Source of the DNA: an uncultured Erysipelotrichaceae bacterium
GTDB lineage: Bacteria; Bacillota_I; Bacilli_A; RF39; UBA660
Reading direction: 5' to 3'
Length of the DNA: 64,000 bases
NCBI GenBank assembly: GCA_902767245.1
Contig: CACXGO010000029.1
Coordinates: forward strand, 31,598 to 95,597
Notes under the pieces: model-generated
What the model was told of the DNA's origin: nothing
The model's database searches: none
Seen by the model: only the letters and a program-made list of their open reading frames with translations
Shown here: positions 1 to 64,000 of the stretch, in pieces
Position numbering within the stretch: position 1 is the first letter of the stretch
Layout: each line of letters opens with the position of its first letter
Position numbers and translations under genes: made by a program

Positions 1-151
1 AAAATGAATCTTTCCCACCTGATATACAAACCATAATATGATCATTTTCTTTAATAAGCTCATATTCTTGAACAGCTTTAATAAATCTTGACCATATTTC
101 TTTACGAAATTTTTTAATAATTGTTCTTTCAATTTCTTGATATCTTTCCAT
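1..151 (-). CDS. N-terminal fragment of a PP-loop ATPase (TtcA/TilS-like tRNA thiolation family); the gene continues beyond the window start
   Basis: Reverse strand reads MERYQEIERTIIKKFRKEIWSRFIKAVQEYELIKENDHIMVCISGGKDSF with the SGGKDS PP-loop. GGAG RBS sits before the ATG at ~151. Confidence 0.5.
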   Translation of the reverse strand, partial: MERYQEIERTIIKKFRKEIWSRFIKAVQEYELIKENDHIMVCISGGKDSF

Positions 152-237
152 AAATACTCCTTGATACATATATTATAATATATTTTTTCTATTTTTTATT
201 AAAAAATTGATGATTAATTTCATCAATTTCTATTTGA

Positions 238-1122
238 TTAATGATGGTGGTGATGATGCTCTTCACTTTTTAAATGTACGTGACATTCTTTATCCTCGCA
301 AACTTCATCTTCTGTTTCCAATATTGCATGACATATATTATATTCTTCTAGTTCTTCTCTAATTTCTTTTTTGATTTTATTTATATCTTTAGATTTAGAT
401 ACTATATGCATAGTTGCATAGTTATTATATCCATCAATACTCCATACATGAATATGATGGATGTCCTCTACACCTTCTATTTCAAGCAAATGTTCTTCTA
501 ATTCCTTTATATTTATGCCTTCTGGAGTTTTTTCTAAAAATAAATCTAATACTTTTTTTAAATTTTTTAAAGAACTAATTAATATAAATATTGCAACTCC
601 TATACTCATGATAGGATCTATAATTTTAATATCAGTAAAATTCATTATTATTGCTCCAATTAATACAATTACCCAGCCTAGTACATCTTCAAGCATATGT
701 AAATTAACTGCTTTTTGATTAATAGAATCTCCTTCTCTAGTCACAAATGCTGCCATGAAATTCAATATAACACCTATAATTGCTAGAATAATCATACCAC
801 TATAATTAACTTCTACTGGATTAAATAATCTCTTAACTGCACCTATTATTACTAATATTGAACCAATTAATAGTATAGTAGTAGTTATTACTCCTCCTAA
901 TACTGAATATCTAATATAACCATATGTATACTTATTATCTGCATGCTTTTTGCTTTTTCTTTCCATAAAGTATGACACACCTATTGAAAAAGCATCACCT
1001 AAGTCATGAATTGAATCAGATAAAATTGATATTGAATTAGTAAATATCCCTCCAAAAAATTCAAATATGGCAAACACTATATTCAAAATAAAAGCGATTA
1101 ATATGTTTTTTTCGGTTTTCAT
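238..1122 (-). CDS. czcD: Cation diffusion facilitator (CDF) family metal efflux transporter with a C-terminal His6 tail
   Basis: 294 aa with six TM helices, the HDLGD motif typical of CDF proteins, and a C-terminal HHHHHH. Confidence 0.85.
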   Translation of the reverse strand: MKTEKNILIAFILNIVFAIFEFFGGIFTNSISILSDSIHDLGDAFSIGVSYFMERKSKKHADNKYTYGYIRYSVLGGVITTTILLIGSILVIIGAVKRLFNPVEVNYSGMIILAIIGVILNFMAAFVTREGDSINQKAVNLHMLEDVLGWVIVLIGAIIMNFTDIKIIDPIMSIGVAIFILISSLKNLKKVLDLFLEKTPEGINIKELEEHLLEIEGVEDIHHIHVWSIDGYNNYATMHIVSKSKDINKIKKEIREELEEYNICHAILETEDEVCEDKECHVHLKSEEHHHHHH

Positions 1123-1190
1123 TTATTTCACCTCAATTATAATTATATCACGAAAAAAGAGAATTTTATTGCAATTCCCTTATGTGAATA

Positions 1191-1814
1191 TTATTTGATT
1201 AATTCAGAAGCAAACTTAAGGTCAATATACAGATCTCTATCATTTACTATTTTTTCTAAATCATTTGGATGAATTTTTTTAATATCATTTAATGTTAATT
1301 TGTAATTTTTTAAGATTTCATTTGCCTCATCTATTATTGAATTAGCTAATAAAGAATAAGTTTTTTTATTTAACACTTCATATGGCTCATAATTCTTATC
1401 ATAAAAACTATCTCTTACATAAAAAATTATATTAATTTTTTCATGAAAAGTTAATTTTTTTAAATAATCTTTAGTCGTATTACTTTCAACTGCTTTGTTT
1501 AACAACGATATTTCCATAGTCATACTATCTATTACTGAATCAATAAAATTAGCATATTCATTATCATTATTTTCAAGTGCAATATTTCTACGAATTATTA
1601 GACAAAATCTTAACTCATGATCTTTATATTTTTCAAGTAAATCTGATTTATTAATGCAAGAATAAAAACTTTGTCTATGATCTAAATACATTTTTTCTTC
1701 TATTTTTTTATTTGCCTCAAAAACTATTTTATCCATAACATCCTCTCCTGTCAAAATTATAACATAAAAAGCCCACTTTAATTCATGGACTTTCACTTTT
1801 TGGCAATTATTCAA
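1191..1814 (-). CDS. Hypothetical protein (likely starts at internal MDKIVFEANKK, ~1736)
   Basis: Long ORF with no recognisable motif. The N-terminal 26 aa of the track ORF look non-coding. Confidence 0.35.
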   Translation of the reverse strand: MNNCQKVKVHELKWAFYVIILTGEDVMDKIVFEANKKIEEKMYLDHRQSFYSCINKSDLLEKYKDHELRFCLIIRRNIALENNDNEYANFIDSVIDSMTMEISLLNKAVESNTTKDYLKKLTFHEKINIIFYVRDSFYDKNYEPYEVLNKKTYSLLANSIIDEANEILKNYKLTLNDIKKIHPNDLEKIVNDRDLYIDLKFASELIK

Positions 1815-1840
1815 CTTTTAATATTTATAATAATCTAATA

Positions 1841-2332
1841 CTAAAATCTTTTTGAAGTATTTCGTGCCACAAATTGAGGCTTTTTATTTGAAATAAATTT
1901 CAAGATGAAATTATTTATACTTTCTTTATTTTGCTTATAATCTAGTAAACTATAATAAATATATTTTTTTATTTTGTATTCTTTTCTAAATGATTCATCA
2001 CTATATAGAAGATTTCTTAAATGAATAGGTAAATCTAATAATCTCTTAGCATATGTTTCTAATAAATCATGAGTTTCTTTAATTTTAAAATTTAACCCTT
2101 GCTCATCTAATTTTGATACATCATCAAAATCAAGAATATCTTCTCTATTTCTAATATATTCAATACTTCGTGAATCATTTAAAACTACCATTTCCCCATC
2201 TTCATATACTTTTTTGTCCATTACAAAATATGATGGAACAGCGTACCTAGTTATATCAATAAAATCTACATAACAAACATTATCTCTAAAAACTTTCATA
2301 TAGCACCTCTTTAACAGAAATTTATTATACAC
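1841..2332 (-). CDS. Hypothetical protein
   Basis: 163 aa ORF with no recognisable motif. Confidence 0.35.
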   Translation of the reverse strand: MYNKFLLKRCYMKVFRDNVCYVDFIDITRYAVPSYFVMDKKVYEDGEMVVLNDSRSIEYIRNREDILDFDDVSKLDEQGLNFKIKETHDLLETYAKRLLDLPIHLRNLLYSDESFRKEYKIKKYIYYSLLDYKQNKESINNFILKFISNKKPQFVARNTSKRF

Positions 2333-2408
2333 TAAACGCTTTATTATTGCAAAAAAATTCGTTATTTAAGCAATTTAAAAAAGTTCTTTTAAGAACTTTT
2401 AATTGATT

Positions 2409-2485
2409 TGGTAACCCGTATGGGTTTTGAACCCATGAATACCACCTTGAGAGGGTGGCGTGTTAAACCACTTCACCAACGGGTC
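2409..2485 (-). tRNA. tRNA-Glu, anticodon CUC (77 nt, CCA encoded)
   Basis: Reverse complement folds as a cloverleaf: acceptor GACCCGT/ACGGGTT, anticodon stem CCACC/GGTGG, loop CUCUCAA, T-arm ATGGG-TTCAAAA-CCCAT, discriminator A, 3' CCA. The track ORF 2408..2698 (+) is an artefact over this tRNA. Confidence 0.75.
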
Positions 2486-2526
2486 ATTTGCACATTAATA
2501 ATATCACATAAAAAAAAAGAAAGCAA

Positions 2527-4164
2527 TTATTTATTACTTTCTTCAAAAAAATTAATTCTTTTTATGATTCTTTCTTTACCTAAATTTTTTAGAATTTCAT
2601 ATAAATCTGGTGTCATTGTTAAACTTGTTACAGCTACTCTAATTGCTTCACAAATGTCTCCAATTGAACCAACGTATTTTTCTGGTTCTTGTTTATAAGC
2701 TTTTGTTTCAGCGGCATAACCATATTTTGGTGCAAGTTCTTTTATTTTATTAAACCATTCTTCTTTTGAGTCAGATTCATTATAATAATTATTTACATAA
2801 TCTTTTAAAAGTTCAATATTATATTTTTTTTCAAGATTAAATTTAGCTTCTTTAAAATATAGCTCATCAAACATATACCAAGTGAATTTTCTAACATCTT
2901 CATATGCTGAAATATCTCTTCTTGGGCGTGGTATTTCTCTTTCAATATTTAAAACATTAATCATATATTCTTTGTATTTTTTCAATAATTCATGAAATTC
3001 TAAATCGTATTTTTCTGTATATTCTAATACACCTTCATATAATTTGGAAGCTTTAAGTGCACTAAAATATACTTTAGAAATACTTATAAGTTTTTGAATA
3101 TCAAACAAAGTTCCACCAATTGGGCACTTATCAAATTCAAATTCAAAATCATTTATTCCTTTATCAGGATTTTGCAAATACCACGATTCAAAAGTTGAAT
3201 TATTTATAGTTGCAAGATAAAGATCAATAACTTCGGTTGGAATTCCCTTTTGATGATAGTAACTTACTGCAGCCCATGGATCTTTACGTTTTGATATTTT
3301 TCTAACAGTATTTCCTTCTTTTACTGTCAAAGGTGAAATATGGGCATATGCTGGCATTTCAAAACCCAAAACTTTAAACAATTGTTCATGAACATTCCAA
3401 GAAGAAACCCATTCATCACCACGAATTACATTAGTTGTATGCATCAAATGGTCATCAACTGCATGAGCAAAATGATATGTTGGTAAATTGTCAGATTTTA
3501 AAATAACAATGTCCATATCATTTTCAGGCATTTCAATATTACCTTTTATTAAATCATGTAAAACTACTTTATTATTAAAATTGCCTGGGGATTTAAGACG
3601 AATTATGTATTTTTCACCATTTTTAACTTTTTCAATTGCTTCTTCCATAGTTAATGAACGACATTTTGCCCATGTACCATAGTAACCAATTCTTGCTTTT
3701 TCAAGTTCCTGAATGTTTCTTGTTTCTTCTAATTCTTCAGGTGTACAAAAACATGGATATGCTTTATCTTCCTCTATTAATTTTCGAACATAAGCGCGAT
3801 AAATGTCACCTCTTTCACTTTGAACATAAGGGCCATAATTTCCTCCAAAAGAAGGTCCTTCATTAAAGTTGATACCCAAATTTTTAAAGTCGTTAACAAT
3901 TCCTTCAATTCCATTTTCAACTTCACGCTTTTGATCAGTATCTTCAATACGTAACATTGCAATTCCATTAGTTTGTCTTGCCATAACTAAATCTACAAAT
4001 GAAGCATATAAACTCCCCATATGAACAAAGCCTGTTGGACTTGGGGCAAATCTAGTTACCATTTCTCCTACTTTTAAATCTCTTTTTGGATATTTTTCTT
4101 CATAATAATTAACATCATGCTCTACATTTGGTACAAGTAATTCACTATATTCTTTTCTTGTCAT
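2527..4164 (-). CDS. gltX: Glutamyl-tRNA synthetase
   Basis: RFAPSPTGFVHMG HIGH-region, KISKRK KMSKS-region, and the CFCTPEELE motif typical of bacterial GluRS. Confidence 0.9.
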   Translation of the reverse strand: MTRKEYSELLVPNVEHDVNYYEEKYPKRDLKVGEMVTRFAPSPTGFVHMGSLYASFVDLVMARQTNGIAMLRIEDTDQKREVENGIEGIVNDFKNLGINFNEGPSFGGNYGPYVQSERGDIYRAYVRKLIEEDKAYPCFCTPEELEETRNIQELEKARIGYYGTWAKCRSLTMEEAIEKVKNGEKYIIRLKSPGNFNNKVVLHDLIKGNIEMPENDMDIVILKSDNLPTYHFAHAVDDHLMHTTNVIRGDEWVSSWNVHEQLFKVLGFEMPAYAHISPLTVKEGNTVRKISKRKDPWAAVSYYHQKGIPTEVIDLYLATINNSTFESWYLQNPDKGINDFEFEFDKCPIGGTLFDIQKLISISKVYFSALKASKLYEGVLEYTEKYDLEFHELLKKYKEYMINVLNIEREIPRPRRDISAYEDVRKFTWYMFDELYFKEAKFNLEKKYNIELLKDYVNNYYNESDSKEEWFNKIKELAPKYGYAAETKAYKQEPEKYVGSIGDICEAIRVAVTSLTMTPDLYEILKNLGKERIIKRINFFEESNK

Positions 4165-4165
4165 A

Positions 4166-4335
4166 AAATCATTCCTTTCTAAAATAAAAAAACTCTATCC
4201 TGTTTAAGGACGAGTTTTCCCGTGGTACCACCTTATTTTATAGTATTGCTACTACCTTAATATCGTTAACGCCGATAAACAATAAGCTCTAAAGTTTCTT
4301 CAAAATGACTATTTATTAATTTCCATCAAACATTA
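4166..4335 (-). promoter_or_regulatory. T-box riboswitch leader of gltX, with terminator/antiterminator
   Basis: Reverse strand contains AAGGTGGTACCACGGG (T-box consensus AGGGTGGNACCGCG; its UGGU is complementary to the ACCA end of the adjacent tRNA-Glu). A hairpin CTCGTCCTTAAACAGGATAGAG plus U-tract follows immediately before the gltX RBS. Confidence 0.55.
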
Positions 4336-4379
4336 ACTTTCTATAAAATAGTTTAATTTTTACTCTTCTTTTTCACTGC

Positions 4380-4823
4380 TTATAAATTTTCTAAATTTTT
4401 CTTTATAATTGAGTTTACTAAACTCATATCTGCTTTTCCTTTTACTAAAGGTGCAATTTCTCTCATTATCTTGCCAATATCACTAGGTCCAGTTGGATTT
4501 ACCTTTGCAAAAACTTCTTTAACAAGTTTTTCAATTTCGGTTTCTTCCATCATTTTTGGCATATATACATTTAATACTTCAATTTCCTTATTATTTTGTT
4601 CTACTAAATCAGTTCTGCCTGCTTTTTCAAATTCAACATTTGCTTCTTTTCTTGTTTTAATTTGTTTAGACAAAATAGAAACTAATTCAGCATCTTCTAA
4701 ACTTCTTCCTTTTGCTATTTCATCCATTTGAATAGCGGCTTTAACCATTCTAATTACGGCCAACTTTGTCTTATCTTGACTTTTCATTGCCGCTTTTAAA
4801 TCTTCCATTAATCTTTCTTTCAT
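4380..4823 (-). CDS. yqeY: GatB/YqeY domain protein
   Basis: 147 aa, typical YqeY-like sequence and the usual position upstream of rpsU. Confidence 0.8.
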   Translation of the reverse strand: MKERLMEDLKAAMKSQDKTKLAVIRMVKAAIQMDEIAKGRSLEDAELVSILSKQIKTRKEANVEFEKAGRTDLVEQNNKEIEVLNVYMPKMMEETEIEKLVKEVFAKVNPTGPSDIGKIMREIAPLVKGKADMSLVNSIIKKNLENL

Positions 4824-4847
4824 ATTATTCTCCTAAAATTAAAGAGC

Positions 4848-5048
4848 TTATCCAGCTCTATTGTATGAACGTTCCTTACGACGACTGTTCTTAATAGCTT
4901 CTTTCTTAGCATTTCGTCTTTTCTCGCCCGGTTTCATGTATGATTCTCTTTTTTTTACTTCTTTAAGGAGGCCATCTTTAATATTTTTTTGTTTAAATGT
5001 ACGTAAAGCACTTTCAACATTTCCGTTTCTTACAACTACTTTTGTCAT
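4848..5048 (-). CDS. rpsU: 30S ribosomal protein S21
   Basis: MTKVVVRNGNVESALRTFKQK...RRKERSYNRAG. The true ATG at 5048 is preceded by a GGAGGG RBS; the track's 95 aa ORF carries a spurious N-terminal extension. Confidence 0.85.
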   Translation of the reverse strand: MTKVVVRNGNVESALRTFKQKNIKDGLLKEVKKRESYMKPGEKRRNAKKEAIKNSRRKERSYNRAG

Positions 5049-5140
5049 TAAAATCCCTCCCTTCTCGGCTATCAAAATTATATCACTCTTGACTTTTTTT
5101 GACAACATTTTTTTGAAAAATAAGCAAAAAATCATTATTT

Positions 5141-6364
5141 TTATCTTTGAATATTAACTTTTGTTCCCACATGGCAATGATCATAGGTAAAAGATGCATC
5201 TTTTAAAGCCATACTTATACATCCATGACTTTTAGGTGTACCCATCTTTCTATTTTCTATATCATGAATCCCAATATTACCACTAATTTGCATCCAATAG
5301 TTAACCCAGACTTCATAATCAGGCCCTATTAAATAACAACCTGGAGTCTTACATTCTATTTTATATAATCCTATTGGTGTTGGCGAGGAAGATTTTCCTG
5401 TACTGACCAAAGTACATAAAATAATTTCATTATTTTGATAAAGTTTAAATTTTTGTTCTGAAAGATCAATAATAATACAAGGATCACCTAATGATTTAAC
5501 TTCATCTTTTAAAACATAACCAACTTCTTGCCCAACTTTTACTAAATAATATCTGTTTACTTCAGCTAATACCTCTGCTGATTCATAGACTTCTAAATTT
5601 TTAATTCTACTACTTGATGAATTTGGTTTTTGAAGTAAAAATGAATTATTTTTCATCGAAACAATTTTTTGAATTTTTAAATCTTTTATTTCAGGATAAG
5701 TACTTTCAATTTTACTTCTTAAAGACTTTGTATATTGACTACATACATATCCAATACACCCATTATATTTAGCTAAATACCAATCATTATTAGTTCTACC
5801 AAAAACTTCAATTTCGGAGTTTTTAGGAATGAGCATTATTTTATTATAATCATTTACTTCAGGTGATAATCTAAAATTTACACCTGTAGTGGCATACACT
5901 ATATCTAAATCTTCAACATAACTATATAATGAATCACCTATATAATCTACGTCCAAAAATTCTGATTTAATGAAACAAAGCATTCGCCCCACCAATACTA
6001 ATGACCAATCTTTATATTCGGCAACACAAGTACATTTGTCACCTTTATTTAATTGACCTAAAACTAGAGATTTAGTATTTGTATCAAGACGCATATTAAC
6101 ATTATTTGCATTAACAATTTTACTCACATTACATGCCTTTAAATTACCTGTTTGTAATACACTAGGAGCAATGGTAGCAACTGGTACTTCTAACTTTGTA
6201 GAACTTGGTACTGGTTTATATTCAGTTGCCTTTAAATATAATACCGTACTATCAGGATTAACTATTTTATTATTTTGTTTTGGTTCATTTTTAGTACAAC
6301 CCGTTAGTCCACCAAACATAGCAAGTAAAAATGCAGCAATTTTTTTGTTTTTCAATTTCAACAT
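5141..6364 (-). CDS. Lipoprotein with SH3b-like repeats and a C-terminal L,D-transpeptidase (YkuD) catalytic domain
   Basis: Signal peptide with lipobox LTGC. C-terminal ...GIHDIENRKMGTPKSHGCISM carries the H...GC catalytic motif of L,D-transpeptidases. Confidence 0.7.
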   Translation of the reverse strand: MLKLKNKKIAAFLLAMFGGLTGCTKNEPKQNNKIVNPDSTVLYLKATEYKPVPSSTKLEVPVATIAPSVLQTGNLKACNVSKIVNANNVNMRLDTNTKSLVLGQLNKGDKCTCVAEYKDWSLVLVGRMLCFIKSEFLDVDYIGDSLYSYVEDLDIVYATTGVNFRLSPEVNDYNKIMLIPKNSEIEVFGRTNNDWYLAKYNGCIGYVCSQYTKSLRSKIESTYPEIKDLKIQKIVSMKNNSFLLQKPNSSSSRIKNLEVYESAEVLAEVNRYYLVKVGQEVGYVLKDEVKSLGDPCIIIDLSEQKFKLYQNNEIILCTLVSTGKSSSPTPIGLYKIECKTPGCYLIGPDYEVWVNYWMQISGNIGIHDIENRKMGTPKSHGCISMALKDASFTYDHCHVGTKVNIQR

Positions 6365-6404
6365 AAAACAACCCTTCAAATAAGATTTATTATATGCCCT
6401 AAAA

Positions 6405-6438
6405 AAAGTTTGTCAATAAAAAAAGAGCTGCTGCTCTT
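6405..6438 (-). terminator. Rho-independent terminator of rubrerythrin
   Basis: AAAGAGCAGCAGCTCTTT hairpin directly after the stop, followed by a U-tract on the minus strand. Confidence 0.6.
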
Positions 6439-6978
6439 TTAATAATTCAATGCCTTAACTTCAAAATATGATTGTGGATGAGCACAAACTGGACATATTG
6501 CTGGTGCTTTTTTACCAACTACAATGTGTCCACAATTTCGACATATCCATATGCATTCTTCATCCTTTGAGAATACTACTTCATCATTAATATTTTTTAA
6601 TAATTTACGATATCTTTCTTCGTGTTCTTTTTCGATTGCCCCAACCATTCTAAATTTTGCGGCAATTTCATTGAACCCTTCCTCTTCAGCTTCCAATGCC
6701 ATTCTTTCATACATATCTGTCCATTCAAAATTTTCACCATTAGCTGCTGCTTCTAAATTTGATTTTGTATCTTTTACAGCTCCACCTTCTAAATATTTAA
6801 ACCACATTTTTGCATGTTCTTTTTCATTATTAGCTGTCTCTTCAAAAATAGCTGCAATTTGTTCATAACCATCTTTTTTAGCTTTACTTGCAAAATATGT
6901 GTATTTATTTCGTGCACAAGATTCACCAGCAAAAGCTTCCATTAAATTTTTTTCTGTTTTTGATCCTTTTAATTCCAT
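6439..6978 (-). CDS. rbr: Rubrerythrin
   Basis: Ferritin-like diiron domain ([10 protein letters not shown]) plus C-terminal rubredoxin CRNCGH...CPVCAHP. Confidence 0.9.
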
Positions 6979-7037
6979 ACTACACTCTCCTTTTAATAAT
7001 TTTATTTTATCACAATTTTATAAAATAAAGCAATCAT

Positions 7038-7062
7038 AAAAGGAGATAAAAATCTCCTTTCG
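7038..7062 (-). terminator. Terminator at the end of the bacteriocin operon
   Basis: AAAGGAGAT-tttt-ATCTCCTTT hairpin immediately after the stop of peptide 2. Confidence 0.45.
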
Positions 7063-7227
7063 TTATCTAATAATACAACTTTTATTAGATGTTAATCTTC
7101 TTATTGCAGAACCACAAGCACGGCCAATATCCAAAATTGAATTAATGACTCTAGTAATAGCAGACATTAAAGTCCCAGAAATAGATCCAGCTACTACTTT
7201 TTTACATTCTTCATTTGATAAAATCAT
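7063..7227 (-). CDS. Class II bacteriocin-like prepeptide 2 (54 aa); double-glycine-type leader ending AG; not in the supplied ORF track
   Basis: Hand translation gives MILSNEECKKVVAG|SISGTLMSAITRVINSILDIGRACGSAIRRLTSNKSCIIR. The leader has hydrophobics at -4, -7, -12 and E at -8, matching double-glycine leaders. The ATG overlaps the TGA of peptide 1 (ATGA), implying translational coupling. Mature part is cationic and amphipathic with 2 Cys. Confidence 0.5.
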   Translation of the reverse strand: MILSNEECKKVVAGSISGTLMSAITRVINSILDIGRACGSAIRRLTSNKSCIIR

Positions 7228-7367
7228 TGACGACACTTTGATGGATTAGTATATCCATCTATAACTCCTACAAAAAATGTGATAATGCCGCCAATAAGTC
7301 CTACAATTCCCCAGTGAATTGCTCCTGCTTTCATACTTTTTAATTCACTAGTTTTGATTTCCTTCAT
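7224..7367 (-). CDS. Class II bacteriocin-like prepeptide 1 (47 aa from the internal ATG; track ORF starts 14 codons upstream)
   Basis: MKEIKTSELKSMKAG|AIHWGIVGLIGGIITFFVGVIDGYTNPSKCRQ. The leader fits the double-glycine consensus (M-15, I-12, E-8, L-7, M-4, AG). An AAGGAG RBS lies 8 nt upstream. The mature peptide is GxxxG-rich and hydrophobic, as in class IIb peptides. Confidence 0.55.
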   Translation of the reverse strand: MKEIKTSELKSMKAGAIHWGIVGLIGGIITFFVGVIDGYTNPSKCRQ

Positions 7368-7756
7368 TAAATCACTCCTTTCATATATTTTTGATATAAA
7401 TAATCCCATATATTAGTTTCTTTACCCAGCCCAATATGTAATTCCAAAATATATTTTGATTTATCATAATCAAAATTTATCTTAACATTCCTTTTTAAAG
7501 TATTTTCGTGCAAAATATAATTACTTGAAACTTCTACTATCTTATAATCTTGAATGCTTTTGTCATATTTTAATTTATAGTTTAAATTAGTTATTTCTTG
7601 ATCAGTTAAAAAAATATTAACATAGCTTTCATTTACTTCTCCATATATTAACTTATATGGTTGATATGAGAAAAAAAATAAAGATAATAAAACAAGAAAT
7701 AAAATAATAAATGCTATTAAAAACAAATTGGTGACTCTATTTTCAATATAAGACAT
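7367..7756 (-). CDS. Small membrane-anchored protein in the bacteriocin operon (putative accessory or immunity protein)
   Basis: 129 aa with one N-terminal TM helix and a soluble domain. Its stop overlaps the peptide 1 start and its start overlaps the ABC transporter end. Confidence 0.4.
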   Translation of the reverse strand: MSYIENRVTNLFLIAFIILFLVLLSLFFFSYQPYKLIYGEVNESYVNIFLTDQEITNLNYKLKYDKSIQDYKIVEVSSNYILHENTLKRNVKINFDYDKSKYILELHIGLGKETNIWDYLYQKYMKGVI

Positions 7757-9794
7757 CTTCTTTTATCTCTCCTTTTTCTAATTTTACAAAATGATCAAAT
7801 AAATCTATATTGTTTAATCGATGAGAAATGACTATTATTGTTTTTTCTTTATATTTGCCAAAAATATTTTTTAAAATTTTTCTTTCTAAAGATATATCTA
7901 ATTGATTTGTTCCTTCATCAATTAAAATTATTTTACTATTAGTCAAAATAGTTCTGGCCAAAATTATTCTTTGTCTTTCACCACCACTTAGATTAAAACC
8001 ATTTTCTTCAATCAAAGTATTTAAACCTAAATCATTTTTTGCTATTTTATTGACACTACATAATAGTGAAGCTTCAATAATTTTATTAGGATTAATGTTA
8101 CGATATAAATCTATATTTTCATAAATTGTATCTGTAAATAACATCTCATTTTGAGCAAGATAAGAAACACATGAAATTGCTTTATTACTGTAATCGTTGA
8201 TATCAATACCATTTATAAAAACCATCTCATTTTTCACTTTTAAATATTTTTTTAATATTTTTAAAAGTGTTGATTTGCCAGAACCACTTTCACCTACCAA
8301 TAAAACTTTTTCACCTTCATTAATAGTTAAATAAATATGCTTTAATATTTCTTCATCACCATAACTATAATTAAGATCTTTAATGAGAATATCAGACTTT
8401 TTAATTTTTTCTATTTTTCCTGAATTTTCTATTTTATAATCAAGTTCCAAAGCTCTTTTTAAGGTATTAATACTTTCCTCGAGTTCACTACTACTATCTA
8501 AAATATTTTTAATTGGATTCATAAAATTAGAATATAAAAAAGTAAATGTAATTAATGCCCCAATGATTAAAGTACCACTTTCTATTTCTAAAATGCCAAG
8601 GAAAATAATTACTAATATTGATATTTCACTGATTAAATCTTTAAAAAAGGTTTCCCAATTAATGCTTTTTGCATATTTTAAAATACTATCAACAAAACCA
8701 TAATAAAGTTGTTTATATTTTTTTATGATTTCATTTTCGATTTTTAAGCCTTTTACACATTCATAAGAACTTATTGATTCAACTAAAAAGGAAGTATTTT
8801 TTTCTCTTAACCTTTGATATTCCTTAATTTTATATTTAAATTTTCCTCTAAAAAAAGCAACTATTATTACATATAAAGTTAAGAATAATAAAGTATATGT
8901 TGTTAATTTAAAACTCAAATTAAACATAACAATTAAAGATAGTATAATTAAAGGAATATTTGAAAATAAAATAATTATAATTTTACTTATAAATGTTTTT
9001 ATTAGTTCTAAATCAGTAATTCTTGAAATAATTTCACCCGTTGTTCGATTACAATAATAAATATAAGGGAAATGAATTATTTTGGCATAAAATTCATTTG
9101 TTAATTCATATGACACTTTCTTATTTAAATAAATGCTCAAAAGATTGCTTAAGTAAGTACTAATCACCTTAAATATTGCTAATGATATAAATATAATTAA
9201 AAATATATATTTTAATCGATAATCATAAGAAATACTTGAAATAAAGGTATTAAATGAAAAAGACAAAATAATAATAAGAATATTTGTAAAAAATGAAATT
9301 AAAGATATTTTAATAATTGAGGTTTTATTTATTTTAAGAAAGTTGGTAATGAAATTTAGAATTGAATAATTCTTAAGATAAGGAATTTTTTTATTTTGAT
9401 AAAATAATATATAAACATTATTTGATATTTTATTAAAGTCTTCAAATTTCATCTTTTTTATTCCGTTAGCAGGATCAGCAATCAAAATTGTCTCTTTTTT
9501 TAAATTAATTTCATAAATTACCACAAAATGATTGAATTTTTTATCAATTGTTACATAAGCAATACATGGCAATTTTAAATTAGAAATATCATCAGTTTTT
9601 ATGGCTTTTGTTTGAAAGCCAATATATTCTGCGACTTTTATAATACTAAATGCTGAAGTCCCTTCTTTATTTGTTTCAAGCATATCTCTTAATTGTTCTT
9701 GTGATATATAACCTTTATAATATCTAATTATCATTGAAAGCGTTGCAACTGCACAATCTTTTACTCCCTCTTGTTTTACAAATGGATATTTCAT
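7743..9794 (-). CDS. Bacteriocin-processing ABC transporter with N-terminal C39 peptidase domain (ComA/LagD/SunT family)
   Basis: N-terminal DCAVATLSMIIRYYKG (C39 catalytic Cys) and NHFVVIY (His). Six TM helices. Walker A GESGSGKST, ABC signature LSGGERQR, Walker B ILIDEGT. Confidence 0.85.
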   Translation of the reverse strand: MKYPFVKQEGVKDCAVATLSMIIRYYKGYISQEQLRDMLETNKEGTSAFSIIKVAEYIGFQTKAIKTDDISNLKLPCIAYVTIDKKFNHFVVIYEINLKKETILIADPANGIKKMKFEDFNKISNNVYILFYQNKKIPYLKNYSILNFITNFLKINKTSIIKISLISFFTNILIIILSFSFNTFISSISYDYRLKYIFLIIFISLAIFKVISTYLSNLLSIYLNKKVSYELTNEFYAKIIHFPYIYYCNRTTGEIISRITDLELIKTFISKIIIILFSNIPLIILSLIVMFNLSFKLTTYTLLFLTLYVIIVAFFRGKFKYKIKEYQRLREKNTSFLVESISSYECVKGLKIENEIIKKYKQLYYGFVDSILKYAKSINWETFFKDLISEISILVIIFLGILEIESGTLIIGALITFTFLYSNFMNPIKNILDSSSELEESINTLKRALELDYKIENSGKIEKIKKSDILIKDLNYSYGDEEILKHIYLTINEGEKVLLVGESGSGKSTLLKILKKYLKVKNEMVFINGIDINDYSNKAISCVSYLAQNEMLFTDTIYENIDLYRNINPNKIIEASLLCSVNKIAKNDLGLNTLIEENGFNLSGGERQRIILARTILTNSKIILIDEGTNQLDISLERKILKNIFGKYKEKTIIVISHRLNNIDLFDHFVKLEKGEIKEDVLY

Positions 9795-9876
9795 TCTTTC
9801 ATCTCCCTTACTATAAACATACCCGGTCGATTTAAAATATCCTTTTTTATTTAAAAAAAACTTTATAGTTTTTTCG

Positions 9877-10416
9877 CTATAAAGTTTTTCTAAATATTTT
9901 TATATATTTATCTCCATATTTTTTTTCTTTTATTAATTCATAATTGCATAAAGGAATTTCTTCTTCATATTCTGCAATTAATAGACCATTTTTATTTAAA
10001 ATATCTAAATTTTCAATCTCTTTAATTGCTTTATTTAATATTTTTTCATGATACGGGGGATCAAGAAAAATAATATCAACATTTTTAAATGTTTTTAAAG
10101 CATTTAAATAATCACTATTAATGAATAGAGATTCTTCTTCAACTTTTATTTCATTGCATGCTTTTTTTATCTCATCTATACATTTTTTGTTCTTATCAAC
10201 AAATATTGCTTTTTTAGCTCCATTACTTAAGGCTTCAAGTCCTAAAGAACCTGTTCCAGCAAATAAGTCTAATACTATGCTATCCTTTAAATAAGGATTT
10301 ATTGTTGCAAATAAAGATTCTCTAACCCTATCCATTGTTGGTCTAGTACCTTCAATATTAAAACCTTTTATAATTCTTCCTTTATATTTACCACTTATTA
10401 TTTTCAAAATTATCAC
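9877..10416 (-). CDS. rsmD: 16S rRNA (guanine966-N2)-methyltransferase RsmD (YlbH)
   Basis: LDLFAGTGSLGLEAL SAM-binding motif and the DPPY motif. Confidence 0.85.
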   Translation of the reverse strand: MIILKIISGKYKGRIIKGFNIEGTRPTMDRVRESLFATINPYLKDSIVLDLFAGTGSLGLEALSNGAKKAIFVDKNKKCIDEIKKACNEIKVEEESLFINSDYLNALKTFKNVDIIFLDPPYHEKILNKAIKEIENLDILNKNGLLIAEYEEEIPLCNYELIKEKKYGDKYIKIFRKTL

Positions 10417-10637
10417 CCATTTATTGTTGCAAGTATTGTTTGTAATGTGTCAATTAAGCTCAAGGCTTTTTCAATACGATCTTGTGGATAAAGTTTATAC
10501 TCTTTTTTTACTTCTGCTTCAAATTCATTAAAATATTTAAAATCACGATTCAATTTTTTATACCAATAAGAATGGGTATGCAAATATTCTAAATACTTAG
10601 GATTACTTCTTATTTTTTCTTGAACTAATCTAATCAT
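10413..10637 (-). CDS. ylbE: YlbE-like small protein
   Basis: Similarity to Bacillus YlbE (basic/aromatic core ...HSYWYKKLNRDF...). Start is probably the internal MIRLVQEK rather than the track ORF start; it overlaps the ylbD stop by a few nt. Confidence 0.4.
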   Translation of the reverse strand: MIRLVQEKIRSNPKYLEYLHTHSYWYKKLNRDFKYFNEFEAEVKKEYKLYPQDRIEKALSLIDTLQTILATING

Positions 10638-10968
10638 CGAATGACTTATAAATTGGCCTTGGTTTATATTCGCTTGTCTCTTCTTTTTTGCCACCCATAT
10701 CTTGTAAGACACCAATAACTCGTTGAATACTATTTACGCCATTTTGAACACTATCTAAATCAATATTCTTGAAAAAATCCAAAAGACTTGTAGAAGTAGC
10801 AGCTCCGACCGTTGCTACTTCTAAATAATCTTTCCAAGCATCTTTAGAGTCTCCATAAATATCATAGATTTCATAAAACTTCTGCCAAGTCATATCACCA
10901 TTACGGACAAAATTAATCAATCGTGGATTTTTACGCACAAAATCTTTAAACTCATCTTTTTTAGACAT
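10630..10968 (-). CDS. ylbD: YlbD-like putative spore coat protein
   Basis: MSKKDEFKDFVRKNPRLINFVRNGDMTWQKFYEIYDIYGDSKDAWKDYL... resembles Bacillus YlbD. The ylbD-ylbE-rsmD(ylbH) synteny is conserved. Confidence 0.45.
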   Translation of the reverse strand: MSKKDEFKDFVRKNPRLINFVRNGDMTWQKFYEIYDIYGDSKDAWKDYLEVATVGAATSTSLLDFFKNIDLDSVQNGVNSIQRVIGVLQDMGGKKEETSEYKPRPIYKSFDD

Positions 10969-10993
10969 ATCTATTCACCAGTAATAGTATATG

Positions 10994-13528
10994 TTATTCT
11001 AACCTAAAATTATCTAAATAATCATCTAAAGAGATAATTTTTTTATCTATCTCTGCTAATTCTGGTTTTTCTTTCTTTTCAGGTTCTTTTTTAATATCTT
11101 CTTTTATTAATTCTTGACGTTCAAAAATTGTTGTAAGTTTATTTTTACTAATAACCGAACCTGTTGAATAGCGATCCATTATTCCAATTTCGGTTACTTT
11201 CATATAATCAATTTGATTACTATATTTAATACCAATATCTTTACGATTTGAAATAATTAATGTTTTAGCTATTCTATATGGATTTGTTTTAACATCACGA
11301 ACAATTTGAACACCTTTTCTCGCTCTTGATGTTTTTTCAAATTCTAAAATACGAACACGTTTTAAAGTCGATTTTTCAGTAGATACTGTTATAAATTCCA
11401 TATCAGAACTAAATATATGACCACTTACTACATAATCATTCTTTAAATTTATTGATTTTACGCCACTACTTTTAACACCAGTTACTGGGATTTCACTTGT
11501 ATCATACCAAAGCGCTAAACCATTATGCGTTGTTATAAATGTATGTTCGCCACTATTCATAGTTACATCAATAACACTATCATCATCTTTCAATTTAATT
11601 GCTGTCATTGGTTTTGAATATCTTTGAACTTCAAAATCGGCAAGAATGCTTCTTTTAACCATTCCATTTTTTGTAAATATTGTTATAACTTCATCATTTT
11701 TAAAATTATAAACAGGAATTGATGCAACTATTTCTTCACCAGTTGCAAGAGTTATAACATTGCTAATATGTTTACCAAGCTCACGCCATTTTGATTCTGG
11801 AATTTCATGAACAGGAACATACAAATAATTACCCATGTTGGTAAATAATAATATTGTATTTAATGTACTCATTTGATATAAGCCGATTACATAATCAAGA
11901 TCCTTAACAAATGCCTCTTCTTCACTTGCTTGATAGCTTTTTAAAGAAACTCTTTTTACATAACCATCTTTAGTTACAACTACAACACAATCTTCTTTTG
12001 GAATCATTTCTTTATTATCAAATTTTATTTCTTCCATAGTATCAACAATTTCTGATTTTCGTGGAGTTGCATATTCATCTTTTACTTTTTTAAGCTCAGC
12101 TTTAATTACTGATCTTAATTTTTCTGGACTTTCTAAAATACTATTTAGCATTTCTATACTCTTTCTTAATCTTGCAGCTCCTTCTTCTAATTCCGTAATA
12201 TCGGTATTAGTCAAGCGGTAAAGTTGTAATTCCACTATTGCTTTGGCCTGCGCTTCAGTAAAATCAAATTTATTTACCAAATTTTCAATTGCGTTTGCCT
12301 TATTTACACTTGATCTAATTGTTGCAATTACTTTATCTAAAATAGATATAGCTTTAATTAGACCAACAACAATATGCTCTCTTTTACTCGCAAACTCTAA
12401 ATCATACTTTGTTCTTCTTGTAATAACCTCTTTTTGATGAGCAATATAGGCATCTAAAATATCTAAAATGCCAAGTGTCATTGGTCTTCTATTAACAATA
12501 GCTACCATATTATAGTTATAACTTATTTGAAGTTCAGTATTTTTAAATAAATATCCTAGTATATTTTCTTTATTAGCGTCTTTTTTGACATCAATTGCAA
12601 TTCTCTCTGGATCATTACGATCTGATTCATCACGAACATCAACTATACCATCTATCTTTTTATCTAAACGAATTTCGTTTATTTTTTTTACAAGCATTGC
12701 TTTATTTACATCAAATGGAATTTCGCTAATAATTATTTGTTCTTTTCCTTTTTCAGAATTAAAACTATATTTAGCACGAATTATTACTTTGCCACGTCCG
12801 GTTTTAAAACATTCATAAATGCTTGATTTATCAGAAACAATTCCACCTGTTGGAAAATCTGGACCTTTGACAATTTCTAAAATCTCTTCTAAAGTACAAT
12901 TTGGTTTTTCAATTCTTTTAATTGTTGCATCGATTATTTCACCTAAATTATGTGGTGGAATATTGGTTGCATAACCAGCAGAAATTCCATTAGAGCCATT
13001 AACAAGCAAATTTGGAAATTTTGTTGGTAAAACTGTTGGTTCTTTTAATGAATCATCATAATTCGGTGCAAAGTTAACCGTATCTCTTTCAATATCTTTA
13101 AGTAATTCATTACTAATTTTTGCAAGTCTTGCTTCGGTATAACGCATTGCTGCTGCGCCATCGCCATCCATTGAACCATTATTTCCTTGCATATCAATAT
13201 AAGGTGTTGATTGCTTCCACCATTGACTCATACGAACCATCGCTTCATAAATTGAAGAATCTCCATGTGGATGATAAGCACCCATAACATTTCCAACTGT
13301 TTTGGCACATTTTTTATATGGTTTATCATATGTATAACCATCTTTAAACATGCAATATAAAATACGTCTTTGAACCGGTTTTAAACCATCTCTTACATCA
13401 GGAATCGCACGATCTTGAATAATTGATTTTGAATATCTCCCAAAACAACTACCCATTATTTCTTCTAAAGTATAATCATGGATTCTTTTCAATATTTCTT
13501 CAGTGTCATTTGTTTTTTTCATTTTCAC
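10994..13528 (-). CDS. parC: DNA topoisomerase IV subunit A (GrlA/ParC-type)
   Basis: [16 protein letters not shown]; [22 protein letters not shown]; [21 protein letters not shown] (the GNNGS form is typical of Gram-positive ParC/GrlA). Confidence 0.8.
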
Positions 13529-14096
13529 ACTTCCTTATATATTCAAGTATTTGATGCCAATTATCAAATCGCTTTAAATCAGAACTCTTATTGTAGTCTG
13601 TAGTCATTAATATAGCATTAATTCCATATTTTTTTGCATCTTCACATTGATTTATAAAATCATCTATGAATAAATCAATTTTATTTTCTTTACATATAAT
13701 TCCTTTTTCTTTAATTCCTACATATAACTTCTCATAATTAATATGATTATCTTCAAGCCATTTTTTCGTTTGATTATATGGGATTTTATATGATTTTTCA
13801 CTTCTTGATGAAATAAAATAAATTTTAACCATCTTAATTAATTCATCATATACTTCCCTAAAATCTTTTCTTAAAGAAACATTCATAAGTTTTTCATTTT
13901 CTTTAACATAATTAAAAAAACCTTTTTTATCATCTAAAGTCCAATAAAACATTTCTGTAAAATCATAGGCATCTTCGTCTTGAAATCCTTTATTACCAAT
14001 TAATTTATCATATTCTTTAGCACATTCAATCAAATATGAATTTGTGTTAGTAATTGTATCATCAATATCAATCCCTAGTTTGATCATATATTTCAC
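13506..14096 (-). CDS. HAD-superfamily 5'(3')-deoxyribonucleotidase-like hydrolase
   Basis: GIDIDDTIT DxDxT motif and overall NT5C-like length and pattern. Confidence 0.55.
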   Translation of the reverse strand: MKYMIKLGIDIDDTITNTNSYLIECAKEYDKLIGNKGFQDEDAYDFTEMFYWTLDDKKGFFNYVKENEKLMNVSLRKDFREVYDELIKMVKIYFISSRSEKSYKIPYNQTKKWLEDNHINYEKLYVGIKEKGIICKENKIDLFIDDFINQCEDAKKYGINAILMTTDYNKSSDLKRFDNWHQILEYIRKCENEKNK

Positions 14097-14163
14097 CTAG
14101 TTAATTATAACAAATAAAGTATTATTTTTCAAACAAAAGAAAAATTAAGATGTTTTTATTATC

Positions 14164-14967
14164 TTAATTTTTAACATGTACATCCATTTGCGGAAATGGA
14201 ATTGAAATATTATTTTTATCTAAAGCATTTTTAATATTTTCTTTTAAATCAAAGCTCACTGGCCAATAATCTGCAGAATTAACCCAAACTCTTACAGCAA
14301 AATTAAGTGATGAGTCTCCCATTTCATTCAAACGGACAAAGATATCTTTTTCTTTTAAAATTCTTTCATCTTTTAAAGCCACTTCAGTTATTACTTGTTT
14401 AACTTTTTCAATATCACTTTTATAATCAACAGCGATTATCAAATCAAGTCTTCTTTCCTTAAGTTTAGAATAATTGACAACCGGGTTATTTACCAAGGCT
14501 CCATTTGGAAGCATAATAACGCGATTATCAAATGTTTGAAGAGTGGTATAAAAAAGAGAAATTGCTGTTACAGTCCCACTATCAGCATGAGTATCAATAT
14601 AATCTCCAACTTGGAATGGTTTAAAAATTATAATCATTACCCCACCAGCTAAATTTGAAAGTCCGCCCTGCAAAGCAAGACCAATTGCTACTGCTGCCGA
14701 GCCTAAAATTGTAATTAAAGATGTTGTAGGAACACCTAAGAAAGCTGCAACTGAAATATATAAAATTATTTTCAATGTTATTGAAATAAAGCTTAACAAA
14801 AATGTTTGTAAACTCTTTTCAAGTTTTTTAAAAAGTTTATCTTTATTTAATACTTTAATTAAAAATTTTATTAATTTAAGCCCAAGCCATAAAATAAAAA
14901 TTGCTTCCAATATTCTAATTCCGGAATTTATTAAAATATCAATAATTTTTTTTACTGTTTCACTCAT
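14164..14967 (-). CDS. mscS: Small-conductance mechanosensitive channel (MscS family)
   Basis: Three TM helices followed by a conserved MscS beta-domain (...FKPFQVGDYI...ISLFYTTLQTFDNRVIMLPNG...). Confidence 0.8.
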   Translation of the reverse strand: MSETVKKIIDILINSGIRILEAIFILWLGLKLIKFLIKVLNKDKLFKKLEKSLQTFLLSFISITLKIILYISVAAFLGVPTTSLITILGSAAVAIGLALQGGLSNLAGGVMIIIFKPFQVGDYIDTHADSGTVTAISLFYTTLQTFDNRVIMLPNGALVNNPVVNYSKLKERRLDLIIAVDYKSDIEKVKQVITEVALKDERILKEKDIFVRLNEMGDSSLNFAVRVWVNSADYWPVSFDLKENIKNALDKNNISIPFPQMDVHVKN

Positions 14968-14977
14968 GTTTTACCTC

Positions 14978-16333
14978 CTAATCATTCCATCCATAAACTT
15001 TCATTAAAACTTTATATGGATAAGCATATGCTGAAAGTGGAAAATATTCTAAATCAACTGTATTTGAATTAACTAATAAATCTATAACTTTCCCATTTGC
15101 ATCTTTTATTTGACCAATTACACTAACAACATGTCTTGTGGGTCCGGTTGTTCCAACCACAATAACATCACCTTTATCACCAAGATATAAGTTTTCATTA
15201 TATTTACCACAAAGACCATAACCTGTATTGTTTTTAAAATAACTAACAATTGATGGCACATATGTCCAAGAATAAACAAAACCTGATGCCGTATTTGCAG
15301 TATTCTTTTTAGAACCATACCACTTCCATTGCTCTTTTCCATAATGATCCATTGGAATTCCACCTGCATACATTACTTGTGAAACATAATTAACGCAATT
15401 GGCATTATATGTACGCCATTTTGTAGTATTTCTTCTTCCTACCCATATTAATGCATATTCATAAGCCTTTTGGCGATCAAAACCATGATCACATTTTAGC
15501 ACATCATAATTTCCATTTAAATAATTGGTATACATGGTTTTAATCTTTTTATTTTCGACTTCAAAAGTTTTTAAATAATTTGCTTTTATTTTGTCTAATG
15601 CTTCTTCATAATTTTCAGTTGTTTTATAAACATCTGTAATCATAACATAAAAATCTTGAACTTTCTTAAAATAACTTATTTTATAAATTCCATTTTCTTC
15701 TTTTAAATTAAAATTATTTTCAATATTATAAACAGCTGTTGGATAAGAAGTAGTTGATATAAAATTGTAGCTACAATTTTCTAAAACTGTAAATGATATT
15801 ACATCATCTGTTTTCTTATATTTTTTCACAGTTAATTCATACTTAACATTATTTAATCTTAAATTTAAAGCACTTTGCTTACGATTTTCAATTAGCAAAT
15901 CTAGAGTTGTTTTATAAATATAAGCATTTTCTTTATTTTGAAACATATCACTTATGTCTTTATATTCTAAATTAGCAATTATATCATAATATCTTTCAAA
16001 AAATTCCTTTAATAATGTTTTTATTTTATCTTTTTCTTCATTAGGAAAACTCGAATCAAAAGAGATTTTTTTATCCGTTATTGACGCCTTGGCAGGAATT
16101 TTTACCACTTCTTCTTTTTTTGATTCTTTTTCCTTTTGATCTTCTTGTTTAGGTTTATCTTTGGAGTCCTCTTTCTTTGATTCTTCTTTTGGAATTTCAG
16201 TATTCGGTTTTTCATCAACATAAATTGGTTTACTTAATGGTTTTTTAATATCTAAACTAGTAAAAATCTTTAAGCCAACCACTAAAATTAAAGCAACAAT
16301 CACAAACACTAATAAAAATTTCTTTTGATTCAC
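14978..16333 (-). CDS. Membrane-anchored protein with K/E-rich linker and C-terminal putative amidase (Amidase_6-like) domain
   Basis: N-terminal TM helix, low-complexity KEDSKDKPKQEDQKEKESKKEE stretch, and C-terminal ...WRTYNANCVNYVSQVMYAGGIPMD... typical of the 'putative amidase domain'. Confidence 0.45.
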   Translation of the reverse strand: MNQKKFLLVFVIVALILVVGLKIFTSLDIKKPLSKPIYVDEKPNTEIPKEESKKEDSKDKPKQEDQKEKESKKEEVVKIPAKASITDKKISFDSSFPNEEKDKIKTLLKEFFERYYDIIANLEYKDISDMFQNKENAYIYKTTLDLLIENRKQSALNLRLNNVKYELTVKKYKKTDDVISFTVLENCSYNFISTTSYPTAVYNIENNFNLKEENGIYKISYFKKVQDFYVMITDVYKTTENYEEALDKIKANYLKTFEVENKKIKTMYTNYLNGNYDVLKCDHGFDRQKAYEYALIWVGRRNTTKWRTYNANCVNYVSQVMYAGGIPMDHYGKEQWKWYGSKKNTANTASGFVYSWTYVPSIVSYFKNNTGYGLCGKYNENLYLGDKGDVIVVGTTGPTRHVVSVIGQIKDANGKVIDLLVNSNTVDLEYFPLSAYAYPYKVLMKVYGWND

Positions 16334-16374
16334 AATACCACCAATTTTATTATATCAAAAAAAGTTAGCATTTG

Positions 16375-16725
16375 CTAACTTTTTGGTTTAAATATTAGAC
16401 TTAAGAAAAAGGAGAAAACAATTGCTGCGGTTATCCCAGAACAAGTAAGGTCAAACATCCCCATAAATAGTCCCATAATCCCCTCTTCTTTTGCTCTTAA
16501 TAAAGCTGCATGACATAATGAATGACCAAAACTAGTTATTGGAACACTTGCACCAGCTCCTGCATAAATTAGAATTTTATCATAAATAGAAAAAAATTCT
16601 AATAGTGCTCCAACAACTACAAATAAACTAGTTACGTGCCCTGGAGTTAACTTTGTATTATCTAAAATTAATTGTCCAATTAAGCAAACTAAACCACAAA
16701 ACAAGAATGCATAAAAATACACCAT
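16375..16725 (-). CDS. spoVAEB: Stage V sporulation protein AEB
   Basis: 116 aa membrane protein downstream of spoVAD; SpoVAC/SpoVAEB family. Confidence 0.7.
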   Translation of the reverse strand: MVYFYAFLFCGLVCLIGQLILDNTKLTPGHVTSLFVVVGALLEFFSIYDKILIYAGAGASVPITSFGHSLCHAALLRAKEEGIMGLFMGMFDLTCSGITAAIVFSFFLSLIFKPKS

Positions 16726-17708
16726 TATATCGCCTCCAAACTTATAGCGTGAGCAATCGCTGGAATTGTTTCATGTTGATTAACAGTTGTTGTTGAAAGT
16801 AATGCTCCTGTTGCAACAATTAAAACTTTTTTTAAATTCTTTTTTTTCATTTCTTCTAATATATAAGTATAAGTTACAAGTGGTGCGCAAGCTGGACCAC
16901 TACCACCAGAATAAACACTTTGAGTTTTAATATTATAAATCATTGTCCCACAATCATTATAATTTTTTAAATTAATTTTATATTCCTTTTTCATTAGTTC
17001 TTTTAATATTCTTTTACCACATTCACCTAAATCACCTGATAAAACCAAATCATAATAACTTAAATCACGATTTAAAGCTTTTAGATGATTATATATTGTT
17101 TTTGCACAAGCTGGTGCCATTACTGCTCCCATTTGATATGCATCTTTAATTCCATAGTCAACAACTTCCCCTATTGTTGCGGCGTCAATTTTAATATCAG
17201 TTTTTTTGTTTGTAATAACGATTCCAGCTGAACCTGTTACCGTAAATGTTGCAGAATTAGGTTTAGGTCCACCATATTCAACGGGATAACGAAATTGTTT
17301 TTCAGCAGCATTATTATGTGAAGTAACATTAACCAAAACATTATTAACTATTTTTTTATCAACTAATGACGATGCAAGTAAAATCCCTTCAGTGCTAGTT
17401 GCACAAGCATTATAAATACCTAAAAATGGTATATTTACTTTACTTGCCGCAAATGAAGAAGCTGTAATTTGATTAAGTAAATCTCCTCCAAATAATAAAT
17501 CTACTTTATTTCTCTCTACTAAATTATTGATTGTTTCAAAAGCCATTTTACTTTCAGCTTGTTCCCAAGTTTTACTACCACAATAACCATCTTCATAGTA
17601 TTTATCAAAATAATGCTTTAATGGCCCTTCTTTTTCTAGCTTGCCCACAATAACATCAGTATCTTTTACATAAGCATTTTCAAATTTAAGTGTCATATTA
17701 TCCTCCAA
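16725..17708 (-). CDS. spoVAD: Stage V sporulation protein AD
   Basis: 327 aa, thiolase-like fold, conserved SpoVAD N-terminus (...KLEKEGPLKHYFDKYY...). Confidence 0.85.
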   Translation of the reverse strand: MEDNMTLKFENAYVKDTDVIVGKLEKEGPLKHYFDKYYEDGYCGSKTWEQAESKMAFETINNLVERNKVDLLFGGDLLNQITASSFAASKVNIPFLGIYNACATSTEGILLASSLVDKKIVNNVLVNVTSHNNAAEKQFRYPVEYGGPKPNSATFTVTGSAGIVITNKKTDIKIDAATIGEVVDYGIKDAYQMGAVMAPACAKTIYNHLKALNRDLSYYDLVLSGDLGECGKRILKELMKKEYKINLKNYNDCGTMIYNIKTQSVYSGGSGPACAPLVTYTYILEEMKKKNLKKVLIVATGALLSTTTVNQHETIPAIAHAISLEAI

Positions 17709-18138
17709 AAATTATATAATTAAGTAGTCCAAAAAAGAAAGCACTAACTACACCATAAACAATTACTGTTCCGGCAAGTTTAAACATATTAGCTCCAATA
17801 CCAGTGACTAGTCCCTCTTTTTTATATTCTAATGTTGCACTCATCATTGAATGAGCAAAACCAGCAATTGGAATTATAAGACCAGCCCTTGCAAAATGAA
17901 CCATTTTATCAAAAAATCCTAAACCAGTAAGTAAACAGCCAAGGAAAATTAAGGTTACAATTGCAAAAGTAGTTGCTTGAGTAACTGTGATTTCAAATAA
18001 ATAACTATATAAATCGGTCAATAGCTGGGCCAAAACACCCATTAAACCTCCAATAAAAAATGCAACAAAACTGTTTCTTAATCTATTTTCTTTGGGCAAA
18101 TTTTTTTTAACTAAAGTTTTATATTCTTGTTTAATCAT
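17698..18138 (-). CDS. spoVAC: Stage V sporulation protein AC
   Basis: 146 aa four-TM protein immediately after the sigma gene, as in clostridial sigF-spoVAC/D/E arrangements. Confidence 0.75.
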   Translation of the reverse strand: MIKQEYKTLVKKNLPKENRLRNSFVAFFIGGLMGVLAQLLTDLYSYLFEITVTQATTFAIVTLIFLGCLLTGLGFFDKMVHFARAGLIIPIAGFAHSMMSATLEYKKEGLVTGIGANMFKLAGTVIVYGVVSAFFFGLLNYIIFGG

Positions 18139-18194
18139 ATATTTCCTCCGTTTTTATTATGTATTTAAGATAAATTTATATACTAAAAAACAGT

Positions 18195-18830
18195 TTAAGC
18201 GCTTAAACTGTTTCTTAGTTTTACTAATATTTTTTGTTCTTGACGCGAAATGCCAGTCTGATTAGTATTAAAGTAATGAGCTATTTCCGTCTGCGTCCTA
18301 TCTGAATAATAGCGCAGCTCGATTAATTTCTTTTCATCAGCATTTAGTTTAGCAATTGATTCTCTTAACATTATGACATTATCAACATTTTCCTCTTTAG
18401 AAGGTATAACTTCATATAGTGAAAATGTTTCATCATCATTTAATGAGTCATCTAAACTCTTAATCGGATTTAATGAATTAATAGCTTCATTAATTGAATT
18501 CTCATCAATTTCTAAAAATTCAGCTATTTCCTTTTTAGATGGTTCGCGCATTAATTTTTGAGACAATAAAATAATTGCTTTATTTATTTTATAATTTAAT
18601 AAACTTATTTCGCGACTTACTTTTATACTCTTATCTTCACGAATATATTTTCTTATCTCTCCCAATATATAAGTATATGCATATGAAGAAAATTTAACAT
18701 TTAAATCACTTTTATAATTTTTATAAGCTTTTATAAGTCCAATACAACCTACTTGAAATAAATCTTCCTTGCTATGGAAATTAGGGAAATAACTGATTAT
18801 TGAATAAATAAGTTTTTGATTTTTTTTTAT
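18195..18830 (-). CDS. sigF: Sporulation sigma factor of the SigF/SigG/SigB family; 5' end uncertain (no in-frame ATG/GTG/TTG upstream of the conserved region 2; open frame extends to 18863)
   Basis: Hand translation upstream of the track ORF gives ...LIKKNQKLIYSIISYFPNFHSKEDLFQVGCIGLIKAYKNYKSDLNVKFSSYAYTYILGEIRKYIREDKSIKVSREIS... This matches SigF/G regions 2.1-2.4 (DLFQIGCIGLLK...VKFSTYAVPMIIGEIQRFIRDDGTVKVSRS). Region 4 follows (LIELRYYSDRTQTEIAHYFNTNQTGISRQEQKIL). Position is after spoIIAA and before spoVAC. Confidence 0.65.
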   Translation of the reverse strand: MKKNQKLIYSIISYFPNFHSKEDLFQVGCIGLIKAYKNYKSDLNVKFSSYAYTYILGEIRKYIREDKSIKVSREISLLNYKINKAIILLSQKLMREPSKKEIAEFLEIDENSINEAINSLNPIKSLDDSLNDDETFSLYEVIPSKEENVDNVIMLRESIAKLNADEKKLIELRYYSDRTQTEIAHYFNTNQTGISRQEQKILVKLRNSLSA

Positions 18831-18838
18831 TAATTCAC

Positions 18839-19168
18839 TCAGCTCTTCGTTAATATTGTATATTCATCTTCTCTTTCTTTTATATGTTTAAGTAAAAACT
18901 TAAATTTTTTTCTTAAAAATTTTGGTATTTCACATAAAGAAATATCGCTTTTTTTATTTAGCTTTAAATATGTCTTATAAAAAGCTAAAAGGCCATATTT
19001 ATCAATAGTATTTAACTTTGATACATTAAATACTACATTAGAAATGCCATTTTCTAATACTAAAGGATCAATTTTTTCATCAAGTAGTTTGCTTGTTTTT
19101 TTTATAACATCACCTTTTAATCTTATAAAAAGTATTCCTTTTTTAAATTTAAAATCATAATCAAGCAA
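18839..19168 (-). CDS. spoIIAA: Anti-sigma-factor antagonist-like STAS protein (SpoIIAA-like), lacking the phosphorylatable serine
   Basis: Aligns with SpoIIAA (LFIRLKGDV... / VVFNVSKLNTIDKYGLLAFYK vs [22 protein letters not shown]). The DSSG phospho-site is replaced by DKYG. Confidence 0.55.
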   Translation of the reverse strand: MLDYDFKFKKGILFIRLKGDVIKKTSKLLDEKIDPLVLENGISNVVFNVSKLNTIDKYGLLAFYKTYLKLNKKSDISLCEIPKFLRKKFKFLLKHIKEREDEYTILTKS

Positions 19169-19235
19169 ATATTTATCACCTCACTTATAATGTAACACTT
19201 GTTTATTAATTTTTCTTTAAAATCGACATATAAAG

Positions 19236-20567
19236 CTATTTTTTTAATTCGACATTATCTTTAATACTTTTTATGATGCAAAATATTAAAATCATTACCC
19301 CCATAGTTATTAAAATCACAGGTAATATTGGTTGCTTTTCAATTGATTTTTCAACCTTTTTTTTACTGATTATTTCGTCTTTGCTTTTAATATTGCTTTC
19401 TAATCGCTCGATTATTTCATCTTTATTTAGAATAACATCTTTTATTTCTTCATCTTTTTGCTTGAGTTTTCTTTCCAAATCATCAATATACTCTTTATTA
19501 GTTTTTACTTGGACATCTTTTTCAATTGTTTTTCCTGCAAAAATATATTTGACTTTATAAGTCCCATTCTTTGATATATCAATATTAGAAGCTACTTCAA
19601 ATGGTAAAGATGTTTTTATATAATCCTTTAAATCATAATTTTCATTATTAATAACAATTTTATCTTTTATAAAAGCTTGCTCTAAATAGGAATACTTTTT
19701 TTCGGTTATAAAATCATTAGTATCTTTAATATAACCATTTACTTCTTCTTCATAAGTTGGATAATAATCTTTATACATATATTCATACAAAAAATATTTA
19801 TCACGATAAGCGTACTCTTTATATTGTTCTTTTAATTTCATGTTAGGCGTTTCCTCATATTTTATTATTTCTTCTTCATATGCATTATATGGAGTAAAAC
19901 CATCAATCGTAATATATTTTAAGCTTAAATCACTAACATAATTATTCTCATATAAAATATCATTTTCATTGTCACCATAAATGGTTATTTTATAATTAAC
20001 TCCCTCCTTATTAAACATAACTTTAAATTTAAACTCTTCTGGATAGTAATAGTCATTCATTTCAATTGACATTTTATCTATTTTGACCGCTTTATTATAA
20101 CTTTCATCTTGAATATACATATATGCATTAGGTGAACAAGTTCGACAAAATGATGAAGTATTTACTGAAAATCCATTAATTTTTAATGAAAATTCTAAAA
20201 CCGTTTCTTCTTCATCAAAAACTTCAATTAAAAATTTTTTTATTTTCTTAAGCTTTTGATAGATATAAACATCTCTTTCTTTTATCTCACGATTTTTTTT
20301 CAACATTGGTTTATTTAGCGACCATTCACTATAATCAGAGTAATAAAAATCATCTTTTTTTTCAAAAAAGGTTGGATTTTCATCTTCAATAAAATATGCA
20401 CTTATTTTTGATTCCTTATAAAACCGGTATTTTTTTATTTCATCAACTTTTAAATTTAATTCTTCAATTGGCCTATACTCGATACCATAGTTTTTAGCAA
20501 TTACTTTAGTTACAAATATTAGTAAAATAATAATTAACATTTTAAATATTTTTTTTATTTTTATCAC
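19236..20567 (-). CDS. Hypothetical surface protein (N-terminal signal peptide, C-terminal coiled coil and TM anchor)
   Basis: 443 aa with a Tyr/Glu/Lys-rich repetitive middle and C-terminal ...KQPILPVILITMGVMILIFCIIKSIK. Confidence 0.35.
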   Translation of the reverse strand: MIKIKKIFKMLIIILLIFVTKVIAKNYGIEYRPIEELNLKVDEIKKYRFYKESKISAYFIEDENPTFFEKKDDFYYSDYSEWSLNKPMLKKNREIKERDVYIYQKLKKIKKFLIEVFDEEETVLEFSLKINGFSVNTSSFCRTCSPNAYMYIQDESYNKAVKIDKMSIEMNDYYYPEEFKFKVMFNKEGVNYKITIYGDNENDILYENNYVSDLSLKYITIDGFTPYNAYEEEIIKYEETPNMKLKEQYKEYAYRDKYFLYEYMYKDYYPTYEEEVNGYIKDTNDFITEKKYSYLEQAFIKDKIVINNENYDLKDYIKTSLPFEVASNIDISKNGTYKVKYIFAGKTIEKDVQVKTNKEYIDDLERKLKQKDEEIKDVILNKDEIIERLESNIKSKDEIISKKKVEKSIEKQPILPVILITMGVMILIFCIIKSIKDNVELKK

Positions 20568-20626
20568 CTCCTACATATAACATACTTTTTTAGGAAGTGA
20601 TTTTCCTACAAAAAAAGATAAAGTTT

Positions 20627-22753
20627 TTAAATTTCTTTATCTTCTAGTTTAATAACAAGCTTTTCTTTATCTTTTAAAATCGCAAGTGGTTTAATATTTT
20701 GATTTATAACATAACCATATCCTTCAAATTCAACTTCAATGTTAGCTAAATTTGTAAATGTTTGAACATCTTTTTTAGACCATCCATAAAAATTTGGAAT
20801 CGTAATCTCATTTTTGTTTGTTATCAAAAAAATCTGATCATTATCTAAAACAGTTATTCCTTTTTCAGGATATTGATTTATTATATAATCACCATTCCCT
20901 ATTAAGACTACATTTAAGTCTTGAGATTCTAAATTTTCTTTTACTTTTATAGTATTTTCACCACGATAATCACCTAGAACAAAGCTACTTGATAAATTCA
21001 AAGATTTTTGATTATTAAAAGTATTTCTATAAGTTGCCATATCTTTCATTAAAGTTACAATTCCTGTTTGAAAAACTTCACGCTTCTGTTTTGGCTTCTT
21101 CATTGATGCAAACACTATTACATCAGGATTGTCCTTTGGAAACATCCCTGAAAATGAATAAATATAATCATATCCACTACCAGAATATTTTCCAGTAGAT
21201 GAATTATAAAATTGGGCTGTCCCTGTTTTTCCAATAACATCAAAGCCTTGAATTTTATACTTATATCCAGTTACTCCTGGTTTAGTCGAATTAACAACAT
21301 TCCACATCAATTGACGTAACTGTTTAACATTTTCTTTAGACGCAACATTTTCTACTTTTTCTATTTCACTTTTATAAATAACTTCACCAGTTTTAGAATT
21401 AACAATTTTATCTACAATTTGCGGTTTCAACATTGTCCCATCATTTGCGATGATAGTCAATGCTTGTAAATGCTGTATTGGTGTTGTTGTAATACCTTGC
21501 CCATAAGAAGCTGCAGCTGTTTCAACAGCATATTTAAAATTGATATTCCCTTTTAATTCACGTGGTAATTTTACTCCTGTTTTTTGGCCAAAACCAAAAG
21601 CAGTAAAACATTTCTTTAATTGATCACGTTTTAAAATTGTTTGCATCATTGTAGCAACAGCGACATTGCTTGAACGTTCAAGTCCTAAATCATAAGTAAT
21701 TGTCCCCCAACCAACTTTATTGTGATCATAAATAATGGCATCATCTATTTTGATTGAACCAGACTTGTAAGTAGCATTCCCATTATAAACTCCATTCTCC
21801 ATCGCACAAAGATATGTAAATACTTTCATAACTGATCCTGGTTCATAAGCAAAGGAAACTAAAGGATTTTCATAATTTGTAATATTTAATTTATTCGGAT
21901 CAAATGACGGAATTGAAGACGAGCCTAAAATGCGACCTGTCTTGGCTTCCATCACTGATATTGTAAGCCATTCAGGATCAGCAACTTTTTCAATATTATC
22001 AGCGACGGTTTCAACAAACCTTTGAATATTGGCATCGATTGTTAAATACATATCATCACCATCAATTGCTTCAATATTTTCTTCTGGAGTATCTGGTATT
22101 TTATAGCCATATCTATCTTGTTGTTGCATAATATAACCATCTTTACCATTTAACTCTTTATTATAAAGCGACTCTATTCCAAGCTCCCCAACAATTTCAT
22201 CATCATATTTTTTGGCATAGCCAATTATATATGAAGCAAAATCTCCGTTAGGATAGTATCTTTTAGTATTTTCAATAAAACCAATCCCTGGAAGTTCTAA
22301 AGCTTCAATTTCTTCTTTTTTAAGTTCTGTAATATCTCTTCCTCCGGGACCTAATTCAACTTGATAAAGATTTTTAGAAAGAAGTTCTAATATCCTTTCT
22401 TTAGTCATATTGATAACTGGAGCTAAAGCCTCTGCTGTTTTTACTTTGTCTACTACATGTAAAGGTTTCTTTGAATTTCCTGTTCTTGATGGTGATAAAT
22501 ATGCAATAACAGTATACGACGATACGGTTTGAGCAAGAATGCTTCCATCAGATGTATATACATTTCCCCTTAAAGCTTTGATAGTTGCTTTATATGTATT
22601 TCTATTTTTAGCAAACGCTTGCATATCTATTCCATAAACCGTTTTAAAAAGCGATATATAACAAAGTTGTAAAAATAAAATCACAATAAAAACAAGAAAT
22701 ATTTTAAAAATTCCTTGGGGTTTCTTCCATTTTTTAAAATTTCTTGTTTTCAC
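20627..22753 (-). CDS. pbpB: Penicillin-binding protein 2B / FtsI-type transpeptidase with C-terminal PASTA domains
   Basis: SVMK (SxxK), SSN and KTGTA motifs; N-terminal TM; the C-terminal ~130 aa are PASTA-like. Confidence 0.85.
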   Translation of the reverse strand: MKTRNFKKWKKPQGIFKIFLVFIVILFLQLCYISLFKTVYGIDMQAFAKNRNTYKATIKALRGNVYTSDGSILAQTVSSYTVIAYLSPSRTGNSKKPLHVVDKVKTAEALAPVINMTKERILELLSKNLYQVELGPGGRDITELKKEEIEALELPGIGFIENTKRYYPNGDFASYIIGYAKKYDDEIVGELGIESLYNKELNGKDGYIMQQQDRYGYKIPDTPEENIEAIDGDDMYLTIDANIQRFVETVADNIEKVADPEWLTISVMEAKTGRILGSSSIPSFDPNKLNITNYENPLVSFAYEPGSVMKVFTYLCAMENGVYNGNATYKSGSIKIDDAIIYDHNKVGWGTITYDLGLERSSNVAVATMMQTILKRDQLKKCFTAFGFGQKTGVKLPRELKGNINFKYAVETAAASYGQGITTTPIQHLQALTIIANDGTMLKPQIVDKIVNSKTGEVIYKSEIEKVENVASKENVKQLRQLMWNVVNSTKPGVTGYKYKIQGFDVIGKTGTAQFYNSSTGKYSGSGYDYIYSFSGMFPKDNPDVIVFASMKKPKQKREVFQTGIVTLMKDMATYRNTFNNQKSLNLSSSFVLGDYRGENTIKVKENLESQDLNVVLIGNGDYIINQYPEKGITVLDNDQIFLITNKNEITIPNFYGWSKKDVQTFTNLANIEVEFEGYGYVINQNIKPLAILKDKEKLVIKLEDKEI

Positions 22754-22765
22754 GGTTTCACATCC

Positions 22766-23056
22766 TTACTTATCTATAATTATAATATTTTCATAATTAT
22801 ATGACAAGCCCATTTCACTGACAACACCCTTAATATTATCATAAGCAGTTAATTCACTTATTTTCATATTTAAACTTTCATTTTTCTTTTCTTGAGTAGA
22901 TATTTGATAATTTAACTTTTCAATATTCATTTTTAAATTACCTAAACTAGCTGCTGAATAAATTTGAATAAACATCACTAAAAACAACATTATAACAATG
23001 CCGGTATATAAAAATTTTTCTCCTCTAGTAATTCTTCTTTTTCTTGATGTTGTCAT
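22766..23056 (-). CDS. ftsL: Cell division protein FtsL-like
   Basis: 96 aa bitopic protein (TM plus coiled coil) between rsmH and pbpB. Confidence 0.55.
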   Translation of the reverse strand: MTTSRKRRITRGEKFLYTGIVIMLFLVMFIQIYSAASLGNLKMNIEKLNYQISTQEKKNESLNMKISELTAYDNIKGVVSEMGLSYNYENIIIIDK

Positions 23057-23058
23057 AT

Positions 23059-23982
23059 TTATCTTCCTATTCTTTCTATAATGCGCAATTTTGCGCTTCG
23101 TGAGCGATTATTACTTAAAACTTCTTCTTTACTTGGCTCTATAATATCAATAAGCTTAAATTTTGGCTTAAATTCATCCGGTATTATTGGTAAAGATGCA
23201 AGTTCTTTTTTTACTGTGCTATTTTTTTTAAATATTTCTTTACATATTTTATCTTCAAGCGAATGAAATGTGATAACACAGATTCTACCATTAACATCAA
23301 TTAAATCTAGTGCATAATTTAATGATTTAGTAAACACATTTAATTCATCATTGACCTCTATCCTGATTGCTTGAAATACTTTTCTTGCCGGATGATGGTC
23401 TCTTTTATACTTTGCAGGAACGGAAGCCGAAATAAGCTCTGCTAGTTCAATAGTTGTTTCAATTTGTTTTTCTTTTCTTGCTTCAACTATTTTTTTGGCA
23501 ATATTTCTAGCATATTTTTCTTCTCCATATTTGAAAAATATTTCCACTAATTTTTCATATGAATAATTATTTACGACCTCAAAAGCGCTTAAACTATTTC
23601 TTTTATCCATACGCATATCAAGTCTTGCTTCATTATGAAAGCTAAACCCTCGACTTTCTTCATCAAGTTGGGGACTTGAAACACCTAAATCAAATAGAAT
23701 TCCATCCACATGATCAATATTTCTTTTTTTCATTTCATCTTTCATGTTGACAAAATTAGTATGAATAATTTCAAAATTTGATGAAATTTTAGAAAGTCTT
23801 TCATAACTACTCTCAATTGCTTCTTCATCTTGATCAAAAGCATATAAATAACCATTAGGAATTCTTTTTAAAATCTCACTACTATGCCCTGCATAACCTA
23901 AAGTTGCATCAATAATAACACTATCATCTTTTAAATTTAAAGCATTAATGCATTCGTTAAGTAAAACGCTTATATGTTTCAT
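23059..23982 (-). CDS. rsmH: 16S rRNA (cytosine1402-N4)-methyltransferase RsmH (MraW)
   Basis: Conserved MraW sequence throughout ([19 protein letters not shown]). Confidence 0.9.
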
Positions 23983-24407
23983 ACTTGACTTGTAAATAGA
24001 TGGTCAGCCATATCAGAGAAATTTTCCTCGTTTTCACTGATAAAGCCATCCCACATCTCCTTACTCCAAATTTCAATGCGATCATTAACACCAATGATTA
24101 CGCATTCCCTTTTTAAAGATGCATAGGTTACAAGCGGAATTGCTATATTGATTCTACCTTGTTTATCAAATTCACATTCAGAAGCACCTGATAAGAAAAA
24201 TCGCATAAAATTTCTAGCTTCTTTTGTATTTGGAAGTTCACGATATTTCTTAATGATATTTTCCCATTCGTTTAAAGGATAGACAAATAAACATTTATCA
24301 AGTCCTCTAGTTATAATGAATTTTTCACCAAGTTCATAACGAATCTTTGATGGAATTATTAAACGACCTTTTTCATCAATGTTATGATGAAATTCCCCCA
24401 TTAGCAC
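23979..24407 (-). CDS. mraZ: Transcriptional regulator MraZ
   Basis: [23 protein letters not shown]... duplicated MraZ domain. Confidence 0.9.
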
Positions 24408-24524
24408 GTTTAATCACCACTTTCTTCCACTTTGTTCCACTTGCTACCACTATTATACAAAATTTATGAATTAATGTAAAGATATTTTGATACAATTTTA
24501 CAAAAAAAAGAGGCACACCTCTTT

Positions 24525-24629
24525 TTAACAAAAACGTGACCCTAGAATGATGGCAAGTAAGATGTAAAGAACAATTAAAATTACAAATGCACTTCCACCA
24601 CGATTTGGTCTTTCATTTCCACAATTCAT
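24525..24629 (-). CDS. YjcZ-family small sporulation protein (34 aa); not in the ORF track
   Basis: MNCGNERPNRGGSAFVILIVLYILLAIILGSRFC; GGAGG RBS 7 nt upstream. Gly-rich N-terminus plus a hydrophobic helix, as in YjcZ-like peptides. Confidence 0.5.
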   Translation of the reverse strand: MNCGNERPNRGGSAFVILIVLYILLAIILGSRFC

Positions 24630-24640
24630 AAAAATACCTC

Positions 24641-24724
24641 CTAAATATAAGCACCTAGTATAATAATTAACAAGATAAATAATACTAACACAATAGCTGC
24701 ACTTGAAACGCCTGTATTATACAT
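24641..24724 (-). CDS. YjcZ-family small sporulation protein, second copy (27 aa); not in the ORF track
   Basis: MYNTGVSSAAIVLVLFILLIIILGAYI; GGAGGA RBS upstream; tandem with the first copy. Confidence 0.45.
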   Translation of the reverse strand: MYNTGVSSAAIVLVLFILLIIILGAYI

Positions 24725-24803
24725 AAATACATTCCTCCTTTTTTAATCTTTCACATTATTTTATGGAATTTTAAAATAAGTGTGATTACTTATGTTTATA
24801 ATA

Positions 24804-24831
24804 TTGTTTTTTTCCTGAAAATTTGTTAAAA
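24804..24831 (+). promoter_or_regulatory. Sigma-A-type promoter of prsA
   Basis: TTGTTT, ~16-17 nt spacer, TAAAAT, then AAAGGAGGAAATATG. Confidence 0.35.
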
Positions 24832-24858
24832 TAGAAAAGTACAATTAAAGGAGGAAAT

Positions 24859-25815
24859 ATGAAAAAAAATAAAATTGTAAGTTTATTTCTAATTGGTGTT
24901 TTACTTTTAACTGCTGGTTGTGCTAAAACTCCAAAATTGGAAAATGGTAAAGAAGTATTTGCATCAATTGATGGATACAAAATTACTGCTGATGATTTAT
25001 ACGCTAGTTTAAAAGAAAAAGGCGGATTATCAGTAATGCTTGAAATGATTGATAATCATATCATTGACAAAGAAATAAAGGATAAATCAGGGGCAGAATC
25101 TTATGCAGATGGTCAAATATCAATGTATAAAGAATACTATGGTGATGAATTCGAAAGTACATTAAAAAATTATGGCTATAGTAGTATTGAAAATTTCCGT
25201 GAAATAATCTTAAATGATTATTTAAAACAAAAAGTAGCATTGAATTATTTGAAAAAGAAAGTTACTGATGATGAAGTAAAAGCATATTACGATGAAAATA
25301 TTTTTGGTGATTTAACTGTAAGATATATTTTAATTAAACCTGCTGAATTAGATGCTGATGCGTCTGATGAAGATAAATTAAAAGCTGAAAATGAAGCTTT
25401 AAATGAAGCTAAAGAAATCATCAAAAAAATTAATAATGGTGAAAAATTTGAAGATTTAGCTAAAGAATATTCTGATGATAAATTAACTTCAATAAATGGT
25501 GGTTTAATGTCAGACTTCAATACTGATCAAGTTAATAAAACATTTTTTGATGCAGCAAGTGCTTTAAAAGATGGTGAATTAACTAAAGAACCAGTTAAAG
25601 ATGAAAATGGATATAACATTATTTTAAAAGTTAGCGCTAAAGAAAAACCAGCTATTAAAGATGTGAAAGATGACATTTTAGAAAAATTAGCAGAACAAAA
25701 ATTAAATGCTTCTGAAGATACTTATACAAAAACTTGGGTTGAAATCAGAAAAAGTTATAAATTAGACATAATTGATACTGATGTTAAAAATTTATATAAA
25801 GCAAATTATGAATAA
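24859..25815 (+). CDS. prsA: Foldase lipoprotein PrsA (PpiC-type peptidyl-prolyl isomerase)
   Basis: Lipoprotein signal with LTAGC lipobox; parvulin-like domain. Confidence 0.8.
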   Translation: MKKNKIVSLFLIGVLLLTAGCAKTPKLENGKEVFASIDGYKITADDLYASLKEKGGLSVMLEMIDNHIIDKEIKDKSGAESYADGQISMYKEYYGDEFESTLKNYGYSSIENFREIILNDYLKQKVALNYLKKKVTDDEVKAYYDENIFGDLTVRYILIKPAELDADASDEDKLKAENEALNEAKEIIKKINNGEKFEDLAKEYSDDKLTSINGGLMSDFNTDQVNKTFFDAASALKDGELTKEPVKDENGYNIILKVSAKEKPAIKDVKDDILEKLAEQKLNASEDTYTKTWVEIRKSYKLDIIDTDVKNLYKANYE

Positions 25816-25840
25816 TACGCTAAAAACGTATTATTTTTTT
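25814..25840 (+). terminator. prsA terminator
   Basis: AATACG-ctaaaaa-CGTATT hairpin plus a T8 run. Confidence 0.5.
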
Positions 25841-25869
25841 GAATTAAAAAAAGTAGATTTCTCTACTTT
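25840..25869 (-). terminator. glyQS terminator
   Basis: AAGTAGA-gaaa-TCTACTT hairpin plus a U-run directly after the glyQS stop. Confidence 0.5.
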
Positions 25870-27240
25870 TTAAAATTGAATTCTTTTTAGTATATAATCC
25901 TTTACTTCATCTAATGGCAAAGTTATTTGTTCCATTGTATCACGATTGCGAATAGTAACAGTATTATTGTTTATTGTTTCATCATCGATTGTTATACAAA
26001 ATGGTGTTCCAATTGCATCTTGCCTACGATATCTTTTGCCAATATTTCCAGTTTCATCATAAGTTGTCATAAAATATTTGGAAAGTTCATTATAAATTGT
26101 AGTTGCTTTTTCTGCATGGTTCTTTTTTATTAGTGGAAAAACTGCTGCTTTATATGGAGCAAGATATGGGATAAACTTCATTACTTCCCTTTCAGTTCCA
26201 TCAGCAAGAGTTTCTTTTTGATAGCTTTCAAATAAAACTGCTAAAACTGTACGATCAAGGCCATATGTTGATTCAACTATATATGGAATGTATTTCTCAT
26301 TGGTAACAGGATCTAAATACATCATACTTTCACCACTATATTCTTGATGACGAGTTAAATCATAATTTGTACGATTGTGAGTTCCATTTATTTCTCCCCA
26401 ACCAAATGGAAATAAATATTCAATATCACATGCTGCCTTGGCATAAAAAGCAAGTTTTTCATGATCATGAAATCTTAATTTTTCAGCTGGTAAACCTAAA
26501 TCCATATAAAATTTCTTACCATATTCTTTAAAATATTCATATTGCTCTTGATCATTACCTTCTTTACAGAAAGTTTGATATTCCATTTGCTCAAATTCAA
26601 TAGTCCTGAAAGTAAAATTTCCAGGTGTAATTTCATTTCTAAAAGCTTTACCTATTTGGCCAATACTAAATGGTAATTTAGCACGCATACTTCTTTGCAC
26701 ATTTAAAAAATTTACATATTCACCTTGAGCATTTTCAGGGCGTAAATAAACAACACTTTTGTTATCTTTAGTAACACCCCTATATGTTTCAAACATAAGC
26801 TTAAATTGACGAATGTCTGTAAAGTCACACTTGCCACATTTTGGACATGGGATGTTGTTTTCACGAATATAGTTAATTAATTCTTCATTTGACATTTTAT
26901 CGCCAATACTAGAATTAGTATAATCATTAACTAAATTGTCAGCACGATGACGAGTTTTACAATGACGGCAATCAGTTAATGGATCTGCAAATGAATCTAC
27001 ATGCCCAGATGCTTCCCATACTCTTGGGTGCATTAAGATATCTGCATCAAGCTCATAAGCATTATTTCTTTCTTGAATAAATCGTTTACGCCATGCATCT
27101 TTTATATTATTTTTAAGTCTACTTCCAAGAGGGCCATAATCCCAAGTATTAGCAAGCCCACCATAAATTTCGCTCCCTTGAAAAATGAAACCATATTGTT
27201 TTGAGTAACTAACCATATTTTCCATAGTCATTTTTTCCAT
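25870..27240 (-). CDS. glyQS: Glycyl-tRNA synthetase (homodimeric class II, GlyQS type)
   Basis: 456 aa; conserved N-terminus ...YGFIFQGSEIYGGLANTWDYGPLG... Confidence 0.9.
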   Translation of the reverse strand: MEKMTMENMVSYSKQYGFIFQGSEIYGGLANTWDYGPLGSRLKNNIKDAWRKRFIQERNNAYELDADILMHPRVWEASGHVDSFADPLTDCRHCKTRHRADNLVNDYTNSSIGDKMSNEELINYIRENNIPCPKCGKCDFTDIRQFKLMFETYRGVTKDNKSVVYLRPENAQGEYVNFLNVQRSMRAKLPFSIGQIGKAFRNEITPGNFTFRTIEFEQMEYQTFCKEGNDQEQYEYFKEYGKKFYMDLGLPAEKLRFHDHEKLAFYAKAACDIEYLFPFGWGEINGTHNRTNYDLTRHQEYSGESMMYLDPVTNEKYIPYIVESTYGLDRTVLAVLFESYQKETLADGTEREVMKFIPYLAPYKAAVFPLIKKNHAEKATTIYNELSKYFMTTYDETGNIGKRYRRQDAIGTPFCITIDDETINNNTVTIRNRDTMEQITLPLDEVKDYILKRIQF

Positions 27241-27249
27241 AATATCTCC

Positions 27250-27480
27250 TCCTTAAATAAAAAAATCTTCTACAAATTTATAGGGGCGAAATAAATCCGC
27301 GGTTCCACCCTACTTATTCATAGAAGAATACTCATTCATTACATAGCTCGAAAGTTCCAAATTAAATTCAACTTTATTAGGTTTTCACTATCCCTAAATC
27401 ACTTTAAAAGTCCTAACTTAATTTTTCTTTGTCATCGCTTCATACATTAATCTTAATACTATAAACATTTTTTGTCAACA
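27250..27480 (-). promoter_or_regulatory. T-box riboswitch leader of glyQS
   Basis: Reverse strand carries AGGGTGGAACCGCGG, a perfect T-box consensus whose UGGA is complementary to the UCCA end of tRNA-Gly, ~60 nt upstream of the RBS, with a long structured leader before it. Confidence 0.6.
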
Positions 27481-27505
27481 AAAAAGCTGCTTAAAAAAGT
27501 AGCTT

Positions 27506-28237
27506 TTATAAATTTTTTAAAGTTCTAATAAACTCTTTCGATTTTAAATAAAGACCTGTATATCGATCATAATAATCATCTAAAAAGTCATTTATTTCAT
27601 TCTTTATTTTATCACTAACATTTATTTTTTCTAAAGATTCAATATCTACATAATAGTAAGCCCTAATTAATTTTAAAGCTTTCTCACTAACAATTTTATC
27701 ATTATGATAGCAATTTTTACAAAGAAATCCTCCTGCTGATGCTGATAAGGTTAAAATATTCACCTTCGAACCACAGATGGCACAACTATCAATAACTGGC
27801 ATAACACCTAAAAAATCTAAATATTTTAGTTCTAAAATATTCATAATTACAAGACCATCATAACCATTATTTATTTTTAAAATTGCTTGAATTACTAAAT
27901 CATAAACTTTTTCATTAAAATGTTCTTTAGAAACTTGTTCTGCAAGTTCTAATATATAACTCACATAACTAATTTTATTAATATCAGTTTTTACATTTTT
28001 TAAGCTATTAATTATTGTTGCATTTATTAGTGTTGATATTTTATTTTCTTTATACTGAATATTAAACTTAGCATAAGTTAGCTTTTCTGAAACGACTCTA
28101 AGATCACTTTTAAGTCTCTTAGCTCCTTTTGCCATAACATTTATAAGTCCATATTCACGAGTCAAAATTGTAAGAAGTTTACTAGTTTCCGAATATGGTC
28201 TCTCACAAATAATAATTCCTTCTACTTCTTTGATAAT
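27506..28237 (-). CDS. recO: DNA repair protein RecO; inferred ATT (or ATA/ATC) start
   Basis: C4 zinc finger CAICGS...CKNC. The conserved N-terminal OB strand (I)IKEVEGIIICERPYSETSKLLTILTREYG is encoded in frame upstream of the track TTG start. Only ATA-ATT-ATC lie between the upstream TAG and IKEVEG. AGGAAA RBS is 4-7 nt upstream. Confidence 0.7.
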   Translation of the reverse strand: MIKEVEGIIICERPYSETSKLLTILTREYGLINVMAKGAKRLKSDLRVVSEKLTYAKFNIQYKENKISTLINATIINSLKNVKTDINKISYVSYILELAEQVSKEHFNEKVYDLVIQAILKINNGYDGLVIMNILELKYLDFLGVMPVIDSCAICGSKVNILTLSASAGGFLCKNCYHNDKIVSEKALKLIRAYYYVDIESLEKINVSDKIKNEINDFLDDYYDRYTGLYLKSKEFIRTLKNL

Positions 28238-28323
28238 TATTTCCTACTTTCTTTTTTCCATTTTAAATAATATTCAATTTTTCCAGTGTTTTTAAATAAA
28301 TCCCATAAAAGTTCTTTATCCAT
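28237..28323 (-). CDS. yqzL: YqzL-family small protein (28 aa); not in the ORF track
   Basis: MDKELLWDLFKNTGKIEYYLKWKKESRK lies between era and recO, exactly where Bacillus yqzL sits; its stop overlaps the recO start. Confidence 0.45.
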   Translation of the reverse strand: MDKELLWDLFKNTGKIEYYLKWKKESRK

Positions 28324-28362
28324 ACTTATCACCTAATATATATTATGCAACAAATAAACTTT

Positions 28363-29253
28363 TTATTCATTTTTAAAATCATCGTATCCAAATTCTTGTA
28401 AATAGACTTCTTTATCGCGCCATTTTGGTACTACTTTAACAAATAAATTTAAATAAATTTTACTTCCTAATAATGCTTCAATATCTTTTCTTGAATCAAT
28501 TCCTATTTGTTTAATCATTGAACCATGCGACCCAACAACAATTTTTTTAACAGCTGGACGATCAACAACAATTTGAATGCTTATAACATAACTATTATTT
28601 GACTTTTCAAACCCTTCAACTAAGCAAGAAACAGAATGTGGAATTTCCTTTTCAGTCAAATCAAATATTTTTTCACGAACAATTTCACTTATTAAAAACT
28701 TAACACTTTTTGTTGTGTATTCATCTTTTTCATAATATAAAGGCCCTTCATTTAAAATATCTTTGATTACTTTTAAAAGTCTTTTTATATTATCATCTCT
28801 TAGTGCTGAAACTGGTACAATTGCTTCAAAATCATATTTATTACGAACATCGTCAATTTTTAAATATAGCTCTTCTTTAGTTAATAAATCTATTTTATTT
28901 ATGACCAAAATAATTGGTTTTCCTGTTTTCTTTAATCGCTCTAAAACAAATTCATCACCACGTCCCCAAGCTTCGTTGGCTGAAATTAAGAATAGCAAAA
29001 CATCATTGTCTTCAATTGTATAATAAGCTTGCTTATTTAAATATGTACCAAGCTTATGATTTGGTTTATGAATACCTGGGGTATCAACAAATACTATTTG
29101 TGCTTCATCATCATTGTATATACCTTTAATAATGTTTCTTGTCGTTTGTGGTTTTTTAGAAACAATTGCGATTTTTTCACCAATTATAGTATTAATTAAA
29201 GTTGATTTGCCAACATTTGGTCTACCTATTAATCCAACAAAACCACTTTTCAT
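28363..29253 (-). CDS. era: GTPase Era
   Basis: GRPNVGKST, DTPG and NKID G-motifs; C-terminal KH domain. Confidence 0.9.
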   Translation of the reverse strand: MKSGFVGLIGRPNVGKSTLINTIIGEKIAIVSKKPQTTRNIIKGIYNDDEAQIVFVDTPGIHKPNHKLGTYLNKQAYYTIEDNDVLLFLISANEAWGRGDEFVLERLKKTGKPIILVINKIDLLTKEELYLKIDDVRNKYDFEAIVPVSALRDDNIKRLLKVIKDILNEGPLYYEKDEYTTKSVKFLISEIVREKIFDLTEKEIPHSVSCLVEGFEKSNNSYVISIQIVVDRPAVKKIVVGSHGSMIKQIGIDSRKDIEALLGSKIYLNLFVKVVPKWRDKEVYLQEFGYDDFKNE

Positions 29254-29633
29254 TTTAAGTCCTCACTTGTAAATGGAAATGGGCATAACTCTTTTACAGT
29301 ATGAACTTCCATATTACCACTTTTATCTACCGAAATAATTTCTTTTTCTGGTTCAAAAAACTCTAAAATTACTTGGCGACATGCCATACATGGATAACCT
29401 ATTTCACCATTTTCAAGCATAACATATAATTTTAAAAAATCACCTTTTTTATAACCATTTGCAACTGCTGTGGCAATAGCGTTACGTTCAGCACAAATGC
29501 TTGTGTAATTGGCGTTTTCAACATTAACACCACCAAATAATTTGTGATCAGTAGTTTCAACTACAGCTGCTACTTTAAATTTTGAATATGGCGCATATGA
29601 ATTGTTTAATAATCTTTCTAATACTTCTTTCAT
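29250..29633 (-). CDS. cdd: Cytidine deaminase
   Basis: CAERNA and PCMACRQ zinc-binding motifs. Confidence 0.85.
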   Translation of the reverse strand: MKEVLERLLNNSYAPYSKFKVAAVVETTDHKLFGGVNVENANYTSICAERNAIATAVANGYKKGDFLKLYVMLENGEIGYPCMACRQVILEFFEPEKEIISVDKSGNMEVHTVKELCPFPFTSEDLK

Positions 29634-30085
29634 ATTACTTCCCTCTTAATTCCATAACTATCTAATATTTTATCTTGCAAATCAAACATTATTTTTTCGT
29701 CTTCTTTTTTCATATGATCATAACCTAATAAATGTAAAAGCCCGTGAACTGCTAAAAATGATAATTCTCTTTTTAAACTATGACCATATTCTTCTGCTTG
29801 ACTTCTTGCTTTATCAATTGAAATATAAACATCCCCTAGGATTCTTACATCTTCAAATTCTATATCTTTATGATCCTCTAAAGCAAATGTAATAACATCT
29901 GTTTCGCGATCAACTCCACGATATTTTTTATTCATCTCATGGATTTCCTCATTATCAATAATGATTATGTTAAATTCAGCATTATCAATTTTTAAATACT
30001 TTAAAGCATAGTCTAATAATCCTTCTAAAGTATTTAATTCTTCAATTTTTTCTTTTGTTTCATTAAAAATTTCAAAATTGTTCAT
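29630..30085 (-). CDS. ybeY: Endoribonuclease YbeY
   Basis: HGLLHLLGYDH metal-binding motif. Confidence 0.85.
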   Translation of the reverse strand: MNNFEIFNETKEKIEELNTLEGLLDYALKYLKIDNAEFNIIIIDNEEIHEMNKKYRGVDRETDVITFALEDHKDIEFEDVRILGDVYISIDKARSQAEEYGHSLKRELSFLAVHGLLHLLGYDHMKKEDEKIMFDLQDKILDSYGIKREVI

Positions 30086-30086
30086 A

Positions 30087-30686
30087 CTATACTCCCATAT
30101 ATATTACAAATAAAACCATCATTATAACTGCAACAATATTACAAAGTGGTTCTCTAATTTTTGCTATTTTTGTTTTATTTAAAATATAATTACCTAGTTT
30201 ATATAAATAATAACCTAAAATACCACCAACCAAATTTAAAATTATATCGTCAACATCAAATACACGACCTATTCGATATTGAATGATTTCTACCGCTAAT
30301 GATACAAATAATGAAAAAACAATCACATATTTAACTTTTCTTAATTTTGTAAAATAAGATAAATAGAAACCATATGGTAAAAATAACATAATATTACCTA
30401 ACACATTACGAATAAACATTCTACTTCCAATTTCAAAACGAAATATTTCTTTAAATGGAATCAAATTAGCTGTTGACCAATCAACATCAGCAAATGTAAG
30501 TACATAAAAGAAACACATTAAATAAAATATAAATATTAAATTTAATATTTCTTTATATAAAACAATTTTTTTCTTTTTAGAAATAAAACTAAAAAATCGT
30601 ATTGAAAATAATATTGTAATTAAAATAAGCAAAGATGGCCATATACTACTGATTACCGCTTTTATTGTCTCCTTGTACATTGTCAA
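30087..30686 (-). CDS. VanZ-like family membrane protein
   Basis: Four TM helices with VanZ-like conserved residues (GNIMLFLPYG, RVFDVDDIILNLVGG). Confidence 0.55.
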   Translation of the reverse strand: MTMYKETIKAVISSIWPSLLILITILFSIRFFSFISKKKKIVLYKEILNLIFIFYLMCFFYVLTFADVDWSTANLIPFKEIFRFEIGSRMFIRNVLGNIMLFLPYGFYLSYFTKLRKVKYVIVFSLFVSLAVEIIQYRIGRVFDVDDIILNLVGGILGYYLYKLGNYILNKTKIAKIREPLCNIVAVIMMVLFVIYMGV

Positions 30687-31797
30687 CCTCTATTCTTTTT
30701 TCTTCTGAAATATCTTCATATGTTGTAATTAAGACTTCTACTATTATTTTACTATCTTTTACATCAACTTTCAATTGCTTTTCAGAAATTATTGTTTCAT
30801 CTTCTTTTAATTTCTTTTTAATTTTTTCTTTAGCTTTTGAAATTGCTCTGTTTATTCCCTCTTCAACTGTCAAAATATGGTCAACTAAATGCACTTCTTT
30901 TACATTATCATAAGATAAATAAAAAGGTAATAAATTATGTTTAAATATAATATTTTCTTTAATTTCATTATTTGGATATTTTTTATATAGTTCATAATTT
31001 TTATTAAAGAATTTAATTTTGAAGCCATTTTTACTATTTCCTTTAACTTCTTTGATTTTTTCATGCAATGATGCACTTACATTTATTTTATACCAAACAT
31101 TTGCATATATCTTACCACTTGCATGAATCATTTTTTTATCATTAATAATTCCTGTTATTAATGTATCACCTTTTTTTACATATGTTTCTTTTTCAGCAAC
31201 TATAATTCCATTACTTGCAATAATTTTTTTAACAAGACCATCAGTTTTCGCTACAATATCTACTGGCTCTTCATTTGATATTTTTTTATTTTCTATTCTT
31301 TCTTCAACTTTAACAATATACTTGACTCCAGATTCAATTATTTCAATCCATTCTAAATCATTTTTATTTTCATTTAAAATTTCTTTTTTTATGTTTTCTA
31401 GATTTTTTGGTTTTTTATTATATTTTTTTATCCCTTTTTCTTTTAAAATATTAGTTACTAGATTAGCAATGTTTTTATTATTTTCAATTAATTCTACTTC
31501 ATAAATATAATTTGTTATAACAATTAATAAACAAATATTAATAATAATTAAAACAAATAAATGAATATTTTTATTTAAAATTGCTTTAAATTCGTTTATT
31601 CCATATCTTTTTATAATTTCAATTTCATATATTCCTTTTAATTTTATTAATTTATCAAAATCTTGCTCATAAATTAAAATCTCTACTTCATTGTTATTTT
31701 TAATATTAATATTCAAACATGTAATTTTATTTCTTTCCAATTTAATCAAAAAATTTTTAACATTCTTACCAATTACTTTGATCAAGCATCGATTCAT
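30646..31797 (-). CDS. yqfD: Sporulation protein YqfD-like
   Basis: 383 aa with a central TM helix; position downstream of the yqfC-like gene and upstream of ybeY/era as in Bacillus. Confidence 0.55.
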   Translation of the reverse strand: MNRCLIKVIGKNVKNFLIKLERNKITCLNINIKNNNEVEILIYEQDFDKLIKLKGIYEIEIIKRYGINEFKAILNKNIHLFVLIIINICLLIVITNYIYEVELIENNKNIANLVTNILKEKGIKKYNKKPKNLENIKKEILNENKNDLEWIEIIESGVKYIVKVEERIENKKISNEEPVDIVAKTDGLVKKIIASNGIIVAEKETYVKKGDTLITGIINDKKMIHASGKIYANVWYKINVSASLHEKIKEVKGNSKNGFKIKFFNKNYELYKKYPNNEIKENIIFKHNLLPFYLSYDNVKEVHLVDHILTVEEGINRAISKAKEKIKKKLKEDETIISEKQLKVDVKDSKIIVEVLITTYEDISEEKRIEVDNVQGDNKSGNQ

Positions 31798-32039
31798 GAA
31801 TCCACCAACTTTAATTCATTTATTTCACCAATAATTAATAGCTCATTATTTAAAAGACGTTTCAATTTTAGATTTTTTCCCTTTATTTTTAATATATTGT
31901 TTGGTACTAAAACATCTATTTTTTCATCTTCTAAAATAATGATTTTTATATAATTAATTATATTTAAATATTTTTTAGTATACACAATTTTAAAATCTGA
32001 ATTATTTATATAATTTCTTAATTCTTGATACATACTCAT
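31794..32039 (-). CDS. yqfC: Sporulation protein YqfC-like
   Basis: 81 aa, overlaps the start of yqfD; conserved synteny. Confidence 0.45.
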   Translation of the reverse strand: MSMYQELRNYINNSDFKIVYTKKYLNIINYIKIIILEDEKIDVLVPNNILKIKGKNLKLKRLLNNELLIIGEINELKLVDS

Positions 32040-32108
32040 AAAGTATCACCTAAATAATTTTATTATTTTTTTTAATTTTTTTTACAAAAAAATAATACTT
32101 AAGTATTA

Positions 32109-32339
32109 TTAATCAATTACTACTAAATCACCACCATATTTAACATCATATTCATCAAGAAGATCATAAATAGAATCTTTATTATCAATCATTTTTAAAT
32201 TAACAACAATATTATTGATATTATATTCGCTTATAAAATAATAAAGTTTCTTTTTAAATCTTTTTACATTATCTTTTGAAGCATTTCCACTTAATGTTAC
32301 ATATAATGCTTTCTTTCGATACTCTAAATAAATATTCAT
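32109..32339 (-). CDS. Small hypothetical protein (possible STAS-like fold)
   Basis: 76 aa ORF only; weak resemblance to anti-anti-sigma/STAS proteins. Confidence 0.3.
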   Translation of the reverse strand: MNIYLEYRKKALYVTLSGNASKDNVKRFKKKLYYFISEYNINNIVVNLKMIDNKDSIYDLLDEYDVKYGGDLVVID

Positions 32340-32442
32340 TTTTAATCACCATGTTAATAATAACGAATAATTTTTATTTTTTAAACAAGTTCGACAAAAT
32401 TAGAAAAAATTAGAACATTTTTTACAATATATTATTCTTGAG

Positions 32443-33462
32443 GTGATAAAAATGATTAAATTTAGTTTGCTATTATCTAAACTTATTAATAGCAAAAAAT
32501 TATTAAAAGCTTTAAACAAAAATATTTATAACGAAATAAATTATTCTAAAAACAAAGTTATGATTATTGATGACAATTTAGATTTCAATTTTTTGAATAA
32601 TTTATTTAATAGCTGTTCTTTCTCCTTCCAAGCTTTTAAAATCGATTCATATGATGACTTAGATGAGTTTATCTTAAACACTGCCGATAATTATGGAAAC
32701 ATTAATAAAGATTTTTTATTTTTTAAAGTTTCTGCTAAAAATATCAAAAAATTTGGTTCAATTATTAAACCAAACTATATTTTAATAAATGAATCAAGTG
32801 AATTATTAGATGAACTTGAAGTTAAAGAAGTTTTTGATGAAGCATTATTAATATTTTCGGATAAATATGATTTAAGAGGGCTTAAATACAGCATAAGTAA
32901 CAAAAATGCTGATATTTATATTACAAATATTGACTACATCAAAGAAAATATTACAATTAATGATACTTATGTGATAAATGTAAATCAAACTAATCCTTTA
33001 TACTTAGACGAAGTCCTAATGTTTTTTACTTTCCTAAAAGAAATAAATGAAGATGTTGAAATATTTAATAGAATTAACAATAAACTTTTTACTTGGGAAG
33101 ATAAAAAAATATATATAGATATTTCTAAAAATAATTTTAATGACACAATTAAATTTATTTCAAGATATACTGACTATAAAGTAGTTGTCATTGGATGGAA
33201 GAATGCTTATGAAGATATTTCATGGCTTTATAATGCTGAATTTGAACGTTTCATTAATAAAAATATCCAAAAAATATACTGCATAGGTCCAAATGCTTTT
33301 GATATTGCAACAAGAATTAAATATGCCGATTTAAACGAAAAAATTATAATACCTTCATCTAACATTGATGTCATCTTAGAAGAAATAAAAAGCTACAATT
33401 TAAATCTTTATATTCTAACAGATGAATATTATAAAAATATTATAAAAGGAGTGAAAGAATGA
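32443..33462 (+). CDS. MurT-like protein (C-terminal DUF1727 domain present, Mur-ligase P-loop and zinc ribbon absent); probable pseudoenzyme
   Basis: C-terminal VVVIGWKNAYEDISWLYNAEFERF matches the MurT signature (VISLNDNAADGRDTSWIYDADFEKL in S. aureus MurT). No GxxGK[ST] motif or Cys4 ribbon anywhere. Translationally coupled (ATGA overlap) to the GatD-like gene. Confidence 0.5.
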   Translation: MIKMIKFSLLLSKLINSKKLLKALNKNIYNEINYSKNKVMIIDDNLDFNFLNNLFNSCSFSFQAFKIDSYDDLDEFILNTADNYGNINKDFLFFKVSAKNIKKFGSIIKPNYILINESSELLDELEVKEVFDEALLIFSDKYDLRGLKYSISNKNADIYITNIDYIKENITINDTYVINVNQTNPLYLDEVLMFFTFLKEINEDVEIFNRINNKLFTWEDKKIYIDISKNNFNDTIKFISRYTDYKVVVIGWKNAYEDISWLYNAEFERFINKNIQKIYCIGPNAFDIATRIKYADLNEKIIIPSSNIDVILEEIKSYNLNLYILTDEYYKNIIKGVKE

Positions 33463-34187
33463 ATTTGACAATTGCTTACTTATACTATAATTTACTTAAT
33501 TTATATGGAGAAAATGGAAATATTAAAATACTAAAAAAGGCACTAGAAAATCAAGGAATAAATGTAATGATAAAATTTTTAGATGTAACCGATAAATTAG
33601 ATTTTAATAATTATGATTTAATTTATATGGGTTCCGGTAATTATGAGGCTTTAGAATTGATTATTAATGAATTAAAGAAGTATAAAAAAGATATAAAAAA
33701 ATATATTGAAAATAATAAATACTTTTTAATTACTGGGAATAGTATTGATATATTTGGTAAATATATTTTAAAAGATGGGAAAAAAATAAATGGTCTTGAT
33801 ATATTTGATTATTATATAAAAATTGAAGATATTAGTATTATTGATAAAGCCTTATTTAAAACAAAATTAATTGAGGAAAAAATAATTGGTTTTGAGAGAA
33901 GAAATAGTTTGATGTTCAATAATAATTATGATTTTTTTGATGTTATTGATGGTGCAAGTAAAAATATTTTAGTTGAAAAAGAAGGTGTAAAATATAAAAA
34001 TTTTTATGCCACTTATTTAATTGGGCCTTTTTTAATTAGAAATCCTTTCTTTTTAGAATATTTTATTAAATCTTTAGTTTTAAATAAAAATAAAGATTTT
34101 AAATTTAAGGAATTTAATTTAAATTTTGAAAAACAAGCATATAACAATTATTTAAGTTATAATTACGGCATTATAAAAAGCGAATAA
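33459..34187 (+). CDS. GatD-like class-I glutamine amidotransferase homolog lacking the catalytic Cys and His; probable pseudoenzyme
   Basis: LTIAYLYYNLLNLYGENGNIKIL... aligns closely with S. aureus GatD ([23 protein letters not shown]...). The catalytic LTICGGYQ is replaced by LITGNSID (Cys to Gly), and YLHGP by YLIGP (His to Ile). Confidence 0.6.
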   Translation: MNLTIAYLYYNLLNLYGENGNIKILKKALENQGINVMIKFLDVTDKLDFNNYDLIYMGSGNYEALELIINELKKYKKDIKKYIENNKYFLITGNSIDIFGKYILKDGKKINGLDIFDYYIKIEDISIIDKALFKTKLIEEKIIGFERRNSLMFNNNYDFFDVIDGASKNILVEKEGVKYKNFYATYLIGPFLIRNPFFLEYFIKSLVLNKNKDFKFKEFNLNFEKQAYNNYLSYNYGIIKSE

Positions 34188-34700
34188 TTAATTCGCTTTT
34201 ATTTTACCAAAACGATTAAAAGGAAAAAGTGAAAATTTTACTTTCCCTTTTATTTCATCTTTTGGAATTAATCCTAGAATTCTACTATCTGATGAATCGC
34301 CACGATTATCGCCCACTAAAAAATAATAATTTTCAGGGATTTCTAAATAACCTAATTTTGCCAGTGAAAAGTCTGCTGTTTCTACATCAATAAAGTTTTC
34401 TTTTACTTCCTTTTTATTAATATATAATTTTGAATCTTTGTATTCAACATATTCACCAGGAAGACCAATTACTCTTTTTACCAAATGTTCTTTAGTTCCA
34501 TTTACTTTATGATCTGCGACTACAATATCAAACCTTTTATAGTTTTTATCAAGTTTATACAAAATAAGAATTTGATTATCAACTAAATTAGGTATCATTG
34601 AACTTCCATCGACAATTACTGGGGTTGCTATAAATGTTCGAATCAAAACAATTACAACAATTATTAAAATATATGATATCCACTCTTTATACTTTTTCAT
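34188..34700 (-). CDS. lepB: Signal peptidase I
   Basis: GSSMIP (Ser), KRVIGLPGE (Lys) and GDNRGDSSDSR boxes; N-terminal TM. Confidence 0.85.
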   Translation of the reverse strand: MKKYKEWISYILIIVVIVLIRTFIATPVIVDGSSMIPNLVDNQILILYKLDKNYKRFDIVVADHKVNGTKEHLVKRVIGLPGEYVEYKDSKLYINKKEVKENFIDVETADFSLAKLGYLEIPENYYFLVGDNRGDSSDSRILGLIPKDEIKGKVKFSLFPFNRFGKIKAN

Positions 34701-34730
34701 AAATATACGAAAAATAAGGCATAAGCCTTA

Positions 34731-35069
34731 TTAATTTCCTTCCTTAATTTTTGCTTCACTATCTAAAGATCTTAGGTAATTTAATTTAGCTCTTCTAACA
34801 CTACCTTTACGAATTACTTTAATTGAATCAATTAAAGGTGAATTTACTGGGAATACTCTTTCTACACCAATATTTCCACTTTGATGTCTTACTGTAAATG
34901 TTTTTGATACTCCAGAGCCTTTGATAGCAATGACAATTCCTTCATAATTTTGAACTCTTTCACGCTTACCTTCTTTGATTTTGTAACCAACTTCAACAGT
35001 ATAGCCAACTCTGAATTCAGGAATGTCAGTTCTTATTTGAGTTTTAGTAATTTTTTCTACTAAATTCAT
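34731..35069 (-). CDS. rplS: 50S ribosomal protein L19
   Basis: MNLVEKITKTQIRTDIPEFRVGYTVEV... Confidence 0.9.
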   Translation of the reverse strand: MNLVEKITKTQIRTDIPEFRVGYTVEVGYKIKEGKRERVQNYEGIVIAIKGSGVSKTFTVRHQSGNIGVERVFPVNSPLIDSIKVIRKGSVRRAKLNYLRSLDSEAKIKEGN

Positions 35070-35179
35070 GATGTCACTCTCCTAACTTTAAATCTATGAT
35101 CATAAAATTCTTTTCAGCTTTTCATCGGATCACGACAACAATAATATTAACAAATTAACCGTTATTTGTCAAGCAAAAG

Positions 35180-35950
35180 TTACTTGCTTCTTGCGTAAGT
35201 CGATTCAAACTCTGCTCTTCTTATATGTCTCCAATAAATTTCGTTAATATTAAAAATTCCCATACCTTTTAATATTTCATACTTTCTATCAATATATTTT
35301 CCTACTTTATTTACAAATTCATCAGAATTTGGATTCATCATATATTCTGCAAAAACTTCAGCAATAAATTCTTCCAAAGTTATTGAATATCTTGAAAATT
35401 CAGTATACATAGATTCATATGGATATTTTTCGTGTATTATTTTCAAAAAATTTGGATCTTTTCTTAATCTTAAAATAAAATCAAAAATATGTCCGATTTC
35501 ATGATAAACAGAGCTTTTAAAAGTTGTACAACTTTGTGGATGAAGGCCTCTTTTTGCATCATTACAAGTGACCTCATCTACTTCTTTGAGCGTTTTACCA
35601 ACCAAATTTTTAGAATATGAAAGTCCAATAAAATTATTATGCGTTTTTCTATTTAATAAACTCCATATTATAAACATGTCGGATTCTGATTCAGTTACCA
35701 TTTCTTCATAATAATTTTCGGCAAGAGAAAAATGTGCTTTTAAATCTTCAAAATTTCCTATTGAACAAAAAACATTTCTTAATTCTGGATATTTTTTATA
35801 AGCATATATTAAGGCTTCAAGCATTTCATTGATTACTAGTGGATCTAAGCCTTCAAAATTAACATTTGGGATATTTAAATACTTCTTAGCATAATCTTCA
35901 TAATGTTTATGTACTTTAATTGCATCCATATTTTTCCTCTCCTCACTCAA
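35180..35950 (-). CDS. Hypothetical cytoplasmic protein with HExxH zinc-metallopeptidase-like motif
   Basis: HEIGH motif and a possible third ligand in AEYMMNP; no signal peptide. Confidence 0.35.
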   Translation of the reverse strand: MSEERKNMDAIKVHKHYEDYAKKYLNIPNVNFEGLDPLVINEMLEALIYAYKKYPELRNVFCSIGNFEDLKAHFSLAENYYEEMVTESESDMFIIWSLLNRKTHNNFIGLSYSKNLVGKTLKEVDEVTCNDAKRGLHPQSCTTFKSSVYHEIGHIFDFILRLRKDPNFLKIIHEKYPYESMYTEFSRYSITLEEFIAEVFAEYMMNPNSDEFVNKVGKYIDRKYEILKGMGIFNINEIYWRHIRRAEFESTYARSK

Positions 35951-35988
35951 AATCTATTATACTAAAAAAGAACATATTTGTATATGTT

Positions 35989-36468
35989 CTATCTGCTTTT
36001 TCTTGATTTTTCCTCTTTTAATTCACTTTCAATTTGTTTTTTATATTCACGCTTACTAATTTCAAATTGTTTTACTTTTAGTTCATGCTCTAAAAGTGCA
36101 AACTTTTGCATTAAAAGCTTTAAATATTTGTCATCTAAATAAGCTCTATAATTATTAATAATTATACTACGATAACGACTGATTTCATTTAAAGCTGCGC
36201 CTAAATGAGAAGCTGACTCTGATTCATCATCTGACTCAAGCAGCTTTATCATATACTCTAAATACAAATCCAATTTCTTTTTAATTTTCTTTTTCAATAC
36301 TTTTTCAACAAAAGTCGGTTTTACTAAAACTAATTTATTAACTTTAATACCTTCATATTGAACATGATTTTTAGGTTTAAAACCATAACCATTGTTTTTA
36401 CTATAATCAACATAAACAAGTTCATTTGTTTCTGTATTTTTAATCAAAAGATAATTGTTTTGTTTCAT
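35989..36468 (-). CDS. Hypothetical protein
   Basis: 159 aa ORF with a charged C-terminal coiled-coil-like region. Confidence 0.3.
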   Translation of the reverse strand: MKQNNYLLIKNTETNELVYVDYSKNNGYGFKPKNHVQYEGIKVNKLVLVKPTFVEKVLKKKIKKKLDLYLEYMIKLLESDDESESASHLGAALNEISRYRSIIINNYRAYLDDKYLKLLMQKFALLEHELKVKQFEISKREYKKQIESELKEEKSRKSR

Positions 36469-36472
36469 TTTA

Positions 36473-37141
36473 TCAATCCTTTTTCAACAAATCTGGGCGT
36501 CTTTCTAAAGTCCTTTTTTCACTTTGCTCTAAACGCCATTTTCTTATATTTTCATGATGCCCTGACAAAAGTACTTCTGGTACTTCCATTCCTCTAAAAT
36601 TTTGAGGTTTAGTATAAACCGGATAATCAAGTAAATTATTATTAAATGAATCATTTAAGTGTGATTCCTGGTCAATTACACCATCAATTAACCTTACAAT
36701 AGTATCGGTTATTACCATACTTGGTAGTTCGCCACCAGTTAAAATGTAATCACCAATGCTTATCTCAGCATCTGCAAGTGTACGAATGCGCTCATCAAAC
36801 CCTTCATAATGACCACAAATTATTATTATATGTTTTTCACAAGATAATTCATAAGCATATGATTGTTCAAATTTTTTTCCTTGTGGTGTCATTAAAAGTA
36901 TTTTGCTATCACTAGTTTTTAAATCATCAACCGCTCTAAAAATAGGTTCAGGCATTAAAACCATTCCTGCTCCGCCACCAAATTGATAATCATCTACTCG
37001 TTTATGTGGATCTAATGAATAATCTCTAAAATTATGAACATTGATTTCAACTTTTTTTTCTTCAATCGCTCTTTTTATAATTGATGTATTTAAAAAGCCA
37101 TCAAACATTTCAGGGAAAAGCGTTAATATATCAATTTTCAT
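36473..37141 (-). CDS. trmD: tRNA (guanine37-N1)-methyltransferase
   Basis: [13 protein letters not shown]...; SPOUT fold; canonical TrmD length. Confidence 0.9.
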
Positions 37142-37625
37142 TTATTAAACCCTCAATTTCTTTTATTTCAATACGTCCATTTTCCAAGTCAATTTTTGAA
37201 ACAAATTCCTTAATATTCGGTATCAAATTTTTCTTATCATCTAAAGTTATTACTAAAATATCATGAGCTTTATTCTTCATAATATATTCAACTTTTCCAA
37301 GGTATTTATCGCCACTATAAGCAGAAAGTCCAATTAAGTCTTCATTAAAATAACCTTTTATTTTTAAATCATCACGATTAATGTATACTTTATCACCTTT
37401 ATAAATTATTACATCATCAATAGAAGTTAAACCATCAAATGTAAGCATATCATATTCTTTATGAACACGATATGTATTTATAACAACTTCATCTTTTGAT
37501 CTACCAATATATAACTTAAAATTTTTTTTAAAAATTCTTTTTTTATATTCAAAATTGGAAATTAAACGAACTTCACCTTTTAAACCATGAGTGTTAACAA
37601 CATCTCCAATATATATATATTTCAT
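37131..37625 (-). CDS. rimM: 16S rRNA processing protein RimM
   Basis: [17 protein letters not shown]-terminal motif and PRC barrel. Confidence 0.8.
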
Positions 37626-37633
37626 AAGAACAC

Positions 37634-38371
37634 CTACTTATCCAACTCATATAAAATAATACTTGCTGCAACCCCAACATTTAAGCTTTCACATTTTTGA
37701 TTCATATCAATATATAAAAATTCATCACAAATATTTAATAAAGAAGGTTTTACTCCCGTTCCTTCATTACCCATTATTATAGCAAATTTTTGACTCTTTT
37801 CAACACTTTTTAAGCTTTTTCCACCATTTACTTTTGTGGCATAAATCTTATAGTTGTTTTCTTTTAAAAATGGCAGAATTTCATCTATATTAACAATAAC
37901 TAAATTAATATGAAAAAGTAATCCCTGAGTTGCACGGATGACCTTTTCATTATATAAATCAACACTATCTTCACTTATAATAATTGTATCAATATTAAAA
38001 GCAACTGAACTTCTTATAATTGTTCCTAGATTTCCAGGATCTTGAATATTGTCTAAAACTAAAATTTTATTACCAGTAATTTCATCTTTTTTTTGCTCAC
38101 AAACACCAATAATTGTTGGAGTATTTAAGCTTGATAAATACTTTAATACCTTTAAAGAAACATTCATCACATCAACTTTTAAATCTATACTTGTATCTTC
38201 AAGTTTAATTATTTTTTTCAAATATCCTGTTTTGTATGCTTCTTCTATTAAATGCTCTCCTTCAATTAAAAAAAGACCGGATTGCTTACGATATTTTTTA
38301 TCTTTTAGTTTGGCAATTTCTTTTATTTTTTCATTTTCAATTGATGTATAAACCATATTATTCACAACCAC
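37634..38371 (-). CDS. TrmH/SpoU-family RNA 2'-O-methyltransferase (RlmB-like)
   Basis: N-terminal L30e-like domain plus SPOUT methylase motifs (DNIQDPGNLGTIIRS, IIMGNEGTG). Confidence 0.7.
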   Translation of the reverse strand: MVVNNMVYTSIENEKIKEIAKLKDKKYRKQSGLFLIEGEHLIEEAYKTGYLKKIIKLEDTSIDLKVDVMNVSLKVLKYLSSLNTPTIIGVCEQKKDEITGNKILVLDNIQDPGNLGTIIRSSVAFNIDTIIISEDSVDLYNEKVIRATQGLLFHINLVIVNIDEILPFLKENNYKIYATKVNGGKSLKSVEKSQKFAIIMGNEGTGVKPSLLNICDEFLYIDMNQKCESLNVGVAASIILYELDK

Positions 38372-39008
38372 TTCTTAAAACATTCATAATTTGATATGCA
38401 CCATTTGCTTTATATAAAACTCTAAAACTATTATTTGAAACTAATAAATCATTTAATTCTACTTTTTTAGTAAAGTTAGCATCATAATATTCTTTTACAA
38501 CATTTCCTGTATTTATTTTATAATTATCCGCTATTTCATTAAATTCAGATACTGATGAACCACAAAAATAAACAATTGGTGGAACTTCTAAAACCGGCGT
38601 TGATGCATTAAATTTTGTTTCATCTGTTTTTGTTCCAGTTGTTTCTAATACCTCATAAATATAATTTTTCTCTCTTTTTTGAATTCTTAAAAGCATATCA
38701 TTAGGTAATAATCTTTCATCTCTTGGATCTTTAATATCTAAAGAAACATAATTATTAATTTTTAAATGATATAAACTAACATATACATCATCATTAGTAT
38801 TTCTTATTTTATTATTTATTTCAATGATCGCATATTTCTTTAAAGATGCCTTTATTGAATCAATTTGGGCAATATATAAGTCATCTTTACCACTATTAAT
38901 TGAATTTTCAACAATTGGAATTACTACTATTCCCATAATGGTCAAAATCAAAATTACAGCCAAAAGTTCCATTAAAGTAAATGCATTCTTTTTCACTAAT
39001 ATCACCAT
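38358..39008 (-). CDS. Prepilin-type N-terminal cleavage/methylation domain protein (type IV pilin/pseudopilin-like)
   Basis: KKNAFTLMELLAVILILTIMGIVVIPIV matches the class III signal (xFTLxE plus a hydrophobic helix). Confidence 0.55.
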   Translation of the reverse strand: MVILVKKNAFTLMELLAVILILTIMGIVVIPIVENSINSGKDDLYIAQIDSIKASLKKYAIIEINNKIRNTNDDVYVSLYHLKINNYVSLDIKDPRDERLLPNDMLLRIQKREKNYIYEVLETTGTKTDETKFNASTPVLEVPPIVYFCGSSVSEFNEIADNYKINTGNVVKEYYDANFTKKVELNDLLVSNNSFRVLYKANGAYQIMNVLRSGCE

Positions 39009-39045
39009 TAATATAATATCATAAAAAAAATAAAAAAGATAGAAA

Positions 39046-39606
39046 TTAATTTCTATCTAATTTAAATACATTTATAATTGTTTTCATAATGATTTTGAAA
39101 TCATTTTTAAATGATAAATTATCATAATAAATAACATCATATTTAAGTTTTTCTTTATGAGTCAAATTTCTACACCCATTTGCTTGAGCTAATCCAGTCA
39201 TACCAGGGCGAACTAAATATCTTTTCGGGCTTATTTCACCAGCTGGTAAGTCATCTCCTGGAATAAATGGACGCGGCCCAACTAAAGACATATCACCTTT
39301 TAAAACATTAAAAAGTTGTGGGAGTTCATTTAATCTTGTACGATCAATTACACGTGAAACTTTAGTAAATTTATTTTTTAAATTTTTTGATTTCAATTTT
39401 TTGGTTCTAAATTTATACATTATAAATATTTTTTTATTCAAACCTTCACGTTCACGAATTTCATTATGAATTGGAAGACCCAAATCAATTAACACTATTA
39501 ATGCTATTATGATCATTAAAGGTGCTAGTACAATAATTAATATTAATGAAATGATAAAATCTAAAAGGCGTTTTATATATTTTTTATACATTATATCCAC
39601 ATCCAA
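39046..39606 (-). CDS. Polyprenyl-phosphate sugar phosphotransferase (bacterial sugar transferase family, small WbaP/CpsE C-terminal-domain type)
   Basis: N-terminal TM; conserved ...LNELPQLFNVLKGDMSLVGPRP... Confidence 0.7.
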   Translation of the reverse strand: MDVDIMYKKYIKRLLDFIISLILIIVLAPLMIIIALIVLIDLGLPIHNEIREREGLNKKIFIMYKFRTKKLKSKNLKNKFTKVSRVIDRTRLNELPQLFNVLKGDMSLVGPRPFIPGDDLPAGEISPKRYLVRPGMTGLAQANGCRNLTHKEKLKYDVIYYDNLSFKNDFKIIMKTIINVFKLDRN

Positions 39607-39624
39607 TTTAATTATAACACAAAG

Positions 39625-40449
39625 TTAAATGTTTTTTAAAACTTCAACGATTTCATTAATTGTATCTAAACTCGTGGAAGTTCCAGAAACAATTCCAACT
39701 TTACTATAATTTTTTAACTTTTCAATTTCCAACTCACTTTTATTTTCTACCCAAATAGTACCTTTTATACTTGAAGTGAGATCAAAAAGCTTTGATGTGT
39801 TGGAACTATCCTTACCACCAACTACAATTACAAAGTCAACATTACTCGCAATATTTAAAGCTTCTTTTTGTCTTTCTTCAGTGACCGGGCAAATGCAAGG
39901 AATAATCTCTACATATGATTTTGTTAATCTTTTTATTTTATTTACTAAAGATGCAAATTTTAAACTTGAAAATGTGGTCTGAGAAAAAATTGAAATTTTT
40001 TTACTATTATTTTTTAAAGTATTTTCAAGTTCAATTAAATCTTTTTCATCTTCAATAATAATATATTCATCTGCATATCCAATTGTACCAATTACTTCAG
40101 GATGTGTTTTTTTCCCAATTATAATAACTAGATTTTTCTTTCTTTCTGATACAAGTTTATGAACCTTAGCAACTTTTGGACAAGTTAAATCAATGACTTT
40201 AAGCTTTTTTTCATTTGCGCGTTTAATTATTTCCTTAGTTACCCCGTGAGCTCTAATAATTAGTTTAGCTTTGTCTGGAACTTCTTCAATATCATTAACA
40301 ATAGTCCCTTTTAATTTAGACATTGTTTCTTTATTATGAATTAGTTCACCTAAAAAATAAGTATTTTCATCCATCTCTTTTAAAGATTCGTTTATTGCTC
40401 TGGTAACACCAAAACAAAATCCAATATTTTTTGCAACAATAATTTCCAT
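39625..40449 (-). CDS. ispH: 4-hydroxy-3-methylbut-2-enyl diphosphate reductase
   Basis: GFCFGVTRAI, HNKET and Cys-ligand motifs of IspH/LytB. Confidence 0.9.
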   Translation of the reverse strand: MEIIVAKNIGFCFGVTRAINESLKEMDENTYFLGELIHNKETMSKLKGTIVNDIEEVPDKAKLIIRAHGVTKEIIKRANEKKLKVIDLTCPKVAKVHKLVSERKKNLVIIIGKKTHPEVIGTIGYADEYIIIEDEKDLIELENTLKNNSKKISIFSQTTFSSLKFASLVNKIKRLTKSYVEIIPCICPVTEERQKEALNIASNVDFVIVVGGKDSSNTSKLFDLTSSIKGTIWVENKSELEIEKLKNYSKVGIVSGTSTSLDTINEIVEVLKNI

Positions 40450-40456
40450 AATTCAC

Positions 40457-41653
40457 CTACACTACTTGAAAAATAAAAAACTTTAAATATTTTGTTTCAG
40501 GAATACCTAATACTTCAGGATGGTCTAATGAAGGTCCTGATACATATATTTGTTTTAATGTAACACCTGCTTTTAAAGAGGCTTCATATATAGCTTCTTT
40601 AAACAAATCTTCACTTGCAAAATGAGAACAAGATGCAGTTGCTAAGAAACCTCCTCTTGGTAATGCTTTCATAGCAAGATAATTTAATTCTTTATAACCT
40701 TTTAAGGCTGAATTAATTGTTTTTCTTGATTTTGTAAAAGCTGGAGGATCAAGAATAATAAAATCATACATTTTTTTACCTTGAATGCTTTCTAAATATT
40801 CAAAAACATCCATACATATTGTTTCAATTTTCATATTGTTTAAATCAAAATTAGTTTTTGAATCAACAAGTGCTTTTTCAGAAATATCTAGAGCAACAAC
40901 TTTTTTGGCACCACCAATATAAGCGTTCATTGCAAATGAACCAGTATGGGTACAGCAATCAAGTAAAGTCTTATTTTTTGAAATTTCTCTTATTTTTAGA
41001 CGATTATATTTTTGATCCAAAAAATATCCTGTTTTTTGACCATTTTCAATATCGACAATATATTTTAAGTTGTTTTCTTCAATTTCAATTTTTGTTGAAA
41101 TATCTAAATTATTATACCAACCTTTATATTCTTCCAGCCCTTCCAAAAGTCTTATTGAAACATCATTTCTTTCATAAATTCCTTTTATATTAATATTATC
41201 TTCTTTTAAAACTTCAATTAAAGCTTTAAAAATTAAATCTTTTCTAAGCTCTATTCCAAGTGATAATGTTTGTACTACTAAAACATCATTGAATTTATCA
41301 ACTGTAAGCCCAGGAAAGCCATCGGCTTCACCAAAAATAATACGGACTGAATTTAAGTCATTCATAACACTTTTTCGCATATTCCAAGCATATGAAACAC
41401 GCCTTTTAAAAAAATCATAATCAAATGTATCATTAGTATTTCTGCTTATTAAGCGAACTCTGATTTTAGAATTGCTATTATAAAAACCTGTCCCTAAATA
41501 CTTGCCTTTCATGTTTAAAACATCAACAATGTCGCCATTTTTTATATTTGAGTTTTCCTTAACTTCTTCACTATATATCCAAGGATGACCAAGTAAAATA
41601 CTATTTTCGGCTTTTTTAGTAACTTCTATTTTTTGAAATTCACGTTTTTTCAT
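40457..41653 (-). CDS. rlmI: Class I SAM-dependent 23S rRNA m5C methyltransferase (RlmI/YwbD family, PUA plus MTase)
   Basis: N-terminal PUA-like domain; SAM-binding LLDCCTHTGSF; DPPAF motif. Confidence 0.7.
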   Translation of the reverse strand: MKKREFQKIEVTKKAENSILLGHPWIYSEEVKENSNIKNGDIVDVLNMKGKYLGTGFYNSNSKIRVRLISRNTNDTFDYDFFKRRVSYAWNMRKSVMNDLNSVRIIFGEADGFPGLTVDKFNDVLVVQTLSLGIELRKDLIFKALIEVLKEDNINIKGIYERNDVSIRLLEGLEEYKGWYNNLDISTKIEIEENNLKYIVDIENGQKTGYFLDQKYNRLKIREISKNKTLLDCCTHTGSFAMNAYIGGAKKVVALDISEKALVDSKTNFDLNNMKIETICMDVFEYLESIQGKKMYDFIILDPPAFTKSRKTINSALKGYKELNYLAMKALPRGGFLATASCSHFASEDLFKEAIYEASLKAGVTLKQIYVSGPSLDHPEVLGIPETKYLKFFIFQVV

Positions 41654-41700
41654 ACTTTCACCAAAATTATTATATTAAAAAATAAAAAAACTAGCAAGTG

Positions 41701-42777
41701 CTAGTTTTTTGATGCGATATTTAGAACAATTCCAATTGAAAGCATTGATACAAGTAAACTTGAACCACCATATGAAAGAAATGGAAGTGTTACTCCTGTA
41801 ACTGGAATTAAGCCAATAACTACAAGTAAATTTATCATAGCTTGAAATCCCATTTGAAAACCAATTCCAAATGCTAAATATTTCTTAAATAAATCGTTTG
41901 TTTCTAAAGCAATTTTTATTATCTGATAAATTATTAAAGCAAATAAAATAACAATTAAAGCTCCACCCAAAAATCCTAGTTCTTCACAAATAATAGCAAA
42001 AATAAAATCTGTTTGTGGTTCTGGCAAATAAAAGTGTTTTTGAATTGAATTACCTAATCCTTTACCAAATAATCCGCCTGGTCCAATTGCATAAAGTGAT
42101 TGAATTATTTGAAACCCACTTCCTAAAGGATCAGACCAAGGATTTAAAAATGCAACTATTCGTGCCATTCTATAAGGTGCAACTACAATTAAGCCAATTA
42201 CTCCAACAATTCCAATCAAACCAATTTTTACAAAAAATGAAAAATCAGCACCTGATGCAAACAAAAGCCCAACAATACTCATTACTAATACAACTCCACT
42301 CCCAAAATCAGGTTGTAACATGATTAAAAAAAATGATATAAGAACGATTGTTAAAATTGGGAAAATTGTTTTAAAAGTATATTTTATATTATCTTGATTA
42401 TTGGCTAAATACTTTGCAGTAAAAATGAGGAGTATAATTTTCATTATTTCACTTGGTTGCAAACTAAATAATCCAAAATTAAACCAACTTTGGCTTCCAT
42501 TTCTAACTGTTCCTAAACCTGGAATTAATACTAAAATTAATAAGGCAAATCCTAAAAAGAGTAATTTATTTGCTTTTTTATAGTACAAATTAACATCAAT
42601 TTTACTTATAAAAATCATTAAAAAAACTCCAATTATAAAAAATAAACCTTGGTTTTTTAAATATTTTAAAGAATCATTATATTTATATTCGGCCCATATA
42701 TAGGATGATGAATAAATCATTATAAGCCCAATTAAAATTAAAATTATTACTAACCAAAGTAATTTCTTTTTTCTCAT
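41701..42777 (-). CDS. ftsW: FtsW/RodA/SpoVE-family peptidoglycan glycosyltransferase
   Basis: Ten-TM SEDS protein, likely starting at MRKKKLLWL right after the mraY stop. Position after mraY resembles spoVE/ftsW. Confidence 0.8.
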   Translation of the reverse strand: MRKKKLLWLVIILILIGLIMIYSSSYIWAEYKYNDSLKYLKNQGLFFIIGVFLMIFISKIDVNLYYKKANKLLFLGFALLILVLIPGLGTVRNGSQSWFNFGLFSLQPSEIMKIILLIFTAKYLANNQDNIKYTFKTIFPILTIVLISFFLIMLQPDFGSGVVLVMSIVGLLFASGADFSFFVKIGLIGIVGVIGLIVVAPYRMARIVAFLNPWSDPLGSGFQIIQSLYAIGPGGLFGKGLGNSIQKHFYLPEPQTDFIFAIICEELGFLGGALIVILFALIIYQIIKIALETNDLFKKYLAFGIGFQMGFQAMINLLVVIGLIPVTGVTLPFLSYGGSSLLVSMLSIGIVLNIASKN

Positions 42778-43766
42778 AAGAAAACTCCAAAGGAAACAGC
42801 AATTAAAGATGCAATAATCGCAACTATCCAAAATAATCTCACAATATCTTCTTCTTTCCAACCACTTTTTTCAAAAGAATGATGAATTGGAGTCATTTTA
42901 AACAATCGTTTTTTTGTTCTTTTGTAATATACTCTTTGAATAAGACATGATAATGTTTCAATAACAAAAACAATCCCAACTAAAACAAGTAAAAGTTCAT
43001 GTCTTGTAACTATAGAAGTAGCACCTAAAGTTGCACCTAGTGCAAGAGAACCAGTATCGCCCATAAATATTTTAGCAGGATGTGAATTAAAATATAGGAA
43101 ACCTAATACTCCGCCAGCTAAAATAAAAAGAAATATACCAATTGTTTCATTTCCACTTAACCAACTAGTATAATTGGCTAAAATTCCAAATGTAATTAAA
43201 GCAATAAAAGAAAGTCCACCCGCAAGTCCATCTAACCCATCAGTTAAATTAACTGCATTACTACTTGCAACTAGAACAAACATAATAAAAAATCCATATA
43301 AAAATCCGATATTTATTTTCACATTTAATGTATGAATCCATATAAGTGGTTCATTTCCTGCAAGTAAGAAAAGAGCAAAAAAGATCACTGCAACTAAAAT
43401 TTGCAAAAGCAATTTTTGTTTTTCAGTTAATCCTTGATTATCATGCCTTTTAATAATTAAATAATCATCTAAAAAGCCAATAAATGCATAACCAACAAAA
43501 GTGATTAAAACAATTGCAAGGTTATAAGTAAAAGTAATTTTACCAAATAGAGACATAATAATTAATGTAATAATACTTGAAAGTATAAAAATAAGTCCAC
43601 CTAAAGTTGGAGTTCCCTTTTTTTCATTATGTCTTTCTTCTAAATAAATACTTAAAGTTTGCTTGGCATTAAGTTTTTTTAACTTTGGTATTAACAAAAA
43701 TCCAATTATTAATGCAAAAATAAAGCTGATTAACATACCTAAAAAACATTTAAGTAATGAAATCAT
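42774..43766 (-). CDS. mraY: Phospho-N-acetylmuramoyl-pentapeptide transferase
   Basis: Conserved MraY motifs (GTPTLGG, NAVNLTDGLDGLA, DTGSLALG). Confidence 0.9.
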   Translation of the reverse strand: MISLLKCFLGMLISFIFALIIGFLLIPKLKKLNAKQTLSIYLEERHNEKKGTPTLGGLIFILSSIITLIIMSLFGKITFTYNLAIVLITFVGYAFIGFLDDYLIIKRHDNQGLTEKQKLLLQILVAVIFFALFLLAGNEPLIWIHTLNVKINIGFLYGFFIMFVLVASSNAVNLTDGLDGLAGGLSFIALITFGILANYTSWLSGNETIGIFLFILAGGVLGFLYFNSHPAKIFMGDTGSLALGATLGATSIVTRHELLLVLVGIVFVIETLSCLIQRVYYKRTKKRLFKMTPIHHSFEKSGWKEEDIVRLFWIVAIIASLIAVSFGVFL

Positions 43767-43894
43767 ATTATCACCAATAAATAATATGAAAAATTCTATT
43801 AATTATTGATAATAATTAATAGACATTTTAATCTAAAAACCATTTTTCTAATTATTGACACTCACCAATTTATAATATATAATTAAATTCGTGT

Positions 43895-43968
43895 AGGGGT
43901 ATAGTTTAATGGTAGAGCGGCGGTCTCCAAAACCGTTAATGTGGGTTCAACTCCTGCTACCCCTGCCA
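43895..43968 (+). tRNA. tRNA-Trp (anticodon CCA), CCA encoded
   Basis: AGGGGTATAGTTTAATGGTAGAGCGGCGGTCTCCAAAACCG...GGTTCAACTCC...TACCCCTGCCA, near-identical in architecture to Bacillus tRNA-Trp; anticodon loop CUCCAAA. Confidence 0.8.
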
Positions 43969-43978
43969 TTTAGAAATT

Positions 43979-44010
43979 AAAAGATTTAGGATTATTCCTA
44001 AATCTTTTTT
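43979..44010. terminator. Bidirectional terminator between tRNA-Trp and the GNAT gene
   Basis: AAAGATTTAGGA-ttatt-CCTAAATCTTTT hairpin flanked by A/T runs on both sides. Confidence 0.5.
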
Positions 44011-44013
44011 ATA

Positions 44014-44775
44014 TTATTTTATTAGTTTTTCAAATGCATTGGCATTTAAAATTGTATTTGAAACAAATTTCCCTTTATAAAAATTAGCCCAATTATTAAA
44101 TACGCATGGTGCATTCTTAGCTTTTTCTAATGAATCTATTTTAATAAAGTTTAACTTGATTCCTTTTTCTTTTGCATAATCAGATAATTCTTTTACTTCA
44201 TATTCTACATAAGGGCACTCATTAGAATAATAAATAGTAAAATCTTGGCTATCAATTTCCATTTTTCTAGCACTATCTTTAAACTTTGGTATTTCTTTGT
44301 CATCAAATTGTAGTGCCATTAATTCATAATCATTTATAGTATCAACAACTTTAAATCCATAATGCTCAAAGAATTTTTTGTCTCCAATAAATGGTTTCTT
44401 CTTTTGAGACACTAACGTACAAACACCACTCATTTTTTTCTTTTTAGCATCCTCAATTGCATACTCTAATAATTCCTTACCAATACCTTTTCCTTTAAAA
44501 CTTCCTGCTACCCATAAACAATAGATATATATATAGTTTTTTCCGTTGATGGGAACCCAAGCCGTTTCTATTGGTTCATATTCAATAAAGATTTTCCCTC
44601 TTGCATTTAGTTTTCTAAATACATGTCCATCCCTCAATTTGGTTTTAATCCATTCTTTCTTTTTATCTACACCTTCTTGATGTTTAGGATCACCAATTGC
44701 ACAACAAATGTGTTCTTCTTCAATGTTCTTCTCATCTAAATTAATGTACTCATTCATGTTAACAACTCCTAACAT
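44014..44775 (-). CDS. GNAT-family N-acetyltransferase with C-terminal YoaP-like domain
   Basis: GNAT core (GKGIGKELLEYAIEDAKK) and a C-terminal YYSNECPYV-containing domain. Confidence 0.6.
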   Translation of the reverse strand: MLGVVNMNEYINLDEKNIEEEHICCAIGDPKHQEGVDKKKEWIKTKLRDGHVFRKLNARGKIFIEYEPIETAWVPINGKNYIYIYCLWVAGSFKGKGIGKELLEYAIEDAKKKKMSGVCTLVSQKKKPFIGDKKFFEHYGFKVVDTINDYELMALQFDDKEIPKFKDSARKMEIDSQDFTIYYSNECPYVEYEVKELSDYAKEKGIKLNFIKIDSLEKAKNAPCVFNNWANFYKGKFVSNTILNANAFEKLIK

Positions 44776-44931
44776 AAATATTATACCACAACTTTTTATG
44801 CTTTTAATTGTTCGTGATTTGTTTTTTATTTTTGTGAATCATTTAGGTTCACTTCATATTTAGTTAGTTTTTTTTCCTAAATAATCTTTAATATTCATGT
44901 GTCATTTTTCATTAAAGTTATTATCTACTAT

Positions 44932-45558
44932 TTACATATCTATTTTACTGAATAGCTTAGCAATTTTTTCTTTGCTGAAAAATACTATTAATAATGAAAT
45001 TATTGTATAAACAAAAGCTAGAAGAACATCTTCAATTACATGTTGCTTTATAAATAATGTTGACAAAACAATTACTAATGAATACATAATAATTAAAACT
45101 TTACATTTAGAATTAATATTTCTAGATTTTGCTATATAAAAAGCGGTTATAAAACAATATACACAATGCATTGATGGTAAACAATTAAGTGGTGGATTAT
45201 CACTTTGATATGTAAAATTTAGAAGCCAATCGGTTATATTTTTTACTTCGACTGTTGGTCTTATAATCATACTTGGATAAATAATAAATGTTATTTGTGA
45301 TAATAAAGCCCCAATCAACATTGTCATAATTAAATATTTAAAAATTTTATTATCATATTTATATATTAAAAATGTAGTCAATATGATGAATGGATACCAT
45401 GAATCATAAACATATACAAATGACTTTACTAAAGGAATATCCACAATAGAATTAATTATATGATATCCGCTTGAAAAATGTTTGGTTAAATAATATAGGA
45501 GTGCTTGTGATCCCATTACAAAAATAATTAAAATAAAATACTTCTTATACTTCTTCAT
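44932..45558 (-). CDS. PAP2-family membrane phosphatase
   Basis: Multi-TM with PSMHCVY (PSGH-like) motif. Confidence 0.6.
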   Translation of the reverse strand: MKKYKKYFILIIFVMGSQALLYYLTKHFSSGYHIINSIVDIPLVKSFVYVYDSWYPFIILTTFLIYKYDNKIFKYLIMTMLIGALLSQITFIIYPSMIIRPTVEVKNITDWLLNFTYQSDNPPLNCLPSMHCVYCFITAFYIAKSRNINSKCKVLIIMYSLVIVLSTLFIKQHVIEDVLLAFVYTIISLLIVFFSKEKIAKLFSKIDM

Positions 45559-45595
45559 ACTATGATTATAACATATTTTAAAATAAAAAAAAGAT

Positions 45596-46405
45596 TTAAG
45601 AATTTTCTAAATCTTTTTCAGTTTTAACATTTATTGAACCTATCCCACCATTAATTTTAATAGTGTTAATACCATTACCAATTGTTGTATCATCTTTAAC
45701 ACTTTTTCCATTAAAATTAATGCTACCTATTCCTTTATTAAAAACTATCTTATAATCTTCTCCTAATAAAGATAATTTAATTGAACCAACTCCTGATTCA
45801 ATTTTACTATCACCAGTAATTTCAGCTTTAATTTCTAAATTACCAACACCAACTTCAATTTTAGCATCATTTAACTTACCAGCTTTAATAATAAGTTCTC
45901 CTGCGCCAGTTTCAATTTTAGCATTATTACTAGCAATCTTATTTATAGTTGTTTTGCCAGCTCCAAGCATTAGTTTTAAAGAGTCAGTTTCAAGAGATGC
46001 AATGCTTAGTTTACCTGCTCCTGTCTCAATTCTAACATCATCAAATTTTAAATCTTCTGGTACATATAAAATTACACTTGATAGTTTTGAATTAAAATAC
46101 CATCTTTTAGCTTTTTCTTCAATAATAATTTTATTCTCATTTTCACTTATTTTAATATCTTCACTATTAGATTCAACTTTTAATTTTTCACCTTTTTTTA
46201 TTTCTAAATTACTTGCAGATAATTTAATGTCTAAGTATGATGATAAACTATCTAATTCTTTAGTATTATATTTAGTGGATTCTTCTCTAATAAATGAACC
46301 AGTAATTCCTCTTCCTACATTTATAATTGTATTTATAACTGCAAAAATAATGAAAATTGCAAAAGCTATTGCTACATATTTAATTACTTTTTGAAAAGTT
46401 GTCAT
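45596..46405 (-). CDS. DUF4097 beta-repeat protein (LiaG-like), membrane-anchored
   Basis: N-terminal TM followed by repeated TGAGxLxI / GxGxIxI beta-solenoid repeats. Confidence 0.5.
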   Translation of the reverse strand: MTTFQKVIKYVAIAFAIFIIFAVINTIINVGRGITGSFIREESTKYNTKELDSLSSYLDIKLSASNLEIKKGEKLKVESNSEDIKISENENKIIIEEKAKRWYFNSKLSSVILYVPEDLKFDDVRIETGAGKLSIASLETDSLKLMLGAGKTTINKIASNNAKIETGAGELIIKAGKLNDAKIEVGVGNLEIKAEITGDSKIESGVGSIKLSLLGEDYKIVFNKGIGSINFNGKSVKDDTTIGNGINTIKINGGIGSINVKTEKDLENS

Positions 46406-47079
46406 TTTATTGTTACCCCACCAAATATTGAATTTGCATTAATATAAATTGTTTTAGCATCATTCTTAGCTTCAGGTTCTTTTTTATTTGATACTCCACC
46501 AAATATCGAATTTGATTTAATCTTTATTTTGACATTATCAGGAACAAAAATATCTATTCCACCAAAAACACTAGTTGCATTTATTACAACATCTTCTTTA
46601 ATTTCTGCTTTTCTTAAATCAAATTTGATGCCTCCAAAAACAGCATTTAAACTTGTACCTTTAAATTCATCATCTACTTTAATATCTTGACCAGAAAAAG
46701 TTGCAGCAAAGCTATTATTTTTATTTAACTTTTTATTTAGTTTATCGATGTTTTTATTTACTTCTTTATTAACTGTATTTTTAAATACCAATGATAAACC
46801 AATGATAATGATAATAATTGGTAAAAGTAATTCCCATATTATATCAAAGTCAATAATTTTACGGCAAGCTAAAAGTAAAAGTACACCGATCGTCAAAACA
46901 ATAAGATTTCCTTTTTTATCATCTTCAGTAATAAATCCAATTAAAGCTGGAATTATAATAAATAAAGTCCACCATCCTCTAAAAAAGATGTTTACATTAA
47001 ACAAATTTAATGCATTACCTCCTAAAATAACACCAATTGCAATTAAAACTAAACCCCAAACAATATTTCTAATTTTCAT
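46402..47079 (-). CDS. LiaF-like membrane protein (N-terminal TM segments plus C-terminal DUF2154 beta domain)
   Basis: TM region, then repeated SVFGGIDI / SIFGGV motifs typical of LiaF/YvqF. Confidence 0.5.
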   Translation of the reverse strand: MKIRNIVWGLVLIAIGVILGGNALNLFNVNIFFRGWWTLFIIIPALIGFITEDDKKGNLIVLTIGVLLLLACRKIIDFDIIWELLLPIIIIIIGLSLVFKNTVNKEVNKNIDKLNKKLNKNNSFAATFSGQDIKVDDEFKGTSLNAVFGGIKFDLRKAEIKEDVVINATSVFGGIDIFVPDNVKIKIKSNSIFGGVSNKKEPEAKNDAKTIYINANSIFGGVTIK

Positions 47080-47138
47080 ACATATATCTCCCTTCCAAAA
47101 TATTATAGCACAAAAAAAGACTTATCAATAAATAAGTC

Positions 47139-47765
47139 TTAAATATTTTTGCTTTTTATTGGCACCAAGGCTTCATAAAATAGTAAAGCTGTTTCTCCAG
47201 GAAACATATGAGCTACTTCAATATTTTTATTAAGTTCTTCAGGTGGTATTAAACGCCAATCAAGTTCAAACTTATTCTGACCTTTAGCAAGTGTAAATTC
47301 CCTTACAAATTCTCTAATTACTCTACCATTACCTTCTCTAAAAGGATGACAATAAATAAGATTTGTATATAAATAAGCTAAAGCATATGCAAAATCATAT
47401 TTTGTTTGACTCTGATCTAATTTTTTTCTTACTTCATCAAAAATATAATCTAAATAATCTGGAATAGTTTTATCATCTTTAATTGATAAAAAACTTCCCT
47501 TTTCTTTAATTATATTTACAAAACGATAATCTCCTGCAAAAGGATATATTTCACCAAAAACAAACTTGTGTAAAGCTTTCAAGTGTTCTTTATCAAAGCC
47601 CATTTCTAATGGTTTTTTATTAAGTTCAAGTAACTTCTCGAAAGTGATAGTTGCTTCTACCTCTTTTAATTTTTTTTGATCAGTTATCCCAAAATTATTA
47701 ATTAAGACGCTTGTTTCTGGATAAAAATATTTACTCCATAATATTTCATTTTCTTTGTCCGTCAT
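47139..47765 (-). CDS. fic: Fic/Doc-family protein (Fido domain)
   Basis: HPFREGNGRVIREF matches the Fic active-site motif HPFx[DE]GNGR. Confidence 0.8.
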   Translation of the reverse strand: MTDKENEILWSKYFYPETSVLINNFGITDQKKLKEVEATITFEKLLELNKKPLEMGFDKEHLKALHKFVFGEIYPFAGDYRFVNIIKEKGSFLSIKDDKTIPDYLDYIFDEVRKKLDQSQTKYDFAYALAYLYTNLIYCHPFREGNGRVIREFVREFTLAKGQNKFELDWRLIPPEELNKNIEVAHMFPGETALLFYEALVPIKSKNI

Positions 47766-47907
47766 TTTGAACTCCTAGTTTTAAAGTAAAAGGATCTTCA
47801 CATTTTTCATCTTCTAAAGCTGTTACTACGGTTGCTTTTATATAAGGAATATCCTCACTATCAAATAAAGCTAACACCTTGGTAATAGATTCGCTATCTG
47901 TAATCAT
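47746..47907 (-). CDS. Small acidic ORF (53 aa) overlapping the fic start; candidate Fic antitoxin; not in the ORF track; coordinates +/- 1 nt
   Basis: MITDSESITKVLALFDSEDIPYIKATVVTALEDEKCEDPFTLKLGVQNDGQRK. AGGTGA RBS 5 nt upstream; its 3' end overlaps fic by ~20 nt in another frame, the same arrangement as E. coli yhfG-fic. Confidence 0.4.
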   Translation of the reverse strand: MITDSESITKVLALFDSEDIPYIKATVVTALEDEKCEDPFTLKLGVQNDGQRK

Positions 47908-48029
47908 ATTATCACCTTAATAATCGTATCAAATTTTGAAAAATTTTTCTACAATTTTCGACATTTTTCTCTATATTTTATAAAATTTCATTATTTTTAT
48001 AAATAACAATTACCCATAAAAAAAGAAAA

Positions 48030-48683
48030 TTAATTTTCTTTTTTCATTTTATCTAAAACCATTTTAAATGTATATAAAAGTGCAATTGAGAATATTACAC
48101 CACCAATAATATCAGTAAACCAATGAACTCCTGAAATAATTCTTCCTCCTATTATACTAACAATTAAAACAATTGAAAGAATATTTTCATATTTTGCAAT
48201 CTTGAATTTTTTAAATAGTTGATTATTTATAATAATTGAACTTCCACAAAGGCATATTGATAAAATTGTATGTGATGATGGATAAGAAGCCTCTAAAATG
48301 CCATCAATCAAAATTGGACGATAATTAATAATTACTTTTTCAAAAAATACATATAAAATAATTACTACTACATAAAAAACACCTAAAGCAATTATTTCTT
48401 TATCTACTTTTAATAAACTTTTCCTTTTAATAACTTGAATTAAACCAATTAAAGCATAAATAAGTGCCATTAAAATTGCAATATAACCTAAATATTCAGT
48501 TATTTTATAAAATGTCATATTGCTACCAATCAACTTAGATATAAACCCATTTAAACTTGCAAATCCAACTTTAGAATCATTTGGTCCAATTGCTTGAACA
48601 TCAACTATTTTAACTAGTAAAGTATAGATAATAGCTAAAAATAGTAATATTCCACTTACCATAAAATCTTTTTTCTTTTTCAT
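48030..48683 (-). CDS. PAP2-family membrane phosphatase
   Basis: SYPSSHT (PSGH-like) motif; multi-TM. Confidence 0.55.
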   Translation of the reverse strand: MKKKKDFMVSGILLFLAIIYTLLVKIVDVQAIGPNDSKVGFASLNGFISKLIGSNMTFYKITEYLGYIAILMALIYALIGLIQVIKRKSLLKVDKEIIALGVFYVVVIILYVFFEKVIINYRPILIDGILEASYPSSHTILSICLCGSSIIINNQLFKKFKIAKYENILSIVLIVSIIGGRIISGVHWFTDIIGGVIFSIALLYTFKMVLDKMKKEN

Positions 48684-48749
48684 AACGTTAACATCTCCTA
48701 CTATTAAAGTTTATAATTAAAAAAATACTCTGTCAAGTTGTTTTTTAGT

Positions 48750-50213
48750 TCAATGAAGATTTATAGGATTATCAAGATTATCATGTATTTTATATACTAA
48801 ATCATGATCAACTAATACTAATGGATATTTTTTAAACCATTCAGGAACATTTATTATACCTGCATCGTGATAGTCATCCAAAAGCATTGCATTGTCTCCT
48901 GCATCACCATAAATTAAATTATCTTTCGAATAATATCCCAATCTTGCTAGTTCTTTTTTAAACTCAGTTATGACATATCCAGGTATATTTTGAGCTGATC
49001 TTCTTAAAAATTTTTGAACCTCAATTCCACCTGTAACTGCACCACCATATTTTCTTAGTAAAACTTCTTCTAAATTAGGTAAAATTAAATATAAATCAGG
49101 GCATATAACTTTTTCACGTGAATATTTATAGTGCACTAGTTTAAAGGCATATTCTCCAATTTTATAGCAAGAAGCAGTAGTTCCTTCTGCAATAAATCTG
49201 CAAGTTTTATTATGACTTAAATCTAAATACTTTGAAACATATTCTTCTAACAATCTTGTTAAGCCAAATCTATCCAATTTTTCATAATTATCATCAATAT
49301 CGCGAAGTTTTTGAAAATAACTTAATTGCTTTTTATATGCTTGCAATAATTTTAAAGATATCTTATTAGAATAATTTTTATACATTTGCACGCGAGCAGT
49401 TGCAGCTGTTTTAAAATAGGTGTCTGCATCTTTATAAAATTCTTCTATTCCTTCAAGATTTGGTTCATATTTAGATAAACAATCATTTTTAATTTCTTTC
49501 ATTTTTATTAAAAAGTGCCCAAGATTATTATATTTATAGTTTTTTAAAATAAATTCTTTAAACTTTTTATAAAGTTCATAATTATTTGCTTCGAATACAG
49601 TATAAGCAAGTTCAGATATATCTTCCACTCTCATAAAAACTGGTAGAAAAGTCGTTTGTTCATATTTTTTATAAGTAACACTTGTTAAATATTTAGTAAT
49701 ATCATCATAGAAAAATGTTATTTTATCTTTTTTATTTTTAACTAAATATTTCATAAATAAAAATCTTATATGTAAATTAGAATAAATTGAAAGCTTTTTG
49801 AGCAAACTTTTACAAATATCAAAATGATTGAATAAATAGTCAAAAATAAAATTTAAGTCATTTTGATAAGTTAATAAGATTAAATCAAAGTTTTTCTTTA
49901 AATAATCATAACCTAAAGAACAATTATCTAATAAGTTAATTAAATATTCTCGTGGCAAAACTTTTTCACCAAAGCATTTTTTAATTAAATATCTAGAATC
50001 AGCTTTATATTCTTCCATATCATACACAATTTCAAAACAAAAACGGTAAAAATATTTATTAGTTTTTAAAATTGGTAAAAAACCATCAATTATATTTTTC
50101 CTACGCTCTGAATTTCTAACTAACTTAACTAAGTGATTATAATCAAAATTAGTTAAATGATACATAAAATCAACTTTTCCTTGTTCTAAATATTCAAGTG
50201 GATTAAAACACAC
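48750..50213 (-). CDS. Hypothetical protein with C-terminal protein-kinase-like (APH/CotS-like) domain
   Basis: C-terminal ~170 aa: GTTASCYKIGEYAFKL (G-loop plus AxK), YGDAGDNAML (HGDxxxxN-like catalytic loop), LVLVDHDLV (DFG-equivalent). N-terminal 320 aa helical, unknown. Confidence 0.35.
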   Translation of the reverse strand: MCFNPLEYLEQGKVDFMYHLTNFDYNHLVKLVRNSERRKNIIDGFLPILKTNKYFYRFCFEIVYDMEEYKADSRYLIKKCFGEKVLPREYLINLLDNCSLGYDYLKKNFDLILLTYQNDLNFIFDYLFNHFDICKSLLKKLSIYSNLHIRFLFMKYLVKNKKDKITFFYDDITKYLTSVTYKKYEQTTFLPVFMRVEDISELAYTVFEANNYELYKKFKEFILKNYKYNNLGHFLIKMKEIKNDCLSKYEPNLEGIEEFYKDADTYFKTAATARVQMYKNYSNKISLKLLQAYKKQLSYFQKLRDIDDNYEKLDRFGLTRLLEEYVSKYLDLSHNKTCRFIAEGTTASCYKIGEYAFKLVHYKYSREKVICPDLYLILPNLEEVLLRKYGGAVTGGIEVQKFLRRSAQNIPGYVITEFKKELARLGYYSKDNLIYGDAGDNAMLLDDYHDAGIINVPEWFKKYPLVLVDHDLVYKIHDNLDNPINLH

Positions 50214-50297
50214 AATTATCCCTCCTTTTTTAAGCCATATTATAAATTAATAATTAATATTTGTAAACATAAACAAAAAAAATAATGCTTTGTTGCA

Positions 50298-51176
50298 TTA
50301 TTTCTTATTATATTTTACATGATTATCATCTAAAAACTTCATAATTGCTTTTGATGATATAACGACTCCTAAATTTATAAATTGTTTTTCAGAAGCATGT
50401 ACTTCCTTATTATTACGGATTACATTTGTTTCAATATCAAACATCAAATCTAAACTTGTTGTTGCTGATTGAATACCTAAAATATCACCATCAGTATTGA
50501 ATACTGGTCCTCCACTCTGACCTTTTAAACCAGGTGTAGTTGTTTCAAATGCAAATTCGCATCCGTTTTCATCTGAAATTGTTCGTGTTATCATTCCATC
50601 AATTGGAAATGCTGGAGTTTCAAATGAAGCTGAATCCTTGATTTCAATTTCATTTGTTTTAGAATTAAACTGAAAGCAATCATAAACTGGCCATGGAAAA
50701 CCAAGTTTACAAATAGATTCACCAGATTCAATATCTTTATCTGTAAATACTGGGAAATCATCAGTCCCTACACTTTTAAAATTAGTAAATTTTATTAAAG
50801 CAAGATCATAATTATTATGAAATAATATTTTTTCTAAAACTCCATTTTCAAAACAATTCATAAATATGTTTTTTATTTGAACAATTTCATTTTCTTTATA
50901 ACCATATTTTTTTATCAAAGATTTATTTTCTTTTCCTTCTTTTAAAAATGATTTATATTTGTTTTCTAATTCCTGTGCAAGTATTATTTGCTCTGCTACA
51001 TGTTTACAGGTTAAAATATACCCTTCATCATTTAAAATAATAAATGAGCTAATTCCTGAATTAACTTTTTCTTCATGAAAAAGTCTTTCTCCTGTAAATA
51101 GTGGTCTAGTATAATTAAGATTTTTTTTAATTGCTTTTTTAAACATGTCTACCTCCATTAATTTTAAAAGTTTCAT
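50298..51176 (-). CDS. Trypsin-like (S1 family) serine protease, cytoplasmic
   Basis: Catalytic triad candidates in the canonical order: TCKHVAE (His), NYDLALIKF (Asp), GQSGGPVF (Ser). No signal peptide. Confidence 0.55.
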   Translation of the reverse strand: MKLLKLMEVDMFKKAIKKNLNYTRPLFTGERLFHEEKVNSGISSFIILNDEGYILTCKHVAEQIILAQELENKYKSFLKEGKENKSLIKKYGYKENEIVQIKNIFMNCFENGVLEKILFHNNYDLALIKFTNFKSVGTDDFPVFTDKDIESGESICKLGFPWPVYDCFQFNSKTNEIEIKDSASFETPAFPIDGMITRTISDENGCEFAFETTTPGLKGQSGGPVFNTDGDILGIQSATTSLDLMFDIETNVIRNNKEVHASEKQFINLGVVISSKAIMKFLDDNHVKYNKK

Positions 51177-52194
51177 CTAATATAGGATTATTACATTCAT
51201 CTTTTTCTTCTATTTTTAGATATAAATTCATATCATTTTCACTTGGATAACTTGTTATATTGATCCCGCTATGATGATATGCAAGCCTCAATAAAGTTCT
51301 TGTCAATTTTTCAGTTAAATTGCTTTGAATAAGTTCATGATTTGATAGTAAACTCTCTCTTTTTTCTGAATCATAATCATAATATTCGCTTTTTATATCA
51401 AAGGAAATTTCTTTTGAATTCCACCTGATTGGTAAAATTGATGGAACAACAATTTTAGTTATTCCTTTTTCTTTTAAAATTCCTGTTAAAATATTTACTG
51501 CAAGCAAAAATGAATGCGAAATGTCTTTTAAATTACCAATATCATAATTTTCAAAATTATCATTTTTAACGTCAAAATTAGTATCAAGCTTATAGAGATT
51601 TCGTTTTATTTTTTTGGCATCACTTAAGCCTTCATTTTGGATAGCATAGATGTAAGCTTCATTATTTATTATTCCAACATAAATATATGGTAAATCCATA
51701 CTTTCATTTAATGAGGTCAAAGTAATTTTTATTCTATATGGAGTTTCATTTACAATATCACTTTTTTCACATTTTACTATAATATCTAAATTTAAAAGTT
51801 CACTTTTAAATTTTTCAGCTATACTTGGTAACAATTGATCTTCTAAAAAAGCAATTCTTTTCTGTAAAAATTGAATAGGATTTTCAAAATCATCATAAGT
51901 GGCATTAGCAAATAAAAATGATAAAAGTGTTTTTATTTGTGATTCAACTTCTAAATATCCTAAGTCATAAAATGACATTGCTTCAAATATATATCTTGAT
52001 AATAATAGATCAAATGTCTTTTTATCTGATATTTTTAAAGTAGGAATAATTGTATTAATGTATTTTTTGGCCTCAATTTTTCTTTCACCAATTAAAGCAT
52101 TAAATAAAATATTATACCTAAAATCACTTTCAACTTTACCTTTTTGAACTTCTTTTAAAAATTTGTTATAAAAAATATCTAAAACTTTATCCAT
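51139..52194 (-). CDS. Hypothetical protein
   Basis: 351 aa ORF overlapping the protease gene start by 38 nt; no recognisable motif. Confidence 0.3.
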   Translation of the reverse strand: MDKVLDIFYNKFLKEVQKGKVESDFRYNILFNALIGERKIEAKKYINTIIPTLKISDKKTFDLLLSRYIFEAMSFYDLGYLEVESQIKTLLSFLFANATYDDFENPIQFLQKRIAFLEDQLLPSIAEKFKSELLNLDIIVKCEKSDIVNETPYRIKITLTSLNESMDLPYIYVGIINNEAYIYAIQNEGLSDAKKIKRNLYKLDTNFDVKNDNFENYDIGNLKDISHSFLLAVNILTGILKEKGITKIVVPSILPIRWNSKEISFDIKSEYYDYDSEKRESLLSNHELIQSNLTEKLTRTLLRLAYHHSGINITSYPSENDMNLYLKIEEKDECNNPILDETFKINGGRHV

Positions 52195-52201
52195 TATTCA
52201 C

Positions 52202-52783
52202 CTACTTTAAATTAAAATACTTCCTTAATTCAATTATAACGGTTTTATGATAAAAAATAAACAAAATTAAAAGTGCAAATAGACTTACAGATCCAAGGAC
52301 TATAATCGGCCAGTTAATTTTAACAATACCACAAAGTGATAAAATAAAGTAAATAATAGAACAAATAGTAGTTATAAATAATGTAACGACTTTCTTTTTT
52401 TGATAATTAAAACTTAAGAAAAACAAAAGTAACTGAATTAAAACAATACTAAATGCAACTATTCCAATAACAAAGTAAGACCACTTTGTTTTATTAATAA
52501 AATCAATTATATATAAGTAACCACAAATTTGAAACAAAACAACTGTTAATCTTTTAACTAATGAGCTATCAATTAAAGGAAAATTTAAAAAAGCATAATA
52601 GAATATTATTTCACCACCAATAACATAAAGCATCCAATATTTTCCACCTACCGCTAAGTTAACAATAATTACTGTCACCGCTGAAACCAAAAATAATAGC
52701 AACATTATTCTTCTAAAAATTAAATATTTATTTAATTTTTTTTTAATCAATGGATAATCATTTTCTATTTTCATAGTTTTCAC
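52202..52783 (-). CDS. Hypothetical membrane protein (about five TM helices)
   Basis: 193 aa, hydrophobic; overlaps the upstream 491 aa gene by 26 nt. Confidence 0.3.
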   Translation of the reverse strand: MKTMKIENDYPLIKKKLNKYLIFRRIMLLLFLVSAVTVIIVNLAVGGKYWMLYVIGGEIIFYYAFLNFPLIDSSLVKRLTVVLFQICGYLYIIDFINKTKWSYFVIGIVAFSIVLIQLLLFFLSFNYQKKKVVTLFITTICSIIYFILSLCGIVKINWPIIVLGSVSLFALLILFIFYHKTVIIELRKYFNLK

Positions 52784-54233
52784 TCCCGTGTACTTTAACG
52801 ATTAAATTATTTTCTTTAAAAATACTATATAGATTATTCTCAATTGAAGTATTAGTTGTATATTTAGACATTGTCAAAGTTGTAATATTATTAATTGTAA
52901 TAAGTGAAAATAGCATTTTATTACTAATAGTAGTTCCTAAAATAAAATCAGCACTTTTTATATGTTTTAAAACATTTTCAGGTAATTTTACTACCCCTAA
53001 ATTTGATAAAACCGTTGTTTGTGATTTATCTCCAATAAATCCATAAATAAAATTAGCAATAGGTCTTTTAATAAAAAGTGGAATTAATTTTAATGATCTA
53101 ACTAATTTATTGGACTCACGCATAACTTCGTTAAGCTTATTTCTGCTCAATTTTTCTTGACTTTGATACTTTACTTTTTTAATTACATCTTCAAATGAAG
53201 TTACTTCGCTTTTTTTTATGCTAATATTATTATATAAAGAAAAATTCCTTAATGTATTTGATTTATAATATTTTCGCATATTTACTGGGACTTGAATTTT
53301 AATAAATCCTTCTTTACTAGTTGAATATGAAATAACTAAAAAAAGATAGCTTAAAATTAGTTCATTAACTGTTAAATTATATTTATGAGCTAAAGACTTT
53401 AGTTCTTTTGTTTTAAGATCAAAATGAATTATTTGACATGGTCTTATCTTAGAAAGTTTACCATCGATCATCAAAGCTTTTTTATCAAGTAAACTTCCCT
53501 TTTTGCTTTCTATTTTTTTGTCAATAAAATCATCTTTTAGCTCTTCAACTTTGACTTTTTCATTTACATCAAATACAAGATCATTATAGTTTACTTTTTG
53601 ACCGAGTAAATTTAAATATTCTGAAACTAATGTTGAAAGAAACACAATTCCACCATAAGCATCAGCTAATATATGAAATACTTCAACACTTATACGATTT
53701 TTATAATACAAAACTTTAAAAGATGGTTTACCTATCTTTGAAATATTTATATAACTACATGGTACTTTACTATCTTCAACAACTTTAAAATATTTTTTTA
53801 TTTCATCAATATAATGCCAGAAAAAACCTTTTCTAATTGATGTCCTAAAAATGGGAAAACGTTTCATTGTAAATAATAATGCCATTTGTAACACTTCAGG
53901 TATAATATTATCATTTAAGTAATAAGAAATTCTGTAAACACTCATCCAATTTTTTTTCATAGAAAGTGGATATATTTTTGCAGAATTATCAAGTGGATAC
54001 CAATTATGTGGTTTATCTTTATAAATTGTTCCCAAGTTTTCAACTGCCAAAATTTTGATTATTTCGTTAATACTTTTATTTTTATAAAAATATAGAATAG
54101 CTTTTTCATAATCATCAATTAAAAGTTTTGTTTCCTTTTTCGATAAATCTATATTTTTTAATAAATTGTCAAAGAATTCACTCAATATTTTTTGTTCATC
54201 CTGTTTAAATTCGTTTAAAAAAGATTCATTCAT
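52758..54233 (-). CDS. HxxxD-motif acyltransferase-like protein (CAT/condensation-domain superfamily, AATase/WS-DGAT-like)
   Basis: 491 aa with FHILADAYGG (HxxxDxxG) at ~residue 185, as in CAT-fold acyltransferases. Confidence 0.4.
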   Translation of the reverse strand: MNESFLNEFKQDEQKILSEFFDNLLKNIDLSKKETKLLIDDYEKAILYFYKNKSINEIIKILAVENLGTIYKDKPHNWYPLDNSAKIYPLSMKKNWMSVYRISYYLNDNIIPEVLQMALLFTMKRFPIFRTSIRKGFFWHYIDEIKKYFKVVEDSKVPCSYINISKIGKPSFKVLYYKNRISVEVFHILADAYGGIVFLSTLVSEYLNLLGQKVNYNDLVFDVNEKVKVEELKDDFIDKKIESKKGSLLDKKALMIDGKLSKIRPCQIIHFDLKTKELKSLAHKYNLTVNELILSYLFLVISYSTSKEGFIKIQVPVNMRKYYKSNTLRNFSLYNNISIKKSEVTSFEDVIKKVKYQSQEKLSRNKLNEVMRESNKLVRSLKLIPLFIKRPIANFIYGFIGDKSQTTVLSNLGVVKLPENVLKHIKSADFILGTTISNKMLFSLITINNITTLTMSKYTTNTSIENNLYSIFKENNLIVKVHGSENYENRK

Positions 54234-54284
54234 TCTTTCACTCCTATATTAAAAGAGCTCTTTAAGTGAGCTCTTTTAAATGTA

Positions 54285-54758
54285 TTAATAATTAGGATTA
54301 TATTCAAATTTAGTAACATTCATTGCATCAACATCATCATAGATAACTTTAAAATTCCAAGTCTTTTTGGCTCCTAATCTTTGAATATATGTACCCGCTT
54401 CACCTAAAACTTCCCCAGATTCATTATATAAATAGTAGCTAATATCAATTCCATTATAATCTTTATCAGTATTATTTGTTAACTTACCTTCTATATAATA
54501 TGCTTTTTTTTCTTCATTATAATATCCTTTAACATCTTTTTGAACTGTCAATTTTTTCTTATCAATTTGAATTGAACCATCATCCATTACCTTATATTCA
54601 ACATTAAATCTATCTGTAATAAGTGCAATTGTAAATAATCCAATTGGAACTATGTAATATAAGCATCCTAGGACTACCAATGCAATTATCCATTTTGATG
54701 TTTTCTTTTTTGGTTCAAAGTTAGTTTCTTCTTTTACTTCAGTTACTTCTTTACTCAT
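54285..54758 (-). CDS. Membrane-anchored beta-sandwich protein (DUF4352-like)
   Basis: N-terminal TM, then a Tyr/Asn-rich beta domain. Confidence 0.35.
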   Translation of the reverse strand: MSKEVTEVKEETNFEPKKKTSKWIIALVVLGCLYYIVPIGLFTIALITDRFNVEYKVMDDGSIQIDKKKLTVQKDVKGYYNEEKKAYYIEGKLTNNTDKDYNGIDISYYLYNESGEVLGEAGTYIQRLGAKKTWNFKVIYDDVDAMNVTKFEYNPNY

Positions 54759-55010
54759 TTTTTATTCCTCCTATATAAAATTATATCACAATTTAAGAAA
54801 TAGAATAAATTTATTGACACATTATTAAAAAAAAATGATATAATTATTCCCGGAGGGAATTTATGAAAGTTGTTAAAAAAAGATTACCTGAAGGTGTAAA
54901 GAAACAATTTACAACTAAAATTGGTAAAAAAGTTAAAATTGTTAATACTTTATATTTAAAAAAGAAGAAAAAGAAAAAAGAAGATTCTACAAAGTAATCT
55001 CCTTTTTTTA

Positions 55011-56894
55011 TTATTTTGAAATCATTTCAGCAATTAAATTACTTATTTCAGTTGGATTTTCTATTGGTAATCCTTCAATCAATCTGGCTTCTGAATAAAG
55101 AACTTTAGCATATTTTTTTAGTTCATTTTTATCTGTCTCATAAAGAGATTTTAATTTTTTGACAATTTTATGTTTACTATTTATTTCTAAAACTAATGAA
55201 GCATTAATATGTTCATCTGTTGGCATTGCATTTATTACCTTTTGCATTTCAACAGATACTTCCCCTTCAGTTGTTAAACAAACTGGATGACTAGAAAGTT
55301 TATCAGTTAAACGAACATCAACAACTTCACTGCCAAGTGATTTTTTTATGAAGTCTAATATTTCTTTATTATCTTTATTTAGTTTTTCAATTTTCTTCTT
55401 ATCTTCTTCTGAACTAAAATCAGTTTGGGCATCACTTACATTTTTAAACTCTTTGTCCTTATATTTATTTAATATTTGAATTGCAAATTCATCAACATAA
55501 TCAGTTAAATATAAAATGTCATAACCCTTTTTCTTAACTTGCTCAACTTGAGGTAACATATCAATTTTTTGGATAGTTTCACCGGACACATAATAGATTG
55601 CTGTTTGATCTTTATCCATATTTTCAATATATTTATCAAGCGTAATAAATTCTTTGGCATTTGCTGAATAAAATATAAGTAAATCTTCTAATTTTTCTTT
55701 ATTCATTCCATACATATTATAAATTCCATATTTAATTTGATTACCAAATGCTTTAAAGAATTTTTTATAAGTTTCAAAATCATTTTTTTGCATGTCCAAA
55801 AGCTCATTATGAATTTTAGTTTCAAGTGATTTTGCAATTTGTTTAACATTTTTATCATTTTGTAAAGTTTCTCTTGAAATATTAAGACTTAAATCATCTG
55901 AATCAACTACACCTTTAACAAAACTATAGTAATCTGGAAGCAATTCTTCACATTTATCCATAATTAATACTCCGTTTGTATAAAGTTGAAGTCCTTTTTT
56001 ATATTCTTTTGTATAAAAATCATATGGAGCGTGAGATGGAATATATAATAGTGCCTTATAACTTTGAAGCCCTTCAACATTCATATGTATTACTTTCAAT
56101 GGTGCTTCATAATCATAGAATCTTTCACTATAAAAATTATGATATTCATCTTCAGTTATAGTTTTTTTATCTTTCTTCCAAAGTGGAGTCATACTATTTA
56201 AAACTGCAATCTCGTGAACAGTTTCATACTTATCTTCTGTTCCTTCAACTAGTTTGCTATTTTCAACCTCCATTTTAATTGGATACTTGATATAATCGCT
56301 ATATTTTTTAACTAAATTTCTAATTTTATATTCTTCTAGATACTCACTATATTTTTCATCTTCGGTATCATCTTTTAAGTAAAGTTTGATTGTGGTTCCG
56401 ACATTTTCCTTTGCTACTTCTTCAATGGTGTAACCATCAACACCTTCACTTGCCCACATATAAGCATTATCACTATCTGGAGTTCTTGATATTACTTCAA
56501 CTCTTTTCGAAACCATAAAAGCAGAATAAAATCCAACTCCAAATTGACCTATAATTGATACATCTTCTTGATTTTCATTTTCTTCTTTAAATTTTAAAGA
56601 TCCTGATTCAGCTATAACACCTAAGTTATTTTCAAGTTCATCTGCACTCATTCCACAGCCATTATCTTTAATTGTAAGTACTCTATTTTGACTATCTCTT
56701 TCAATAATTATTTCAAGTTTATCCTTATCAATTTTTAAATTTTTATCAGTAAGTGAGCGATAATAAACTTTATCAATAGCATCACTAGCATTACTAATAA
56801 GTTCCCTTAAAAATATCTCTTTATTTGTATAAATTGAATTAATCATTAAATCTAAGATTCTTTTAGATTCTGTTTTAAATGCTTTCTTTTTCAT
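55011..56894 (-). CDS. htpG: Molecular chaperone HtpG (Hsp90)
   Basis: GHKL ATPase N-domain (LRELISNASDA, GQFGVGFYS); 627 aa. Confidence 0.9.
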   Translation of the reverse strand: MKKKAFKTESKRILDLMINSIYTNKEIFLRELISNASDAIDKVYYRSLTDKNLKIDKDKLEIIIERDSQNRVLTIKDNGCGMSADELENNLGVIAESGSLKFKEENENQEDVSIIGQFGVGFYSAFMVSKRVEVISRTPDSDNAYMWASEGVDGYTIEEVAKENVGTTIKLYLKDDTEDEKYSEYLEEYKIRNLVKKYSDYIKYPIKMEVENSKLVEGTEDKYETVHEIAVLNSMTPLWKKDKKTITEDEYHNFYSERFYDYEAPLKVIHMNVEGLQSYKALLYIPSHAPYDFYTKEYKKGLQLYTNGVLIMDKCEELLPDYYSFVKGVVDSDDLSLNISRETLQNDKNVKQIAKSLETKIHNELLDMQKNDFETYKKFFKAFGNQIKYGIYNMYGMNKEKLEDLLIFYSANAKEFITLDKYIENMDKDQTAIYYVSGETIQKIDMLPQVEQVKKKGYDILYLTDYVDEFAIQILNKYKDKEFKNVSDAQTDFSSEEDKKKIEKLNKDNKEILDFIKKSLGSEVVDVRLTDKLSSHPVCLTTEGEVSVEMQKVINAMPTDEHINASLVLEINSKHKIVKKLKSLYETDKNELKKYAKVLYSEARLIEGLPIENPTEISNLIAEMISK

Positions 56895-56933
56895 TTTATT
56901 CCTCTTTTCTACAATTACTATTTTACCACCATA

Positions 56934-56960
56934 TTAGCACTTGTCAACCATAAGTGCTAA
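56934..56960 (-). promoter_or_regulatory. CIRCE operator (HrcA binding site) overlapping the htpG promoter
   Basis: TTAGCACTT-GTCAACCAT-AAGTGCTAA versus the CIRCE consensus TTAGCACTC-N9-GAGTGCTAA. On the htpG strand, TTGACA lies within the element and TAAAAT follows ~16 nt downstream; RBS AAGAGGAA. Confidence 0.7.
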
Positions 56961-56982
56961 TATTTTTCAAATAAAAAAAGCT

Positions 56983-57918
56983 TTACGCTTTTTTCTTGAT
57001 TTTACTATTTATAATCAAATAAAATATAAACATAACAATTGCTATAATCATACTTCCAAGTCCATATTCAACCATCAATGTACTCATTTTCTTGGCAATA
57101 GGATCAATTATATCATTAAACTTTTCTGCATCTATTAAACTGGTTATAAGTTGAATTCCAAAAAGACCTAAAGCGGAAAACAAAATACCATTAAGAATCG
57201 TTGGAACACTGACCCAAATAAGCCATTTATATAAGCTTTTTCTTGATAACATTAAAAGAACAATTGCTAAAATAATAAATATGCTAATGGTAATTGGGTT
57301 AAAATTAATAATATCTTTTAAAATCTCACTTTCCTTAAGTTCTGGTATTTTTATTTCTTCTCTTACTTCATCAAATTTTTCTTTTACATCTTCATAATTA
57401 TCTTCAACAAACTCATCAATGTTTGCTTCAGTATATCTAGAAACTGCTTTTATTTTTTTCAATGATTTATAATTTTTTTTGACAAATGATTTTATTTCTT
57501 CTTTAGTTGGATATTTTATTTCAGAATCCTTAATTTGATTTAATATTGCTGATTCTAAATAGTTATTTACAATTGATTTGAATTCATCATCTTGAATAAT
57601 CTCTTCTGCTTCTTTTTCAGTAAATCCCGCATTTTCTAAATAATTCTTTATTTTTCCTTTAATTGAAGCATAATTAATTTTAATATCATCATTATAAGTG
57701 ATATTGTTACCAAAGGTTTGTTCAGAAGCAAATGTTATTATAGTTTCTCTATTTTGATTATTATAAGTCATTAATTTTTGAATTATGTCACTGATGTTAT
57801 CTTTAGTAACAAAACTATTTATTATTAAATTAAAGACTAGTATTATTTCTAAAATAAACATCAAAATTGATATTATTGTTGCTATTAGGATTCCAGCAAC
57901 ATTTAAAAACTTCTTCAA
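56983..57918 (-). CDS. Membrane protein, paralog A of a tandem three-gene family (unknown function)
   Basis: N-terminal TM, ~200 aa charged middle, C-terminal two-TM module RKSLYKWLIWVSVPTILNG... Confidence 0.4.
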   Translation of the reverse strand: MKKFLNVAGILIATIISILMFILEIILVFNLIINSFVTKDNISDIIQKLMTYNNQNRETIITFASEQTFGNNITYNDDIKINYASIKGKIKNYLENAGFTEKEAEEIIQDDEFKSIVNNYLESAILNQIKDSEIKYPTKEEIKSFVKKNYKSLKKIKAVSRYTEANIDEFVEDNYEDVKEKFDEVREEIKIPELKESEILKDIINFNPITISIFIILAIVLLMLSRKSLYKWLIWVSVPTILNGILFSALGLFGIQLITSLIDAEKFNDIIDPIAKKMSTLMVEYGLGSMIIAIVMFIFYLIINSKIKKKA

Positions 57919-58006
57919 ACTATATCACCTATTATAATAATTTTAATTCATTATAGTTTTTATAGTCAATTTAAGTTTACAAATTAGTTTACAAAAAAAA
58001 GCTTTT

Positions 58007-58927
58007 TTAAGCTTTTTCTGGTTCTTCTTTTGTTTCAATTATTTTTTTATTTTCTTTTGAATTTTTTGTTGCTTTATCTATAACAACATATATTATCAAT
58101 GCTAGAATTCCAAGAATAATCTCTAAGATTCCAAAAAGGCGCATATTTTTTAATATATCTTCAATTATTGGATTTAATACAAATTCATATTTATTAAAAT
58201 TAGCAAATATATTTATAATACCTTTACCTATAAAGCCACCAACTATTAAAATTGCTCCATTAATAATTGTTGGAATACTAATCCATTTAAGCCATCTATG
58301 AAAGCTCTTTCTTAAAGCAATTAGTAATACAACACATAAAATCAAACCACCAATAATAAGAATTGTTTTTGTTGACATTATTGTTTTAATTAAATCAATA
58401 TGCTCAATTTGATCAAATTTTATATCTTTAGCAAGTTCATTTAATTCATATTTAACATTTCCATAATTTTCATCAACTATTTTTTCAATTTCTGATTGCT
58501 TATAATCTTTAGGAAATTTACTTACATTTTGAAAATGCTTATAATTTCTATGAATAAAATTAACTAATTCAGATTTTTTTGGATAAATTACTTCTGTTCC
58601 TGTTACTCCATTCATAAACATTGAACCAAGATAATTTCCAATTATCTTTTTGAAACTTTTATCTTTGACAACAGAATCAACTTGAACTCGTGTAAGACCT
58701 ATATCATCTAAATAATGATAAATTCTAGTTCCCATCGCTGTTTCCTTACCATTTTCATCGCGGAAAAGTCTTTCAATATCAATTTCTTCCATAATTTCGG
58801 ACAAATTTTCAACTTCCATTGTTTTGTTAACTGGACGTTCAATACCTAGTAAAAATTCAAGCGCAAAAAATGCAATTATCACAATTACTGATAAAAATAT
58901 ACATAATGTATTAAGACCTTTTTTCAT
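58007..58927 (-). CDS. Membrane protein, paralog B of the tandem family
   Basis: Same architecture; RKSFHRWLKWISIPTIING... Confidence 0.4.
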   Translation of the reverse strand: MKKGLNTLCIFLSVIVIIAFFALEFLLGIERPVNKTMEVENLSEIMEEIDIERLFRDENGKETAMGTRIYHYLDDIGLTRVQVDSVVKDKSFKKIIGNYLGSMFMNGVTGTEVIYPKKSELVNFIHRNYKHFQNVSKFPKDYKQSEIEKIVDENYGNVKYELNELAKDIKFDQIEHIDLIKTIMSTKTILIIGGLILCVVLLIALRKSFHRWLKWISIPTIINGAILIVGGFIGKGIINIFANFNKYEFVLNPIIEDILKNMRLFGILEIILGILALIIYVVIDKATKNSKENKKIIETKEEPEKA

Positions 58928-58940
58928 ATTTTTACATCTC

Positions 58941-59843
58941 CTATCCCAAAGCCTCTTCTAATTTTTGATCTTCTTCTTTTTCTTTTTTCTTCTTTTTTTT
59001 CAATAATATCTTTATTATTGTATGAATTATAAAAGAAGACACACTAATAATCAAGAGTATTATACCATATTTAACCATACTTTTTGTAAAATATGCTACA
59101 AATGGTTCAACTAAAAATAGAAATTTCAACTTTTCAGCTATACTTTGCACTAAATTAGTTGCAAATGAACCAATTATTATAAACAAAAGTGATACTGGAA
59201 GTGTTACTACAGAAATCCACATCAACCATTTATATAAACTTGCTCTAAAAATAATTATCAAAATTATACAAATAGCAATGGCTGCTTCTAGTATATAAAC
59301 AGCACCTTTTCTAAATAAATTAGCAACCGTTTTTAAGTTTTCAAATCCTGATAAATCAATACTATCAGAAAAATTATTAACTAAATCATTTATAAATTCG
59401 TAATTTTTATGAACTATTTTATAAATATCTTCACGAGTCGTACTAAAGAAAAATATTTTTTTAACATATTCTAAATTGTTATAAATGAAATCAGTTATTT
59501 CATCTTCACTAGGCAGTTTAATCTCAAAACCATCGATTTTATTTAAAATTTTAGATCCAAGATTCTCACCCAAAATATTTTTAAATTGAACTTTATCTAA
59601 AAATGTATAAATCTTTTCTTTTGATAAACCAACTTTTGATAAATATGTATATATTTTTGGTTCACCATTTTCATCATTCATAATTTCATTAATTGGAATT
59701 TCAGATATTGTTTCTTTTAATGTATCATATGTAAAAAACTCACTTGTTGGAATTGCAATTCCAAGTCCTATAAGTAAAAAGAATAAAAATGTTACAACTG
59801 TGTAAGATACTGAAAGCCCAAATTTATCTAATACCTTTTTAAT
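58941..59843 (-). CDS. Membrane protein, paralog C of the tandem family; inferred ATT start 2 nt after the trpS stop
   Basis: Track ORF starts at MNDENGEP, but the frame is open upstream and encodes IKKVLDKFGLSVSYTVVTFLFFLLIGLGIAI, the counterpart of MKKFLN.../MKKGLN... plus the N-terminal TM helix of paralogs A/B. There is no in-frame ATG/GTG/TTG; ATT sits at the position of the paralogs' ATG. Confidence 0.4.
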   Translation of the reverse strand: MKKVLDKFGLSVSYTVVTFLFFLLIGLGIAIPTSEFFTYDTLKETISEIPINEIMNDENGEPKIYTYLSKVGLSKEKIYTFLDKVQFKNILGENLGSKILNKIDGFEIKLPSEDEITDFIYNNLEYVKKIFFFSTTREDIYKIVHKNYEFINDLVNNFSDSIDLSGFENLKTVANLFRKGAVYILEAAIAICIILIIIFRASLYKWLMWISVVTLPVSLLFIIIGSFATNLVQSIAEKLKFLFLVEPFVAYFTKSMVKYGIILLIISVSSFIIHTIIKILLKKKKKKEKEEDQKLEEALG

Positions 59844-59844
59844 A

Positions 59845-60825
59845 CTACCTCACTACCCCTACTTTTTCACGCATTGTCTGATATTTTTTATATGCTAATG
59901 CACTAGCTTTTTTAGCACCTTCATCTAATATTGAATCAAGCTCTTTACTATTAACTAATTTATTGTATTTTTCTTGAATATTGCCTATTACTTCAACAAC
60001 TAAATCAGCAACATAACTTTTAAATTCACCATAATTTTTACCTTTAAACATTGTTTCAACTTCATTAATACTTTTACCTGTAAGTGAAACTACAATATTG
60101 ATTAAATTACTTATACCTGGTTTCTTTTCTTCATCATAGATGATATTCATTTCTGAATCTGTTGTCGCAGACATTATCTTTTTACGAATAATTTTTATAT
60201 CATCAAATAAAGATATAACACCAGCTGGATTTTCATCAGACTTACTCATTTTTTTGGTTGGATCTTTTAAATCTTTTATTTTGGTTCCTGATTTAGTAAT
60301 AAGTGGTTCTGGAACTTTAAAAATTTCACCATATTTTTTATTAAAACGAATTGCAATATCACGAGCAAGTTCAACATGTTGTTTTTGATCAATACCAACT
60401 GGAACTAAATCTGTATCAGCATATAAAATATCTGCTGCCATCAATACCGGATATGTTAAAAGTCCAACTGAAAAATTAGCATTTTCTTTTGATTTTTCTT
60501 TGAATTGAATCATTCTGGAAGCTTCGCCATAATATGTTGAACACTCTAATATCCAAGAAATACTAGGTATATATTCTATATCAGATTGAATATAAATTGT
60601 ATTTTTTTTAGGATCAATTCCACAAGCTATATACATAGCAATAAATGCACGAATGCGCTTTTTTAATTCTATTGGATTTTGAGGCACAGTGAGAGCATGT
60701 AAATCAGCAACAAAAATATATGATTCATACTCGTCCTGCATCTTTGTCATTTGTTTGATTGCTCCAATATAATTACCTAAAGTTAGATCCCCTGTTGGTT
60801 TTAAACCAGTAAGTATTCTTTTCAT
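59845..60825 (-). CDS. trpS: Tryptophanyl-tRNA synthetase
   Basis: TGLKPTGDLTLGNYIG (HIGH-like) and KMSKSD motifs. Confidence 0.9.
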   Translation of the reverse strand: MKRILTGLKPTGDLTLGNYIGAIKQMTKMQDEYESYIFVADLHALTVPQNPIELKKRIRAFIAMYIACGIDPKKNTIYIQSDIEYIPSISWILECSTYYGEASRMIQFKEKSKENANFSVGLLTYPVLMAADILYADTDLVPVGIDQKQHVELARDIAIRFNKKYGEIFKVPEPLITKSGTKIKDLKDPTKKMSKSDENPAGVISLFDDIKIIRKKIMSATTDSEMNIIYDEEKKPGISNLINIVVSLTGKSINEVETMFKGKNYGEFKSYVADLVVEVIGNIQEKYNKLVNSKELDSILDEGAKKASALAYKKYQTMREKVGVVR

Positions 60826-60837
60826 AAATCCTCCTTA

Positions 60838-61060
60838 AATAAAAAACTTGAACTCCCAAAAAGAATCCAAGTTTAAGCCACCCATTGGTTTTATTTGATA
60901 ACGGTTTAATCCGTAACTTGCTACTTTATTTCGCAAATTCACTCCTTAGTCCATTCAAAATAAATATCTTACAGTTTTACATCAGCCAACTGCTTTCTAA
61001 AAAGAATTTTTAATTTTACTATTCTAAGTCATTGCTTTCAAGTTAATTTTAATATATTTG
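60838..61060 (-). promoter_or_regulatory. Probable T-box leader of trpS (divergent T-box sequence)
   Basis: Reverse strand AATGGGTGGCTTAAAC: GGGTGG core, and UGGC is complementary to the GCCA 3' end of the tRNA-Trp in this window (discriminator G). Followed by hairpin CTTGGATTC-tttttgg-GAGTTCAAG plus U-run and RBS AAGGAGG. Confidence 0.4.
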
Positions 61061-61074
61061 ATAATGTTTGTCAA

Positions 61075-61692
61075 TTATAAAGAATTGATACATTTTTTTA
61101 TTTGTTCATAAATGTCTTTAGATGTTTTAGCACTATAATGAAGTCCATCACCACTTGTAAAACCATTATTTTTTAAATAAGTTGAAGAATCACAATATGT
61201 AATATTTTCATAACTATTCAAAGAATTTTTCATTTTTTCATTAAAAGAGTCTATTTCCGAATTTAATCTATCATAAGAATCTTTAGTTGGATTAACTGAT
61301 AAAATAATAATATTTAAGTCTTTCCAAGAACCTGTTGCTAATTTTTTATACTCATTTATATAATTATTAATATTATATAAATCATTAACGCCTAAATTTA
61401 AAACAATATTTTCCTTTTGATTATGATTTAATTTATCAACTTCTTTAATAGCTGTATTTTTAAACCAACTTAACCCCATCGCCGATTTTGCTATACAAGT
61501 ACCTTTGTCATCTTTATACCATTTATTTGAACAAAGTCCAACCATTCTTGAATCACCAATAATAGTGATATTAGAAGTATTAGTTTCTGCTGTATACTTG
61601 TTTTTTAGAGACATTGAAACAAATAATATTGCTATAATTAAAACTAAAATTAGAATATTCATTTTATCTTTAAAAAATTTCATAAAAAACAC
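61075..61692 (-). CDS. Membrane-anchored SGNH/GDSL-family hydrolase
   Basis: N-terminal TM; GDS(R) block IIGDSRM, GVND block, DGLH block. Confidence 0.6.
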   Translation of the reverse strand: MFFMKFFKDKMNILILVLIIAILFVSMSLKNKYTAETNTSNITIIGDSRMVGLCSNKWYKDDKGTCIAKSAMGLSWFKNTAIKEVDKLNHNQKENIVLNLGVNDLYNINNYINEYKKLATGSWKDLNIIILSVNPTKDSYDRLNSEIDSFNEKMKNSLNSYENITYCDSSTYLKNNGFTSGDGLHYSAKTSKDIYEQIKKCINSL

Positions 61693-61713
61693 CTGTTAAC
61701 AATTATAACACAT

Positions 61714-63051
61714 TTATTTAAAAATGCCATCAGATTTTAAATATTCAATTAATGTAATTGCTTCATGAATAGTTGTAACATCTGGATTTATAACATTTAA
61801 TTTACAGCATTTATATGAATATGTATATTCATAACTATCAAGTCCATTAAGCAAATACTTCGTTGTATTCCAATTATACTTATATGCAATTTGATCTTTA
61901 ATCATCTTCAAAATTTTCTTTTCAGGGATATTGGTTTTAACAGCATCTTTTATTTCATCAATTATCTCAAAATAATCATCATTTTTTAATATTTTTTTGA
62001 TAGTTGCTTCGATTACTTTTTCCTGATTTTCACCAATTGCTCGATCTCCCCCAACTAAACCCTTTAACTCACTTGCAAATACAAGTGCTTCCTTCCCATT
62101 AAGTCTATTTAAACCTTTTTTAAATTCTATTCCCGAAGAAATAAAACTATATTCTGAATCGATTTCTATTCCATCAATCTTATCAATTAATTTTTCTAAC
62201 GCTTTTAAATCTATTTTTATATAGTAATCAATATTATTTTCTAATAATTTTTCAACTGTTTTAATTGCTTCATTCATTCCATACATACTTGCATGCGAGA
62301 TTCTATCTTTTTCACCTTTACGTGGCAATAAAACATAATAGTTGCTGGGAATAGAAATAAATAATATTTGCTTTGTTTTAGTGTTAACTCCCATTAAAAT
62401 GTTAATATCACTTTTACTAGTAAAATTAGAACTATCATAATTCTCATATGAATTAATATAAATTAAACTAGTATTATTGTAATTATTAGAAACTGGTATT
62501 ACCTCTTCTTTAAACTCCATTTTATAAATTATTCTATATTTATTTTCATCTAAAAGTGAATATTGACTTGCCAGGATAATTGCAGCATCAATTTTTTCTG
62601 TGTCTAAATCATTAAGCAAATCTTCATAAGAATCATAACAAATAGATTCAAATTTTATATCTAAGTTATTAAATCCTATTGTGTCTTTTGTATAGCCTAT
62701 TTTTTTATTTTTTAAATCATCCAACTTTTGATATTTATTTTTTAATCCAATAACTCTATAGTTATTAATAATATTATTGTTAGTAACAACATTAGAAACA
62801 AATGAAAAAACATCAGTTGTTTTAACTTCAAATCCCAAAAGAAATATTATTATAATTATGATACATGGATATGAAATATATAATAAAATGTCTTTTTTTA
62901 ATAAATATATAAAAATTAATTCAATAATACTTAAAGTTAATATTAGAATTATTAACTCTTTATAATCTAAAATATCTTTAAACAAAAATATCAAAAATAA
63001 AAATAAAATATTATACAAAATAAAAATAAAGGCATTAATAGATTTCTTCAT
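61714..63051 (-). CDS. LytR-CpsA-Psr (LCP) family protein with extended N-terminal membrane/extracellular region
   Basis: C-terminal half has LCP hallmarks (...GKEALVFASELKG..GGDRAIGENQ...); N-terminal three TM helices. Confidence 0.65.
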   Translation of the reverse strand: MKKSINAFIFILYNILFLFLIFLFKDILDYKELIILILTLSIIELIFIYLLKKDILLYISYPCIIIIIIFLLGFEVKTTDVFSFVSNVVTNNNIINNYRVIGLKNKYQKLDDLKNKKIGYTKDTIGFNNLDIKFESICYDSYEDLLNDLDTEKIDAAIILASQYSLLDENKYRIIYKMEFKEEVIPVSNNYNNTSLIYINSYENYDSSNFTSKSDINILMGVNTKTKQILFISIPSNYYVLLPRKGEKDRISHASMYGMNEAIKTVEKLLENNIDYYIKIDLKALEKLIDKIDGIEIDSEYSFISSGIEFKKGLNRLNGKEALVFASELKGLVGGDRAIGENQEKVIEATIKKILKNDDYFEIIDEIKDAVKTNIPEKKILKMIKDQIAYKYNWNTTKYLLNGLDSYEYTYSYKCCKLNVINPDVTTIHEAITLIEYLKSDGIFK

Positions 63052-63718
63052 AAAAATATCACCAAATATATATTAAAATATTTAGATTAAACTTTATGTC
63101 GAATAAAAGACACGAAAAAAAGAAAGCCACCATAATATTAAGAGCGTTTAATTTGTGCTTACATAATATCATTTACTTTCTTCTTGAGTGATAAGAACCG
63201 AATTTAATTTTTAGCACTTATTGAAAATATATTTGATATAAATGGACGAATTATTTTTATTTAATTATCATATTTCTATTTTTTACATTTTTTATGTAAT
63301 TTTTAAATATAACTAATTAAATTTAATAACTCAATTATAATATTAAGATTTTTAATATTATATATTTGGTTATAAGTATTTATATTAATTAAATTTAATT
63401 AATTTAATATAAATACCTATTAAATTTTATTAAACATAAGTAAATATAATCTATTTACTATATTAATATAACTATACTTAAGCATATATTAATATATAAA
63501 TAATTAGGGATTTAAATATTAAATAATAAAATTGTCAAATATATTTCGAGGCTAAATAAATTTTGGATATGTTTCATACTCCAAGACAAACTTGTCTTAC
63601 ATCACGAACATACCAATAACTGATGATGCGAAACCTTATAACTCTTTAGGTTGTGGTTTCAAGAGTACCAGTATCTTACCCTCGACTGCATTATAACATT
63701 TTTAGCATCAATTGTCAA

Positions 63719-64000
63719 TTATTCTTTAATAAGTCCAACTACCTTATTTACAACAATTTGATATTTATCAAATCGCTTTTCAACCCGACCATTAAGAATT
63801 AATATATCCCCTTTTGAAATACCTTCTATTTCATCATAAACTGTTGGAAATGCAACAATATCTACTTTAGAAGTCTCATCTACACCTGTTATAAATAACA
63901 TTTTATTATTATTTTTCGTTGATATTTCTTTAGTACGTTCTACATAAACAATTAAGTCAATATTTTTATCAAAATATTTTCCAATATCTTTAAGCTTAAA
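63719..64000 (-). CDS. 3' end of a gene continuing beyond the window (OB-fold-like C-terminus)
   Basis: Open frame to the window edge; C-terminal ...VDIVAFPTVYDEIEGISKGDILILNGRVEKRFDKYQIVVNKVVGLIKE. Not identified. Confidence 0.3.
   Translation of the reverse strand, partial: FKLKDIGKYFDKNIDLIVYVERTKEISTKNNNKMLFITGVDETSKVDIVAFPTVYDEIEGISKGDILILNGRVEKRFDKYQIVVNKVVGLIKE

Follow-up and report, generated by a model that had tools for sequence, protein, structure and literature searches.

NRPS C domains, PapA5 (1q9j), TRI3 (3fot), BAHD enzymes and yeast-type alcohol acetyltransferases (PF07247) have a two-lobed fold and an HxxxD(G) motif in common, and both are also found in a 491-aa protein encoded in the 64,000-nt stretch of DNA analyzed here (the window). 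Unlike these stand-alone acyltransferases and C domains, the 491-aa protein bears a 75-aa helical N-terminal extension and is obligately coupled to a membrane protein, DUF6320, whereas carrier proteins, adenylation domains and polyketide partners are absent from its surroundings. For DUF6320 (PF19845), no described function was found in the literature searched. Besides this pair, the block comprises a serine protease sharing the Trypsin_2 domain, the H/D/S triad and a GQSGGPVF sequence with HtrA/DegP-type S1C proteases, an orphan protein of 351 aa and a 487-aa protein, to which minimal kinases of the NleH/OspG type as well as RIO-like and APH-like phage kinases can be aligned over about 160–190 columns covering the small N-lobe and the catalytic core.

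Gene order in the block and in related genomes

The five ORFs (48750–54233 of the window) and the motifs named for them in the preliminary description are indeed present, all on the minus strand and in the order 491-aa acyltransferase (52758–54233), 193-aa DUF6320 protein (52202–52783), 351-aa protein (51139–52194), 292-aa S1 protease (50298–51176), each delimited by its longest start, and 487-aa protein (48750–50213, GTG start). Overlaps of 38 and 26 nt, as described before, result when these longest starts are taken. Judged by homologues, the true starts are probably later, at M11 in the protease (MFKKAIKK, position 51146), giving an overlap of 8 nt, and at MKIENDYP (position 52774) in the DUF6320 protein, a gene call giving an overlap of 17 nt. 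Between the block and htpG, previously named as flanking it, lies a 157-aa FxLYD-domain gene (54285–54758). Co-orientation is uninformative for the block, given that the minus strand encodes 45 of the window's 48 ORFs with a length of 180 aa or more, and short overlaps between adjacent genes are common elsewhere in the window as well.

For the conservation of gene order, 80 genome loci encoding a relative of the 491-aa protein were surveyed. Wherever testable (77/77 loci), the acyltransferase gene is directly followed by a DUF6320-like ORF of about 190 aa with 5–6 TM segments, the two genes mostly overlapping, typically by 11 nt. In contrast, the protease and 487-aa genes come after the pair at only one of the 80 loci and the 351-aa gene at none, while the protease gene precedes the 487-aa gene at 5 of 36 testable loci, all belonging to the closest clade. 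Distant homologues of each of the three non-pair genes are located in unrelated contexts. As DUF6320 accompanies the acyltransferase at every testable locus and the other three genes do not, the real unit is a two-gene module, and the translationally coupled acyltransferase/DUF6320 pair is the one genuine functional unit in the block. The protease, 351-aa and 487-aa genes adjoin it in a single narrow clade of gut Bacilli with low GC content and nowhere else. Hence, of the gene order proposed as conserved, that of the pair is retained but that of all five genes is not, and the idea of one operon encoding a five-part system is contradicted by genes that do not co-occur elsewhere, an outcome named as refuting in the preliminary description itself. 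With a probability of roughly 0.7, the block represents separate genes juxtaposed in a lineage-specific manner, among which the pair is the sole real unit and the other three are independent. The five genes are real, then, but form an otherwise accidental cluster and not a new five-part system.

Alternatively, the protease, perhaps together with the 351-aa and 487-aa proteins, might have acquired a role in regulating or processing the acyltransferase/DUF6320 pair, as a young, lineage-specific extension within an operon restricted to this clade. In line with this, the protease gene is located directly after the pair in the closest clade (window, L002, L015, L096, and L098), within about 16 nt of the DUF6320 gene in L002 and adjacent to it in L015, L096, and L098. 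Moreover, overlap between the 351-aa and protease genes is seen in both the window and L014, and the 487-aa gene follows the protease gene in all six closest relatives, including L014. The association dissolves, however, even among close relatives: L014 possesses the 351-aa, protease and 487-aa genes without the acyltransferase pair, and the 351-aa gene is missing from the block in L002 and L015. L025 has the pair with the protease gene 4 kb off and no 487-aa gene. In addition, every component is found alone outside the clade, and strand bias and tight gene packing are general in the window. A clade-restricted operon is accordingly unlikely, and juxtaposition of separate genes is the preferred reading.

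The acyltransferase/DUF6320 pair

The AF2 model of the 491-aa protein (pLDDT 88.4, pTM 0.91) shows the N-terminal extension as three helices, followed by the two-lobed catalytic body of a stand-alone condensation/CAT-fold acyltransferase. Foldseek searches returned 249 PDB matches at E ≤ 1e-3, headed by NRPS C domains, TomBC, TRI3, PapA5 and BAHD enzymes at E-values from 1e-15 to 1e-12. The catalytic motif H187-I-L-A-D191, encoded at 53661–53675 (minus strand), is part of FHILADAYGG (residues 186–195), and across 47 homologues neither H187 nor D191 varies, with G194 conserved to at least 90%. Thus, fold (best E-value about 1e-15) and invariant motif residues both place the protein in the CAT superfamily, corroborating its previous description as a CAT/condensation-type protein with an HxxxDxxG motif. 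In profile searches, the 491-aa protein itself stays below every Pfam and NCBIfam acyltransferase threshold, whereas matches to PF00668, PF07247 or PF16911 with weak E-values were obtained for some members of its family (among the 47 homologues, PF00668 matches 11, AATase 3 and PapA_C 2). Neither a strict NRPS condensation domain (PF00668; no match to the protein, weak ones to 11/47 relatives) nor an AATase (PF07247; no match, 3/47 relatives with a best E-value of 0.0025) can be assigned. Carrier-protein and adenylation families are absent from the recurrent neighbor families listed for the pair, its neighbors being heterogeneous.

The second gene of the pair (52202–52783, minus strand) encodes a membrane protein that matches PF19845 at 62.8 bits (cut-off 29.9) over profile positions 1–186 of 186, with residues Y10, P11, N42, G46, G47, W50, D94 and W158 being conserved. 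Hydropathy and the positive-inside rule predict most likely six TM segments and place both termini on the inner side, so that the membrane protein of the preliminary description is confirmed but not its count of five segments. The window protein belongs to a subfamily without the N-terminal CxxC...CxxC zinc ribbon of the Bacillus cereus and Anaerotruncus copies. In that distant subfamily, the zinc ribbon represents an extra cytoplasmic module on DUF6320, while the enzyme is devoid of the N-terminal extension, an arrangement consistent with a complex at the cytoplasmic face.

Relatives of the 491-aa protein are encoded at no fewer than 550 genome loci, corresponding to at least 550 species-level Bacillota genomes, and the pair is distributed over Bacilli, Oscillospiraceae, Christensenellales and Erysipelotrichaceae. 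The same pairing is present at 28% identity on plasmids of B. cereus/thuringiensis and Anaerotruncus, where it is annotated as alcohol acetyltransferase plus DUF6320, an NCBI/PGAP name given by annotation and not by test. A recurrent third partner was not found, with the commonest upstream neighbor occurring at 5/75 and the commonest downstream neighbor at 4/66 loci. Downstream of the pair, Abhydrolase_3 and CDP-alcohol phosphatidyltransferase genes are present in some loci, and the Anaerotruncus pair is flanked by an alpha/beta hydrolase and a diacylglycerol-kinase-family gene. Such lipid-flavored neighbors make up a minority of the loci.

We infer that the pair might catalyze acyl transfer at the membrane face. 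The soluble acyltransferase would dock on the cytoplasmic face of DUF6320, with the HxxxD residue His187 serving as general base. Acyl-CoA or acyl-ACP, as common thioester donors, would supply the acyl group, and an acceptor embedded in the membrane would receive it on a hydroxyl or amine. This acceptor most likely would be an envelope molecule that is itself a lipid or is linked to one.

The protease and the 351-aa protein

As had been proposed, the protease (50298–51176, minus strand) is a trypsin-like enzyme with its triad in canonical order and without a signal peptide. It matches Trypsin_2 (PF13365) with 43 bits (E-value 9.7e-11, cut-off 27.6), its triad residues H59, D124 and S221 are invariant in seven homologues, and neither a signal peptide nor a hydrophobic N-terminus or TM anchor was detected, in agreement with a cytoplasmic S1 (chymotrypsin-fold) serine protease. 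Identification as HtrA/DegP was rejected, as no PDZ domain was detected and the score of 29 bits is far from the equivalog cut-offs of 416–470.

The 351-aa orphan protein (51139–52194, minus strand) is a variable insert outside the conserved pair. It had been described as lacking any recognizable motif, and searches of Pfam, NCBIfam, PADLOC, PHROG and PDB agree in giving no match. Its family comprises 113 clusters, and at 5 of 6 loci the gene is located in unrelated contexts, standing alone in L011–L013, L145 and L146.

A defense or stress module had also been considered; in an anti-phage island of this kind, the protease would be the effector and the kinase-like 487-aa protein the sensor. The protease domain does show weak PADLOC matches (RT-Protease_XI at 3.7e-6 and PDC-S45 at 2.6e-4), and immediately downstream, a Fic toxin gene is found together with a LiaF-like/DUF4097 pair. 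However, PADLOC does not match any of the other four proteins, phage matches to the 487-aa protein and the protease were not found, and a relative of the acyltransferase occurs on only 1 viral contig in 2.9 million. Furthermore, across hundreds of species the pair resides in housekeeping contexts of various kinds, defense-type genes do not recur next to the 487-aa gene, and the GC content of the block (0.21–0.26 versus 0.24–0.27 around it) reveals no marked composition shift. A defense role of the block is therefore highly improbable, and support for a mobile element was not found either.

The kinase-like 487-aa protein

In the AF2 model of the 487-aa protein (pLDDT 93.2), residues 1–333 (49215–50213, minus strand) form an alpha-solenoid-like domain consisting entirely of helices according to DSSP, and residues 334–475 (48789–49214) a truncated protein-kinase-like domain. 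Among the top 50 PDB matches found by Foldseek, nearly all (48 by our count) are protein kinases, including the minimal kinase NleH2, at E-values from 4e-3 to 5e-2 and a probability of about 1, while the non-kinase matches are to helical Get4 only. BFVD searches gave APH-like, RIO-like and minimal viral kinases. Taken together, the PDB and BFVD alignments (E-values 1e-3 to 5e-2, 160–190 columns) argue for a bilobal PK-like core fold, albeit at modest E-values and with a truncated C-lobe. In this respect, the kinase-like C-terminus previously proposed is substantiated.

The domain retains the glycine-rich loop, the beta3 lysine K358, D431/N441 and D469-x-D471, positions in common with minimal kinases, and no variation occurs among 51 homologues at K358, D431, N441, D469 or D471. 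Unlike in minimal kinases, however, a helix is not predicted at the alphaC site between beta3 and beta4, D431 and N441 are 10 instead of 5 residues apart, the domain ends about 18 residues past the DFG-like Asp, and it is preceded by the alpha-solenoid of 330 aa. The protein would probably be an ATP-dependent phosphotransferase. At the sequence level, profile searches did not link it to any kinase family but retrieved a closed family of only 219 clusters. The more specific assignment to APH/CotS kinases (PF01636) has to be abandoned, as the protein gives no Pfam match at E ≤ 1 and its 51 relatives have no kinase family among their matches. The 487-aa protein is thus a member of a small orphan family combining a helical N-terminal domain with a truncated kinase-like domain.

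The earlier suggestion that the block modifies the spore coat or envelope, with the 487-aa protein as a coat kinase resembling CotS, could draw on the kinase-like fold, on a homologue (L008) whose gene is separated by about 5 kb from genes for spore germination and on the suitability of an acyltransferase with membrane partner for envelope chemistry. It is nevertheless very unlikely in view of the missing APH/CotS match, the closed family, neighbors that are not sporulation genes and the absence of linkage between the 487-aa gene and the acyltransferase pair outside one clade.

Juxtaposition of separate genes, by contrast, agrees with the surroundings of the 487-aa gene, which stands alone at 31 of 36 testable loci without a recurrent neighbor; 86 Pfam families are represented among 66 neighbors, none of them in more than two. 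Somewhat short of an even chance is given to a broader reading, in which the pair would constitute a self-contained machine for membrane acylation that is widespread in Bacillota, and the 487-aa protein would found a new family of bacterial kinase-fold enzymes. If true, the machine, encoded in at least 550 genomes at species level as well as on plasmids of B. cereus, may synthesize or alter an envelope lipid that has yet to be assigned, and the 487-aa family would have an alpha-solenoid in place of most of the C-lobe and be confined to uncultured gut Bacilli.

The 84-nt gap ahead of the 487-aa gene (50214–50297, minus strand) contains consensus matches to regulatory signals, of a kind that, for promoters and hairpins, is no commoner in this AT-rich DNA than in shuffled sequence. 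A hairpin (AATGC/GCATT, 50284–50299) overlapping the protease stop codon and followed by T8 is too weak for the terminator scan, a promoter-like TTTACA-17-TATAAT (50267–50239) matches 11 of 12 positions, and a consensus GGAGG (50225–50221) lies upstream of the GTG start. Given these elements, the 487-aa gene may form its own transcription unit, probably under the control of its own putative promoter.

Gene order and co-occurrence of the five genes

ORF calls confirm the five minus-strand genes of the block, encoding an acyltransferase (491 aa, 52758-54233), a DUF6320 membrane protein (193 aa, 52202-52783), a 351-aa protein (51139-52194), a protease (292 aa, 50298-51176) and a 487-aa protein (48750-50213). 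As given in the preliminary description, the block lies between a PAP2 gene (48030-48683, minus strand, identified by domain match) and htpG (55011-56894); on the htpG side, a gene for a single-TM, FxLYD-domain membrane protein (157 aa, 54285-54758, minus strand) also intervenes, which accompanies the acyltransferase gene only in the closest clade (loci L001, L002 and L015). The stretch from this gene to the start of the acyltransferase gene contains a perfect inverted repeat of 10 bp on the minus strand (AAAAGAGCTC-N7-GAGCTCTTTT, 54251-54277), located 17 nt before the ATG; the repeat was not flagged by the terminator scan because it has no T-tail, and it might act in transcript attenuation or stabilisation. 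The gene overlaps described previously hold for the longest ORFs, while alignments with homologues favour later starts for the protease (M11, resulting in an 8-nt overlap) and for the DUF6320 protein (MKIENDYP in the gene call, resulting in a 17-nt overlap). Since the minus strand carries 45 of the 48 window ORFs that reach 180 aa or more, and several further neighbouring pairs overlap, co-orientation is no evidence of an operon here, and together with the close spacing it says little. The window has a GC content of about 24%, a GC skew that is negative throughout and an extreme gene-strand bias; this is what one typically sees on a chromosome arm of low-GC Bacilli. Within the block, GC (0.21-0.26) is only slightly lower than in the surroundings.

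The proposal that these genes form one system is refuted by their distribution, as the five do not co-occur in other genomes beyond close relatives, an outcome that the preliminary description itself had named as refuting. All five are present in L001, which is the exact contig again. In L002, encoding an acyltransferase of 71% identity, the acyltransferase, DUF6320 and protease genes occur with a 482-aa gene and the 351-aa gene is absent, a layout that L015, L096 and L098 appear to share. L014 shows obg, a 357-aa gene, the protease gene and a 484-aa gene, with the acyltransferase and DUF6320 genes missing, and where acyltransferase identity drops to 55% and 45%, this gene is found alone with DUF6320 in unrelated neighbourhoods. 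When a 491-aa family profile was run against one genome per species, at least 550 loci were obtained; among the best 80, examined for neighbours by tblastn, the protease and 487-aa genes are beside the acyltransferase/DUF6320 pair in a single case and the 351-aa gene in none. In L025, a protease copy of 62% identity is separated from the pair by 4 kb and has unrelated genes around it. A clade-specific operon in which the protease has been recruited to the pair is an unlikely alternative, kept in view by the consistent adjacency in the six closest relatives. We conclude that three lineage-restricted, unrelated genes flank an acyltransferase/DUF6320 module in one lineage, and we advise against treating the five-gene block as a candidate for a new pathway or defence module.

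The acyltransferase/DUF6320 pair

The loci bearing a relative of the 491-aa protein, at least 550, belong to Bacilli (including RF39-like "Tenericutes" bins), Erysipelotrichaceae, Oscillospiraceae, Christensenellales and others. Among the best 80, all 77 with downstream DNA carry, 3' of the acyltransferase gene, a roughly 190-aa ORF that encodes five to six TM segments, opens with M-K-I-x-I-T-Y-P and usually overlaps the acyltransferase gene by 11 nt. The two genes are a strictly coupled pair conserved across much of Bacillota. Their other nearest neighbours are heterogeneous, the most frequent families being metK directly upstream (5/75 loci; for example, 6868-7962 in L003-L005) and Abhydrolase_3 downstream (4/66).

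Pfam gives no match to the 491-aa protein itself; among 47 relatives, 11 match PF00668, three AATase and two PapA_C. The AF2 model (pLDDT 88.4, pTM 0.91) matches NRPS condensation domains, TomBC, TRI3, SgcC5, PapA5 and BAHD acyltransferases with E-values from 1e-15 to 1e-12, and the residues H187 and D191 of the FHILADAYGG motif are invariant in the family alignment. Sequence searches against the PDB, both single-sequence and profile, resulted in chance-level matches only, as they did for the 487-aa and 351-aa families. Residues 1-75 form a three-helix extension. Its assignment to a DUF1700/HAAS-type domain on grounds of resemblance was rejected as no Pfam match supports it. The 193-aa partner clearly belongs to DUF6320 (62.8 bits). 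Previously described as a membrane protein with five TM segments, it is indeed a membrane protein; judging from hydropathy and the positive-inside rule, it would have six segments with both termini in the cytoplasm. Conserved polar residues are few in this protein, and no set of them is obviously catalytic.

The same pairing exists at 28% identity on plasmids of B. cereus/thuringiensis and of Anaerotruncus colihominis, annotated as "alcohol acetyltransferase" ("hypothetical protein" in Anaerotruncus) and "DUF6320 domain-containing protein." Upstream, each of these plasmid pairs has an alpha/beta hydrolase gene, and in Anaerotruncus a gene of the diacylglycerol kinase family follows. In this distant subfamily, the acyltransferase is devoid of the 75-aa N-terminal extension and the DUF6320 protein bears an N-terminal CxxC...CxxC zinc ribbon (L143, 5245-5952; L144, 5282-5944). 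The additional cytoplasmic module appears to have moved from one partner to the other between the subfamilies. Searching the literature for DUF6320, PF19845 and PF07247 did not reveal anything on the bacterial pair, which is a catalogued, uncharacterised two-gene module. Fold, motif and gene coupling are established; beyond these, we infer that a soluble, His-dependent acyltransferase would dock on DUF6320 as its membrane partner and would acylate an acceptor embedded in the membrane, with a common acyl thioester as donor; hints of a lipid acceptor stem from a minority of loci. As cultivable organisms also bear the pair (B. cereus group plasmids, such as pFORC47_1 of B. cereus FORC_047, Anaerotruncus colihominis VE303-02 and Ihubacter sp. 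rT4E-8), its product could be traced by lipidomics of a deletion mutant.

The 487-aa protein, the protease and the 351-aa protein

For the individual proteins, the preliminary description was largely right. The kinase-like fold assigned to the C-terminus of the 487-aa protein is corroborated by its AF2 model (pLDDT 93.2), in which residues 1-333 are all helical and are followed by a small domain rich in beta structure (334-475). By our count, 48 of the top 50 Foldseek matches in the PDB are protein kinases, among them CDK7, ERK2, PKR, CK2 and the minimal effector kinase NleH2 (160-190 columns, E-values from 4e-3 to 5e-2). Independently of this result, a viral structure library returned APH-like, RIO-like and minimal kinases of 146-180 aa. 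The family invariants fit the glycine loop (G344 and G353), the beta3 lysine (K358), the Asp/Asn pair (D431/N441) and a DFG-like Asp (D469, with D471). Three features are unusual: an alphaC helix is missing from the prediction, Asp and Asn have a spacing of 10 instead of 5, and the chain ends 18 residues past D469. Moreover, Pfam, NCBIfam, PADLOC and PHROGs do not match the protein, a Pfam scan of 51 relatives revealed no recurrent family, and hhalign of the family against CDK2 aligned the glycine loop alone at a probability of 0.7%. With 125 clusters at 90% identity, the family is small; its profile, run against 1.84 billion representatives, retrieved 219 clusters at 50%, all of the same architecture and all family members, without any link to canonical kinases. 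Considering these atypical features and the missing family match, the protein is best described as kinase-like in fold rather than assigned to APH/CotS or another named family. The APH/CotS assignment was not sustained, as neither the protein nor the 51 relatives gave such a match; with sporulation neighbours likewise missing, a spore-coat pathway is highly improbable. The 487-aa protein represents a new-looking, truncated kinase-fold family. Neither this family nor the acyltransferase/DUF6320 pair addresses a long-standing open question; the compact kinase-like core lacking a sequence link to known kinases is of use in cataloguing atypical kinases of gut Bacilli.

A metagenome scan gave 48 loci of the 487-aa family. 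The protease gene precedes the 487-aa gene in five of the 36 loci testable for this adjacency, all from the closest clade; the 66 neighbours match 86 Pfam families, each at most twice, and on three long contigs the 487-aa gene is alone. In the window, a weak hairpin and its T8 run, a TTTACA-17-TATAAT element and GGAGG are located in the 84-nt gap upstream of it; these putative signals would be consistent with its solitary state elsewhere. The idea of a HopBF1-like kinase with the neighbouring HtpG as its target was also rejected, as htpG is near the 487-aa gene in none of the 48 loci.

The protease is an S1 enzyme (Trypsin_2, 43 bits) with the invariant triad H59/D124/S221, in line with its description as trypsin-like. 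Having neither a signal peptide nor a PDZ domain, it is not a member of HtrA/DegP. Its PADLOC and PHROG matches are weak and confined to the protease domain. With no PADLOC match beyond this domain, no phage presence and housekeeping contexts, the suggested defence island has almost no support and is highly improbable; a mobile or phage origin was dropped as well, no phage presence having been found.

The 351-aa family (113 clusters) has no detectable relative in Pfam, NCBIfam or the PDB, PADLOC and PHROGs gave nothing, and a Pfam scan of 46 relatives showed no recurrent family, in line with its description as a protein without recognisable motif. Among the loci examined, its gene never occurs with the other four outside the close clade. 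Homologues are found after a GT2 glycosyltransferase gene, after an Fe-ADH gene, just upstream of metK (7199-8284 in L013, 6736-7830 in L145) and 900 nt from htpG (7014-8894 in L146), which is also near the block in the window. Together with metK upstream of some acyltransferase/DUF6320 pairs, these metK and htpG placements suggest that the genes have an old chromosomal neighbourhood in common (metK/htpG region) rather than a function.

Genes downstream of the block

Inserted between the 487-aa/PAP2 genes and a LiaF-like gene is a gene for a 208-aa Fic-domain protein (47139-47907, minus strand), matching, at 1.8e-29, a VbhT-type adenylyltransferase toxin model and falling far short of the cut-off of that model. 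A 53-aa ORF overlaps the Fic gene start by 20 nt, and both may constitute a FicTA-type toxin-antitoxin pair. The LiaF-like membrane protein and a DUF4097 protein are encoded by an overlapping gene pair (45596-47079, minus strand), which directly follows the 487-aa homologue in L099 (7521-8977) and is two genes further on in L002 (14432-15906); on the B. cereus plasmid, a DUF4097 gene is immediately upstream of the acyltransferase/DUF6320 pair (L143, 2760-3578). This recurring placement could reflect residual synteny or an envelope-stress link. On either side of the Fic, LiaF-like and DUF4097 genes, two PAP2-family genes are located within 4 kb of each other, one flanking the block and the other encoding a second PAP2-family membrane phosphatase (44932-45558, minus strand, domain match).
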